Shown here: piece by piece, positions 1 through 64,000 of the stretch
How positions within the stretch are numbered: the first letter of the stretch is position 1
Layout: each line of letters opens with the position of its first letter
Source of the DNA: Eledone cirrhosa
Taxonomy: Eukaryota
Length of the DNA stretch: 64,000 nt
Assembly (NCBI GenBank): GCA_964016885.1
Contig: OZ024745.1
Coordinates: 34,410,001-34,474,000 of the forward strand
Direction: 5' to 3'
Notes under the pieces: generated by a model
Databases searched by the model: none
The model's input: the letters and a program-made list of their open reading frames with translations, nothing else
Told to the model about the DNA's origin: nothing
Made by a program: the position numbers and the translations under genes

Positions 1-2
1 CA

Positions 3-186
3 GATAACAAGGACGATTGGTTACTCCTTCATTACATTGCTAGTAGGCATTTCAAGGGGTCCGTCGAGCTGCAGATTACAGAGTCGGGTAAGATCGATAC
101 AGATCGAACCTTGAGCTGATCAGTGGCGAAACACGCGTCACCAACCAATAAATGTAATGAAGGAGTAGCCAATCGTCCTTGTTATC
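3..186. repeat. Fold-back insertion remnant: 36-bp inverted arms (3-38 / 151-186); spacer ends in an HHR 3' half
   Basis: gataacaaggacgattggttactccttcattacatt is the reverse complement of 151-186 with 1 mismatch. GAAAC-acgc-GTC at 128-139 is followed by AATAAA. Confidence 0.7.
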
Positions 187-293
187 TTTTCACTATAATA
201 TATTCTGTATAGCTCTACACCTCAACACTGAAGTGAACCTAAACATCGAGTGCTCACCCGGGTGAACCTACAGTAACCTAAGTTACACTCCCT

Positions 294-363
<70 letters not shown>

Positions 364-388
364 GTATATAAATAGATATGGATATATA

Positions 389-629
389 TAGAAGTATGTC
401 AACAACAGTTAATTCATCATTTCCGAGAACAATTGTTTCACCTTATTCCGATTATCAACTCGGTTTAAATGAGATTGTACAATCTCATTTAAACCGACCT
501 GATGATCCGAATAAGGTGAAACAATTGTTCTTTGTAATGGTGAATTAACTGTTGTGGAACTACTTCTACCAAACTCGTCCCATGGACTGAGTGCTCTACT
601 ACTACGGATATAACCCTCCAGTGTTCCAC

Positions 630-633
<4 letters not shown>
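389..633 (+). mobile_element. Family A fold-back pLTR-like mini-element in (TA)n
   Basis: Palindrome centred at 478/479 (arms ~389-478 / 479-568). The right arm extends to 633 and then (TA)n. Homologous to 21745-21949 and 60291-60504. Confidence 0.85.
494..534 (+). ncRNA. Type I hammerhead ribozyme motif (family A, partly degenerate)
   Basis: CTGATGA-tccgaataaggt-GAAAC-aatt-GTT. The opposite arm preserves stem I ccgag/ctcgg. Confidence 0.7.
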
Positions 634-708
<75 letters not shown>

Positions 709-816
709 TAGAGTTCGAAACTGCCAAAGTCCATTTCAAGGGTTGAAGGCTCTGAAGTTTAAATATGTATATATATATATATATATACTATTATATATAG
801 AGAGAGAGAGTGCGAA

Positions 817-866
<50 letters not shown>

Positions 867-1101
867 ATAGTAGATAGTTATATATAGAGATAGAGATATA
901 GACCTACAAATACATACATGCATGCATATATATTTATAGTAAGCTATGGTATCGCGAGCTATGGCTAAGTGGAAAAGATTTTTGACAATTAATTTATTTC
1001 GATTATATCTATTTGTTCTTCATTTCAAAGTTCATTTCTTTATCAGCATCTCCAAGCCGGGGGCGAAATACGTTTCTCTTGCTGATCGGAGAGAATTATT
1101 A

Positions 1102-1291
1102 TCGGAGGATTGGCAGTATCGGTAAAGGGTCGGACGCCATGCTTTGACACATAGAGTTACGGTCCTTGCCATTCTGAGTTCAAATCCGGCCGAGGTTAAC
1201 TTTGCCTTTCATCCTTTCGGGGTGGATAAAATAAAGTACCAGTAATACACTCGGTAATTGCTGGCCTTTTGCCAAATGTAGAAACAATTAT
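1102..1291 (+). mobile_element. tRNA-derived SINE with MetaSINE-like central domain
   Basis: B-box-like gagttcaaatcc, core tttgcctttcatcctttcggggtggataaaataaagtaccag and tail ctggccttttgccaaatgtagaaacaattatt. Closely similar copies at 42906 and 58689. Confidence 0.8.
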
Positions 1292-1738
1292 TATATAGTA
1301 AGCTAAGGTTCAGTAATAAACCTCTCTGACGTTTTCGCCGAAAGCTACCTAGTTGGCCTAATGGTAGCGCCAGTCCTGCATGTATAATTTCCGCAATATT
1401 CAATTTTCACGTGTCTTACAATCATCCTCTAATTGTAATATTTACGTTTTGCTTACGTCTTATGATTCTTCTACCTTTCCTTTCTTTCTTCCGTCTTTCT
1501 TATTCTCTCTGTCTATCTCTCTTTCTCTGTCTCGTTCCCCCTCTATCGCTCTTTTACGTATTTCTAGTAAATTTCACCTGTTCGATGTAGCATACATTTA
1601 CTTCAAACTCCTCCCATTTCTTTTCGAGTCTCTTATAGCAGCTGACGCTGTTGCTGCTATTGATAATGGTTGTTACTACTTCGATTCACTTAAGAACTTT
1701 TTTAATATTTGCTGAGCAACAGAGCAGAAGACAGAGTA

Positions 1739-1740
<2 letters not shown>

Positions 1741-1825
<85 letters not shown>

Positions 1826-1837
1826 GCACACGCACAC

Positions 1838-1891
<54 letters not shown>

Positions 1892-1981
1892 TCGCACACA
1901 CATACTCACACACTCACACACAGATACTCACACACACATACTCACACACACACATATATATGTATATATATATATATATAT
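1741..1981. repeat. (CA)n/(TA)n microsatellite, representative of dozens in the window
   Basis: Direct reading. Confidence 0.95.
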
Positions 1982-4477
1982 ACACCATATAATTTATAAT
2001 AAAATACTAAGTTACAAATATATGCCAACAATACCTAAATAAATAGAAATTTAATATGTATATCTAGGGCGTAGATCTCAGATAATTGAATTATTGTACA
2101 TTAAAGGATCACAAATTTATACAAATGTGTATTAATATATAATCATTTTATGCGATCACTAAGACTCATTGCCGCATAACAGCCTAGTAGAGAGGGTTCT
2201 ATGGTGTTATTGTATCTTGCAACGGGGTTTCGCGTGAGTGTATCTATACTATATAGTGGAAGATGTAGATATAGTCATGTTCTTAGTTTGGTCAGAGCAA
2301 ATTGTGTTAAAAAGAGGTTTGTCAGCTTACAAAATTGAAAAAGGAGAATAGGGTGCATAACTCGTAGGAAATGAAGCAAATCGTAGAGCTATTCAAGGCC
2401 TTAGACTAACTCTAGGGTGTTAATACCCAGGGACCGTGTCTGAATACATGCAATCACTTCTATCAAAGACAGAAGGAAGGTCACAATGATGGTTTCTAAT
2501 TTAGGCTTAAGACAAGCAATCTGAGGCGTGTAAAGAACTAAATAAGCTTGTCTCTTTAACTAATCCTCAGTTTTAAAAACAACCGATATACTGCTATCTT
2601 CCTTTGTATATGGGTCTCATTCCACATATCGGTGAATGCTGCGTTCAATTATTTTTCAGGGGCACAAAGAAATCCCAAGATGCTTTAGAATTGCACACGT
2701 TGGTTTACCTTCCTTCACACTCACACTACTGTAGCAGCTTCGTGTATAAGAGTACTTATTTTTTTACATGATGTTGCCATGTATACTGTCATTCCTCTAA
2801 ATGTGTCATATGCAAAATTCATCTACTGCAAGTCATATTGTAAAAAATGAAAGTCTCCCCAGTGTAGCTGTGTCTGTGTGAGCGCATGTGTGTGTGTGTA
2901 TGAATATGTGTGTATGTGTGTGTATATGAGTGTGTGCGTGTGTGTGTTTATGAATCTGTGTGTGGGGGAGGGGGAGAAAGAGAGAGAGAGTTTTGTTGTT
3001 GTTCTTGCCAAACATAATGGTCCAACCGTTTCCAAGAGTATTATTCTGAATAAAGATATCAACGGTTTTCCCTTTCCAAAATGTATGTATTTTACTGGAA
3101 AATTATTCTCTTAGTTTTCTTTTTCTCTTGCTGCTAAATATCCGTACAAACACATTCACATTCAATATGGTTGATTTTGTGGGCGTTCCAAGCCACCATT
3201 TTATACATGTATGTAAACAAGATCGAAAAATATATAATTTTTCTAAACAACAAGCCTTTTGTTTTTATCTGGAACTTGTATGGGCAGACATCCAATATTG
3301 ATATACTCAATGTATGAAAATAAGAAAACAAAAATAATTGTCTCATGCCATTTATACCTACTAGATTCCTGGTGTGAAGAGCGATACCAAAATGCATGTC
3401 TAAACAAACAATTAGCGAATAACAACAACAACAATAATATTTATAATTAAAATAATAATGGTGATAATGATTTCTAAAATAGACATAAGGCCAGCAATTT
3501 GGGGGAGCGAATAAAATGATTATATCGATCCCAGTTACATTATTGTATCGAACCCACAAACTACCTCACCGGGATTTAAAATCAGAACATAAAGAGACGG
3601 CACAAATACAGCAAAGCATGTGTGCTACGCGCTAACGATTCTTCTAATCGACAGCCCTACAATTATATATATAATAATTTCGTTTATTACAAGAGTTAGG
3701 TTTTCCATAAAACTACTACAGCCGTCACTCGCAATCGAGTATGACTTGATAGTATGTACTCAACTTTCGATAAAATTCTAAGTGCCCATGCAATCGTTAG
3801 TAAAATACGTATAACCTCTCGACCATTCCTCACTTGGTAACGTGGAATATCTAGGTTGAGTGAGCTGAAGAAAAGACTGCAGCAGTCCTTTATTGACCCC
3901 TACAGGCTGAACGGCAAAATGAACGTCTATGAAATTTGAGTATAGACTTTGCGAAATCGAACTCATGAGGCTTTAGATAAAACAACGTATAAGAAAATAA
4001 TTGTTTCTGATTCAGGCACAAGGCCAAAATCTTTTGGGAGAAGGGAACGTCAATAAAATAGAGCCCAAGGATGAAATGCAAAGCAAATATTAACAAGTAG
4101 ATAAATGAGAAGATATATAAAGAGAAACAAAGAAGCAATATTCAAAAGAGTGACATGAAAGAATTTCAAAAATCCATGAGTACTCTGAATATGGAGGGAA
4201 AGTCTTCATTCATAGTAGCCATTACTAAGAAGGTTATCTCCATGGTTCACTTTGAAAGAATAGCCGAGGTCAATTATCGTTGCTTGTATGTCTCATACGA
4301 TGAGCTTCTTATTTCTCTCTAGCACCGCTTCTTTTTTATGGTTATTGAATCCGCTTTGAACACCTTGCTCACATTTCTCAGCCGATAGTTGCTAACGGTC
4401 GCTCCTAACTGTTAGAGACCAATGTGTGTCAACATTCTAAACAATCTTCTATATATATCTTACTCTATCTCAGTGGA

Positions 4478-4830
4478 TGCAGCATGGCCGAATGGTTAAG
4501 GAGTTCGCTTAATATTCATTAGGTCTCGGGCTCGATGCCATTGCATGGCATCTTGTATAAGAGTCATTGCACAGATACGTGCACACGAGTCAGTCCATGC
4601 ATTGAGAGCGAAATTGTGAAGAAGAAAATTGTTTGGAATCACGTCGGAAGAACCATCTAAAATTCAAAAGAACATTCTTGTCGCACTGTGTCACGTTGTA
4701 GCACCCTGAAAATTACATTGTGTGCATGTATCTGTGGAATCCTCAGTCACTTATTCGTTTGTTTCACTAACAGTATGTGCCTTTGATAGAGCAACTGGAA
4801 TACTCATCATCGAAACTGACAGACATCTAT
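4478..4830 (+). mobile_element. Degenerate tRNA-headed SINE (second family; similar copy at ~9240-9570)
   Basis: A-box-like tggccgaatggttaag, a B-box-like segment, and a shared 3' part (gagcaactggaatactcatc...gaaactgac). Confidence 0.5.
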
Positions 4831-4999
4831 TCCATGTAACTGGTCTGATGTTAATGAAATAGAAATATCTAATTATTTGACAATCATAATAATTAATTTC
4901 TCTGAAATGTAGAATATGAAGCTTATCAATTGTTGACTGTTGAAATACTTGAAAATTACCTGACTAACATATCTAATGGTCATCAGAATTGGTCATTTT

Positions 5000-5530
5000 A
5001 ACAGGTTAGTGTAGTTCATCATTGACAGTGACAGTTTATTTCCCAGGCGCTTTACGATGAATTGCCCGGTTTGGAATTTGTCATGGATTGATTTGTCGGG
5101 GATTGGAAAATCTGGCACGCCTCCGAGTACATTATAGACAACAAAGACGAATCTTTTATTGAGGAATTGTGCAATTATCATGCAACACTATGTTCAGCAG
5201 AATTATAGTCCTGAGTTTGTCAATTAAGTTCCCGTTGTTCGGATCCATTCGCAGCAATTACGCCACTTCCTGGCCTTGGGTATTTAGCACCACGAGAGCG
5301 CGCTATAATGTGCGTCATATTCTCCCAAATAAAATAATTATGACAAATGTTGGCAAGCCCATAAACTTAGTTCTTGATATGTTTTGCTCGGACCACATTA
5401 AGGGGATTACTATGTCCGCATTTTCTATTACAAAGTTCACAATCACCCACAATATATCGTGTGACAGGTCATAACACCATTTGAGTTTCTCTACTGCTTT
5501 GAATATTTCCACAGCGGTGCTACTCGACAA
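5000..5530 (-). pseudogene. Tx1/L1-like LINE reverse transcriptase remnant
   Basis: Minus-strand translation gives NGNLIDKLRTIILLN (RPITLLN-like) followed by IAQFLNKRF...IPDKSIHDK (IPGRSIHDN-like). Stops and frameshifts are present. Confidence 0.6.
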
Positions 5531-7399
5531 AAGTGATTAATGATTTATTTATTGATCACAGAAAGTAATCATATATTTAAGTTAATGATACAAACTTGTA
5601 TAAAACTGTGATCCTTTAAGTTTTACTAATGACTCTCTAATATCTGCATTCTTGATAATTGCGTATTTGGTCAAATGTTAATGCTGGCCCTGCCCAGCTC
5701 ACCCCACTCTGAATGTTCTCAGTCTGCTATCAGTTAGAGCAGATAACTATTAAAACACTACAGTCACATCTTTTTATGTGGCAAAAAAACTAGTATAAAT
5801 AATAGTAATAGTCTTGCTATAAAGGCGCATTTATAGGACCTAGTGGTTAGGGTATTGGGTTTACATTCATAAGCATGGGTTCGATTTGTGGACCGGGTGG
5901 CACGTTGTGTTCCTGAGTAAACCCACTTCATTTCCCGTTGCTCCAATCACCTGAGACAAAAATGTGTACAACCAGCAGAAAATGCGTACCTGCAATGGAC
6001 AGGCGTCATATTCAGGGGTCAGTCATGTACTTTCAGTCTAATATCGCTAATAAATAGGAGATTATTTCCTTCCGGCTTTGATCAGGCTTTAATCCTCATA
6101 GGGTTTCAAAATGAGTGCGATTAATAAACAAGTTAGATAATACCGGTTTTAGGACCAATTAAATTGCACATGTGACAAATAAGATAAAAATGTATATCAA
6201 CATAAAAAAAATTACAAATATATGAGAAAAAAACCCAACATAATTCACTATATAAAAGGTTCGAACCGCCTACATGCTCTTGTTTACAATGTTTCTGTAT
6301 TCTGTTGAAATGTCATTAATATTTTAAAACTCTGTATGTCTTAGTTATTCTTGTTTTTACTGTTTGGCTTATCTTGCAGAATGTTCTGAACGCTGTCATT
6401 GTTTTCTGTTAAAGGGTCGCTCGTTTCCTGTTGCGTGTTTCGACTATTTCTGCATTCTAAGGGTACCCTCTCTTTTTCGTTAGGGAACAGAGACGTTTCG
6501 TACCATTGTCTTCTTAGTGGCATGCTAACTTTATGCCTGGTTTATCCAGGATCATGTTATAAAATGTTCCCTAAATTTGACGAAGAATTTAAAATGTTGA
6601 ATGTATTAGTCTTCAAAAATTTTATTTTTCAGTGATATTTGATAATAAAGCATTTTATATTAAAATCTCTTAATTACAAGTCACTTGCAAAATAATGATT
6701 TAGCCAATCATTTTTGGGCACTCATAAAGTTTAAACTGATATGACAAGTTTATGATTTTAGCATATTGTTTTCAGTTTTATCATTTTTATTTTCTGAAAC
6801 TAATCGTAATGGTATCAACTACTAATAGAAACAAATATAAAGATATATAAATAAATAAATAAATAAATAAATAGATAGATTGTTACAAAAAGGAAATGAA
6901 CCAACATTTCAAGATTGATGGAGCAAACAGTATGGCGTTGTTGATAAGGAAGATAATGTTCGATGCGAGAGGCTGATTGCGAATATAACATGGAATGAAT
7001 AAAGCTATTTTGGCGCTAAGTACAATTCATTCCATTAAAAATACCACCATTATTGTCAACAAAGAATCTAAGGCTTTGTGGTTCAGTTTTCATTCCCAGT
7101 GTGCAGCACTTTAGGCAAGTGTCTTCACGTTAACTTATAACTAGTGGATGAAATTTCAATGACGAATATTACAGAAGCATGTCGTTTATATATATATATA
7201 TATAATTCATTCCAAAAGAGGTGAGCGACGACTTCAGGAAAACGAACGAAACACGTCCATTTTTCCGTTGTCTTCGCCCACCTTGTTTTTATTATTATTT
7301 AAGAAAGATCTTAGCGATGCGGGACATTCTTTCATATTTTGCTCTCATCGGCTAAATGGTGAAGACTACCAATTTGGTTAATTATATAAATTCTTGGCA

Positions 7400-8620
7400 C
7401 TAAATTTTCCCATTAAATGGCTGAATGTCTTGACATAAGAAATCCTTAAGGGATGAATTCATAACAGAAGCACTTATTAAGTGCGCGCCATTTTTATTTG
7501 ATTTCTTTCATTATAAGAAAACTATTTCAAAACGTGTCGATAAGTTACAATTAAGCTGAAATATTGTTAAGATATATGCTAACATTGAAAATCAAATTGC
7601 AAAACACTTAAACATGTCCGACTATTTTTACTATTTTTCCTGATGAGGCTAGTAATATTACCTCATCACATCTCTTCGCTATAATTGCTCAGTGTATTCA
7701 CAGCGAATCTATTTTTCACGAGGAGTTCATTTGATTAAGTTAAATAATTTGCTTAGAAACACGCCAGGAAAAGACATAAATGTTTTAAAATGTTTAGTTA
7801 TTAAAATGCTTCGCGAAGGAAAATCCATTCGTCAAAAATATTGTCGGCCTAAATCTTGATCTTGTGAAACAATTTATAAACGCTGTTGGTCATACTTCAA
7901 GAAGATATTTGTATAAATATATATGGCTGGATGTTTGGATTATAGGTACAATACATCTGATTATAGGTACAATACATTTTCCGTCTAGGAAATTTCCTGT
8001 AAAAGGATTGAGATGTTGTGTGGTACAGACAATTGGCGTATATGCCATGCATTGTGATCGAACCAGGATCCGTGTCATTACAAAGTGAACTACTTGTCAA
8101 CTATACCTACATTTACGCTGATTATGTTAAGAAGTACATTAAGTGTATACGTGTCTGTGAAATACTCAAATAGTTACACGTTAATTCAAACGTCTGACGT
8201 TTAGATGATCAAACGATTGAACGTTCGTTGTGGAAAGCGACGGCTGATCAGTCCTGTACATAGAAGTAAGTTTTAAGGATTATGATGATGTCACGAAAGT
8301 TATGCCAAAGATAGTTAATTTTACAGCTTTCAGGACATTCTATAAACAAAACTTAAAATTATTTTAGATGAAAGTGAATCATTGGTTTACTAATGTGCAA
8401 TAACGTACGATAGTTTAGTTTTGGCCAAGTACTAGAGCACTTTGTCAGATGAAATATAATTTTCTTCATTTAGCCTCGGGTATTTTCATTTAGCCTCGGA
8501 TATTTTCCATTGCATCTGAACGAGGTTGATATTAAATTGTAAGGTTTGGAAATATCTATTGATTTGAACTTTGGCTTCAAGAGTTTTGAGAGGAAACACA
8601 ATATATTTCAACGTGATTTA
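7400..8620 (+). pseudogene. hAT (SPIN/Buster/GTF2IRD2-like) transposase remnant, interrupted by an insert at ~7870-8250
   Basis: Collinear degenerate motifs DEFITEAL, LQLS*NIV, FTIFPDEASNIT..FHEEFI, GLLMCNNVR*FSFGQVLEHF (VRWLSRG-like) and HLNEVDIKL*G. Confidence 0.7.
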
Positions 8621-10330
8621 GATAGTAACATTCTCAAATACAAAGAATCCGTATATTATGCGGTTTTCAACATACGCAGGGTTCAGCGTATGCAGTTCTG
8701 AACATACGCGGAGAAAAAATATTTGGTAAAAAATGTTTAAAGAATTCAATATTTCTTATCGACATATTACACAAAACCGTGTCACGTAATGTAAGAGAGA
8801 AAACTCTAAATCTTACCACTATCATTCTTTTCCTGGTTTTCAACCTCTAGAAAACGAGACGCTATATGTTCTCAGAAAACATCGGCGTACTTAATCTCTT
8901 TTATATGGGGATCTTGATAATACATGTTTTAGTTACATGGGGTAGGGTTGTTTAAAACAGTTGACTGCGTAAAATGCAATCCCACTATATTTCCCAGGGG
9001 TAGAGAAAAGTAAACAACTTGGACAATTCACAAACACAATTTATAGAAGTTCTACCGAGCACCATTCTTCTAGTTTTATGTCATTCAGAGAATTAACAAA
9101 ATTAAACAAATTTATAAAGCAGTCCGATGAAGCTGATTTCACAGGTGAGTTACCAAATGTATTTAAAGGTTGGATTTAAGGCTCTAGAAGTATATTTATA
9201 CGATTTCCAATCCAATACTAGTTTAAGCAAAATATATGAGTGCATGGACGAGTGGTTAAGAAATTCGTTTCGCAATTATGGAATCCTAGATTCGATCTTA
9301 CTGGATGGTGACGTCAGCATATGTATTTACTATAGCCCGGGTCACTGGAAGCTTTCTGGGTGTAATTCGGTATCCATAAGCTGTGTGGAAGTCCTTTGCA
9401 TGAATTGTACCTCTAATTCAAAGGTCTACCTTTGCCATATGATATGTCACGCTGATTCTGCCAGAAAAAATATGTTATGAGTACATATGGAATTTTTGAC
9501 AATCAACAAGGTAATTTACCTGTCAGAAGTTCAGTTGATCGAACAACTGGATGCTCATCTCAGAAACCGACGGATGTTCCATCATTTGTAAACAAAAAAT
9601 CATCACACCCTGGGCTAATCGAAATTAGAAGAAACTGATATTGTGAATAAAGATTCAGACTGAAGTTTTGAAGGTGAAATCGTGTTTCGGAAAACGTTGG
9701 TGCCCTAAATATTCATGTAATCCCCTCGGAATTAAATGATATAAAATTCAACTAGATAAATATAATAAGAGTAGGGTGAGTGTCCCTTGAAAATATTAAT
9801 TTCTTATTGAGGCACAGGGCCAGCAAATTCATCAGCCGCAATATTCAACAAGTACTTTATTATTGTTGTCCCCCATCCCAGGAAGGGTGAATTAAAAATG
9901 GACATCGGCAAGAATTGAACTCAGAATGTAAAGGTTCAGAATAAGTACAGCAACACCATTTTTTCCCAATTATCTACCTATAAAATATTAAAAGGTACAC
10001 GCTAAAAAGTTAGAGCTATCGTGTGGCGTTCGTTTTCCGTTCCTTTTATGGGTTGGACGTTCGAAGCCCACAGCTTATCACAGTTTCATAGGTGAGAAGA
10101 AGACATCTCGCAGGCCGAGATGAGAGTCCTTCGCAGGCCGAACTACCCACCCACCGCTGTTATTCATTTTTATTTGAGTAACGCGAAATGTAGTGCCTTT
10201 CTGAAAGACACGACGCGTCAATTTGTCTATACTATGTATTTCTCAAACGATATAAGGTTCATTCTCTCTCTCTCTCTTCTCTCTCTCTCCCTCTCTCCCC
10301 TCTCTCTCTCTCTCTCTCTAAACATATATC

Positions 10331-10367
<37 letters not shown>

Positions 10368-10406
10368 GCTCATATAGATAAACGCGCGCACGTACATGCC
10401 CCCCCC

Positions 10407-10463
<57 letters not shown>

Positions 10464-11938
10464 GTATCTACGTGCGTAGTGTCTACATATATCAAGTTTA
10501 TTTATGATTTGGAGCTTCTGGAACTAAGTAGACTTGATCGGCGGTGATAAAGCATACATTTACAGCTAGTTTACTGCTCGTTTATAATATGTTATGATTA
10601 GGAACGTGATAACTGTAAGAAAAAGACGGGCGTGAGTTAATATATTTTAAGATATATTAACAGGGCAACTCAATAAAAATTTCCTCAAATAGATAGTGCT
10701 ATTACTGGAGAATTTTATTTTACACAGATTCTGACTATATCAACGATACCTTTGAGAATTACATTTACATATAGATGGATTAGCATTCTGACGGTTAAAT
10801 ATGTTGCTGATGGGGACAAATTATTATGTCAACTTTGAATATTTATTCGTTTGTTGCTCAGGAAGTTATCATTACAGTTAAATTCAGCTCTATAATTGTA
10901 GAATTCGAAACTTTGCTTCACAAAATGTAAAGTCAAGATAAGGTGGGAAAGTATCTTTTTGATTGCACTAGACAAAATAGTTTCTTTATTATGGGTGTCA
11001 TGATAAAATGTACCCAGTGCACTATGCAAAGTAGTTGATTATTTAATGGTAGGACGTAGGGTAAAGGAAACTCATTAATCATGTCGTGGATTTGACAACC
11101 TCGCTTGTGTTGGTACCACGATAAAATGCACCCAGCCCACTATCTAACGTAGTTGGTACTAGGAAGGTTATCTAAATGTGGAAACCATGTCAATAGATTA
11201 TTCCGTACGAGCATGATTTGGGTCACCAAATCCGAATAGGAAGCCAGTATTTACGAACAAGGACCGACTCGGACAGTAACAAATCGTCCATTAGATGAGG
11301 GCATGGTAAGTAAGCTGATATAAAATAAGATGATGAGGATGATGGTTACTTTAATGAGGGTATTTCAGTGTATTTAGTTGAACATTTTAAATAGAATATA
11401 TTACCTATTTCTGAAAACATTGTAAAAATATTATTTAGTTGGTAGAGCAAAGTATTTGTTCCGGTTCCCTGTCCAGCCAGTTGAAATGCCGCAAATACCA
11501 AGTTTATCTTTCTTTCTATCATGGTAGATAAATACAATACTTGTCCAGGGCAGGGGATTGATTCGATTATTGAAGAATCAAGTGGGATGTTCACCTGATC
11601 CGGCTCTGTGTGTTGTGAGTTCAAATCCCGTCTACTTCAGCCAGAATATGCGAAGGAAGACCAATGGAAACATAGTTACATTTGTTCAATATGAAGGAGA
11701 GCCCCTTTCCTTTTTTTGAAACATGTGATTAATGACATCATATAATTCTAGTGATTTGTAGCACAAATTTATGATAGATGTTCCCAATTTCCTGAGAATT
11801 GTAATTAAAGATATCAGAATTGACAAGTAATAAACTCAAATATTCTTTATTATTTTATCTAACAAATATTACATTGAATTTATATATATATATTAATATA
11901 TATCACACACACGCTCACACACACACACACACACACAT

Positions 11939-12021
<83 letters not shown>

Positions 12022-12468
12022 TGCGCGTGACTGTGTGTGAGCCCGTGTACGTGTGTTTCAAAAATTAATATGCATTTATTGCAATTTATGAAAGCTTATG
12101 TCATTCATATTTCAAAATAGTTACTCTGAAATATATTAAACTTATTTCTGAAAATATATAATATATAAATTGTTGGGTATAACATGAGAGTGCATAAGAA
12201 GAGAACAGATGTACAACATATGAGCGTATTGTATGATTAAGGAATTTCAACTTAAGTCACGCTACATATAACGGTGGGCAAACGTATTCTTACTGTACTC
12301 TAACGTTGACCAATGCTTGTGAGGAAAAGTAATTGATAGAAAGTATACTGCAGTTCATCGTATATATATAATTATATTTACCTTAGAAATTTGACTTAAA
12401 TCCGGACAACTAGTGGTTTCAAGACGAAAACACATCTAAATCATACATATATATATCATATATATAAA

Positions 12469-12601
<133 letters not shown>

Positions 12602-12630
12602 TATACTGTGTATATATATATATATATATA

Positions 12631-12690
12631 TTAAAATAACAGATTAAAGTTTAAGCAAAGTATCGCTGCTTTCACCCTTAACGGATCACC
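12631..12690. repeat. Family C fragment adjoining (TA)n
   Basis: Matches 46566-46620 (ttaaaataacagattaaagtttaagcaaag...cccttaacgg). Confidence 0.75.
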
Positions 12691-12969
12691 CGTTTCAGGG
12701 CTTGGTTCAGTTTTAAAATGTTATAAAACCCATAACAATTTCATTCCGACACAATCTCATTTCACTCTGCTCTGCATTACGTGTGGCATTATATTTCTTA
12801 CTAATTCAATTGTTACCAGCTAATCAACAAGTATTTATCTGTATATAGCCTGATGTTCCTAATCACCAACGAATTCCCTTCGACTAATTTTTCAGCAAGT
12901 CACCGGACATCCTATATTTGACTACGGTGTGATTCAAACATGCATTCTTCTGAACACAGTACATTATTA

Positions 12970-13073
12970 GCCAAGGTTGACTTTGCCTTTCATCCTTACG
13001 GGGTCGATAAAATAAAGTATCAGTAATGCACTGCGTAATTGCTGGCCTTGTGCCTAAAGTAGAAACAATTATT
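12970..13073 (+). mobile_element. 5'-truncated SINE (family of 1102/58689); another fragment at 19260-19337
   Basis: Core gactttgcctttcatccttacggggtcgataaaataaagt and the same tail. Confidence 0.75.
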
Positions 13074-13089
13074 AACGTTCAATCATTTA

Positions 13090-13287
13090 CGAGAGTTGGC
13101 TGAAAAGTTCATAGGCTGACCAAGATACTCTCAAGGAATGACCAAATAAGGTTTATTTTTCAGCATATTCCCTAGAAAGAAACAATGCAGTTATTAATAA
13201 GATGAGTTGACATTAATGCATGCAAGATTTCACAGTTCTAGCATTACTTCTTCATAGTCAGCCTATGATCCTTTCAACCGACCCTCG
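13090..13287. mobile_element. Tc1/mariner-type MITE
   Basis: ~31-bp imperfect TIRs (cgagagttggctgaaaagttcataggctgac / gtcagcctatgatcctttcaaccgaccctcg) flanked by TA on both sides. Confidence 0.8.
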
Positions 13288-15007
13288 TACACCTCATCAG
13301 GTTTAAGTTACAACTACATATTCATTTATGTATACGCTGTTAAATCACAAGAACTGGCGTCAGTAATCGAATATTATGACTCCACAACAACAATATTTAC
13401 TCTTTTGATATATTAGCTGTGACGAAGAGTATAGTTAGCTTCCACTGATTCGATATGCTACGCTCACCATTAGTAATTCCCATGATTTCTGTTAAGATCT
13501 CATAAATTTTATAAAGAAATAAAGCAATCAGTCTATTAAAATATTTTATTGATGCAAGTTCTTAACTCATTAAAATATTTCCGACAGCTAACGTGATTGC
13601 ACTGTCGAAATTGTCATCCATGTTAACATTCTGACTCTTGATGTGATATTATTACTTGCCCGAGGTTAGAACTAACTAATCTACGAATGTTGGAGGAGGT
13701 CGTATTTTGCATCACTATGTAGATAATATTTCAATATCACTCTGCTACTTGAAATCAGAACAAACTGAAGCTATATTACACGCTAAATTCTATTTGTCTA
13801 TATTACTGTGTGATAAGCATGGTGTGCAGAGCTTCAGGCAGCTATACTTATACGTGATTGCTGTGTTTTTCTCTTGTTATGTATGTTAACTCTCTCTACA
13901 TTTTGTATTGCCACCAAACTATAGTATCTTGCTTAATGCATTATGTTGCTTATTTTGTGAATGTAAGTAATTTCGGTGTGACAATCGATAGTTTTCAGTT
14001 GCTAAGTTCTAAAGCTTTTCCTTCATATTCTGAAAATAAATACACGCACAAGAATATTGTTATTGTTTTGTTTTTTTGGTGACAATGAGATTAATTCGTA
14101 AAGTTTCGTGATTTGACCCAAACATCAGGTTTTACGTTCGTGATTCAGACAAGATAATGGCTTCAGTTGCTAAATAAACAAACAAATATAATAAATAATA
14201 AAAGAAACTGCCACCATGTTTGAAATACATTGATCTTATTTTAAAACTCTTCAATAGTTAGACATTCTATTATCAAATTCAAATCAGGGAAAAATGAAGA
14301 GTAATTTTCGATTTTAAATGCTTGTTTTTGTTGCATTCTAATTTCTAATCAAATAGATTTTATTGCGTGCTTGTGGTTTTCTTTGACAGGGCATTCTACT
14401 AATTTTCTGCTTGAATAATATAAATACGAAATTATAATACAATTCTTTCTCTTTTGGGTATCTCGTTCTCACTTTTTCTGCTCGGTACAGATTTAATGCA
14501 AATCCCTCGATTTCACCAGGAAAATAGTTGGTTGAAACATTGTAATGAAATAATTTTACTATATCAGTTTGTGAAAGAATTGAATTAAAAATTAATACGA
14601 AATAAATTTTAGACATCATCTTACAAGAAACTGAACTTATTATCTAAGAACTGAATTCACTACTTCATTTGTTTTGTTTTGCATAAAACGGAAATTGTTT
14701 GTTATATATAGATACTAAACTGGCGTATTGTGGTATTGTATGTAATCAAGTATAATCAGGTGTGTGTATGTGAGACATATGTGAGGTAGTGTAATGTGAT
14801 GTGAAATACACAGTGTGAATTGTATTATATATATGGAGTGCATAGATACTGAATGACTGTAGCTCCGATCAGTCACTGCTTTGTATATACATTCTTATGG
14901 TTTTGGAAGGTCATGCTCCAAATACAAAAACGAAATATACGTCTATGTATGTATGTATGTATGTATGTATGTATGTATGTATGTATGTATGTATGTATGT
15001 ATGCATG

Positions 15008-16359
15008 TTATCTCTTCCTCTTAATTTTGAGTATATTTTTTTGACCGGGCACCATCCTGGTGGCAAGGTTGTAAAAGAAAAGAAATTGTCATCCCTTCAA
15101 TCGCAAGAATGTTTTGTAAATTTTGAAGGTGCCAGCTATCGCAGCCATTTGTAGACTATGAATTAGGGAGCTGCGCTCTTTGTCCGCAAATCCAAGTTCA
15201 GTCATACTTTGGTCCAAGCGGGTTGGTATATAACCCGTAGCTCCCATAATGATGTGTATGAAGCTAAAGGTGTATCTTGGATACTGGATTTGTAAACTCT
15301 TCATCAATGGTCCGTAGCTGTCCTCCTTCTCCTGTATTTTTCTGACAACGTTTACACAAGTGGGCAGCTGATCTCCACAACAGAACACGTTTTCAATGTG
15401 TGGTCCCAAACAACAATATCAGGCCGGTTGTGCTTTAATTTGGTGGCAGTTTTTATTTTCAGGTTCCACCAGTATTCCTTAGTGCCATCTGTCTCAATAT
15501 ATTCTTCCTCGTTTGTTGTTAATTTTGTTTTCCGAAGTGCGTTCCAGATGGTTCTAGCTATCCCATCGTGTCTCATGAGGAGGTAGGGAGATGACATTCT
15601 TTCGCAGCTGGCAACAATATGGCTTACATCCTCGATCTTTGTTTTACATAGCCTACATTTATTGTCAGCTGATGGCCCTCTCCTTTTGTGCAGCAGATAT
15701 TTGGTAGGGAGTTCTTGTTCCTGTATTGCATAGAGATATCCCTCAAGGTGTGATGTCATAAACCTGTCGGAACTCCATGCCAGGCTTTTGAGTGGTTTAT
15801 CCCCTCTATGGTCTGTGTTTTACGTCTCAAGTATCCATGCACAACTTTTTCTGTAAATTGGTCAATGTTTTCATCTTATTTGAACATTGAATAGGATCTT
15901 CCGATTTCTCGGGGTGAGAGATTTATATCAGGCTTTATTCCATATCTCTCCTCCAGATCAGTCGCTATTCTAATGATATATTTTTTTTCATGCTCATAAA
16001 CCTGGGCAAGATGGTTGCCAACCTTTTTCCTCTGTTGCAGGTGTTGCTTCAGTGTTACTATCCGGGTCTCATATGATGTTAATATGGATTTTAGACCCCG
16101 GCCACCTTCCTTGCGTGAGAAGTATAGCCTATCAACATCACCATTGATGTTAAAGTTCCCAGTAACACTGAGAAGTTTGCGAGTTCTAACATGCATCTCA
16201 CTTAGTTCTTGCAATGACGAGTTCAGCAGGCCAAATGTTAGCGTTAGAATTGGCACAGTATAAGCATTGTGGGCAACGTATTTGTTGTACGCTGACAGTT
16301 CTGATGACCATATTTTCTTTACTCTTCTGAGGTATTCAGTTCTGGTTCTCTCCTTATTT
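15008..16359 (-). mobile_element. R4/Dong-like RLE non-LTR retrotransposon, family 1, 5'-truncated and frameshifted
   Basis: ORF pieces LYFSRKEGGRGL, CRLC..EDVSHIVASC..RHD and NRPDI..VVEISCP (CCHC plus restriction-like endonuclease). (TATG)n on both sides. Confidence 0.9.
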
Positions 16360-16438
16360 GTGTATGTATGTATGTATGTATGTATGTATGTATGTATGTA
16401 TGTATGTATGTATGTATGTATGTATGTATGTATGTATG

Positions 16439-18140
16439 TTCTTCTGGTTTTATAATTTCACAAAGTTTTACCAATGGAGAGAAAGTCGGTTTCTAACATA
16501 GACACAAGATTGTCTCATTGGAATTTACACAACATCAACTAGGTAGATATGTATGTATGCATGCATGTGTAGATATGGATGTTATTGTATGTGTGGATGT
16601 GGATGTTTTGAGTTGTATGTGTGCATGTGTATATGCTTTGTATCTGTACATGTGTATATGCAGTTATTAGATGCAACATTTTTGGAATGTTTTACATATT
16701 TTTACTGTTCCATTAATGGATTGTACTTGTAATTTTCTAACTAGTTGTGTTCTTTCTGTTCCTGTGAAGCCTAGCTTCTCAAGATTTGTATTGAGGCAGT
16801 TACTAACATATCCCAGTGCCCCAATAATCACAGGCATAAATCTGAAGGTGTAATCAGGGTGGAGTATCTGCAGATTTCTCATCAGTTCTGCATAAATATT
16901 CTCCTTTTCACTAACCTTTGATATTATATTGGCATCTGCTGGGCAGCTAATTTCCACTACTGTGCATGTTTTCTTCTCCCTGTCCCATATCATAATATCT
17001 GGTCTGTTATGTCTGCATTTTATTGGGGTTTTTACTGGAAAATTCCACCAGTACTCTTTCATATTATGTACATGGATGCCTTCCACATTGTTGTAGCTTT
17101 TAATGTGTTTATTATCGGGGCTATCTTTTTTACGAACTGCATTGTACAGTGTTTTGACCACTACATCATGCCTCATAGGTAGATAGTACCGCGATGACAT
17201 CTTTGGGCAGCTGCTGATGACATGGGTGATATCCTCGATGTTAGTTCTGCAGAGTCTGCACTTGTTATCACATCTAGGTGTTTTGCCTGCATCCCTATCT
17301 CTTTTGTGAATCAGGTATTTCGTGCTAATCTCCTGTTCTTGGATTGCAAAAGCGTATCCTTCAAAGTGGGAGCCAATATAGCGGTTGTTGGTCCAAGATA
17401 GACTACTTTCCTTATCTATATTACTCTCACTTTGGAGCTTCCTGGCAACATATGCATGCATGATTTTTTGCTGATAGGCATGCAGTTTATCATGCATGGA
17501 TTCACTGCGATACTGCTGAGCGACATCCCTGGGTGTGAGTTTTTGATTATCACACAGGGAATATCTCCAAGGAGTTCCTTCCCAACTCTCATGATCTTAT
17601 CTGTTTCATGCAGATAGACGTGCTCGAGAAGCGGGCTCCTACGCTTCGAGGTTCGTAGATGTTGTCAGAGAGATATGAGGCGACATTCAAATGTTGTCTG
17701 ACTGATGTTAGGCCTCTGCCTCCCTGCTTACGTTTCAAGTAAAGTCGGTCTATGTCACTGTTGATTAGGAAGTTTCCGGTATTGTTCAGTATTTTTCGAG
17801 TTCCAACATCAACTACTCGGATTTCATCTATCGTCCAATTGAGTATTCCAACGTTGGTGTTAGGACAGGCACAGCAATCACATTGTGAGCCACTGTTTTG
17901 TTTTGCGCAGAGAGTTCCGATGACCAGATCTTTCTTAATCGGGTGTAGTATTCCCTGGTTACGCGTTCTTTATTACATATACCATTATAGGATATGTTCT
18001 CATCTATCCCCAGGTATCTGTAGCAGTCCTCATCAGATATCGGTGAAACAGTTAGACCATTGATGACAATGTTGCTAGATTGGGTTGATGTTTTTCCCCG
18101 CTTTACAGTCATGTATGAGCATTTATCGTGGCCAAACTCC
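16439..18140 (-). mobile_element. R4/Dong-like RLE non-LTR retrotransposon, family 2, 5'-truncated
   Basis: 276-aa ORF 16667-17497 with CRLC/HVISSC/RHD/NRPDI/EISCP. Upstream RT C-terminal motifs MEFGHDKC and YRYLGI. ~230-nt 3' UTR. (TATG)n flanks. Confidence 0.92.
16667..17497 (-). CDS. C-terminal CCHC zinc knuckle + PD-(D/E)xK restriction-like endonuclease of a truncated retrotransposon ORF
   Basis: Open 276-aa frame with the canonical motifs. It is a fragment, not an independent gene. Confidence 0.8.
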   Translation of the reverse strand: MHDKLHAYQQKIMHAYVARKLQSESNIDKESSLSWTNNRYIGSHFEGYAFAIQEQEISTKYLIHKRDRDAGKTPRCDNKCRLCRTNIEDITHVISSCPKMSSRYYLPMRHDVVVKTLYNAVRKKDSPDNKHIKSYNNVEGIHVHNMKEYWWNFPVKTPIKCRHNRPDIMIWDREKKTCTVVEISCPADANIISKVSEKENIYAELMRNLQILHPDYTFRFMPVIIGALGYVSNCLNTNLEKLGFTGTERTQLVRKLQVQSINGTVKICKTFQKCCI

Positions 18141-18187
18141 ATGTATGTATGTATGTATGTATGTATGTATGTATGTATGTATGTATG

Positions 18188-18488
18188 TTTTCTCTTTCTC
18201 TTAATTTCGAGTATATTTTTTTGACCGGCCACCTTCCTGGTGGCAAGGTTGTAAAAGAAAAGAAATTGTCATCCCTTGAATCGCAAGAATGTTTTGCATA
18301 TTTTGAAGGTGCCAGCTATCGCAGCCATTTGTAGACTATGAATTAGGGAGCTGCGCTTTTTGTCCGCAAATCCAAGTTCGGTCATACTTTGGTCCAAGCG
18401 GGTTGGTATATAACCCGTAGCACCAATAATGATGGGTATGAAGCTAAAGGTGTATCTTGGATACTGGATTTGTAAGCTCCTCATCAAA
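18188..18488 (-). mobile_element. RLE element family 1, short 3' fragment
   Basis: Near-identical to 15008-15308; (TATG)n on both sides. Confidence 0.9.
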
Positions 18489-20260
18489 TGTATGTATGTA
18501 TGTATGTATGTATGTATGTATGTATGTATGTATGTATGTATGTATGTATGTATTATGTAAGCTCCTCATCAAATGTATGTATGTATGTATGTATGTATGT
18601 ATGTATGTATGTATGTATGTATGTATGTATGATGTATATGAATATGTGTATGTATGTGTGTATGTGAGTGTTTCTGTTAACAGTTGACTTAGGCTTATAT
18701 TAGACACAAACAAATACAGGTAACTTCTGAGAAGGTAAATGTATTTGTTTACGTCAGCGAAAACAGTGATAAGGAACGCGTTTCATTAATGTTTTACCGC
18801 GACTAAGTCAAAATATATCTCTTTATTATTGTGTCTTTACGCTGATGTTTTCAACACAATACCTTGTATAGATTAAATAAGCTGTAAATACTATTGCAAA
18901 TCTTCGTTTTAAGAAAATTACACCAAAGATATTGAAATGGAATGATGAACGCAAATGTCATAGCTGTTTTATTATTTTTGCTTTCCTAGAAATATAAACC
19001 CAATACCTCTAGCATTCCTGCATATATAAATGAAGTGTTGCTCAGACTGTCTTGTTTTCGATCTAATGCCGATTATTATATCAACCGACGTACGAAAACG
19101 AGAATCAAGGACTTACTTGGGTTGATTATTGCTCACACAGGGGAATGGAGAAAGAATGTAGGTTCTTACTCCTAATATGATACCAAAATGTAAAGGTTTG
19201 TGTGAATTTTGCCAATATCGGCGTCCTACTAGTGGTGCAATTCCCTGGTATGTCACTCGGCCCCGTGGTCGATAAAATAAAGTACCAGTAATGCACTGGA
19301 TTAATTGCTGGCCTTGTGCCAAAAGTAGAAACAATTAATTTTGTATACATTTGTATATCTTTTGGCATCTTACTAATGGTGTAATTCCCAGGTAATGCCT
19401 TTCGATACATAACTGCTTGAAACCAATATTAACCACACACAATAAAGCATCATCTCTATATCGGTAAGTCTTTCGTAAGCTGTGTTTACTCATAGTCAAA
19501 TTGTTTATCTCTTCTTTTGCTTCCGCTGTATACCATGTCCAGAAAATAGAACCTCGTTATTGTTCATTTATCTCTTCGATCGTTTATACTTGTGTGATCT
19601 CCTATGGACTCGATGAATAACTAACAGCATATTATTCATCTTCTACACGAACTCAATGACTATTTCTTTACCCATTATTGTCACATCCAATACGCAACTC
19701 AAACTAAACCCATGAACTAAATTTTGAGTGAATGCTAACATATTTAAAGTAACGGGGAAAAACCCCAGAAAAGAAACCTTTACTAAATAGAATTATCAAT
19801 GTAACTATGATGTGAATACATCAGCTCAATGAGTAATGTTAATCAAATCTGGTCAAGGCAAAAGTGCGACAACTCTGAAATTTTAATTAAAATTAGCATT
19901 ACGATCCGGCGATTAGATAAAAACGTTAGTTGGAAGAGTAACATTAATTTAATTTTACTGATCTGAACATGTATAAAATTCCTTTATTCGGCATTTCTTT
20001 TTCTTCTCCAGAAGTACATCCTTTATGAAGTTGTTTCCTACAAATGTTTACATCTAATCAGGAACAGGCAAGGATTTAAGCTAAACATCAACTATATTGT
20101 TAGCCCCATAACCATTACAGAAGGTCCTAAAAGGTTATGTTGTATGATATTTCTTCACATAAAGACTACGTATTAAAGGATGCCTAATTAAGTTAATAAA
20201 TATGAATTTGAATGAGAAAAGGTATATATATGTATATTTGCATATATATATATATATATA

Positions 20261-21064
20261 ATAAAATATGTCTTTAGAATCACTAGATATAATATATACC
20301 ATTTCCTCTCCCAATTAGCATAATTAACCATATAAAAAATCAATTAGATAAAGCTATAAGAATAAAGGCTTCTATGAAGAAATCTCCGACAAATAACCGA
20401 AAGCAGCTCCTTCGCGGCGGCAACGATAGAATATTTATCTAACATTTCGACAGCATGTAAAAATTGACCAGATATTCAGTCAACCAAACACAATTAGGTG
20501 TCTTTACACCTTTATATGTAATAATCTCCCGTTAGGTTGAGATACAATTTGGCGGTATTAGGCTGCCCTTTCTAGCATTAAGCCTACCCGCTGTAAGCAA
20601 CTAATCACATCCTTTCTAACTTGACCGCTGTCACGTCACGATTCTTAACCATTTTTTAATGTATTTTTGGCGCGATCACTTTGGAAAATTAAATGTCTAA
20701 TTTTGAGTTCGCTCCTGATGATTCCGAAACTCTAGACATTCCGTTATCGGATGTCTTTAAATACAGATGAAACCATGGTAGAGGTAATTTGGTATGTACA
20801 CAATTCTTCTAAGTTCAATTTTTAGACCTAATTGTGTTTGGTTGACTGTATATCTGGTCGATTTTTACATGCTGTAGAAATGTTAGATAAATATTCTATC
20901 GTTGCCGCCGCGAAGGAGCTGCTTTCGGTTATTTGTCGGAGATTTCTTCATAGAAGCCTTTATTCTTATAGCTTTGTCTAATTGATTTTTTATATGGTTA
21001 ATTATGCTAATTGGGAGAGGAAATGGTATATATTATATCTAGTGATTCTAAAGACATATTTTAT
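20261..21064. repeat. Long inverted repeat: ~239-bp arms (20261-20499 / 20826-21064) with a ~325-bp spacer, abutting (TA)n
   Basis: Arms are reverse complements with only a few substitutions. Confidence 0.9.
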
Positions 21065-21190
21065 GATATATAGCTCTGATTGTTTAATTTATTAATTTTT
21101 CATTGAGCCACAACATGACCTGTTGCAAAACACATATATATCTATGACTTTATATATATATATATATATGTAAACCTTCACATATATATA

Positions 21191-21277
<87 letters not shown>

Positions 21278-21332
21278 ATATAAAATAAAGTTAAATAAAA
21301 AGTCAAGTGTTTAAAATTTAGCTTCGTTTATT

Positions 21333-21387
21333 ACTGCTATATATATTTCAGTGACAACCATCTTTGGCTGTGACCTCTTCAGGCAGT
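21333..21387 (-). ncRNA. Type I hammerhead ribozyme, intact core
   Basis: Minus strand reads actgc-CTGAAGA-ggtcacagcca/aaga/tggttgtcact-GAAA-tatata-TA-gcagt-AATAAA, ~50 nt before a (TA)n tract. Confidence 0.88.
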
Positions 21388-21642
21388 CCGAATTAGTGTT
21401 GTATAGACAAGTACATATGTTGTTGAGGTGTATAATTTTGTCAATACTCTGATATGTCCAGTTCCTGGTTAGGTTGTTATTTCTCTGAGGAACTGGAATC
21501 ATATTTATATATATATATATGCATATATATGTGCACACATTCGAATACGTGTGTGTATGTGTGTATATATATATACACATATATATATATGAATATATAT
21601 GTATGTATATACATATTTCTATGTGTATGTATATAGTGTATA

Positions 21643-21742
<100 letters not shown>

Positions 21743-21744
21743 GG

Positions 21745-21949
21745 TAGAACACTGGAAGGTAATATCCGTAGTGGTAGAGCACTCAGTCGATGGGACGAGT
21801 TAGGTAGAAGTGGTAACACAACAGTTAATTCACCATACCGAGAACAATAGTTTCACCTTAGCGGATCCTCAGCTCGTACGAGCTGAGGATACGCTAAGGT
21901 GAAACAATTGTTCTCAGTATGGTGAACTAACTGTTGTGTTACCACTTCT
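21745..21949 (-). mobile_element. Family A fold-back mini-element with an HHR motif in both arms
   Basis: Palindrome centre 21877/21878 (ctcgtacgag). gag-CTGAGGA-t(c/a)cgctaaggt-GAAAC-NNNN-GTT-ctc occurs on each strand. Confidence 0.88.
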
Positions 21950-21967
21950 CTATATATATATACAAAC

Positions 21968-22408
<441 letters not shown>

Positions 22409-23610
22409 GCTACGTTCTATAGCATTCGGTGTTATCACATACAAACCTACACCTCTGATAATCTTGTCTCACATTGCAATTTAGAACAAAATATGCTACT
22501 GCTATCTTCCGTCTCAGTAACACGAAGACGCACATTACGGCAATCACATTCATTCTTATTATTATAGAATCCTAAACAGCAAATCACGCGGCAGATTTAC
22601 ATCTCTTACAAACAGATATTTCAATCGCATTTTCCAACAAAAGTTTTGCAATAAAATGTTATTGAAATTAATAATATGTTCGAGATTGACATTTATCAGT
22701 TGAGATATAAAGCCAGATATCTTTCGAAGTTCATTCTAAGAGTGCCAGGCAACCTAACAAACTCATTATATTCTCATGGATATATATATGTTACTCCAAA
22801 CGTTAAAGTTTCAACACAAGACTCAATACACATATAGTTTTTTCAACGCATTATCTCGATGTTAAATATCACCAACTCGCAACATTAGAATGTCTTTCAT
22901 TATGGCAAGAGAGAAATTTTACTTCAGTTCGAATGCAAGTATGTTTGATTTAAACTAACATCATGATTTGATGAGCTTCAACATAAGTTTTTAGTGCGCC
23001 TTTTTATATAATTTTGTATACATTAATCTTATGGTATAATTTACCCGGAATTTCAATAATAAAGAATTGATGTAGAGATACGTTCTATATACGTTTCTAT
23101 CAGATTTATCACATAAACATAGCATCACCGATGGAAAAGACAATAAAAATAATGGTTTTCTCGTCTGATATGAAGACAGATCTATTCCTTTCTTTTAATT
23201 ATTTCTATATTCGTATATATATATATATATATATATAAAGAATTAATAATAACATCTAGACATCATTAGGATATTTACATTGTACATTTTAACCATTCTG
23301 CTCTGATGATACACTGGTCACAGCATTTGATAATTGAGTTTTGCAAATAGTTGTAAATTTGCACATAGCATAACTAGGCTGTACAACCACCGTGGAAGCA
23401 TTTGTAATCACACGGAATAAATTACCTTTTTATGATGTCTACCTCTTATTATTCATTCTTTATCTACACTCCGGAATACAGAAGGATCAGGAACTAAGTT
23501 TCTTCAACAATTCTTCCATAACTTGTTGAGTAACCTCTCACCGTACGTCAACCGTAACCATTACTGCATCTAGGATAATCCTATACCTAATATATATATA
23601 TATATATACA

Positions 23611-23811
23611 TAACGAAGGAGTTGTGGTAAGGAACCAGATGGTCCATAAGGCACCAGAGTACTCAATACTTAGGGTAGTAGAGTGGGTAATAGGAAAATG
23701 TATGACCCCGACGGCAGAGCTCAAGCCGGTTCGACGGCTATTTCTGGACTCAGAAAGAAAATAGCCGTCGAAACGGCTTGAGCTCTGCCGTCGGGTTCAT
23801 ACATATTCCTA
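23611..23811 (-). mobile_element. Family B fold-back mini-element in (TA)n
   Basis: Arms 23690-23744 / 23757-23811. Homologous to copies at 28381, 29446, 37987, 38814 and 41049. Confidence 0.88.
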
Positions 23812-23822
23812 TATATATATAC

Positions 23823-23867
<45 letters not shown>

Positions 23868-23871
<4 letters not shown>

Positions 23872-23998
23872 AGACACAGAAGAGTGTGCTTTTCTTTACA
23901 GGATTTCATTTTCCTATGCCTCTAGTAGCTTATATTCTCTTCACGCTGGTGGTTTGAAATTCCTGTAAAGAAAAACACACTCTTCTGTATCTTTCCCC
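23868..23998. repeat. Short fold-back: ~41-bp arms, ~46-bp spacer
   Basis: gacacagaagagtgtgcttttctttacaggatttca versus tgaaattcctgtaaagaaaaacacactcttctgtatc. Confidence 0.75.
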
Positions 23999-24094
23999 TC
24001 TATATATTGTATTTTAAAGTGCACAGGAAAACTCTTTCCTTTGAGGTCATTTAATTACAGGATTATACGCGAGTCCTTTGCTCTGTTATTTTAC

Positions 24095-24138
<44 letters not shown>

Positions 24139-24205
24139 GGGGTGTGTGTGTGGGTGTGGGTGTGGGTGTGTGTATGTGTGTGTGTGTGTGTGTGATTAGT
24201 TACAA

Positions 24206-24375
24206 CAGTGACATACAGGTACTTCAGTTTCGTTGGGTTATACACCCCAACTCATTATATAAAGAAAGTATATAACAGGCTGAATGAGTTGGAGTATATA
24301 ACCCAACGGAACTTAACTACCTGTATGTCACTGAATGAGTTGTGGTGTATGACACAAAGTACCTGTGTATGTCAA
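24206..24375 (+). ncRNA. Fold-back element with variant HHR (24276-24323) and a second degenerate tandem copy
   Basis: cagg-CTGAATGA-gttgg...ccaac-G(G/A)AAC-NNNN-(G)TA-cctg. The inverted arm 24206-24256 retains GAAAC-tgaa-GTA-cctg. Confidence 0.7.
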
Positions 24376-24619
24376 GTGTAAGCAATTATTCTTAACTCGT
24401 GCTATCGGCTGAGTGCTCTAACAAGTGGATATTTCTACCAACTTATAGTATATATATAGTATATATATATTTAAAAAAATAGAGGTGTGACACACAAGTT
24501 GTGATATATTAGTAAAAAGGAAAAGAAAATGCTGACATATAATTTGATGTATGCATATATATATATATATGAGGAATTAAGAGAGAATGAGTGAGAGAGA
24601 TAGAGCTAATATTGCTCAC

Positions 24620-24663
<44 letters not shown>

Positions 24664-25716
24664 AATACCAATTCATGGTGTTTAATATACATGTTTATTG
24701 TTTGTCGATATTTCCTGACGATGGTTTCATTCCACTGTCCACTGACACTCTGAATTACATAGAATTCTGTAAGTAAATAAAAAATCTACTGTAATTCATT
24801 ACTAAAGTTCCACAACGAGAAGTCCTCCCCACACCTTCTTTGCTAAGTACAGAAAACGTAATTTGATGTCTTCATGTTGTATGAATCTATAGAAATGTGA
24901 TTCTTCTAAGTAGATTAAATTGAATTAAATTTATTTTAACTGTGTAATGTAAAAAGGGTACTATACTAACTTCTTAGATAACGCCACACCTAATTCTACA
25001 CATCAGTATACACTCCTATTTATAACTATACATACACACGCACACATGCAAGACTGCACACATATGCATATATATCTACACATAAATACAAATGCATACG
25101 CACATTCTCTAACATATAACTAATTCAGTTATTTCTCTTATCATTGTGTCCTATGAGTGTATTGTGTCTAAAGAGTTTGTTGATTATACCATTGTGCTTA
25201 CGAAATACACACTGAATGTTCACTAATACTCCGATCAGCCATTTTCTTGTAACTATGAGGCTGGTTTGTATAATACAAAATATAATTCATTGTACACATG
25301 ACAAGATTCCCTTTTCGAAACGTCTTTAGTTTCAAAATCTTCAAAATGTCAATATTTCATTTTATATTGAAGAACACGGAAAGAATATTTACTGAATATA
25401 TGACAAAGGATTTATTTAAAAAAAGGAAGTATTTGTAAAATGTAGTTTCAAGTCTAAACCAGGGAAACTTAAACACTACTTAAATGCCATCTCTAAGGTA
25501 GCAACTACCTACATACAGCTCAAGTTTAATTGAATTTACGTCCACCTACCTCTTGTTTACCTTACACCACACCTAAGTTTCACCAAAACAACATTTTTTT
25601 ATTTTTGTATTCGGAGTTACTATACCTACTCTCCACCTATCACCTGAACTTAGTTAAGTCTGTATAAAGCAAAAGATTCATTTCATTTCTAATCTTTCGA
25701 CAAGCCTTTAACACCG

Positions 25717-25868
<152 letters not shown>

Positions 25869-26412
25869 GTGCGTGTATGGGGTTGGTGAAAAACTTCAGT
25901 GTAAAAATGGTGATAAAAGAGCAAACAATACCAGACTGAATGTTCGCCAATTGTTAGTCATTGGTTCTTGTTTCTGATCTTCGGGCGATATATTTATCGG
26001 CTGTAGATCAAAAACAAGAAAGTCTGAGCAACGATTTATTTATATATACATATCAACTAATTCTGCCTCCGTTAAGATTCGGAACTCTTAAATGATAAAA
26101 ATGCGTAATTTTATTTTAGCAATACAATGCGTATAAATAGTTAGTATAAAATAATCGAAAATATAAAAAAGCGAATCTAGGAAGGAGAATTTACGTACCT
26201 AAGTGAGATCAATATATGAATAACTTCCATACACCCACATGTTTATGAATATATTTACATATAAATATATATCCACCCATGCAGATAATTAGACTTATAT
26301 CCTTGGAGACATAGGCGGATTTTCAATCATATACTAACAAATATATGTATACAAACGTACATACATACATACATGCATACATCCGTACATACATACATAC
26401 ATACATACATAG

Positions 26413-26493
<81 letters not shown>

Positions 26494-26917
26494 GGGTGAG
26501 AAAGATAAAGTGGGAATAGGGAGAAGAGAGGGGGAGAGACAGAGTTAGAGATATATATTCAATGTAGGTGTGTTGGAAATGTCAATTTATTACCACTTGC
26601 TTATGAACGATACCAATAGGTAATTAGCCATAGTGATATGAAGCGTGATATGATATTAATTCATATATTTATATTTATCCTAGGAGAATTATCGTTATGA
26701 AGGCCTGAGAATGTCTAGAATTTGAATTAATTTGTACGGAACAGATTCTACTTCCCATTTGTCTATAGAGATTTTTATGTATATGTCTGTATATCTATGT
26801 ATATCTGTATGTTGTATATTTAATGTGTATATGAAATTATACATATATATACCCTTTTAATGTCTTTCCACCACTCCCCCTCACACCCTCGGAACTCTTT
26901 TTCTTCCCACTTTTTCC

Positions 26918-26943
26918 CTGATGAAGGGCTTATGCCCGAAACG
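26918..26943 (+). ncRNA. HHR core with intact stem II; stems I and III decayed
   Basis: CTGATGA-agggc-ttat-gccc-GAAACG, ~85 nt upstream of (TA)n. Confidence 0.6.
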
Positions 26944-27023
26944 CCCCCCCCTCTCAAAAGTGAACCTAATACTAACACTTTGTACTGATCTTTTCGTTAT
27001 TGTTTTTGTTTTTTTGTTTTAAC

Positions 27024-27107
<84 letters not shown>

Positions 27108-27657
27108 ATGTAGATAGATACATATATAAGATACAGGAGAGCCTGCTACACCCTATTCGAGTTGACTAGAAATAAAAATAAACCGTATATAGCGTAGTTG
27201 GATAAGCAAAGAATCGCAGCGACCCCTAGGGCTGGAATATCTGGAGGTGGTGGAAGCCCTCTCCTGTCCCCTTCCCAAGTTCACTCTGAATCTAAACCAG
27301 TTTTCGTGGCTTCTGGTGCCTTATGAACACGTTCTTTTTCTGGGACCACTATTTAGTGTCTTATAGGAAAATAACTAGTAACAATAAATAGTTTACCCAT
27401 TACTTATAACTAATTATCATCGCTCAAAGGTTTCTGGTAAAATTAATAAGTAGCTTAGAATATTGTATTTTCAAATGAACCTTTCAGTTTAGGATTGGCA
27501 TAATCTTGATTTATTATAATTATAAACATTTGTTTTGTACGCACAGCCTTAAATTCTATAAAAACTAAAGAAAAGAAAAGAAATTGTCACCTTACTATAT
27601 CGTACATAGATTAGACCCAGGCTGATATAACATTATATATATATATATATATATATA

Positions 27658-27706
<49 letters not shown>

Positions 27707-27880
27707 AGAATGAAGAGAAGTGACACACGAGTTGATATATATGATAGTAAAAAAGAAAAAAAAACAGTACTTCATGCTAAAGAGATTTTCTCTCAGAATA
27801 ACAGCAAAACATTTATTTATAAAATCAGAATTTTCTCATTATTCGTACCGGTTATAGGCTTCTTCAAGTATGTATGTATG

Positions 27881-28283
27881 TTCTTCTGGTTTTATAATTT
27901 CACAAATTTTTTCCCAATAGATAGAGAAAGTCGGTTTCTAACATAGTCACAAGACTCTCTCATTGGAATTTACACATCAACTAGGTAGATTATGTATGCA
28001 TGCATGCATGTGTAGATATGGATGTTATTGTATGTGTGGATGTGGATGTTTTGAGTTGTATGTGTGCATGTGTATATGCTTTTATCTGTACATGTATATA
28101 TGCAGTTATTAGATGCAAAATCTTTAGAATGTTTTACATATTTTTACTGGATTGTACTTGTAATTTCCTAACTAGTTGTGTTCTTTCTGTTCCTGTGAAG
28201 CCTAGCTTCTCAAGATTTGTATTGAGGCAGTTACTAATATACCCCAGTGCCCCAATAATCACAGGCATAAATTTGAAGGTGTA
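27881..28283 (-). mobile_element. RLE element family 2, short 3' fragment
   Basis: Highly similar to 16439-16851; (TATG)n on both sides. Confidence 0.9.
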
Positions 28284-28289
28284 TGTGTG

Positions 28290-28320
<31 letters not shown>

Positions 28321-28321
28321 G

Positions 28322-28380
<59 letters not shown>

Positions 28381-28385
<5 letters not shown>

Positions 28386-28726
28386 AACAAGTATGACCCC
28401 GACGGCAGAGCTCAAACCTATAAAAAGGCTAACCATTCAAGTATCGAGGACATAAATCGGGATGGACAACAATTTACCTCCAGCCTCGTGGTCGCCGACC
28501 GCACTGGACCCCTAGACCCACGGACCCCCTACTTCACACTGAAGGACCACAGATCCGACTTCGACCGTAAACCATCCATCAGGCTTATAAACCCAACGAA
28601 GTCCGACATAGGTTTGAGCTCTGCCGTCGGGGTTATACTTGTTCCTATTACCCACTCTACTACCCTAAGTATTGAGTACTTTGGTGCGTTATGGTCCATC
28701 TGGTTCCTTACCACATTTCCTTCGTT
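28381..28726 (+). mobile_element. Family B element enclosing a PLE reverse-transcriptase fragment (28416-28613) between inverted arms
   Basis: Spacer translates TYKKAN...PYFTLKDHRSDFDRKPSIRLINPTKSDIG, matching the TLKDHK..RLINP..S.IG motif of PLE RT N-terminal regions. Confidence 0.85.
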
Positions 28727-28923
28727 ATATATATATATATATATGTACAGTAAATCCGCACCTTACGAACATCCTACTTACGAAATTTCGCAGATACGAA
28801 CAATCACACGAAGAGAGAAAAAAGTTTGTCTCAGTTTGAAATTCGGAATATCTGTGGGCTCTTTCAGGCCCTGGGTTCCTTTTTTTTTTAAAGCATATAA
28901 ATAAGCTGCAATCGTACCTACGC

Positions 28924-29045
28924 TATGGCATAACATTTTGTATTCGCAGAATTGTAAAAGTACTCTTTTCCTTTAACAATTTATTGTCATTAGCTTTACA
29001 GAATGTAAATTCAGTATTACATGTTATATATACCTCTATAAACTG

Positions 29046-29121
<76 letters not shown>

Positions 29122-29156
29122 CAGTTTATAGAGGTATATATAACATGTAATACTGA

Positions 29157-29217
<61 letters not shown>

Positions 29218-29249
29218 GTATTACATGTTATATATACCTCTATAAACTG

Positions 29250-29309
<60 letters not shown>

Positions 29310-29431
29310 CAGTTTATAGAGGTATATATAACATGTAATACTGAATTTACATTCTGTAAAGCTAATGACAATAAATTGTTAAAGGAAAAGAGTACTTTTA
29401 CAATTCTGCGAATACAAAATGTTATGCCATA
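28924..29431. repeat. Nested palindrome with three (TA)n turning points
   Basis: Structure X-Y-(TA)n-Y'-(TA)n-Y-(TA)n-Y'-X', with the unique arms apparently identical. Confidence 0.9.
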
Positions 29432-29445
29432 TATATATATATATA

Positions 29446-29685
<240 letters not shown>

Positions 29686-30273
29686 GTGTGTGTTGTGTGT
29701 GTGTGTATGTGTGTAAGTATGTATGTATATATAAAGATATAAGAAGCATTGGAAGATAATATTATTTCACACTTGAAAAATGTAAGTGTGTTTAATACAT
29801 TCACCATTATTCATGCTTTAAAAATCTAAGCGTTTCTTAAAACCATAATCATAATTATGTTTTCCAATTAAACGTTTAATTGGCTTTAAATGATCTGAAT
29901 TAGATTTAATGAATCTTGGTCTACATACATTATTCTTATAATGTTAATATTTGTTGTTTTCAGCATACTGTATGTTTTCAGTATAATGTATATTTTCAGT
30001 ATACTGTACGTTTTCGTAACAAGTTAGAAATATATGCAAAATAAGCTATATATTTCAGTAGCACAGAAAACAGCAGCGATCTATGAATTAACAATATGTG
30101 TGTTTTATTATTTGTTGTTTGTTCTGGTCGTTGTTGGTAGTTTATTTCACGAGATTTGTGTATCTTTGTTACTATATATCGACAATACATCTACTACAAT
30201 TATATTGATCAACACACAATCACACACACATACATGCATACATATATATATATATACACATACACACACACCC

Positions 30274-30345
<72 letters not shown>

Positions 30346-32040
30346 GTGTGTGTGTGCATATATATGTATTATAGTATTCGATTCAAGGTATTTCTAAATA
30401 ATTTAAATTTAAACTGCATTTCTGTAAACTGTAACGCTACTTGTTTTACGTCAATGCATAATGGATATTCATAATAACGTATAACAGCCACTCAGATATA
30501 TTACTTAACCTTCAAGTTAGATATGTTTACCTGAAAGTTTCAAACGAATGGCTGCACTTGAGGTACCTCATCCACTCTTATAAACACATTAATGTATATG
30601 TAAGTAGATGTTTTTAATGGTAAATGTGAGAATATCCATTACGAATTCTTTGCATATAAATACATATACACATACCAGTTTTGTAATGTGTTACAATTTA
30701 ATATTGTTACTATTATATATGTATTATATATTAGTATATGCATATGCGTTTGATTCATGCAATCGATAATATGCCAGACAAATTATTTTCGATGTACATA
30801 CCAGTTCAAATCCCAGTAAATTTTCTTTACCTTTATTTCTTCTGTCGGTAAATTAAATAAAGACGTCAAGTGCCAGGCGATTAATATGGTCGATTTAATC
30901 GACTTTTCCTTTTCCTCGAATTGATGGCCTATATAGAAATTGTTATATACTAGTATATTGATGTCGGTAGACTTGCAGAATGATTAAGGCATTAAACGGG
31001 ACACATATTTTGCACTAGTTAATCCGTCTCTATGGGCGGAGTTGAAAACCTCCCGTGTCTACTTGACCATTCATCTGTCCAGGGTCTACAACATGAAATA
31101 CTAGTTAACTACTCTGATAGACTTACTCGATTTTCTCCTTTCCCCGAATTAAAAACCATTATATATTTCAACAATAAAGGAGGGGTATTTGCAGGATAGG
31201 TAGACCGTATGACAAAGTCTCTGAGCTTGTAATTTTTTATCTAAGTTTTCAAATCCCGGTGAAGTCAAATTTGCCTATTATATTTCAATGGACTTTCCAA
31301 CTTGAAAAAAGCCTAAACATGCAAACAATAGTGCCACAAAACGGACAGAAATGAGGCAAAATGGGGAGATTTACATAATGAAAGCTATACCCATTTTCAC
31401 AAGAGAAGACACCCCTCATCCACTCCAAAAAGGGTGGAAGATCTCCTCTTCAGACGGGGAGAGTTGACAGGCTTACTTCACGGATTCACGAAATAAAATA
31501 TAAATATAAAAATTACTCGGGTAGATTTAATCAATTTCTTTCCTTTTCCAAAGTATCCAGGAAACATTACATATATATATACACTTCACTTTTGCTGTAC
31601 ATAACATAACTCCTATCCAGTAATTTACTCGCTGTTTCTATCTAACGACTAGATTCTCTTTTTTTCTTAAATTGTATTTCAATTTTTTATATGTCTACTT
31701 ATAATCAATAATAAAGTTTTAATTACATATCACTGCTGGAATCTCACTTTCTGAAAATGTATCATTCTCTTGAACATGTTGTAATAGAGATCTTGGTCAC
31801 GTATTTTATATATATCTGGGATATCATACGTTGTCAAAATAACGCCAAGAACAGCAATTAAAGATTTACAACAACATCTATATATGTTTGGCAACTGTGA
31901 GTTAATATATATATATATATATATATACATACATACATATGTATGTATATATACATATGTATGTATATATATATAGAGAGAGAGATATAGATAAATATAC
32001 ACGGGTGTGTATGATTGTGTATAGAAGATTGTATTAATAA

Positions 32041-32766
32041 AAGGAATTCCAACTTTGTCTGATTTACTCGTTTTATTTACAATCCTTTGAAAGGATTGTA
32101 AATAAAGCGAGTAAATCAGACAAAGTTGGAATTCCTTGCCTAAGAAAATATCTATATGCGTGTGTAATTAATACACGCATACATTTATTTTTTTAATTTC
32201 AATTGAGTTCTTAACACGTTGGATTGATAACGTTTTTGAAAAAACTAATTAACCCGCGTGTATATTATTTTTTCTTTTCTCGTGAATCGTGGTTGTCTCC
32301 CTTTCCCGCTTCGTGACGCTATAATACTTCCTCAGTCAAAAACTGCTGGAATTTCAAATTTGGCGGTCATTCGATGCGTGAGGGAGCAGCTTAGCAGACA
32401 CGATTTTTAACTGCGGTAAGAATTTTTTCTTATATCAAAATTTAATGGGCTTCCACTGAAGATTTATAAGTGCCCACCTAAATATATTCTTACATGAATA
32501 TATGTTAGGCTTCTACATAAACTGGAAAAATTCTCCCAATTTGTAGAAAACTTATAATGAAACAATTGTTTGGAAAGAGAGATATATTTTAACTTTAATT
32601 ATATCTCATAAAATAATACAACTGGCTTTCCACAAAATACATATGGTTAGCACCCCAAACACTTAAATTGGGTTTATATTTTAATATAACCTAATGTTTG
32701 TTGAGTGAGATGGTTACCAGTCAGAGTTTAGCTTTAAGCTATCTTTGTTATTGTATTAAATATATT

Positions 32767-32770
<4 letters not shown>
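32041..32770 (+). mobile_element. pLTR-like element: 48-bp terminal hairpin (32041-32137), CpG-richer segment, HHR, ending at (TA)n
   Basis: Hairpin aaggaattccaactttgtctg...tcctttg/aaagga...ggaattcctt; HHR at 32451-32575. Confidence 0.7.
32451..32575 (+). ncRNA. Type I hammerhead ribozyme with branched, extended stem II
   Basis: ttcca-CTGAAGA-tttataag...[two internal hairpins]...cttataat-GAAAC-aatt-GTT-tggaa. Confidence 0.8.
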
Positions 32771-32829
<59 letters not shown>

Positions 32830-33154
32830 GATAAATCTACCAAGAGTTTACGGTAGTGTCCAATCCGTATGAAGAACTCAATGTATTCCGGATATCATGG
32901 AAAGAAGAGATGTAATGAAAAACCACTTTCGGTGAAAGATAAACGGTATACAGAGTCAAGATAAAATATTAAACAAATAATGAATAAACAATTCCTTATA
33001 TTAAACAAAAAAAGTTCATTATTTAACGATCGTTTCTAGGGTATATATGTGTTATAATTGGTATGCATATTCAACAGATCTATGTACAAAATTATACAAA
33101 ATTATACAAATTATCAAGATTAAATATACATACCTAACACATATATACGCCGTC

Positions 33155-34201
33155 AAAAATAGATTAGAGTATATACCTTCTACTAAAAATACTGAAAGCA
33201 TACAGCATAATATTACCAACAAACACCAAATGAAAAGTACACACCTAAATGCCACCCACAATATACCCCAAAATACTAAATCTTCTAATATAAAGTATAG
33301 TAACCCTCAAAAAACTACTCATCATACAACTATAATAAATATTAATAATAAAACTCCTAATAAAAAAGATAAAACACCTAAATCTACAAATATAACTAAA
33401 AATAGTTGTGGTGAGATCATTAACATTAATCCTCCTAGTAAAAATCACGATACAACCTATAAAAATAATAAAAATAATAAACAACATAGAAACCGTAATA
33501 GACGAGTTACTTGGTATAATGCTCCTTTTAATTTACAAGTTAAGGATAATATTGCTAAAAAATTTTTTTATATCCTTGAGAAAAACTTCCCGCCAAACCA
33601 CAAATACCATCAAATCTTAAACAGGTCTACAGTTAAATTCTCATACTCTACAACAAATAACATAAAACAAAATATAAGTGCATATAATGCATATAAATGT
33701 AAGAAAACCATAAGTATACCACCAGTACATCAAATTAACCATAATATCTCCTCAAATACAGAATTAACGAAAGGATGTAACTGTAGAAACAAAGCAAACT
33801 GCCCATTAAAAGGGAATTGTCTTGTTAACAACATAGTCTATAAATGTAATGTTAAAACTAAAGATTCTATTTGCTCATATATAGGAGCTACCTCTAACAA
33901 TTTTAAGACAAGGTTTAATACCCACAAGCATAGTTTTAAAAATGCCGCACTGGCTAATACAACATCTCTAGCAGAAAAAATCAATAGTTATAAAAATAAG
34001 AATATAAAATATGATTTGACCTGGAGTGTGCTCAAAAGAGCCACCCCTTATCAAAATAATAGAAAGGAATGTAGATTATGTTCCCAAGAACTATTTGAAA
34101 TAATGAAGTCTACGGATATCTTATTAAATAAACGACAGGAATTAATTATATCGTGTAATCATAAACTAAAAAAAACATTTAAATATTATAAACCTAATTA
34201 A
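33155..34201 (+). CDS. PLE polyprotein C-terminus: post-RT region (VTWYNAPFN, TVKFSYS), CxC-x5-C linker and GIY-YIG endonuclease
   Basis: CNCRNKANCPLKGNC-LVNNIVYKC...SYIGAT..FKTRFNTH..WSVL..CRLC..LLNKRQE..SCNH, in an uninterrupted frame. The first ~36 aa of the listed ORF derive from the inverted pLTR. Confidence 0.9.
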   Translation, partial: KNRLEYIPSTKNTESIQHNITNKHQMKSTHLNATHNIPQNTKSSNIKYSNPQKTTHHTTIININNKTPNKKDKTPKSTNITKNSCGEIININPPSKNHDTTYKNNKNNKQHRNRNRRVTWYNAPFNLQVKDNIAKKFFYILEKNFPPNHKYHQILNRSTVKFSYSTTNNIKQNISAYNAYKCKKTISIPPVHQINHNISSNTELTKGCNCRNKANCPLKGNCLVNNIVYKCNVKTKDSICSYIGATSNNFKTRFNTHKHSFKNAALANTTSLAEKINSYKNKNIKYDLTWSVLKRATPYQNNRKECRLCSQELFEIMKSTDILLNKRQELIISCNHKLKKTFKYYKPN

Positions 34202-34734
34202 TAACATTATTCTAGAAATTAATTTAATTTAAATGTTAGTTAACCTATAAATTTAATTTAATTAATATTTTATTACAGATGAGAATATAAAATATTATGT
34301 AATCATAAATTGTGAAAAACCTTTAAATATTACTAATATATACTTAGTAATTTAATTTATAGATTAATTTTAATTTATTTAAACCTTTTATTATAACTCT
34401 TTTACAGATAAAATATAACAAAATAATATCGTGTATCCAATGACAGAGAAATAATTTTTAGTATTATAGACCTAATTAATATACATTTTGGAAATATATT
34501 TATTATTTGGTTTTAGTTTTAATCAACCTAAAAATTTTAATTTTAATTTGCTTAAAATTAGTATCCTTATACAGACGAATTGCAGAATGTCATGTAATCA
34601 TAGAATGGGATGTGTTTTGGATATATACCTAGTTAATATATTCTGTGCAATTTTTTGAAAAAGATATGTATATGTATATGTGTATGTGTATGTGTGTGTG
34701 TGTATGTGTATCTGTATGTATGTATATATGTGTA

Positions 34735-34771
<37 letters not shown>

Positions 34772-35399
34772 ATATGTATGTATATGTGTATGTGTATGTA
34801 TATGTATATGTATGCGTATTAATTTTGATTTCTATTTGCATATAATTATATTATGCTATTGATGAAATACAATATCTGCTTTATGTATTGTATACCTAAT
34901 TAACATATACTAATTAACATATACTATTGAAATAAATATATAATTTTTAATTTAGTTAACATATAATTTATATGCTACTACCGATGTAATACTTTATTTT
35001 ATTTTTATTTGGGTTTCTTTTCCCTATTACTAAATTCATTTCCTAATATTGATACCATAACGTTATTAACTTTAATTTAGTTATACTGTAATTAATAATC
35101 TACTACTGTTTGACTTCAAAATTCTGCTTCAAATATTATAAACCTAACTAATTTACACCTTAGAAATCAATATGTTGACTATCTTTGGTTTAGTTAACAT
35201 ATGATTAATGGTATACTTATTTATTTTGAGATGCATAGATTTTGCCTTAGTTCTTGTTTGTCGTATTTCCTAGCACTGAAAATATGTAAGAACATACATT
35301 GAATAAAGATACGGAAAATATTATATGTTTCTTGAAACATATATTTACTTTGATCCCCTTCTCCAAACCCCCCCTTTCCCCCATACTATTATCATCTGT

Positions 35400-35903
35400 A
35401 TTTGTAAGCGTCTATGTATGAATATATATGTAGGTAGGTGTCTATATAGGTTTGGGTATTTATATCTAAATATAAAAATACATATATGCGCATGCAAATA
35501 TGAATGTAAGATTGCGTGTGTATATATGAGTGTACATATGTATGTATATATATGTATATATATGCATTATATATGTATGTGTATGTGAATGTGTTGTATG
35601 TATATGTGTATGTATGTGTATATATGTGTATGTATGTGTATGCTTGTATATATAGGAATATATATATGTATATATATATATGTATATGTATATGCGTGTG
35701 TATGTATGTATGTGTATGTGTGTTGTATATATATGTATGTCTCTCTATTTATATGTTTATCTTCGTATCTATGTGATATATGTGTTGTGTGTGTGCACGT
35801 ATGCATATGTATGTGTTTGTGTGTGTTTGTATGTGTGTGTGTATATATGTGTATGTGCGCACACACACATACACATATATATATGTGAGTGTGTATATGT
35901 GTC

Positions 35904-35957
<54 letters not shown>

Positions 35958-36243
35958 GATATATATATATATATATAGGTGTCTATGTGTGAATATATGT
36001 CTTTATTCGTATGTGTGTATTTATGTATGTATATGTTTATGTGTATGTATGTATGTGTATGTATGTATGTATATATATATATATATATATGTATATGTAT
36101 ATATATATATGTATATTATTCTTTATTATTATAATATAACTTATGTGTATATGTGTATAAGTGAGGTTGTGTATGTGTATATAATATGTGTATATATAAG
36201 TGTAAAAAAATATATATATATATATGTGCATGTCTGTTTTTTA

Positions 36244-36279
<36 letters not shown>

Positions 36280-36361
36280 CGTGTGTATATATATATATAT
36301 ATATATGTGGGTGTTTGTATGTGTATTTATGGTGGTATGAGTGTGTGGATATATATATGTT

Positions 36362-36393
<32 letters not shown>

Positions 36394-36745
36394 AGTGTAT
36401 GTGTGTGTATATATATATATATGTATATATATGTATGTGTATATATATGTATATATATATATGTGTATGTATGTGTGTGTATATATATATATATCTCTAT
36501 TAATGCGTGTGTGTATGTATATACATATGCCTTTTTATTATTATTTTTATTTGTATGTCTGAGTTAGGTGAGGTTGTAGTGTTTTTTATGTATATACGCA
36601 TATATGGAAGCGTATGTATTTATATATATGAGTATAAGTAGGTGCATATGTATGTATGATTATATATCTAATTCTATGTATGAATGTACATCTATATATA
36701 TATATGTGTGTATGTAAGTTGTGTGTGTATGTATCTATATGTCTA

Positions 36746-36786
<41 letters not shown>

Positions 36787-36865
36787 CGATGTGCGTATAT
36801 GTATGTACATGTATGTACATGTATGTGTGTATGTATGTGTATGTATATTTAGATGTATGTGTATG

Positions 36866-36912
<47 letters not shown>

Positions 36913-37650
36913 ATATATATATGGATATATATCTTTATTATTTATTTTTTATATATATGTGTATGTGTGTATGTGTTGCGTGTGTGTGTGTGTGTATATA
37001 TATATCTTTATATATGTGTATGTGTATGTTCGTGTAAGTGTATGTGTGTGTATGACTGTATATGTATGTGTGTATGTGTGTATGCGTAAATATTTCTATG
37101 TGCGCGTACATGTATGTATGTGTATATATCTGTATGTGTATGTATATTATATTATATTTATTATATTTTATTGTTTTATTTTTTTATTTTTCTTAATTTA
37201 TAGATACATTTATATTAGGCAGTCTGCTCAGACAATTGAATACTGACCCCTCCCCCCCCTCCCACCTAATTTCTGTATCTTGATCTTGAAATGTGTGTGC
37301 CAGTGTTTTATGTGAGTGATTTAATATCCATGTGCTTATGATTTTATATCCACATATATAAATGTGAGTGGGGGTGTGTGTGTGTTTGTATGTTCGTGGT
37401 TATGTGTATATTTATGCATATACGCGCGTGTATGTGTGATTGTACTGATATGTGTGAGTATGAAAAAATATATTTATATGCTTGACTCCATAAGTATCAA
37501 TGCGCATCTTATCAGCGCATTTTAAGCTTACAGAGATATTAACCTTGAAATTTTGTGTTTGCATCCATCTTTTTAGTATGCGTATACAAGTTATACATAC
37601 ATTTTTGTAAAATATGTGTAAGGATTTTACATGTATATACACACACCGAA
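35400..37650. repeat. Complex low-complexity TA/TG alternating region
   Basis: ~2.2 kb of irregular tatg/tgta/tata sequence between the PLE ORF and its 3' pLTR. Confidence 0.85.
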
Positions 37651-37728
37651 CTGCTTTTAACCCTTTGTGTTTTCATTGGTCAATTTTGAACTGAAATTTT
37701 GAATTGTTGTTATTATCAATAAATATAC

Positions 37729-37883
37729 TTCATTATTTCTGAAGACGGCGTATATATGTGTTAGGTATGTATATTTAATCTTGATAATTTGTATAATTTT
37801 GTATAATTTTGTACATAGATCTGTTGAATATGCATACCAATTATAACACATATATACCCTAGAAACGATCGTTAAATAATGAA
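37729..37883 (+). ncRNA. Type I hammerhead ribozyme with ~115-nt stem II domain
   Basis: 10-bp stem I ttcattattt/aaataatgaa; CTGAAGA; stem II gtatatatgtgtta/taacacatatatac plus an inner helix ggtatgtatatttaa/ttgaatatgcatacc; GAAAC-gatc-GTT. Confidence 0.9.
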
Positions 37884-37928
37884 CTTTTTTTGTTTAATAT
37901 AAGGAATTGTTTATTCATTATTTGTTTA

Positions 37929-37973
<45 letters not shown>

Positions 37974-37986
37974 GTATGAATGTATA

Positions 37987-38046
37987 TAGGAAAAAGTATG
38001 ACCTCGACGGCAGAGCTCAAACCGTTTCGACAGGTATTTCTGGACA
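37987..38046 (-). repeat. Family B fragment
   Basis: taggaaaaagtatgacctcgacggcagagctcaaaccgtttcgac. Confidence 0.8.
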
Positions 38047-38125
<79 letters not shown>

Positions 38126-38357
38126 CGTATATATATATATATATGTATGTGCACGTGTGTGTGTGTGTGTGTGTGTGTGTAGTATCACATTTTGAGTAGC
38201 CAGGATTGCGTATGTAACACGCTAATAAAAAAAAAATGATGCAACTTGGTTCAAAGTCTCGACGGCATATATATCTTCTCAAATCCCATATATTGGTCCT
38301 AAATGAGTCTCTTATAATCAACATCGAATTCAAGTTCTGTACTTTATCAGGAGCATG

Positions 38358-38525
<168 letters not shown>

Positions 38526-38535
38526 ATTTATTTTA

Positions 38536-38576
<41 letters not shown>

Positions 38577-38644
38577 AATGTATAATTTTGACAACTTTGA
38601 TAGGTTTCAGCCAGTATTGGCCCAGGTCATGTCAAACTTAATAG

Positions 38645-38682
<38 letters not shown>

Positions 38683-38683
38683 C

Positions 38684-38807
<124 letters not shown>

Positions 38808-38813
38808 TGTGTG

Positions 38814-38996
38814 TAGGAAAATGTTTAACCCCATTTAAAGCTCAAGCCGTTTCGACGGCTATTTCTGAAATAGCCGTCGAAACAGCTTCAGCTCTGCCGT
38901 CGGGGTTAAACATTTTCCTATTACCGACTCTCCTACCCTAAGTATTGAGAACTCTGCTGCGTTATGGTCCTTCTGGTTGCTTACCACAGCTCCTTC

Positions 38997-39000
<4 letters not shown>
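38814..39000 (+). mobile_element. Family B fold-back mini-element
   Basis: Hairpin centred at ...gctatttc-t-gaaatagc...; same two termini as the other copies. Confidence 0.85.
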
Positions 39001-39043
<43 letters not shown>

Positions 39044-39047
<4 letters not shown>

Positions 39048-39475
39048 GTTGCAAAGTTTTTGTGCATGCAGTGTTTTTCGGGCAGTATTCAGAGAGTTTG
39101 TTCAGTAGCGGGCCCTTTGCAAATAATATTTCGTAGCTCTCTGCGATACAAAGGTCGCAGCACTTGTGTCCTCCCTTGTATGAGCGTGCTTTCTGGAGTA
39201 TTCACCATTTTAGCGTGAAGGGGGTGGAGTACCATTTAAGGTCCCAAACATAGGAGGCGAGTGTTGTATGATTTGATTTGTCCGGTTTTTCTGAAAGAGT
39301 GGGTATGGGCATACCACCGGGTCTTAAAATTATTGGACGTCATGCCGATGTAACTCTTTTGGTTATTGTTATCATCGGTGCCTGAGATGACAACACATTT
39401 GTATACGATGTCATTTATCAGGCATTTGTTTTCAAGTGGGCAGGCTTCCCTATTTAGTCAGTTGCACAAGGCCTC
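39044..39475 (-). pseudogene. Second PLE GIY-YIG endonuclease (decayed; absent from the ORF track as such)
   Basis: Minus strand reads LCN*LNREACPLENKCLINDIVYKCVV...KSYIGMTSNNFKTRWYAHTHSF / TTLASYVWDLK..KW*ILQKA..CDLCIAE..LLNK..CMHK. Confidence 0.88.
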
Positions 39476-39711
39476 AGGTTCGGAGGTGGTTGGCTTATTT
39501 CATTTTCTAGAATATATATATAACCACAACAGAAACAAAAATCCTTCATCTCCATTTTACTTGGAAAATCATAAGAACTGTGGAACCAGTAAAGTAAATA
39601 AATATATATTCTTAAAAGACTCCAGTTGCATTTTGAATTTCTTTTCCTTATATATATATATATATATACACATATGTACACACACACACACACACACACA
39701 GACACACGCAC

Positions 39712-39770
<59 letters not shown>

Positions 39771-39887
39771 CATATGTATATATATATGTATGTGTATCTG
39801 TTTGTTTGTGTGTAGTTTTACCGTATTGTTCTCACGCGTTGTCTTATTATACACACACACACATACACACACACGCTCACACGCACG

Positions 39888-39971
<84 letters not shown>

Positions 39972-40403
39972 CTTATTTCGTTTAGCAAAAATGGTTGGTA
40001 AAATATATTATTTCAGTTCTTAGATGTCAACTTTTTCTTGCGTGATAATTACTTTTTTTCCTGTTTACCTTTAATCTTTCCTGTAAATGTCTTAGTTTTT
40101 ATGTTATTATTGATGTTGTTATAACAACTACTTCATTCTTTAGTAATTATAATATCAAAAATCATAATTATGATGATGATAATAAGGATGTGCTGATCGT
40201 GATAATGATAATAATAATGATAATATTGATAACAGTAGTAATGATTATAATTATAATATCAATAATAATAATAATCGTGGTTGTGGTCACATTGCACGGT
40301 TTATTGCCGAGACATTCCACTGTTGTGTTATGGGAAATAAAATTATCAGAAGCGGTAAATGATTTCCAAATGTCTGTGTGTATATGTACAGCATATATAT
40401 ACA

Positions 40404-40444
<41 letters not shown>

Positions 40445-40449
<5 letters not shown>

Positions 40450-40502
40450 GTAAGTATGTATGTATACGTACATACATATATGTATACAGACGTACAGTAG
40501 CA

Positions 40503-40542
<40 letters not shown>

Positions 40543-40833
40543 TATACACATATGCATACAGGTACACATACATATATGCACGCATCAGTTTAGCCGACGT
40601 TTATTATAACGCCTGCTTTGTTCGTTTGTTTGTTAACAAATCGAACAGCCTGAATTTATCATTCCTGTGTCAGTGTTGAACAAAACGGTGACGTGGTTGC
40701 CTTAACACCGTATGGCATAAATTCAGGCTGTTCGATTTGTTGACAAACAAACGAACAAAGCAGGCGTTATAATAAACGTCGGCTAAACTGATGCGTGCAT
40801 ATATGTATGTGTACCTGTATGCATATGTGTATA

Positions 40834-40864
<31 letters not shown>

Positions 40865-40978
40865 GCATGCTACTGTACGTCTGTATACATATATGTATGT
40901 ACGTATACATACATACTTACATTTAAGTAAGTGCCATACTAAGAGTGAGAAATGAAATTTCGTTTTCATTTTTTTCAA
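40445..40978 (+). mobile_element. Family D fold-back element in (TA)n
   Basis: Arms ~40445-40658 / 40718-40925. The sense copy 40658-40975 is homologous to 61870-62160. Confidence 0.88.
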
Positions 40979-41048
<70 letters not shown>

Positions 41049-41052
<4 letters not shown>

Positions 41053-41243
41053 AAAAAGTATGACCCCGACGGCAGAGCTCAAGCCGTTTCGACGGCTATT
41101 TCTGGACTCAGAAATAGCCGTCGAAACGGCTTGAGCTCTGCCGTCGGGGTCATACTTTTTCCTATTTCCCACTCTACTACCCTAAGTATTGAGTACTCTG
41201 GTGCGTCATGGTCCATCTGGTTCCTTACCACAATTCCTTTGTT
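41049..41243 (+). mobile_element. Family B fold-back mini-element (perfect hairpin with 4-nt loop)
   Basis: taggaaaaagtatgacccc...ctatttctg-gact-cagaaatag...ggggtcatactttttccta, with (TA)n on both sides. Confidence 0.9.
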
Positions 41244-42905
41244 ATATATATATACACATATATATATAAGGTGTTCCCAAAGTATGTATACACACTTCAA
41301 GAGCATTCTAATAAATATGTGCATATGTATATATAATTATACATATATATATATGTGTCTGTGTGCGTGTGTGTTTGTATGTGTACGGATAAACTGCTAA
41401 CATACGAATACATTTCTGTATATATGTATATACGTTTGTATATTTGTGCGTATAGCTATATATGTAACTATATATGTGCATACCACCTTTTCTCAATTCA
41501 GAATTTCTTTTGACCGACCACATTCACGGTGTCACGGTTGTAGTGAAAAGAATATTTCAACCGTTCCCTGTATATTCATTCCTTCAGATATTAAGAATGT
41601 TTTACATGTTTTGAAGATTCCATATATCATGGCCAATCGTAGCTTAATTATTAAGGAACTGCGCTCTTTATCCAATAATCCTGTTTCAGTCATCTAGATA
41701 GACAGGGAAATTTACAGGTGTCCTTTGACCAAAATAGAGATAAATACGTAATTATTACTAGAAATAAGTGGACAACAGGTCGTGCATGTATGTGTACAAC
41801 ATGAGGCGCCTGAATCAGGGAAAGATTGACTTTTCTAGATGAGATATTCTTGAGTAAGGGTGCATAAACATGTGTAGCTGATACAAGTTACGTACGTAAA
41901 TCTAAATTTTGAAAATTATACGTGTTGGATATCCAGGCACTGAATAATTGATGTCTCAGTGACATTTGAAGTTATTTTTGAGATTGCAAATATCAAATCA
42001 CACAGCACTTAAGTTGAAAATAATAGATTGGACCCATTGACGGAAGTAACGGTTAAAATGTTATGTTAACATCGCTCGCAAGTCCAGATGTTTATCAGGC
42101 CGGATAATTGAGCATTAGATGAATGTACAATACACTGCTCCATCAGACGTTTAACACCCATCACTTTTGCAACTGAATAGACTGGGGAAACGTAAAATCA
42201 TTTACTCTTGCTGAAGAATACAATGTATTACCCATCCAGGAATAGAACCCACGACATTACGACCGTCAGCCTAACAACCTGACACTAGACCGTGCATCTT
42301 TATGTGATGGTGATAGTGTTAATATAAAGTGTTGCACTATCCCATCGGGGAAAATACGAATATGAAAAAGCGAACTAAAATTGGTGAGAAAATAATAAGC
42401 ATACCAGGTGTTCATGCAATGAAATCGTTTTATTGTTGCAACATTTTTTAAATAATAAACATCACCTCATACAACATATGGATGACTCTGTGACAATATA
42501 TTTCATAATAATTAGAATGAAGATCAGTGATGGCAGAAATAGAAAAACATCTGACAGTATGGATGGATGATTCTTGCATGCATATAAGATTCAATATAAT
42601 TCAGTGTGAGGTTGTTCCTGTCTTTGACCGTTTAAACACTAAACATGGTGAATGTTTTGGTTAAGAAGTATATAAAGATATTATTGAAATTATCATAAAA
42701 AGGTAAGTTGGCAGAGTCGTTAGAGTGTCAGGTAAAATGCCTTGTAGTATTTATTCCAGCTTTTTTACATACTGAATTCGGATATCACTAAGGCCAACAT
42801 TGCCTTCCATGCTTCCGAGATCGATAACTAAACTACCAGTCAAATACTGAGGTCGATATAATCGACGTCTTCTTCTTACATAATTTGTTGACGTTGTGCT
42901 TAAAT

Positions 42906-43096
42906 AGCGGTGGATTGGCAGTGTCGGTAGGGTCGGACGTCATGCTTTGACGCATAGAGTTACGGCCCTTTCCATTCTGAGTCCAAATCGCGCTGAGGTC
43001 AACTTTGCCTTTCATCCTTAAGGGGTCGATAAAATAAAGTACCAGTAATGTACTGGGTAATTGCTGGCTTTGTGCCAAAAGTATAAACAATTATTA
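42906..43096 (+). mobile_element. tRNA-derived SINE (family of 1102/58689); a degenerate related copy lies just upstream at ~42705-42860
   Basis: Same head, core and tail. Confidence 0.8.
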
Positions 43097-44390
43097 TGTT
43101 ATTTATACAGTAAATTACTATTTAAAATTGGTAGAAAACTGTTGACGTTTATTAACTTATATGTGTGAAATTTAGTTTTCTTAATGTATTTATTTATTTG
43201 GTGTAAACAACATACGTGTTGTAGTTGCTCTTCTTTCTCTGAAATCTCATGATTTCGAGTATTACTCAGCTAACTACGTAAAACTTCGTGTCTCCGTATA
43301 GGCATATGTATTTATCTGGCCTTTGTGTATGCGGACTTGAAGTATCTGTTGTTATATATGATAATTTATGTGTAAAAGTATATCACAATATTGTTAACAT
43401 TTTTTATGTTCCGGATATTGAATTGTAGAATAGTTATTTTCTAGGCCCAACATTACGTTTCTAGCCTCTCCTATTACGTCCTTAATAATAAATGTATCGT
43501 CCACGTGACTGGCGTATATTTTATGTTTATGTCTTGGTACTAATTTAATTTCTGTTCTGGCTACGTATAATATAATTCATAGGAAGTTGGTTTTAGAGTC
43601 CTAACACTAATAATAAGTTACAGTAATATTAAATTTTAAAATCATTATTAATTACAAACCACAGACGTACTCGTATAAACGTGCGAAGAAGTCACCAATG
43701 AGCAATGTGATTTATTAATTCGATTGCAAAACCGAAGTAGCAAGCTTCATGACACGAGCATTTATATTAAGCATAACATTACAACACTTACCCAACTGTT
43801 TACAATGCACTTACACAGAGCAATTGCAAAGTAATACATTACATGATAGAAAATTAACTAGATAGGAAAGCATTTCAGGACAATGCATCTATTATTTCCC
43901 GATTTTCGTGCAAAATAACACTTTATAATGAAAGCAATACACATAGTAAAACAGAATGCCAAAATATAGTTATACACTATACCCCAATCACGAACAAATA
44001 TACATCTTTGATTGATGACAATAATATAAGAGCTAAAAATAAAATTCCTGTGGAAATGTATTTCAATTCACATTGGCTCTATTTAACATAAAGAGGCCAC
44101 AACACTACTATCACTTCATATTCAAAATGATATTATCAAGGTTCATAGACATTGATGATGGAATTAGAAATTTTACTTCTCCGAGGGATTTGCTAGGAAC
44201 ACATACGAAAATGTGAGAAATATTGTTGACCCCCCCCCCCCCCCCCAAAAAAAAAAGTAGAACATACCAGTATTTCAGTGTAACATGTTCCACAGTGTAA
44301 CTGTTCCACGTATATACCTATATACACATGCATGCATAAATAAAAATACACACACGCGTATATATATATATATATATATGTGTGTGTGCG

Positions 44391-44453
<63 letters not shown>

Positions 44454-44890
44454 CGTGTGTGTGTGTATGTGTGTGTGTGTGCTGGTGTGTGTGTGTGTGT
44501 GTGTGTGTGAGCGTGTGTGTGTGTATGTGTGTGTGCTGGTGTGTGCGTCAGTTGTAAGTGTTTCTATGTACGATAAGATTGTATTAAATATTCCCATACA
44601 ATATAATTACTGCTAGGTGAAGTATTTCCCGATCGACTCCTACTTTCCCTGTTCTCTCATAGTATTCTTCAGTTTCACAATTGGTTTATATTTAGAGTAA
44701 TTCATTCTATATTTATGACATTCTTCTGTATCTATGACATTTACTTGGATCTCATTGAAGAAAATCTTGTTATACTAAATACGAGATTATTAATCCTTAA
44801 TTCTGATAATCTTTATAACAATTGCATTCCTGTATCTGTCATCGTGAGTGTTGTGAGATGACGTAAGAGAATGGAATTTTATTTCCTATA

Positions 44891-44959
<69 letters not shown>

Positions 44960-45229
44960 GTGTGTGTGTATGTGTGTGTGTGTGTGTAGAGTATTATACA
45001 GAAATGTACTTCGCTGATTGAATACCTTCTACGTTTAGTCAAACAGCTTCGATTTGTTTTATGGTACAAATGTTCCTGTTTATATGTCTGCACTTCTCTT
45101 GTTACACAAACATACGGTTAGTTATACATACGTACATGTATAACATGCCATGTCATGTCAGGGGTCCTAAACACTTGATGGAGTTGTAGAGGCATCGTCA
45201 GTACATAGGTCTTGCGGATTTATATCTAG

Positions 45230-46190
45230 CCGATCCCATCACACTTACAGTCGGAATACAACTGGCCAGAATATTGCACAATCGACGTGTCTGGAGCAGA
45301 ATATGGACCAACCACTTTTGTGGATCTGACAAAAGTCTTCGACACTGTCTTTAAGAAGGTGTATGGGGATCTAGACTAATTTCCTGCGTACAGAAACACT
45401 TATCTCGGTGGTCATGAAATTTCACAAAGAGTTGTTTGCAAGTGACAGTGAGTTTTCTGAACCATTCCCAGTTACCAACGGAATAAAATAGGCCTTAATC
45501 TTTTCAATATGGTATTTCGTACTATAGTTTCGGAAGTTTATAGAGAATGAGATACAGATTTTATGAGATACATACGTATGATACAGATTTTATGCAGGCG
45601 GCATCTTAAATCTGAATAGACCCAAGTGTGAGAGATATGTCAAGAAGGACATAGCTGGTGACGTTTCGTTTGCCGATGATTGTTTCCTCAATGCGAATTC
45701 AGAAAATTACATGCAATCATGCTTGGGTTTATTTTTATGCACCAGACAGCATTTGTTACCTCTTACAAAGAACCCATCATCACCAGAAAACGAGAAAATC
45801 TAGAAACTATTAAACAAATTCGTCCACCTGAGTAGCATTCTGGAAAGCAACAAATATTGATGTAGGAGTAAAGACCAGAATCCCCAGAGCCAACTCTGTT
45901 TGGCAGACACAAAGTAAAATAATGGAACAGGAAAGGCATAGTATCAAGTCTAAGTTAAATGTCTACGTAGCTGTCGTCCTTTTCTCTCTATTCCCTGACA
46001 GTGAGACATGGACAATCTTCAGTCATCATAACAAGAAGATCAATTCATTCCATATCAGAAGCTTGACGAAAATATTGAAGGTAATAAGAGAAAAGAAAGA
46101 ATTCGAAAGTATTCAGGCATTCTCAAGCTTAATTGACACTGGCATGTCATGTATGCCGCGAACGAAAACCGCCATGCAAAGAAGCTTTAT
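45230..46190 (+). pseudogene. RTE-clade LINE reverse transcriptase remnant
   Basis: Motifs FVDLTKVFDTV, EPFPVTNGIK*, FADDC and KLNVYVAVVL..SETWT..FHIRSL.KIL. Confidence 0.8.
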
Positions 46191-46364
46191 TTTCCGACCT
46201 TACAGCCTCGGATTGATCCCTTTATATGTATAGATATATCCCTGAAATATAATGCTGGAATATACTTGCTAAAACATTACTTTGCTTTGTCTCATTTGTC
46301 ATCATTTGCCCTTCGTACTTTTCTACCTCAGTATACCGGCTTGTTAAAACTTATCGGTCTATTT

Positions 46365-46471
<107 letters not shown>

Positions 46472-47015
46472 TAGTAATAATAATAAAATTGAAGACTAAA
46501 ATCCAGAGAGGGCTCGATAAGGAAAATATATATCGAATATATAAGAACCGAAGAGCAAATATTTATTAAAATAACAGATTAAAGTTTAAGCAAAGAATCG
46601 CTGCTTTCACCCTTAACGGGATCTTCTGAAACTAACAAAGTCAATCTGTAAACGCAGAACTGGATATTTCAAAAAACGTTGCAACCGGAGGAAGACAGGA
46701 AGACGATACTTTGGTTCATGGTGACGTTCGCTGGCAAAGAACGGGAAAAAACGAATAATACGTCATTAATAGGAGCGGTGAAAAACAATTACGTGCAAGG
46801 ACAGAACCACGTTTATGGTATAAAAGAGGTCGTAGACTAATGTTCTCTAAGTGGTGCATAGAGACGTTCTCTGGCAATGAACGAAAAAACGAAGATAATA
46901 AGTCATATGTGGAGCGTGGAGAACAATAGCGTGCAAAGACAAAACCACGTAAATGGTATAGCAGAAGTCGTAGACTAAAATTCTAACTAGGAGACCGAAT
47001 GAATCTCCGCTACAG
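46472..47015. mobile_element. Family C long copy between (TA)n tracts, with an internal ~140-bp degenerate tandem duplication
   Basis: Matches the copies at 21968-22132, 12631 and 38479. ctggcaa..gaacg..aaaaaacgaa..gtgcaa..accacgt..atggtata..gtcgtagactaa occurs twice (~46731 and ~46871). Confidence 0.75.
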
Positions 47016-50000
47016 AGTTATATATATATTATATATATGTGTGTGTGTGTGCGTGCACGCGGATGTGTGTGCATGTATGTGTGTCATTAGAGATAACTTA
47101 GTTGATATGGAAAATGGTGCTTTTACAATCACTACAGTAATATATACATTACACTCAAATGAAAAAAAAATTGATGGATACATAGAGTGTTTGAATAGTA
47201 AAAAATTGAAAATATAAATAAACAAATAACACACGTTATCTTTAGTTTGTAGGGTAGTTTGAAACTGATCAATTTATTGGACATATATTATCCGATTTAT
47301 GCGTAAACATAACGGTTAACGAGTTGGGTACAAAGAAATTAATAATTCGAGTATCGCTCTTATGTTTTATGTTGTTAGATCAATAAAAAAAAATGTAGAA
47401 TCGATCAGTCAATATATCTACGTGGACGCCCGATGGTTTTATAGAAATGGCACCCAAATCGTATACAAACTAAAGGGTACCACACCACATCACCTTAATA
47501 AAATTAATGTCTTGTCAGATGACTAACAATAGCACCTCATTTCTTATCTACCCTTTACTTTGCTGTCTTTTTACTCTCGATTGTCTTCCTTTTGATTCTC
47601 TCTTCCAACCATACTCTCTTCTCTTCCTTTTCTCCCTTCTAGTGAAGATCTAGCTTCTGAAACGTTCGACTGTAGCAAGCGTTAAACTAATATATCATCA
47701 TTTCATTGTTATTCTGTGTTATGCTTCCTTGTTCATATTTCCTATATAGTAAATATACATACGTTTGCATGTTTACATATATGTATGTACGCATGCATGC
47801 AATTGTGTCTGTATGTGTCTTATTATATATACATATTTGTCTATCTCCGTGTGTATGTATAGGTTACTTTAGTTGGAATATATAGATTATTATGATCAGT
47901 TGTTTAATGTGTACAGGCTTGGCTGAATGCTATATGAAGTTTACTATGTAAATACATGCTTTCCTATTGAGTCCTGTTGCGTGGCACTTTTGGTGCGTGT
48001 CTTCTATAGCTTCGGACCGTTGAAAGAATTCGGATAAAAATGTTGTTGATTGAAACTGCACGGAATAAGTTATTCTATATGTTTATTTTTCTCTGAACAG
48101 ATAATTTTCATTGAGATGCTTTTGTGTATAAGTGAGAAATAACCTTATATATAACATTAGCTACTCTTTAATTGCTGTGTTGGTATTTGGGTAATATATG
48201 AGCTATTTCTAGCGTATTTGATGTGGGAGTATTCTTGAAGGTCTGTCGTTAAATGTTGTTATATAAGATACATATAATGATGGGAGAGTAAAATCTGTAA
48301 CTTTCTTCCTTCAGCCTCAGATATCGATGCACCGTCCATCAATTAAAAAAGCTATGTATCACCAATTAATTACCTTAAAGTCTAATTAATTGAAGCAAAG
48401 CTTATTTGGTTACACAACTTTATAGTGTCTCATACTAACTATGACAAAATCAGTGCTAACAGGAAAGCCAGCATATACACGAAGCACGAGGAAGCCAGTT
48501 CATTATTGTAGGCATGGCTACATAGAAAATAGTTGCCAATTAAAACACCAAAGCACCATCTCGAGGCATGTGAAGTCTCTTGGCCTAGTGGGTATACTTT
48601 TGGTCTCACGATCATAGGGTCGTAGACTTCATACCTGGACCGGGATGCACATTGAGCACTTAAGCAAAACGCGTTATTCTACGTTGCTTTTCATGACGTC
48701 CCTCTCATTAAAACATACATAGAACTAATCTTTAAATTTCATTTCCATCTCATGGACAAATTGTCTTCTATATAAAGGAACATTATTTTAAATGGAAATT
48801 AATGATGTTCACTAAAAGAAGTGGAAGTAACCTTATTAGATAGTAATAAAGCTTTTTCAAACGAAATGCTATTCAAATTTCTGTTGACCCCGTTTCAGTG
48901 ATAGAACAATGAAACATTGCATATTGAAAATATGAAGTAAAAACATTAAAAAAACAATGTAATGCTTTTGCTTGGCTGCAAGTAATTTTTCCTAAAATAG
49001 TTGATTGACAAGACGGTAGATTATAAGAATTTAATTTAATGAGTTGTCAAGGATGGAAAATACGTTTTATCTTAATATAACACGAACTCAGTATATATGC
49101 TAGAAATCAAGCAAGCCGATTCGACCTCTGTCGTAAAGTGAGTATTAATAACAAATATAATTTAAACATAATAACAAAAACATGTCATAGTCTACACATA
49201 TGTGCTGATGATGTTAAGGGGAGATAACTACTTGTCTGTGCTTATGACTTTGTTAAGAGTATTAACAACCAATACGAAGGCGCATATATCTAATCAGCAA
49301 TTAAAATTGGTCCGTGACTCGTTGAACATTTTCGTCTGCTCTATGGCTTACGCATATAAACGAACAAAATAAATAATAATAATTCAAAAAACTTATTAAT
49401 TTTATTTCTATTAACCGACAGCTCGTGATTTCTAAATTAGATTTTAAAATATTTTACATCAGGTATAGAGCATTAACTTGATAATTGTAAATTGAAACGT
49501 CACTTCATTCCCATATTTCTTTCTATATTACAGAAGCCAAACAAATATATTCTTTCACAGCCCTTTCTTTTGGGTATTTAGTAGAGATTGTCACACTGAA
49601 TGAAACTTTATTTGAATTTAATGAAAAAACTTTATTTATTTTCTAGAACATTGAACAGTTTTAATTAATTCTATCGTATTCCAATCAATATTTATCACAT
49701 ATAATCAATAGCTCTACTTATTTCATTCGATATTCAGATAGTAAACATCATTTCAACCATATATAACGTTCATTAAACTATTTGCTTTCTCATTGTTCTT
49801 TCCAAGATTTATTAGTGTTTTTATCTATGTTCTTCTTGTTGTTGCTTCTATTTTCTATCATTTCTCTTACATGTTTCCCACTTAAGGAACAACTTACTAT
49901 CATGCTTTCAAGTGATCAAATATCAAATCTTTGTTCATTTTCCCTCGAAATCAATATTTATGTTTTAAGATAACGAATTGAGTTACGGAGGTTTCAAATC

Positions 50001-50407
50001 TCCCAGAGGTCACTTCCTCATAAAAGAAGCTGATTTACGGTATCTCATTTGAGTAATCAATACAGAAAAGAAGAATTCGGTGATGCTAGTTGCATTTCAA
50101 ACACGTGCATGTTCAGGCATTTATTTGGATAACGTGATCAAGTTTTAGTTATTTACCACTGTAAAAGATACAGTTGCGTCGGATTCGTTCTCGTAATATC
50201 GTTAATATTCTTTCTTCGTGTTATTTTCCTGCTTGTCACCCTGCTAACTATCTGCCTGTCTATTGATTGATCTAATCTAATCTGTCTATGTCTATGTGAG
50301 TCTGCTGTGTATCAACACCATCTATGCTTCTCTCTTTCTTTTTCTTATGTATGCACGCCTCTACTATATAAAAATATATATTTCCCTCTGAATATTCCCT
50401 CTTTGTC

Positions 50408-50923
<516 letters not shown>

Positions 50924-52584
50924 ATTCCTATCTCTCTCCATTTCCTTTTCTGTCTACATCAACTATACTTCACAGTTTATTACAGAGTTTTGCCACCAAC
51001 AACTTTTAGAATAGAATTAATTTGATAATAAGCGTTATCATCAGATGGTTAACAGTAGAAGGTGACTTCGATTGTTACTTTGCAATCCAGTTCACTGATA
51101 TAATATGCAGTGAGACCAACATATCAACAAATCATATGTGTTTAACAATCTATACATTGTTGTGGCTTTGGTAGAGAGTATTTTATCAGTACATCGGAGT
51201 TAAGTGGATGGTATTTTATAAATAACTCGGAATTAGGTAGTAGTATTATAAACAATAACTCTTAGCTTTGTCCGTCATCAATTGTAACATATCTTATATT
51301 TTTGCTTTTTTTTGTTTTTGTAATCGCCCTGCTGTCGGTATATCGTTGATATATAATTAAAGGTTTTCTAATCATGGTCATCCCACTTTATCAACAAAAG
51401 AATTTAAAGGGCAATATAATTTCGCTTTCCCTTGCTCTTTTTGCGATCTTACTCAATAATTCCAGTTAAATTTACCTCCTAGGTGTAGCAAGTCGATATA
51501 GCAACGTAAATATTCTCTCAAACGTCCATATAGCAATTTGGAGCTGGCTAACCTCTAACCTTAAGGATAATCCTAATCTCGTGTCACACCTTATTTCCGG
51601 CGCTCGCTTCTCACGTGTCTCTCTTCTCATCTTATCATATTAAGTCCTCCACAACTTCCCATTCTAAATACTATGGTTCCATTCCTTCTTTTTCAGAACG
51701 TTGATCCATTGGAAATCCATCCCACCATATGTTATTCTCTGCAGCCATAAACTCATAGTTGTCCAAAAAGAACACACACCACGTCAATCTCATTAACCTT
51801 GGATGTCCTGCAAATGCCATGTGTTCACCCACCCCTATCTAATTTCAGAGTAAGGACAATATAAAATGACAAGGAATTACTTCGGGGCCGATAGCATTTA
51901 TCGTCTTTTTACAAAATTGCACTGAAAAATTCATTGACTTTCAGTAAGCAGCTAACAAACATCAGTAGCCAACTGCGATGTGTATTTCTATTTGGAGCAT
52001 ATTCGTTTCTTTATTAACAAAATACCAGTAAAATGCTGAGGATTTAGTTAATTTGTTTCTCTATTAGGCTTTGTTACTAATACTTAAATCACTACTATGT
52101 TTATACATAAAACTCCAGTGAGGAATAAATATATATTGAAACAGAACGTAATAATTGGTTGAGAATAATTCCAGCGAAACGTTCCATAAATAAAAATAGA
52201 AAATTAATTTCAACGAAAATAGTGATTTAATAGAAGAGACAAATACAGAAAGTGGGTGAAAATAACATAGTAAGGCTATTTCTGCTGATAGGTAGTAAGA
52301 CTTTAGAAAATAGCAATCGATTTTTCAGTGGCGTGATCGATCAAATTTATCGAAAAATATGTCAACAAATACCCCTGCGGTGTTCCCAACAAATAAATCA
52401 TCATTAATACTGACTAACAAATTAAGGCAATCTATCTTCCAATATTACAAGAACAATATTGCGTAATATTATAAGGATTTTGTCAGCTCAATGATTTAAC
52501 AGGGGTAGTAAAATATGAAAGAAAATTTGAAAACACGATATTAATTCAATGCGTGTGGATTTATATATAGATAGATATTTACTA

Positions 52585-52651
<67 letters not shown>

Positions 52652-54277
52652 CATGTGTGCGTTACATATTACACCGTGGAACATATGAATTATTTTCATC
52701 TTTTGCTCTATAACAAATCATAAGCCAATAATTTTCCAATGTAGTCCAATTTCGATTTGTTTAGTTCTCATCAGTATCGCCGAGGAAAGATTCAATAATG
52801 CCTGCTCAGTTAGACTGTCGGTGTATTAGTTAATATCTATGGGAAAATTATATTATGGTGTACTTTTGTAATTTGCAATAAATGGCTAAATGTGTAAGAC
52901 GCTATATTATATAAATAATAAATAAAGAAACCATTATATAATTGAAAGCATCATTTGAGCGTCGGTTTAAATAAATCGGTATTTGATCTAGCTGTCTAAC
53001 ATCTGAGTACAAATTCTGTGGAGATTAACATTGATTTTCATCCTTTCCAGGTTAATATAGTAACAAGCTATAGGCGTTGGATTGGCTCAGTTGTTAAAGA
53101 GTTAAGCCGCATATTTTGCGGTACCTGCTGTATGCGTTCTCAGTTCAAACACCACGTATTCTAACCGCCAGGGGTTGCGTTTGTAAGATAGTCTCAGCAA
53201 CAGAAGCAGCAACGGAAACACATTCCTTAATCCGATCTAAAGATCGCTTCTTTTTGTTACCTAATTATATGTTATGCGATGCTTGAAAATTTTATTGTAT
53301 ATTGATCCCTAAATCTGCATTTTATACTCTATTCTGCGTATAATAAATGTAGTATATTAATGTGTTAATTTTAATCAAACACATGGTTATAACAATTACG
53401 TTAATTTGATTGGTTATAATAATAGCGAAGCTATAATTAAATTTCTTAAATTATTCGCTCATCGCTGCAAGACTATTTCAATGGAAATATTTTAATAAAT
53501 CTTTCAATTAAATCAGAAATTTTTATGTTTTTATGTAGCTTTTGTCTCGAGGATAGATATGTGAAGTATATCATTATATGAACACACTTTAACTAAGAGA
53601 CTAAGAGTCAGATTAAAACTAATTTTGTAGTGGCAGAGTCTTTAAATTGTCGAATCTAATCGATGTTTGTTCCAGCAAAATCACTAAGTTCGAATCGTAT
53701 TGAGGACGACTTTGCATTTCATTACTTCGGGGTTGTTAAAGAAAGTTCTTGTCCAGGTTGGTTTGGTGGAATATCTAAAGAATCAACCAGGATGTGGTGT
53801 GTTACAGTTCCTGGCCAATCATACACACACATCCAACACTAAGTTGGCAAGAGGGATTCCACAACAAATATATTATATATTCATAATGACTGTTGCTCAC
53901 TTTCGGCTTAAACATTTAATTCACACAAGATAACATGGCAGTTTGTTTGTATATCTATGCAGTCCTCTTAATATAAAAGTGTAAACCTAAATTGACTACA
54001 TTTAATGTGGGGCAGATTACCTCCTGTGTTTAACTGTAGAATAATCCTGATAGGAAAGTTGCTAATACTATTCGAAGCTGGCAATCATGTTACATATCCC
54101 TTTCTTCTCATCTATAGTATCCATAGTTCAGTATTCTATATCGTTTAGTGTTACATTCTCAAATAAATTACATGATATGGATTTGTTTGGATTATCATGG
54201 CCCTGTTAAAATTCCAGGAAAGATTAGTGACGCCGTTAAAAGTACAGTCGGTGTTAGTGATCCAACAGGGAATACAG

Positions 54278-54408
54278 TAATGCATGGTGTTCCAGAGAAT
54301 TTAATTTATGGCATGCCCATTCACATTCTATGGAACCACTTATAATGCATGGTGTTCCAGAGAATTTAATTTATGGCATGCCCATTCACATTTTATGGAA
54401 CCACTTAT
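54278..54408. repeat. 65-bp direct tandem duplication
   Basis: taatgcatggtgttccagagaat...ggaaccactta twice, with 1 mismatch. Confidence 0.95.
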
Positions 54409-55879
54409 GTCGAAATTCATTTTTCATGCACCTAAAATATGAAATAGCGTGTATCGCATAGCCCTAGTTTGATTTAATATTATTACAAGAAGGTCATATA
54501 ATAACGAACCGTGTATTGATTACGGGTTCGAACCTCCACTTCTACCGGTTCACTTTCCATATGTCGCTAATGTCCCTAAGAAATGTACAAATGTTATATA
54601 ATTTCTTCTACAATCACGTACAAATATTGTTGCTTTGTCTGCCAAAAAAAATAAATAAATAAATAAAATCAATAAATAGAATAGATCGAATTAGAGTTTT
54701 CTCTAAGCGGCTGTATAACATTTGATCGACCTGAGTTATTGATTGTACAATAAGGGGGATAAATATTCTGCAATGTCCATGATTACAAACGCTGAAGGTG
54801 AAAAATTAGAAGAGAGTAAACTACCATTGTTAAGTTGCAAAAGAAAATTCCCTGTAGTTTGGTATATGAAACATGATACGATTTCCTGGTCGCCTCAAGG
54901 CAACGTTTTCAACTTCGAAATAGGCTAGTTAGTATTCATTCCAATATATAACAGTGATCATTGCTTTCCACATTCTTTTTGATAGAATCAATAAATAAAA
55001 TAGAAAGGACATTTTAATGAAGCAGACTTTCAATGCAGGACATAAAAAGATAGCATTTTCTCCATTTCAAATGAAATAACTTTATTTACTGAAATTGAAA
55101 AAAATAGAGAATTCAAACGACAACTTTGCAAGAATATTGTACAATGACATGAGAAATTGTCCAAGAAATGTCAAAATAGATTTTAATCAAATGAAAACAT
55201 AATGTTTTCTATTCTAAATTCATTAATTTAATTAAAATTTCAGACAAAACGGAAATCAACAATTACTTATGAGAAATTTTGAATATTACTCGCTGCATTA
55301 AAATTGCAGATCCTAAATATCCTTAGAAATCTAGGTTGACACGTCCTTTAATTTAATTAGGGTTTTTTGTTCACTCTCACTTGATGACGTACGTACATTT
55401 TCTGAAAAAAGAAATGGAAAAATAAATCATCTTGTCTTGTTTTTCCTTCTCTGTCTTTTATACCCCAACTACTCCATTAACAGCAATTGAATCAAAGATA
55501 ATTGTTTAAGACAAATCACACTTTAAAAATCAACAGGAATAAAACTATTATACATTATTGACTTTTATAGAGCATAGATGGGTAAAGAGAGAATACGTTA
55601 TAAAACCACTCTCTCTCTCCTAGCAATTAGTTCATTGCTTGTGGGTTTCGTCGTTTGTCTAATGAACACGTGGGTCAGTACATTTCTTTTGTTTCTAACG
55701 AACAAAATTCCAATTACAGCGATGGCATGTTGTAACAAAAAGTAAGTCTATGAAATATAGATTATTGGTTATTCTTTTACTGACTTCAGTCATTATCAGC
55801 GGCCACGCTGTGGCACCACTTTCATCTAGACGATCATATTGAACATAGTATTTATTTACGTTCAGGTTTGTTGCCTGTT

Positions 55880-56086
<207 letters not shown>

Positions 56087-58688
56087 TGTAATTAAGAATT
56101 ATATTAGTTTAACGCTTGATAAAGTATAAAAAGAGTATTTACTACTCAGACACTATTCCTTTAACAAAAGATACGATAAGAAATAAAAGATGAAATATAA
56201 AGACAGAAAGTGAGGAGAGGAAGAAACGGTAAAATAGATTTTGAGAAAAAGCACGTGTGTATATATGTTGGGCTTCAGTATTTTACAGTCGACGTTATTC
56301 CACACACAAAGATTTGTTCAATCAGTAGCTATAGTAGAAAACACTTGCCATGCCGCTAGGCTGACCTCAGAACCAAGTGACTGCAAATTGGACTTGATCA
56401 CACAGCCAACCAGATGACTGCATCTATAGTATAATTTCTTTTGACTTTATTTAGATAAATTGATAAAACTCGCTTGTTCCTGGTATTTAACAAATCTTCT
56501 AAGATTTATTCAGGAATAGATTTGATCGAATTTATTCTTTACAATGAATTCCTTACAGTGTGTTACCTAAACGTTTTTTTGTTAATATTAAGCATCGTTT
56601 AGTAGAATAAAAAAATATATTCAACATAATTCTAATGCAATTGTGATAATCCCTATCCGAAATATTTTTGACAGGTTAAAAAAATATCGTGTTATTTATT
56701 TTACGTCAATTTATCGAATTAAATACAAAGGTAAAAGTAAATTTGTACAAAAATATGTTTAAAATGATACATGTTTCCGCTGATGAAATTTTGAGTATTT
56801 GGATTTACGTCATACTCGCAAATCGCTTGTTACATCATTTTATCATCCGGCTGATTGACATATAAGGATTATTCAACTACGTCTTCATATATACATTCCA
56901 TATTTAGGTACTACTTTCAATGTAAATGTTCTTCGTAGTGAAGTCAGCCTTTAAAATCTGCAATTGCTAGAGATAAATTCAAACAAGAATTAGATAAATA
57001 CTAACATATACATATTTTGCTAAATTCCAAATATATAGAAAGTCTTTGTTATTGTAAAGAACATGTGATTGGTTGTTTGTTCTGTGTTGAGATTATCCCA
57101 CATATAACGAAGAATCGATGTGTGTCCTTGCAAATGTGAAGGCATAAGATGGCGATTGATCCTCCGTCGTTTGTAACGATGAGCAATCAGTCAACTTACC
57201 AATCAATTTAACGTCTGATACAGTAATTAACGTTTCAATTATTAAATATTCATCAGACGCAGGCGCTCTTAACAGTATTTGACTGACACAATATGTAAGA
57301 ACCTGGACTATAGAATTATATGTGGAATCCAGCTGACTAGATTCCATGCAGTTTCTGACTAACCAATTTCACTGACAAGACTTCGATGGATCGGATTCGA
57401 TGAAAAACATTTGTTCAAGATACTACTCGATGGAAACGAACACGGGACCTCATGATTGCAAACCAAAATTCTTGATGGGGAATATTTTATTGGTAGCTTG
57501 CCAAATATTGGGATTTAGAGCTAGGAATGAAGATTCATACATCGTTAATACAAATTCCCCTTGATGTATTTTCATTGCTATCCTGGGGACACACAGGGAA
57601 TATATATAGTATAATATGTGACATAAATAAAATGATTGCTGTCGTACGTGTATATAATAAAAACTCCATAGGACATAACGTCTATTATTTTCTCAAATTT
57701 ATATTCCGATGAAAACCAAAAGAATTAAAAGATTTTGTGTGGTGTAACGTCAGGCGATATATGTTAATAAATTTCATGACATAAGATACGTTCGTGTTAA
57801 GTTAGGATATGTTAATTCTGACATTTTGAGTAATGTTAATTCAATGCGGTGTTTACGTGATTATACAAGGTTTGGGATTCTGAGGCTCTGAAGAGATTTT
57901 ATCTGTAGTGGAATGGACTTCCGTCAGTTTCGAGAATTAGTGTTCCAGTCGTTCAATTAACGAAACAACCTTTAAGTAAGTGATAGAGCATTCCACAGAT
58001 AGATTTAACTGCAACGTATTTCTCAGGTAAATCCAATGACACAGATTTCAATTACAGGTAAATTTATCCGACGTGCCTCCATATAATTTCAGCCTACTGA
58101 ATTTTTCTCATAAGGATTGAGTTACCCATACCTATGGTGAAAGACACTTACCTAAGATGGTATGCACAGGGTTTGAACGCGGGACCTAATAATTATTAAA
58201 CGGGCTTCCAAACCTTCGGCCATGCTGAGTAGAGTTTATGTAGTATAATCATTATTGAAGTATTATAGAATGTATTATTTTATATTAATGTAGTTGTTTG
58301 GGTTTTTTTTTTCTTATTACAGGTAGCAATGAAGGAAACTTCGTATCCATTCAAAATGTGTAGACAATAAATGACATTTCATATAGCAGAAGGTTTTGAC
58401 AGGAGAAAAATTATATATATATATCCTAACACGATGTTAATAAAATGGGTTCTAGCTTAGACACAAAGTGAGTAATTTTGAAGGTAGGGAAATGTTGATA
58501 ATATTTACCCAAGCATTTAACCAGTCACGAATCTCGAAGCGTACTCTCCCCTTAATTAAGATGCGAAATTTGATGTCGTCCCAGTCAACTTAGAAGCTGA
58601 AAAAATGGGTTACAACTGTAACTCAAAGCACCAGCCGCGTCCCACAGCGTATCCGGTTCAATATTTCTAAGTATTATATTAAAGAGAC

Positions 58689-58878
58689 ACAAAGGGCGGT
58701 GGATTGGCAGTTTCAGTAGAGGGTCGGACGCCATGCTTTCCAGCATAGTTATGTCCCTTTACGGTCTGAGTTCAAATCCCGTCGAGGTTACCTTTGCCTT
58801 TCATCCTTACGGGGTCGATAAAATAAAGTACCAGTAATGCACTGGGTAATTGCTGGCCTTGTGCCAAATGTAGAAGCA
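58689..58878 (+). mobile_element. Full-length tRNA-derived SINE with a 16-bp target-site duplication
   Basis: attatattaaagagac at 58673-58688 and 58879-58894; B-box gagttcaaatccc. Confidence 0.9.
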
Positions 58879-59208
58879 ATTATATTAAAGAGACTGTGGA
58901 CTGATCAAGCATTTGGAAGTTTTTCCATTGTTCGAACAGATGGAAGTGAAATAACAACAATCCACTGATGAGCGTCGAGGTTCCTATATCTAATGTCAAG
59001 GCATTTATAGCCTTTATCTAAGTTGAGAGACATAGAAATAATTAACAAAATATGTCATTGTTCAAATTTAAATTGCCGTCATCTTTTAGTCTATTTTATT
59101 TTTTCTTACTCTCACATTATACCCTGGTAACAACAAAGGTCACATCCATACTGGACTGAAAACATTCTCTCTCTCTCTCTCTTTCTCTCTCTCTCACACA
59201 CACGCACA

Positions 59209-59242
<34 letters not shown>

Positions 59243-59267
59243 CTCTCTAACTCCCTCTCTCACTCAT

Positions 59268-59341
<74 letters not shown>

Positions 59342-59385
59342 AATAACAGGAGGCTGGACTGGTGTAAATCCTTGAAAGGTTTATT

Positions 59386-59443
59386 ATACTATGATCATTT
59401 CAATGACCGGGTTCAGTATGAATCCGGTGACATCATCAGGTAT
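59386..59443 (-). ncRNA. Type I hammerhead ribozyme, intact core, inside a ~190-bp insert between (TA)n tracts (59337-59530)
   Basis: Minus strand reads atac-CTGATGA-tgtcaccgg...ccggtcatt-GAAA-tgatca-TA-gtat-AATAAA. Confidence 0.85.
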
Positions 59444-59539
59444 TCAAAAAATATAACAAAGGAATATAAGAGATAAAATCCATGGGGCTGAAAATCAAAG
59501 TCAAGAGGATGACCGACTATGTAGCAGCTAAATATATAT

Positions 59540-59640
<101 letters not shown>

Positions 59641-59665
59641 CTCGCTGGAATCTATGAGACGCTTT

Positions 59666-59696
<31 letters not shown>

Positions 59697-59790
59697 AAGA
59701 AACACAGTAAATCGTGTGTCTAATATTACTAGGGTTGAAAGACCACATTTGTTTACAGGGTTTCAGTAAGAGTTATTAACTCTAACTTTC

Positions 59791-59881
<91 letters not shown>

Positions 59882-60063
59882 ATTTAGTATATCTACTAAC
59901 ATATGCGTACAGATGTACGCTAATGCTAGCAAATACACAGGTTATGTCATAGTACCTAGGTGGTTCAATGCAGGAGGATGCAGAACAATAATATAAAAGA
60001 CGTAAAATAAGAAAATTTAAAAAAAAATTTTTTTTAAATTAACTTACTTACTAAAATTTTCAC

Positions 60064-60173
<110 letters not shown>

Positions 60174-60290
60174 ATAATATTAATAAATGGAAACTATCCT
60201 ACTGTAGAGTGTATCTAATCTGTTATAAATAAATAAATTTGTTGAATAACCAACAAATTAAATAACTCTTTTCTTATATATATATATATA

Positions 60291-60502
60291 GTGGTAGAAG
60301 ACTGGAAGGTAATATCCATAGTGGTGGAGCACTCAGTCCATGGGACGAGTTAGGTAGAAATGGTTACACAACAGTTAGTTCACCATACCGAGAACAATTG
60401 TTCCACCTTAGCGGATCCTCAGCATGTCCATTACGAGCTGAGGATCCGCTAAGGTGAAACAATTGTTCTCCGTATGGTGAGCTAACTGTTGTGTGACCAC
60501 TT

Positions 60503-60504
<2 letters not shown>
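60291..60504 (-). mobile_element. Family A fold-back mini-element
   Basis: Arms ~60356-60423 / 60436-60504; (TA)n on both sides. Confidence 0.88.
60428..60477 (+). ncRNA. Type I hammerhead ribozyme (family A)
   Basis: ccattacgag-CTGAGGA-tccgctaaggt-GAAAC-aatt-GTT-ctccgtatgg, with a bulged extended stem I. Confidence 0.8.
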
Positions 60505-60588
<84 letters not shown>

Positions 60589-60637
60589 TATATATATATG
60601 TTTATATATATATATATATTGATATATATATATATAT

Positions 60638-60668
<31 letters not shown>

Positions 60669-60689
60669 CGATATATATATATATATAGT

Positions 60690-60840
60690 TTACTATTTTG
60701 AAAATTTGGACTGTGAACAACAATTATAATTGAGTAGCTGCTATTTGCAGTATAGCAATATAAGGTTGCACTTACCAATGAAACGGTCATAAATACCTGG
60801 ATAAAATCCTTCTCTTAATGCTTACCTGTGTTTTCTCTTT

Positions 60841-60843
<3 letters not shown>
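60690..60843 (+). mobile_element. Family E single-arm copy with degenerate long-stem-II HHR
   Basis: tattt-tgaaaa-tttgg...ccaat-GAAAC-ggtc-ata-aata; homologous to 63829-63982. Confidence 0.7.
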
Positions 60844-60918
<75 letters not shown>

Positions 60919-60960
60919 TGCACGAAGTCGAATTTTCGTCTTTTGCTGAGAATATCTATA

Positions 60961-61018
<58 letters not shown>

Positions 61019-61231
61019 AGTATGTATGTATGTATACGTACATACATATATGTATACAGACGTATATTAGTATATATATATACATACATGCACACATATA
61101 TATATATGCACGTATCGAACATTTATTATAATGCTCGGTTTGTTTGTAAACAAACAAACAAACAAACAGCCCGAATTACGCCGTACAGTTTAGGCAACCA
61201 CGTCACCTTTTTGTTCAACACTGACACAGGG

Positions 61232-61274
61232 ACGATGTACTAGTTTCAAGCTTATTAGCTATCGTCAGCATCGT
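61232..61274 (-). ncRNA. Minimal type I hammerhead ribozyme (family D, mirror copy)
   Basis: Reverse complement of 61832-61874. Confidence 0.9.
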
Positions 61275-61831
61275 ATACCTTCCTGCCAGATGGTTGAACG
61301 TCTGAAAGTATATACTTTCCTTCTGCATATTAACGTCTGAGCAGCCTAATTTGTATATCGAGTGAGTTTAGTCGACGGGCGCACCGAAAACGATAAATGG
61401 AATAGAATGAAACGAAATTTCATTTCTCACTCTTAGTACGGCACTTACTTAAATGTAAGTATGTATGTATGTATACGTACATACATATATGTATACAGAC
61501 GTACAGTAGTATGTATATACATACATGCACATATATATATATATGCACGTATCGAACATTTATTATAATGCTCGGTTTGTTTGTAAACAAACGTACTACT
61601 GTACGTCTCTATACATATATGTATGTACGTATACATACATACTTACTTACATTTAAGTAAGTGCCGTACTAAGAGTGAGAAATGAAATTTCGTTTCATTC
61701 TATTCCATTTATCGTCTTCGGTGCGCCCGGTCGACTAAACTCACTCGATATGCAAATTAGGCTGCTCAGCCGTTAATATGCATAAGGAAAGTATATACTT
61801 TCAGACGTTCAACCATCTGGCAGGAAGGTAT

Positions 61832-61874
61832 ACGATGCTGACGATAGCTAATAAGCTTGAAACTAGTACATCGT
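61832..61874 (+). ncRNA. Minimal type I hammerhead ribozyme (family D), intact
   Basis: acgatg-CTGACGA-t-agct-aata-agct-t-GAAAC-ta-GTA^catcgt; predicted cleavage after 61868. Confidence 0.92.
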
Positions 61875-62321
61875 TCCTGTGTCAGTGTTGAACAAAAAGG
61901 TGACGTGGTTGCCTAAACACTGTACGGCGTAACTCGGGCTGTTTGTTTGTTTGTTTGTTTACAAACAAACCGAGCATTATAATAAATGTTTGATACGTGC
62001 ATATATATATATGTGTGCATGTATGTATATATATATATATACATACTAATGTACGTCTGTATACATATATGTATGTACGTATACTTACATACATACTTAC
62101 ATTTAAGTAACTGCCGTACTAAAATTGAGAAATGAAATTTCGTTTCATTCTATTCCATTTATATATATATAAGTATAAAGAAGGTGCTCAAGCATAGAAA
62201 TGATGTAAACATAACTTATAAAACAGTGACGAAAAAAGAATTTGCCATAGACCGTTATAGCGTATTAAACTCCATAACTTCCAGATAGTTAATTTGTTGT
62301 GGAACTAACTATCTCTCTCTC

Positions 62322-62428
<107 letters not shown>

Positions 62429-63640
62429 GGAAATATAGATAGATAGATATGTTTCTTTATTAGCCACAGGGGCACAAAAGAAGGGGACAAATACAAAGGG
62501 GGAAGTTTACATACAATAAAAACGTGTAAAATATTATCACAAATGCAATTTAAAAATTAATCGATTTTTCCCCAATAGGGGGAGACATTACATATGGGTA
62601 ACACATACCCCCCGAAAAAAAAATGTGCAACCCTCATCTCCATGAGTACGACGAGTTTGTACTCCTTTCCTCCCCTCCTCTTTTTCCTCAACCTACAGGC
62701 TGATATAGAGAGAAGGCCCATTCACTCGGGCCATTCTCGCCACTTTCACCCACCTTTCATAAAATTTTCTGGGGTACAGCACATAGATAGATAGAGAGAG
62801 AGAGAGGGGGAGAGGGAGAGAAAGAAAGAGAAAGAGAGAGAAGGGGAGAGAGAGATAGAGAGAGTAATATATATGAGAGAGAGAAAGAGGGCAGTCGTGA
62901 ACGATAAGAAAGCAGTTCCGACCCCTGTATTTCATCTATCTACCTCTCACGGATGAACTAAGGTGATTTTAACTCAGAGCATATTCAGCAAGTATAACTA
63001 CCGAGGCATATTTATAACTCTGCAAATTATACGCCTTGTAATGTAGTAGACTGAATAATATTCCCAGACTGAAGTTTTAATGATCCAAAACCAGCGATGG
63101 ATTAGTAACATTTCATTTGTCTCAACTTTATCATTTATAAAAAAATACATTGTATGTATGTATGTATGTATGTATGTATGTATGTATGTATGTATGTATG
63201 TATGTATTAGGTGTGTATGTATAAGGTATGTATATATGTATGGACGTATGGCTGTATGCATGTATATACGTATTTATGTATGTATTTATGTTTGTATGTG
63301 TGTGAGTGTTTATTTATGTATGTATGTATGTATGTATGTGTATACGCATGGATCTAACTGTTTTTTATCTATGTATTAGTGTCTATATATGATTGTGTGC
63401 AGGTACATATATATATTTGGATGCATGCAAGTATGAATAAATGGTTCTATGTCATTCGAAACTAGATAGTTTATTGGTACTAATGAGTATGCATATATAG
63501 TCACTTGCGCTCTGATTTTATCGTATAGAAAGCCACATACAAGCACTAACAAAAACACATACACACGCGCGCATACTACAATAATTGACTGGCATTAACT
63601 ATGAATCATGATTCTATACAGCGGAAATTATACATATATG

Positions 63641-63674
<34 letters not shown>

Positions 63675-63680
<6 letters not shown>

Positions 63681-63982
63681 ATAAAAGAGAAAACACAGGT
63701 AAGCATTAAGAGAAGGATTTTATCCAGGTATTTACGACCGTTTCATTGGTAAGTGCAACCTTATATTGTTATACTGCAAATAGCAGCCACTTAATTATAA
63801 TTGTTGTTCACAGTCCAAATTATCAAAATTTTGAAAATGTGGACTGTGAACAACAACTATAATTAAGTGGCTGCTATTTGTAGTATAGCAATATAAGGTT
63901 GCACTTACCAATGAAACGGTCGTAAATACCTGGATAAAATCCTTCTCTTAATGCTTACCTGTGTTTTCTCTTTTATACTTTA
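63675..63982. mobile_element. Family E palindrome (154-bp arms, centre 63828/63829)
   Basis: Arms are reverse-complementary with several substitutions. Each contains GAAAC-ggtc-GTA-aatac, and the centre lies at the degenerate CTGANGA position. Confidence 0.88.
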
Positions 63983-64000
63983 TACTCCAAGATTGAACGG

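Follow-up and report, generated by a model that had tools for sequence, protein, structure and literature searches.

A recently inserted, 5'-truncated Hydra-type Penelope-like element and its element-borne TA/TG tract in Eledone cirrhosa

Structure of the insertion

The window, a 64,000-nucleotide stretch of the Eledone cirrhosa genome, contains a Penelope-like element (PLE) framed by the two halves of a (TA)n target run, which TRF placed, with no strand assigned, at 32772 to 32826 (27.5 perfect units) and 37935 to 37988. At the left, "tailed" end, an inverted 134-nt tail (32827 to 32960, reverse strand) corresponds to bases 1 to 134 of the element's unit, with a 99.3% match to unit bases 1 to 137. 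It is followed by an inverted, 5'-truncated pLTR arm (32961 to 33154, reverse strand; unit bases 6321 to 6514) that breaks inside the hammerhead core. On the right lie a type I hammerhead predicted from motifs and fold (37730 to 37882, forward strand) and the rest of the 3' pLTR (37883 to 37937, forward strand), which by sequence comparison stops at the "untailed" end, where (AT)n adjoins it. The arms at 32961 to 33154 and 37744 to 37937 are 194 nt each and 100% complementary. A preliminary description of this DNA had given 32961 to 33154 as the entire left arm; this 194-nt part is indeed inverted, but the arm is truly 328 nt long and includes the tail at 32827 to 32960.

The 3' part of an ORF, recognized by its motifs and by comparison with a full-length ORF, occupies 33155 to 34201 on the forward strand. 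Its frame (33155 to 34198) is open for 348 aa, has 99.4% identity with residues 466 to 813 of a full-length copy's ORF, and covers the end of the RT thumb, an N/K/T/H/S-rich linker, a CxCx5C motif, and a GIY-YIG-type endonuclease; a Pfam search with this truncated ORF returned zero matches. The copy starts at base 1684 of the 6,514-bp unit, with the reverse transcriptase gone. The complementary pLTRs and uninterrupted endonuclease frame had earlier been read as marks of a young insertion, a reading that agrees with the 2 differences from the commonest letter found here in 1,046 bp.

The ORF end and the bases that follow (34096 to 34660, forward strand) form three to four degenerate tandem copies of about 140 bp (repeat family D10). 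Four of their six pairwise scores exceed all 300 shuffles, and a sister family, L216, holds younger and clearer versions. All further features up to the pLTR lie on the forward strand as well. TRF and other copies identify a small element-borne TA/TG block of 150 bp (34664 to 34813), and a C-rich run followed by a donor-like GTAAGC at 35404 (35355 to 35410) forms the 5' edge of the main element-borne TA/TG tract (35404 to 37150, core ends approximate), delimited by TRF and by alignment with other copies. Beyond the tract are a pyrimidine run ending in TAG that is acceptor-like by an ad hoc score (37150 to 37203) and complex 3' sequence that contains another C-rich run and a patch rich in TG (37204 to 37729; anchor counts of 852 and 1,583). 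About 3.5 kb separates the stop codon from the terminal repeat, as had been described. The microsatellite-like tract is likewise present, but the 2.2 kb first assigned to it is too large, because 37200 to 37650 is mostly complex sequence; the core measures about 1.75 kb (about 35404 to 37150).

Family, clade, and insertion ends

Full units of the family measure 6,514 bp (range 6.3 to about 7.2 kb; 6.3 to 6.6 kb in tandem units) and encode a single 813-aa ORF, with RT (YRDD at 346) followed by a C-terminal GIY-YIG endonuclease. Judged by its sequence, the element belongs to a young Penelope-like family that bears the motifs diagnostic of the Hydra clade, a group of C-terminal endonuclease PLEs that includes Hydra-1_Obim of Octopus bimaculoides (Craig et al. 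2021, PMC8557442). DKT replaces DKG at residue 115, and the CxCX5C linker reads CNCRNKANC at 673, both as in the Hydra clade. The clade's N-terminal RWK motif is present at residue 37 in the form RWR; among 56 aligned proteins, 29 carry RWK and 10 RWR. CxxC and CxH flank a conserved E and N (CRLCSQE at 771; N...CNH at 790 to 801). The CCHH motif is absent, the GIY-YIG core having no CxxC, and two far-apart cysteines that are present are not conserved in the homologues displayed. Assignment of the ORF to the Neptune clade was considered and rejected, the linker being CxCx5C rather than CX2-5CxxC and the CCHH motif being absent. The likeness to Hydra-1_Obim was also noted in a by-eye comparison. 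An endonuclease tree built from proteins other than the reference Hydra proteins gave no answer on a common origin of families A and B, both of which bear tracts.

Insertions of the family pair two arms placed back to back, and of their two ends one is tailed and the other untailed, an arrangement seen in 32 of 33 outward-facing end pairs. The 134-nt tail is the start of the 5' UTR and in tandem units comes directly after the pLTR. Arm break points cluster in part, 24 of 72 falling within unit bases 6251 to 6360. The proposal that (TA)n is the insertion target, a Hydra-clade property, was borne out: AT repeats adjoin all 112 ends examined, at least four AT units being joined directly at 99 of them and imperfect AT runs at the other 13. 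Genome-wide, 4,031 tailed and 1,914 untailed ends were found joined to AT repeats. An apparent difference in G/C polarity of the TA flanks between tailed and untailed ends was not significant (P = 0.30).

A hammerhead motif in the pLTR, also characteristic of the Hydra clade, is suggested by motif and predicted fold. It would comprise CTGAAGA at 37739, an approximately 120-nt hairpin as stem II, GAAA at 37862, and a palindromic stem III, with a predicted cut after 37873. The region folds with z = -6.9, and the hairpin is preserved across eight diverged variants. An Rfam search gave no hammerhead match, its only matches being sub-threshold and nearly all of them microRNA models on repeats.

In the mechanism proposed here, the endonuclease would nick a (TA)n run, which is self-complementary, on both of its strands. 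Each 3' end would then prime reverse transcription at either of two fixed sites that lie 134 nt from one another, and the resulting pair of cDNAs would join at their truncated 5' ends.

Origin of the TA/TG tract

The preliminary description had suggested that the tract was part of the element, to be recognized by aligning copies at different loci. Among 38 other copies selected by endonuclease sequence, 35, at 25 loci, carry the same 3' region; their tracts align in register and the pLTR marker lies 3,556 to 4,111 nt from the stop codon, which bears out both the suggestion and the expected sharing across loci. The remaining three comprise one with an insertion and two that run into assembly gaps. 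Seventeen further 3' regions measure 3,845 to 4,551 nt; the extra block in the longer ones is a second copy of a unit of about 0.7 kb that also occurs in an older subfamily. Short-period TRF arrays cover 79% of the repeat core, and each 3' region holds about nine TA runs of at least 10 units. Against the window copy, the tract shows 4 to 48 substitutions per approximately 1,740 aligned bases and 8 to 28 indels, compared with 0 to 2 indels in the unique parts upstream. Its length changes through internal duplication, slippage, and gain or loss of the 0.7-kb block, and no sign of captured host DNA was seen among the copies compared.

It would be extraordinary if the tract were instead host DNA enclosed between two separate insertions or spread by segmental duplication. 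We found no point in favor of that reading; it is refuted by the in-register tract at 25 loci with differing flanks, and the staggered 5' truncations and tandem units of 6.3 to 6.6 kb also oppose it. Because 5' truncations fall inside the tract (8 of 72 arms), we infer that it moved as RNA with the element.

The tract is thus a fixed part of a 3.6- to 4.5-kb 3' non-coding region, and likely a weakly constrained passenger. Low constraint between ORF and hammerhead would allow it to grow by slippage, and copying with the element RNA would then provide new landing sites for TA-targeting elements, the family itself included. Three observations serve as counterpoints to the passenger reading: a recurrent G-on-sense polarity that a purely neutral passenger does not predict, splice-like motifs at the tract borders, and self-insertion possibly above chance. 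Family C, another young family of this clade that targets TA, succeeds with a 1-kb, only mildly TG-rich 3' region and so needs no large tract, and Hydra-type families with short UTRs are common in the genome.

A refinement that does not exclude a passenger is that 35404 to 37203 is a retained spliceosomal intron of the 3' UTR, which we regard as possible but doubtful. Such an intron would leave the translated mRNA yet stay in the reverse-transcribed RNA, so that kilobases of repeat could be tolerated. PLEs are known to keep introns (PMC8557442, PMC3846280), and the donor-like GTAAGC at the tract's 5' edge is retained in 50 of 53 copies and is the same in older subfamilies. Conservation of motifs is, however, expected anyway among copies at least 95% identical; the window donor lies outside the top six by our ad hoc score, and in the sister family 5 of 15 copies lack the GT of this donor, a variant that they have in common and that spread nonetheless. 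The best acceptor of the whole 3' region falls about 50 to 120 nt past the tract in four sequence groups (ranking first among 75 AGs in the window copy, 76 in the long subfamily, 37 in an old subfamily, and 39 in the sister family, whose downstream sequence does not align with that of the window's family), and the last seven bases of the acceptor-like site are retained in 53 of 53 copies. Family B has GTRAG after a C-rich run in all 19 copies where it was found, but this motif is frequent in TG/TA DNA and the family's acceptor is unclear; the top donor of family C is AG|GTAAGT, its acceptor ranking fourth of 34. The boundaries were moreover spotted after the fact. No precisely spliced genomic copies were found for two donors of the window's family, family C, or the sister family, which is uninformative if introns are retained. 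Contigs from sequencing runs presumed to be RNA showed no junction between the two flanks, with little useful coverage of either site.

The sense strand of the tract is G-biased (287 TG, 22 CA). The sister family and family B share this polarity, and family C has it to a lesser degree. One explanation, which we consider unlikely, is A-to-I editing: ADAR would edit self-pairing (UA)n RNA and retrotransposition would fix the A-to-G changes, turning sense-strand TA into TG over many rounds. Rare tract variants do include more A>G than T>C (85 versus 30), as do rare isolated interruptions of TA runs (33 versus 5), and the unique parts have no such excess (11 versus 19). Yet G>A is also raised (62), as expected if TA and TG units slip or are shifted against one another in the alignment; TA runs of the host that lie in TG-polar sequence are biased in the same way (24 versus 0); and a one-way burst was seen neither in any of 32 copies nor in the pLTR hairpin. 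Host introns near 28 myosin exons have 29 TG and 13 CA windows (genes, 4 versus 3).

Nested insertions, simple-repeat content, and known systems

In two verified cases the family has inserted into a tract of its own, and two more cases are candidates. At C1:42.67 Mb, a younger pLTR piece sits in the tract of an older copy, with both host flanks intact. At C1:147.78 Mb, the two arms of a single insertion each contain a pLTR-plus-tail piece, located in both at the same TA run, and a search for this piece elsewhere located it only in those two arms. Self-insertion may exceed chance: among the ends listed, 3 of 144 are self-inserted against 0.7 to 0.9 expected (P = 0.03 to 0.06), but two of the three have the downstream host flank only. 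Other elements also insert into the carried tracts.

A possible feedback loop had been put forward in which the element would disperse sequence similar to its own (TA)n target and thereby underlie the genome's microsatellite richness. The loop exists, since the family and other elements insert into the carried tracts; its role as a driver of that richness is unsupported, because the family's approximately 1,580 tracts make up only an estimated 1.1% (0.9 to 1.5%) of short-period tandem repeat DNA and, among TA runs with at least 10 units, about 0.6%. The first share was estimated from 1,583 anchors, counted at 1,861 bp each, and from a repeat content of 8.7 ± 1.2% in 38 stretches of 10 kb at even spacing; it omits the sister family and family B as well as decayed copies and tract growth after insertion. 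That tracts from the element and its clade became a main microsatellite source over time is most improbable. Self-insertion does occur, the tracts are split by two to nine foreign blocks in 4 of 4 two-ended family B copies, and the clade is very abundant, with Hydra-type endonucleases in 10 of 38 random stretches. Against such strong feedback stand the small shares just given, the lack of a tract behind most of these Hydra-type matches, and the 58 of 81 end flanks that are ordinary sequence beyond the TA run, only 6 being TG-tract-like.

Taken together, we think it rather likely that the locus holds a recent 5'-truncated Hydra-type PLE insertion whose inherited TA/TG tract is probably a passenger, offers landing sites, and contributes with its family only an estimated 1% of the genome's simple repeats. 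A broader combination, in which several Hydra families retain tract introns, sow (TA)n, nest above chance, and undergo editing, appears very unlikely; were it true, tracts summed over families and ages would be a substantial source of TA/TG mosaics.

The favored reading provides a case, observed directly, in which a target-specific retroelement carries its own target and uses it again, and a measured share that makes one such family a small microsatellite source. About 1,600 loci resembling host low-complexity DNA are element sequence, which is relevant for repeat annotation and marker design. With intact full-length copies, this young family could also serve as a test bed for (TA)n priming and intron retention. 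A search of titles and abstracts, covering few subscription papers, returned no description of a long tract-bearing Hydra element or of self-insertion into a carried target.

As far as the accessible text of Craig et al. (PMC8557442) describes them, Hydra elements share with this family RW(K/R), DKT, the CxCx5C linker, CxxC/CxH around the conserved E and N, the (TA)n target, the 5' inverted arm, and a tail at one end; their hammerheads agree in layout and in a loop III of 1 nt or none. Members of the clade are, however, described as generally short (<3 kb), with 1,080 to 3,045 bp in all 27 published families against 6.5 kb here, more than doubling the clade's size range. The 3.6- to 4.5-kb 3' region with its repeat tract also sets the family apart, as do the 134-nt tail (30 to 40 bp described for PLEs) and the stem II hairpin of about 120 nt (3 to 7 bp published).

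PLEs retain introns (PMC8557442, PMC3846280, PMC4209133), and such retention would explain how a large, dispensable segment persists when the element retrotransposes; the introns in the sections available lie in 5' UTRs, ORFs, or carried host genes, whereas the candidate here is in the 3' UTR. SSR-carrying PLE copies have already been reported in Litopenaeus vannamei, where recent Penelope copies are >98% identical and contain internal SSRs in syntenic positions, which travelled with the element and lengthened afterwards; TE carriage was proposed as a route of SSR expansion (Yuan et al. 2021, PMC7878876); the accessible parts of that study give no clade, target-site link, self-insertion, or per-family share. 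Alu tails, MITEs with hitch-hiking repeats, and the hypervariable 3' UTRs of plant LTR elements similarly disperse simple repeats from a weakly constrained part of the element (PMC9659126, in the portion available). Unlike these, the repeat carried here is the element's own insertion target.

Window copy and the tract that it carries

The 5'-truncated Penelope-like (PLE) insertion at 32827-37937, in the window C5:34,410,001-34,474,000 of the 3.0-Gb assembly, has (TA)n runs at both outer ends and 194-nt inverted arms (32961-33154 and 37744-37937) that are 100% complementary, with a 348-amino-acid open frame at 33155-34198. The preliminary description had reported identical terminal repeats (pLTRs), an uninterrupted endonuclease frame and a young insertion; all of this holds, the ORF departing from the commonest letter of the family at only 2 of 1,046 positions. 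Relative to the 6,514-bp full-length unit, defined by a tandem copy (L034; 289-nt 5' UTR, 813-aa ORF, 3.78 kb of 3' sequence), the window contains bases 1684-6514, plus an upstream inverted piece made of bases 6321-6514 and the next 134; because the part before base 1684 is missing, this copy lacks the reverse transcriptase. The TA/TG core of the tract extends from ~35404 to ~37150, short-period tandem repeat makes up 79% of 35401-37180, and sense-strand dinucleotides are strongly polar (287 TG vs 22 CA).

The tract is element-borne. Querying with the endonuclease region gave 1,808 candidates, of which the 40 scored were 99-100% identical. Among 38 endonuclease-selected copies with sufficient downstream DNA, 35 (25 loci, some copies being two arms or tandem units of a single insertion) have 3,556-4,111 nt between stop and pLTR marker (3,730 nt in the window copy), instead of the short 3' UTR that the preliminary description had considered as the sign of a locus-specific tract; the other three carry a foreign insertion (one) or hit assembly gaps (two). 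Across aligned copies the tract keeps its register; substitutions relative to the window copy number 4-48 per ~1,740 bases, and indels cluster within the tract. Seventeen additional 3' regions, selected by tract anchor or pLTR match, measure 3,845-4,551 nt, the extra ~0.7 kb being an internal unit that is present twice; since this duplication also occurs in an older subfamily, the window's subfamily probably lost one copy. Three or four degenerate repeats of the ORF end, each ~140 bp, open the 3' region. Truncation at the 5' side falls inside the tract in 8 of 72 arms (back-to-back inverted pieces), the pattern that copying of the tract by reverse transcriptase would give, and we infer that the tract passes through an RNA step.

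Insertion at (TA)n and into carried tracts

Direct junctions to at least 4 AT units were found at 99 of 112 ends, the remaining 13 joining imperfect AT runs. Exact ends joined to AT numbered, genome-wide, 1,914 untailed (pLTR end directly at (AT)n) and 4,031 tailed (pLTR plus the 134-nt start of the 5' UTR); these patterns capture old subfamilies unequally. Along C1, over its first 103.6 Mb, outward-facing pairs combined one tailed and one untailed end in 32 of 33 cases. Targeting of (TA)n by Hydra elements has already been published (PMC8557442), and one-sided tails are known for PLEs generally, where they measure 30-40 bp, compared with 134 nt here. We infer two-strand priming, in which a self-complementary (TA)n run would be nicked on both strands and both would prime reverse transcription at two fixed RNA sites. 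Folding (z = -6.9) predicts a type I hammerhead in the pLTR, its stem II being long. A 110-nt segment on the hammerhead's 5' side (unit 6251-6360, window 37674-37783) contains the breakpoints of 24 of 72 arms. Such breaks yield many ~370-bp inverted pLTR pairs, MITE-like in look. Near-pure (TA)n of ~1.1 kb with scattered G follows straight after the tailed end at L146:5622-6750 (C1:89.589 Mb) and other ends; it could stem from expansion, from stuttering synthesis or from a long-read artefact.

A feedback loop, in which the element inserts into targets that it carries, is demonstrated but small. At C1:42.67 Mb the tract of an older copy, intact on both sides, has received a younger pLTR piece from its own family in a TA run and also houses a foreign element. 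At C1:147.78 Mb, a locus chosen via the tract anchor, the two arms of a single insertion share a pLTR+tail piece at the same TA run; template switching could also have produced this arrangement. Ends at L146 and L231 run into an older tract, host sequence forming only the downstream flank. Self-insertion affects 3 of 144 listed ends vs 0.7-0.9 expected (P = 0.03-0.06), which weakly suggests an excess over chance; our literature search found no verified self-insertion into a carried target. Foreign elements also lie within tracts at L041 and L067, and 2-9 foreign blocks interrupt a similar TG-polar tract in all four copies of family B, an older Hydra-type family, with both ends covered. A single non-coding element of ~600 bp, its tail of TATG type, recurs in tracts of three Hydra-type families (L041, L170, L229, L299). 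A 161-nt repeat (family D9) has four copies (28591-28751, 29426-29586, 38864-39024, 41108-41268), mostly adjoining TA runs, and similar pieces lie within family B tracts.

Contribution to genomic repeats

In 38 evenly spaced 10-kb stretches, short-period repeats made up 8.7 ± 1.2% of the DNA and TA runs of at least 10 units numbered 283. The 3' regions of 53 copies average 1,861 bp of short-period repeats and 8.9 such runs, and a degenerate anchor immediately 3' of the tract was counted 1,583 times, an upper bound for whole tracts of the present family. The family's contribution is 1.1% (0.9-1.5%) of short-period repeats and 0.63% of long TA runs, excluding decayed tracts and post-insertion growth; adding a sister family and family B (1,545 and 1,369, candidate counts rather than copy numbers) would bring the estimate to roughly 2%. 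Hydra-type endonucleases were present in 10 of the 38 stretches, mostly with no tract behind, and the 3' region of family C, which is young and TA-targeted, spans 1 kb. The causal arrow therefore looks mainly reversed, with abundant (TA)n feeding Hydra elements rather than elements making (TA)n: the nested insertions bear out the loop proposed in the preliminary description, but at ~1.1% not its role as the source of microsatellite richness.

Extrapolation from 10 positive stretches in 38 puts the Hydra clade at perhaps 100,000 fragments genome-wide. Family B (about 40% identity in the endonuclease region) left an endonuclease relic at 39050-39481 (minus strand); copies of this family combine a C-rich run with a GTRAG motif and a TG-polar tract full of insertions. 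A family C end piece was recognised by eye at 38480-38535, that family having a ~95-nt tail and a two-end design like that of the present one.

Origin of the tract and relation to known elements

The simplest of three readings is that the tract is a passive passenger. A retained intron in the 3' UTR is suggested by two features: GTAAG at the 5' edge of the tract, and the position of the top-scoring acceptor-like site of the 3' region, which in four lineages comes shortly after the tract (the downstream sequence of one of these lineages cannot be aligned with that of the present family). Yet the splice-site score is ad hoc and the donor GT is absent in 5 of 15 sister-family copies. Precisely spliced genomic copies were searched for in the present family, family C and the sister family and none was found, which is uninformative if introns are retained. 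Contigs from presumed RNA runs, aligned to the two flanks, likewise gave no RNA junction. As for the polarity, inherited A-to-I editing agrees with the excess of A>G over T>C, seen both among rare variants in the tract (85 vs 30) and among rare isolated interruptions of TA runs (33 vs 5). However, G>A is likewise raised (62) and host TA runs have the same A>G bias. Abutting TA and CA/TG arrays in the window (TRF; no formal count) are almost invariably arranged CA-then-TA or TA-then-TG, one polarity read on either strand.

Penelope copies carrying microsatellites were shown in shrimp (PMC7878876), and TE-borne microsatellites have been reviewed (PMC9659126). The consulted parts of PMC13282606 name Penelope-like families that are active in O. 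vulgaris but do not give their structure, and those of PMC3124438 and 10.64898/2026.07.22.740005 hold nothing on carried tracts. AG/GTATGT in the hammerhead hairpin (37763-37771) and an acceptor-like site shortly 5' of the ATG (unit ~245) could mark a 5' UTR intron, which would parallel Penelope's own. A ~100-aa linker (33185-33490; 67% N/K/T/H/S), which accounts for an ORF of 813 aa vs about 700 in most homologues, is reminiscent of the N-rich inserts found in Penelope ORFs of Adineta (PMC3846280). Protein motifs (RWR, DKT, CxCx5C, CxxC-E and N-CxH, with CCHH absent) fit the Hydra clade, whose features are RWK/R-type, DKT, CxCx5C and CxxC/CxH motifs and no CCHH (PMC8557442). The protein also resembles Hydra-1_Obim, which suggests an octopus-like host. 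In the sister family, whose ORF is 86% identical, the tract measures 0.3-0.5 kb. Our literature search found no Hydra element of 6.5 kb, and the element is an unusually long form within an already known clade, its unit measuring 6,514 bp compared with 1,080-3,045 bp in the 27 Hydra families tabulated in PMC8557442.

Follow-up and report, generated by a model that had tools for sequence, protein, structure and literature searches.

How did a non-coding, ribozyme-bearing repeat come to lie as a large fold-back inside a (TA)n tract, and what moved it there? These questions were addressed in the 64-kb stretch of DNA analysed here (the window) and in the genome from which it comes. In all likelihood, the locus is a dispersed copy, probably dead by now, of a non-LTR retrozyme family that is non-autonomous and depends for its movement in trans on Penelope-like elements (PLEs), likeliest those of the Hydra clade.

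BLAST against the window aligned 61011-62105 to its own reverse complement (92.5% identity over 1113 columns), and the block contains an inverted repeat with 192-nt arms that are 97% complementary. Direct repeats were detected at an offset of 439 in the left arm (61450-61592 against 61011-61155) and 450 in the right arm (62041-62162 against 61591-61712), the same periods as those given in the first-pass annotation. Its description of an inverted pair of greater-than-unit arms was also correct: the block 61011-62162 consists of two head-to-head arms of about 1.3 units each (582-588 nt), with one hammerhead per arm (Table 1). Scattered substitutions and small indels distinguish the two arms, and the inner boundary of the right arm is approximate because the centre of the block is palindromic. 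The right arm ends in a tail of about 60 nt followed by a short (TA)n. The (TA)n setting held as well, being long on the left and limited to about six TA repeats on the right. The hammerhead and its mirror copy in the other arm are present at the positions described. As each arm has one hammerhead in about 1.3 units, the locus has no same-strand ribozyme pair. No tRNA was found by a search of 60000-63000 of the window. The locus itself is an ordinary copy, one among tens of thousands.

Table 1. Coordinates of the retrozyme locus in the window.
Feature	Position	Strand	Remarks
(TA)n target, left flank	60962..61015		
Left arm, about 1.3 units	61011..61592	-	Outer 3' end of the short type, unit position about 449-2; runs into (TA)n
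Mirror hammerhead	61232..61274	-	Identical over 43 nt
Right arm, about 1.3 units	61575..62162	+	Outer 3' end of the long type, unit position about 59
Full 450-nt monomer	61654..62103	+	Reference numbering, 61654 = position 1; 36% GC
Extended helix I (three more helices, interrupted by internal loops)	61806..61893	+	Brackets the hammerhead
Type I hammerhead	61832..61874	+	Predicted cut 61868/61869
3'-terminal stretch of right arm	62102..62162	+	Basis: 50 of 70 inverted pairs long plus short, none long plus long

The hammerhead comprises a 6-bp helix I (61832-37/61869-74), a core at 61838-44, a 4-bp helix II closed by a U.U pair (61845/61858) and a helix III formed by a palindromic 6-nt sequence (61862-67; 2 bp). 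A strict hammerhead descriptor matched exactly two sites in the window, this motif and its mirror, and had no match on either strand of 100 random first-order Markov sequences of 64 kb. The whole window had no Rfam match at the gathering score, and a search of 60200-62300 at E<=10 returned 115 weak matches with no hammerhead among them; the miRNA matches in this region were microsatellite hairpins below threshold and were rejected. The Rfam hammerhead comparison advised in the first-pass annotation gave a divided result, since Hammerhead_HH9 aligned to a 101-nt stretch in the canonical register (E 0.027) and scored 17.6 bits against a gathering score of 52. The motif had been called minimal, a label that misfits because its geometry (helices I, II and III of 6, 4 and 2 bp plus the U.U pair) is that of a canonical type I hammerhead; Cervera & de la Pena 2014 class such helix sizes with a short palindromic helix III as canonical (PMC4209133). 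Their min-HHR is defined by a helix II of 7-8 bp, a helix I of 4-5 bp, an unpaired base before helix II and little or no helix III (PMC4209133). As described there, the min-HHRs of metazoan PLE pLTRs share with the unit a palindromic helix III region, predicted dimer action and motif pairs on opposite strands 100-700 bp apart, but the unit differs in its canonical helices and in a motif that is highly conserved rather than hypervariable (PMC4209133).

Action as a dimer, proposed earlier for this motif, is plausible by prediction, the double-hammerhead fold of two copies having an estimated energy of -20.2 kcal/mol vs. -20.4 for the MFE structure. In the axolotl HHR_Amex2, which is reported to cleave better as a dimer, helix II likewise has a U.U pair at its base (PMC7229834). 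Eight of nine Xenopus retrozyme dimers are reported not to cleave in vitro (10.64898/2026.07.22.740005). Pairing extends beyond the motif into the extended helix I (helices 8-11), where 98.7-100% of alignment cells were paired, and this structure would hold the two ends of a cleaved monomer together.

The palindromic arrangement had been thought to yield ribozyme RNA whichever strand is transcribed. Fold prediction argues otherwise: in read-through RNA of either strand, the predicted partners of all 43 hammerhead bases lie in the other arm, and helices I and II were predicted to be free only in a transcript that starts inside the block. Because each strand carries a single ribozyme, which the fold-back is predicted to sequester, the locus is an unlikely source of circles and, by the modelled folds, is unable to release a monomer. 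One ribozyme per arm also makes it an inactive derivative under the two-ribozyme criterion of Li, Clavereau & Pollet 2026 (10.64898/2026.07.22.740005).

Several other elements of the window have a related appearance. A second retrozyme copy, subfamily B-like, lies at 40450-40983 as an inverted pair without a hammerhead, and its right arm begins at the predicted cut site. Copies of another short fold-back family occur in (TA)n at 60290-60495 and 21872 (-), with relatives at L232 and L244; this family has a compact hammerhead in which helix III is palindromic and a U.U pair sits at the helix II base, and by eye the copy at 60290-60495 has a mismatch in helix I. Hammerhead-like motifs with a palindromic helix III and a long helix II were found near (TA)n at 21382 (-), 32456 (+) and 59439 (-), and probably represent the 3' ends of other PLE families. 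A further repeat in (TA)n forms a 156-nt perfect fold-back at 63673-63984 and a solo arm at 60695-60844, and scans detected no hammerhead in either.

The family to which the locus belongs was surveyed by scanning the 3.0-Gb genome (G000) with exact patterns and reversed controls. Exact matches numbered 3,352 for the 36-nt core of the subfamily of the window copy, 16,220 for the 20 nt just 3' of the motif, 23,790 for the 31-place ribozyme core and 34,967 for the tail pattern, and every reversed control gave none. Three subfamilies were distinguished, with reference units A, B and C of 450, 484 and 424 nt, B and C being about 90% identical to A; across the family, unit length is about 420-510 nt. 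The best 40 scored candidates of the window-copy subfamily were 97-100% alike, and copies at different loci reach 99.6% identity. Solo, tandem and inverted insertions all occur, solo and 1.3-unit copies dominate, and tandem arrays of three to nine units, in which consecutive units carry hammerheads as in animal non-LTR retrozymes, are found elsewhere in the genome. The copies are tandem without LTR flanks. The monomer has a GC fraction of 0.364, its tripled unit holds no ATG ORF longer than 70 aa (the longest stop-free stretch is 78 aa), and simple patterns detected no internal Pol III B box on the sense strand. Parts of the unit are covered by just six low-depth contig pieces from run X5 (organism B) and five from run X6 (organism C), which were not taken as evidence of its range. 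The unit is thus a non-coding repeat with a conserved type I hammerhead, present in tens of thousands of dispersed copies mostly in (TA)n, and the copy-number search proposed in the first-pass annotation supported its reading of a tandem, hammerhead-bearing monomer of the animal retrozyme kind. Judged by sequence, the family corresponds to the definition of animal non-LTR retrozymes. Published descriptions of it were not found in the open literature, and it is possibly catalogued in Repbase or Dfam.

Of 260 core matches in 143 loci, eight fell below 72% identity and were dropped, and conservation was examined in the remaining 252 copies. The loci comprise the 30 best matches genome-wide and others from the first 75 Mb of C1, and were chosen via patterns that overlap or adjoin the hammerhead, a selection that inflates core conservation and the share of copies crossing the cut site. 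Common variants within the 43-nt motif were confined to the pair 61835:61871, core position 7 and loop II. The pair remained paired in 245 of 252 copies, as G.U in 106, A-U in 82, U.G in 56 and C-G in one, and was unpaired in seven. When assembly contigs were mapped onto the unit, the same four positions were the only ones inside the motif to vary at >=10%. The predicted fold of the monomer had a z of -7.16, a value due partly to microsatellite hairpins, but covariation was found in the non-microsatellite part. In an alignment of 32 hand-picked copies over unit positions 1-280, five of 68 pairs changed on both sides, four of them at the subfamily level and in three helices, with compensatory changes in the hammerhead and in two other helices. 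Cells changed on both sides numbered 39, vs. 14.8 in shuffled alignments (0/500) and 0-2 in slid controls; because this alignment also supplied the structure, and because the copies are related to one another, this corresponds to a handful of events rather than 39. The substitution pattern shows selection on the predicted RNA fold of the unit.

Insertion geometry was read from the ends of the copies. After two arms at locus edges were dropped from 243, the 3' ends of 241 arms fell at unit position 40-62 in 99 cases (mode 59; long), at 430-7 in 106 (mode 449; short) and elsewhere in 36. Thus, the 3' ends are fixed at two sites about 60 nt apart and the 5' ends are scattered. The proposed check of (TA)n flanks was positive, 164 of the 205 normal 3' ends lying in a TA-rich flank and five in (TC)n. 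Among 70 head-to-head pairs, 50 joined a long to a short end, none joined two long ends, two joined two short ends and 18 involved an end of the other kind; both arms were of one subfamily in 66 of the 70. These patterns bear on the idea that the element is a satellite or a DNA-level, MITE-like fold-back whose hammerhead is an inactive relic, to which we give hardly any credence. The fold-back shape and the internal microsatellites are what such an element would have. An RNA intermediate is indicated, however, by 3' ends that are fixed where 5' ends are ragged, by unequal arms whose ends are asymmetric, and by substitutions that are strand-specific and tolerate G.U pairs.

In PLE insertions as described by Craig et al. 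2021, the 5' end adjoins a second copy that is inverted and 5'-truncated, the tail is one-sided and the targets are microsatellites, (TA)n being the target of Hydra and Naiad PLEs (PMC8557442). The fold-back matches this geometry and is therefore an ordinary PLE product. The palindromic integration had been regarded as special; it is a known PLE form, and hammerheads paired on opposite strands had been reported in 2014 (PMC4209133). The copies resemble Hydra-clade PLEs, as characterized in PMC8557442, in being truncated at the 5' end, in occurring both in tandem and inverted, in bearing a one-sided tail, in their (TA)n target and in having a type I hammerhead with a palindromic helix III. In contrast to those PLEs, the unit lacks an RT or GIY-YIG ORF, its tail is about 60 nt vs. 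30-40 nt (PMC8557442), and its hammerhead is compact and lies about 290 nt upstream of the long 3' end. The open literature yielded no account of retrozymes whose copies have inverted arms and tails, and the words "inverted", "opposite" and "microsatellite" are absent from the main text of PMC7229834.

A PLE-type insertion raises the possibility that the unit is only the pseudo-LTR or 3' end of an autonomous PLE, all copies being 5'-truncated remnants. The insertion geometry is of PLE type, type I hammerheads are reported in PLE pLTRs (PMC4209133) and Xenopus retrozymes are described as related to pLTRs (10.64898/2026.07.22.740005). Such an owner should be seen upstream of the copies, but long copies continue 5' into further units, up to nine, and not into an ORF. 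Among 240 5' flanks, 90 had no adjoining arm, and eight pairs of these shared sequence; in one such pair, a junction with an oppositely oriented Hydra fragment has been duplicated. A further 15 loci contained 16 matches to the tail motif, all of them retrozyme copies and mostly short and 5'-truncated. The flanks of the 143 loci were searched by tblastn with one Hydra protein as the only query, so that PLEs of other clades could be missed. Hydra fragments were detected near about 20 of the 143 loci, a density similar to that of the window and not an enrichment, and none of these fragments showed the order ORF, 3' UTR, unit. The same search of the flanks found no autonomous PLE ORF (RT plus GIY-YIG) for the unit. 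Moreover, the hammerheads at the 3' ends of the Hydra families examined have a helix II of 26-116 nt and flanks unrelated to the unit. An autonomous PLE as owner is accordingly unlikely, and the free tandem arrays together with the result of the Hydra query agree with the first-pass view that the unit is more than a pLTR. The unit may still have originated from a pLTR ancestrally.

Individual loci that appeared to link the unit to a coding element were rejected. At L031, two same-strand copies 4.6 kb apart were considered as pLTRs, but the frame between them had no match to the Hydra query and resembles other retroelement fragments of the window, which argues against a PLE. Head-to-head tail motifs 7.4 kb apart at L237 proved to be unrelated short copies, and the Hydra fragments beside L129 and L036 were read as nesting, since the retrozyme occupies the (TA)n at the centre of a Hydra fold-back. 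Broken frames of an unrelated non-LTR retrotransposon were seen at 15352-17596 (-) of the window, with a weak zf-RVT match (E 0.011), and at L031:2943-5520 (-). The same head-to-head junction of retrozyme and Hydra endonuclease was observed at L041:1661-1678 and L106:4092-4109, about 2 kb apart and in inverted orientation.

For a retrozyme family moved in trans, the genome contains a candidate enzyme. In a very young Hydra-type PLE, all 150 scored matches, of 75,674 first-look candidates, were 98-100% identical; its unit is about 6.5-6.9 kb, and full copies have an open frame of 830 aa with the motifs RWR (for RWK), DKT, CxCx5C, CxxC and CxH, by comparison with the Hydra motif set given in PMC8557442. 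Pfam assigned no family to the Hydra proteins; their Atlas look-alikes carry HTH_animal, GIY-YIG and RVT_1 on minorities of members. In the two insertions with both ends visible, this PLE paired a long end with a short one within (TA)n and had a tail of about 139 nt. Hydra-clade PLEs are abundant in the genome, and very young ones, having the same target and end geometry, are likely helpers of the retrozyme. Geometry, rather than sequence, points to them, because no similarity was detected between the unit and the Hydra families sampled. In this respect the unit differs from the non-autonomous MRC1 of Chlamydomonas, which is likewise described as non-coding, multicopy head-to-tail and moved by a PLE; MRC1-type elements show similarity to their autonomous partner over the 3' end, and canonical hammerheads are reported to be missing from most Chlamys (PMC8557442).

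A 5'-truncated copy with an inverted arm of a very young Hydra-type PLE lies in the window at about 32770-37940, and has a 3' hammerhead at 37739 with a helix I of 10 bp, a helix II of 116 nt and a palindromic helix III. In a single case (L221/L222; G000:C617:50000-66000), the 5' end of a full-length Hydra copy is placed about 6 nt before the predicted cut of that copy's own hammerhead. Direct retrozyme-Hydra junctions without (TA)n were found at L115:1776-1830 and L118:1381-1390, where subfamily-B copies are fused to one other Hydra family (90.7% alike). These fusions, at two of the 143 loci, hint at template switching, and chance or later rearrangement could explain them too.

Whether the helper copies a circle or a linear RNA was approached through the positions of ends and the variants that units share. 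The ribozyme would cut at unit position 216, and the fixed 3' ends are elsewhere. The 5' ends showed no peak at the cut, with eight in the bin 211-225 and a mean of 8.0 per bin. A preference of 5' ends for the cut, suggested by window position 40658 and a few loci, was not upheld in the 241 arms, seven ends falling in 212-219 where about four were expected. The cut site was crossed by 159 of 205 arms and 86 arms exceeded 520 nt, both numbers being inflated by the selection of loci. Since these arms cross the cut, a cleaved linear monomer is excluded as their template, and a circle or an uncleaved multimer could have served.

A serious possibility, short of probable, is that the template is a linear, uncleaved, multimeric read-through RNA ending at the tail or (UA)n, with the same family and helper as in the circular model but no circle and with no role for the ribozyme in copying. 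The homogeneity of arrays would then come from earlier amplification, tandem duplication or gene conversion. Fixed 3' ends unrelated to the cut and 5' ends without a peak there are in keeping with such a template, as are the heterogeneous units of the old arrays L128 and L033. Shared variants, on the other hand, suggest repeated copying of one template. Rare variants common to one insertion numbered 42, against a null mean of 6.6 and a maximum of 17 in 200 draws; they were present in 20 of 56 multi-copy insertions, beside 269 rare variants that were unshared. A shared variant spans both arms at L129 (seven of seven copies) and L171 (eight of nine), and this extension of rare variants into the inverted arm counts against the linear template. 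The arms of the window locus have no shared rare variant by this criterion. The partner was the closest copy in only 55 of 150 tandem pairs and 25 of 85 inverted pairs, and this minority, like the unshared variants, the old arrays and the window arms, weighs against rolling-circle copying. At L130, three units of 466 nt are identical, and at L173 (G000:C1:19313000-19319500) two distinct monomers of 420 and 422 nt alternate in an ABAB array, as a heterodimeric template would predict: none of the 17 variable columns separates units 2 and 4, and four of them separate units 1 and 3. The shared variants, L130 and L173 fit rolling around monomeric and dimeric circles; duplication or conversion could produce them as well, and a two-unit block duplication can yield ABAB. 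Hammerhead and end-joining helices are conserved across subfamilies even though solo and 1.3-unit copies dominate, so that selection on cleavage or on monomer folding is needed, which again speaks against a linear template. Known animal retrozymes are also reported to be mostly circular in vivo (PMC7229834). Reverse transcription beyond one unit, proposed in the first-pass annotation, gains indirect backing from the arms that cross the cut and from the shared variants, but is not a new idea, more-than-unit copying of circles having been published (PMC4209133, PMC7229834).

In the explanation that we favour, tandem loci would be transcribed into multimers, which paired hammerheads, in a dimer fold via the palindromic helix III, would cut into monomers, and these may then be ligated to circles. 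From a nick in (TA)n, the PLE RT would prime at a fixed internal site of the RNA, away from the ribozyme cut, and its copying would run past the length of one unit. The inverted arm would arise when priming occurs again on the opposite target strand, leaving a tail on one side only, and the window locus would be a product of this kind. More tentatively, we propose that a Hydra-clade RT with no sequence kinship to the RNA primes twice, at fixed sites 60 nt apart, on a monomeric or dimeric circle and rolls around it. If this is correct, the identical units of L130, the ABAB order of L173, the both-arm variants of L129 and L171 and the switches at L115 and L118 all follow.

The family has much in common with known animal non-LTR retrozymes, as far as these are characterized in PMC7229834 and 10.64898/2026.07.22.740005: a non-coding tandem unit of a few hundred bases with a GC content below 50%, one type I hammerhead per unit, strong self-pairing, dispersed monomers, dimers and multimers, and coexistence with PLEs. 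At about 420-510 nt, its units sit at the top of, or beyond, the 150-450 nt given by Cervera & de la Pena 2020 (PMC7229834) but lie within the 51-972 nt of 10.64898/2026.07.22.740005. The U.U pair shared with HHR_Amex2 (PMC7229834) is a further likeness. Compared with animal retrozymes for which expression or cleavage is reported, this family is known from sequence; it is real, large and well conserved, and we infer that it is active.

Mobilisation of animal retrozymes by PLEs via circular RNAs has been a hypothesis (PMC7229834; 10.64898/2026.07.22.740005) that, as presented there, rests on co-occurrence, shared ribozymes and pLTR phylogeny. The retrozyme family adds evidence from insertion sites, namely the PLE signature on a purely non-coding ribozyme RNA in many copies, and these copies also carry signs of repeated copying of one template. 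The insertion marks support the standing idea that ribozyme RNAs hitch-hike on Penelope-like retrotransposons. An in vitro system for PLE transposition has been named as the next need (PMC8557442), and this genome, which offers both a small structured RNA as substrate and a young enzyme candidate, would make PLE transposition testable in vitro. If the proposed mechanism is correct, a 450-nt RNA and an 830-aa Hydra frame would be a ready minimal system for the origin of the tandem, inverted and tailed insertions of PLEs.
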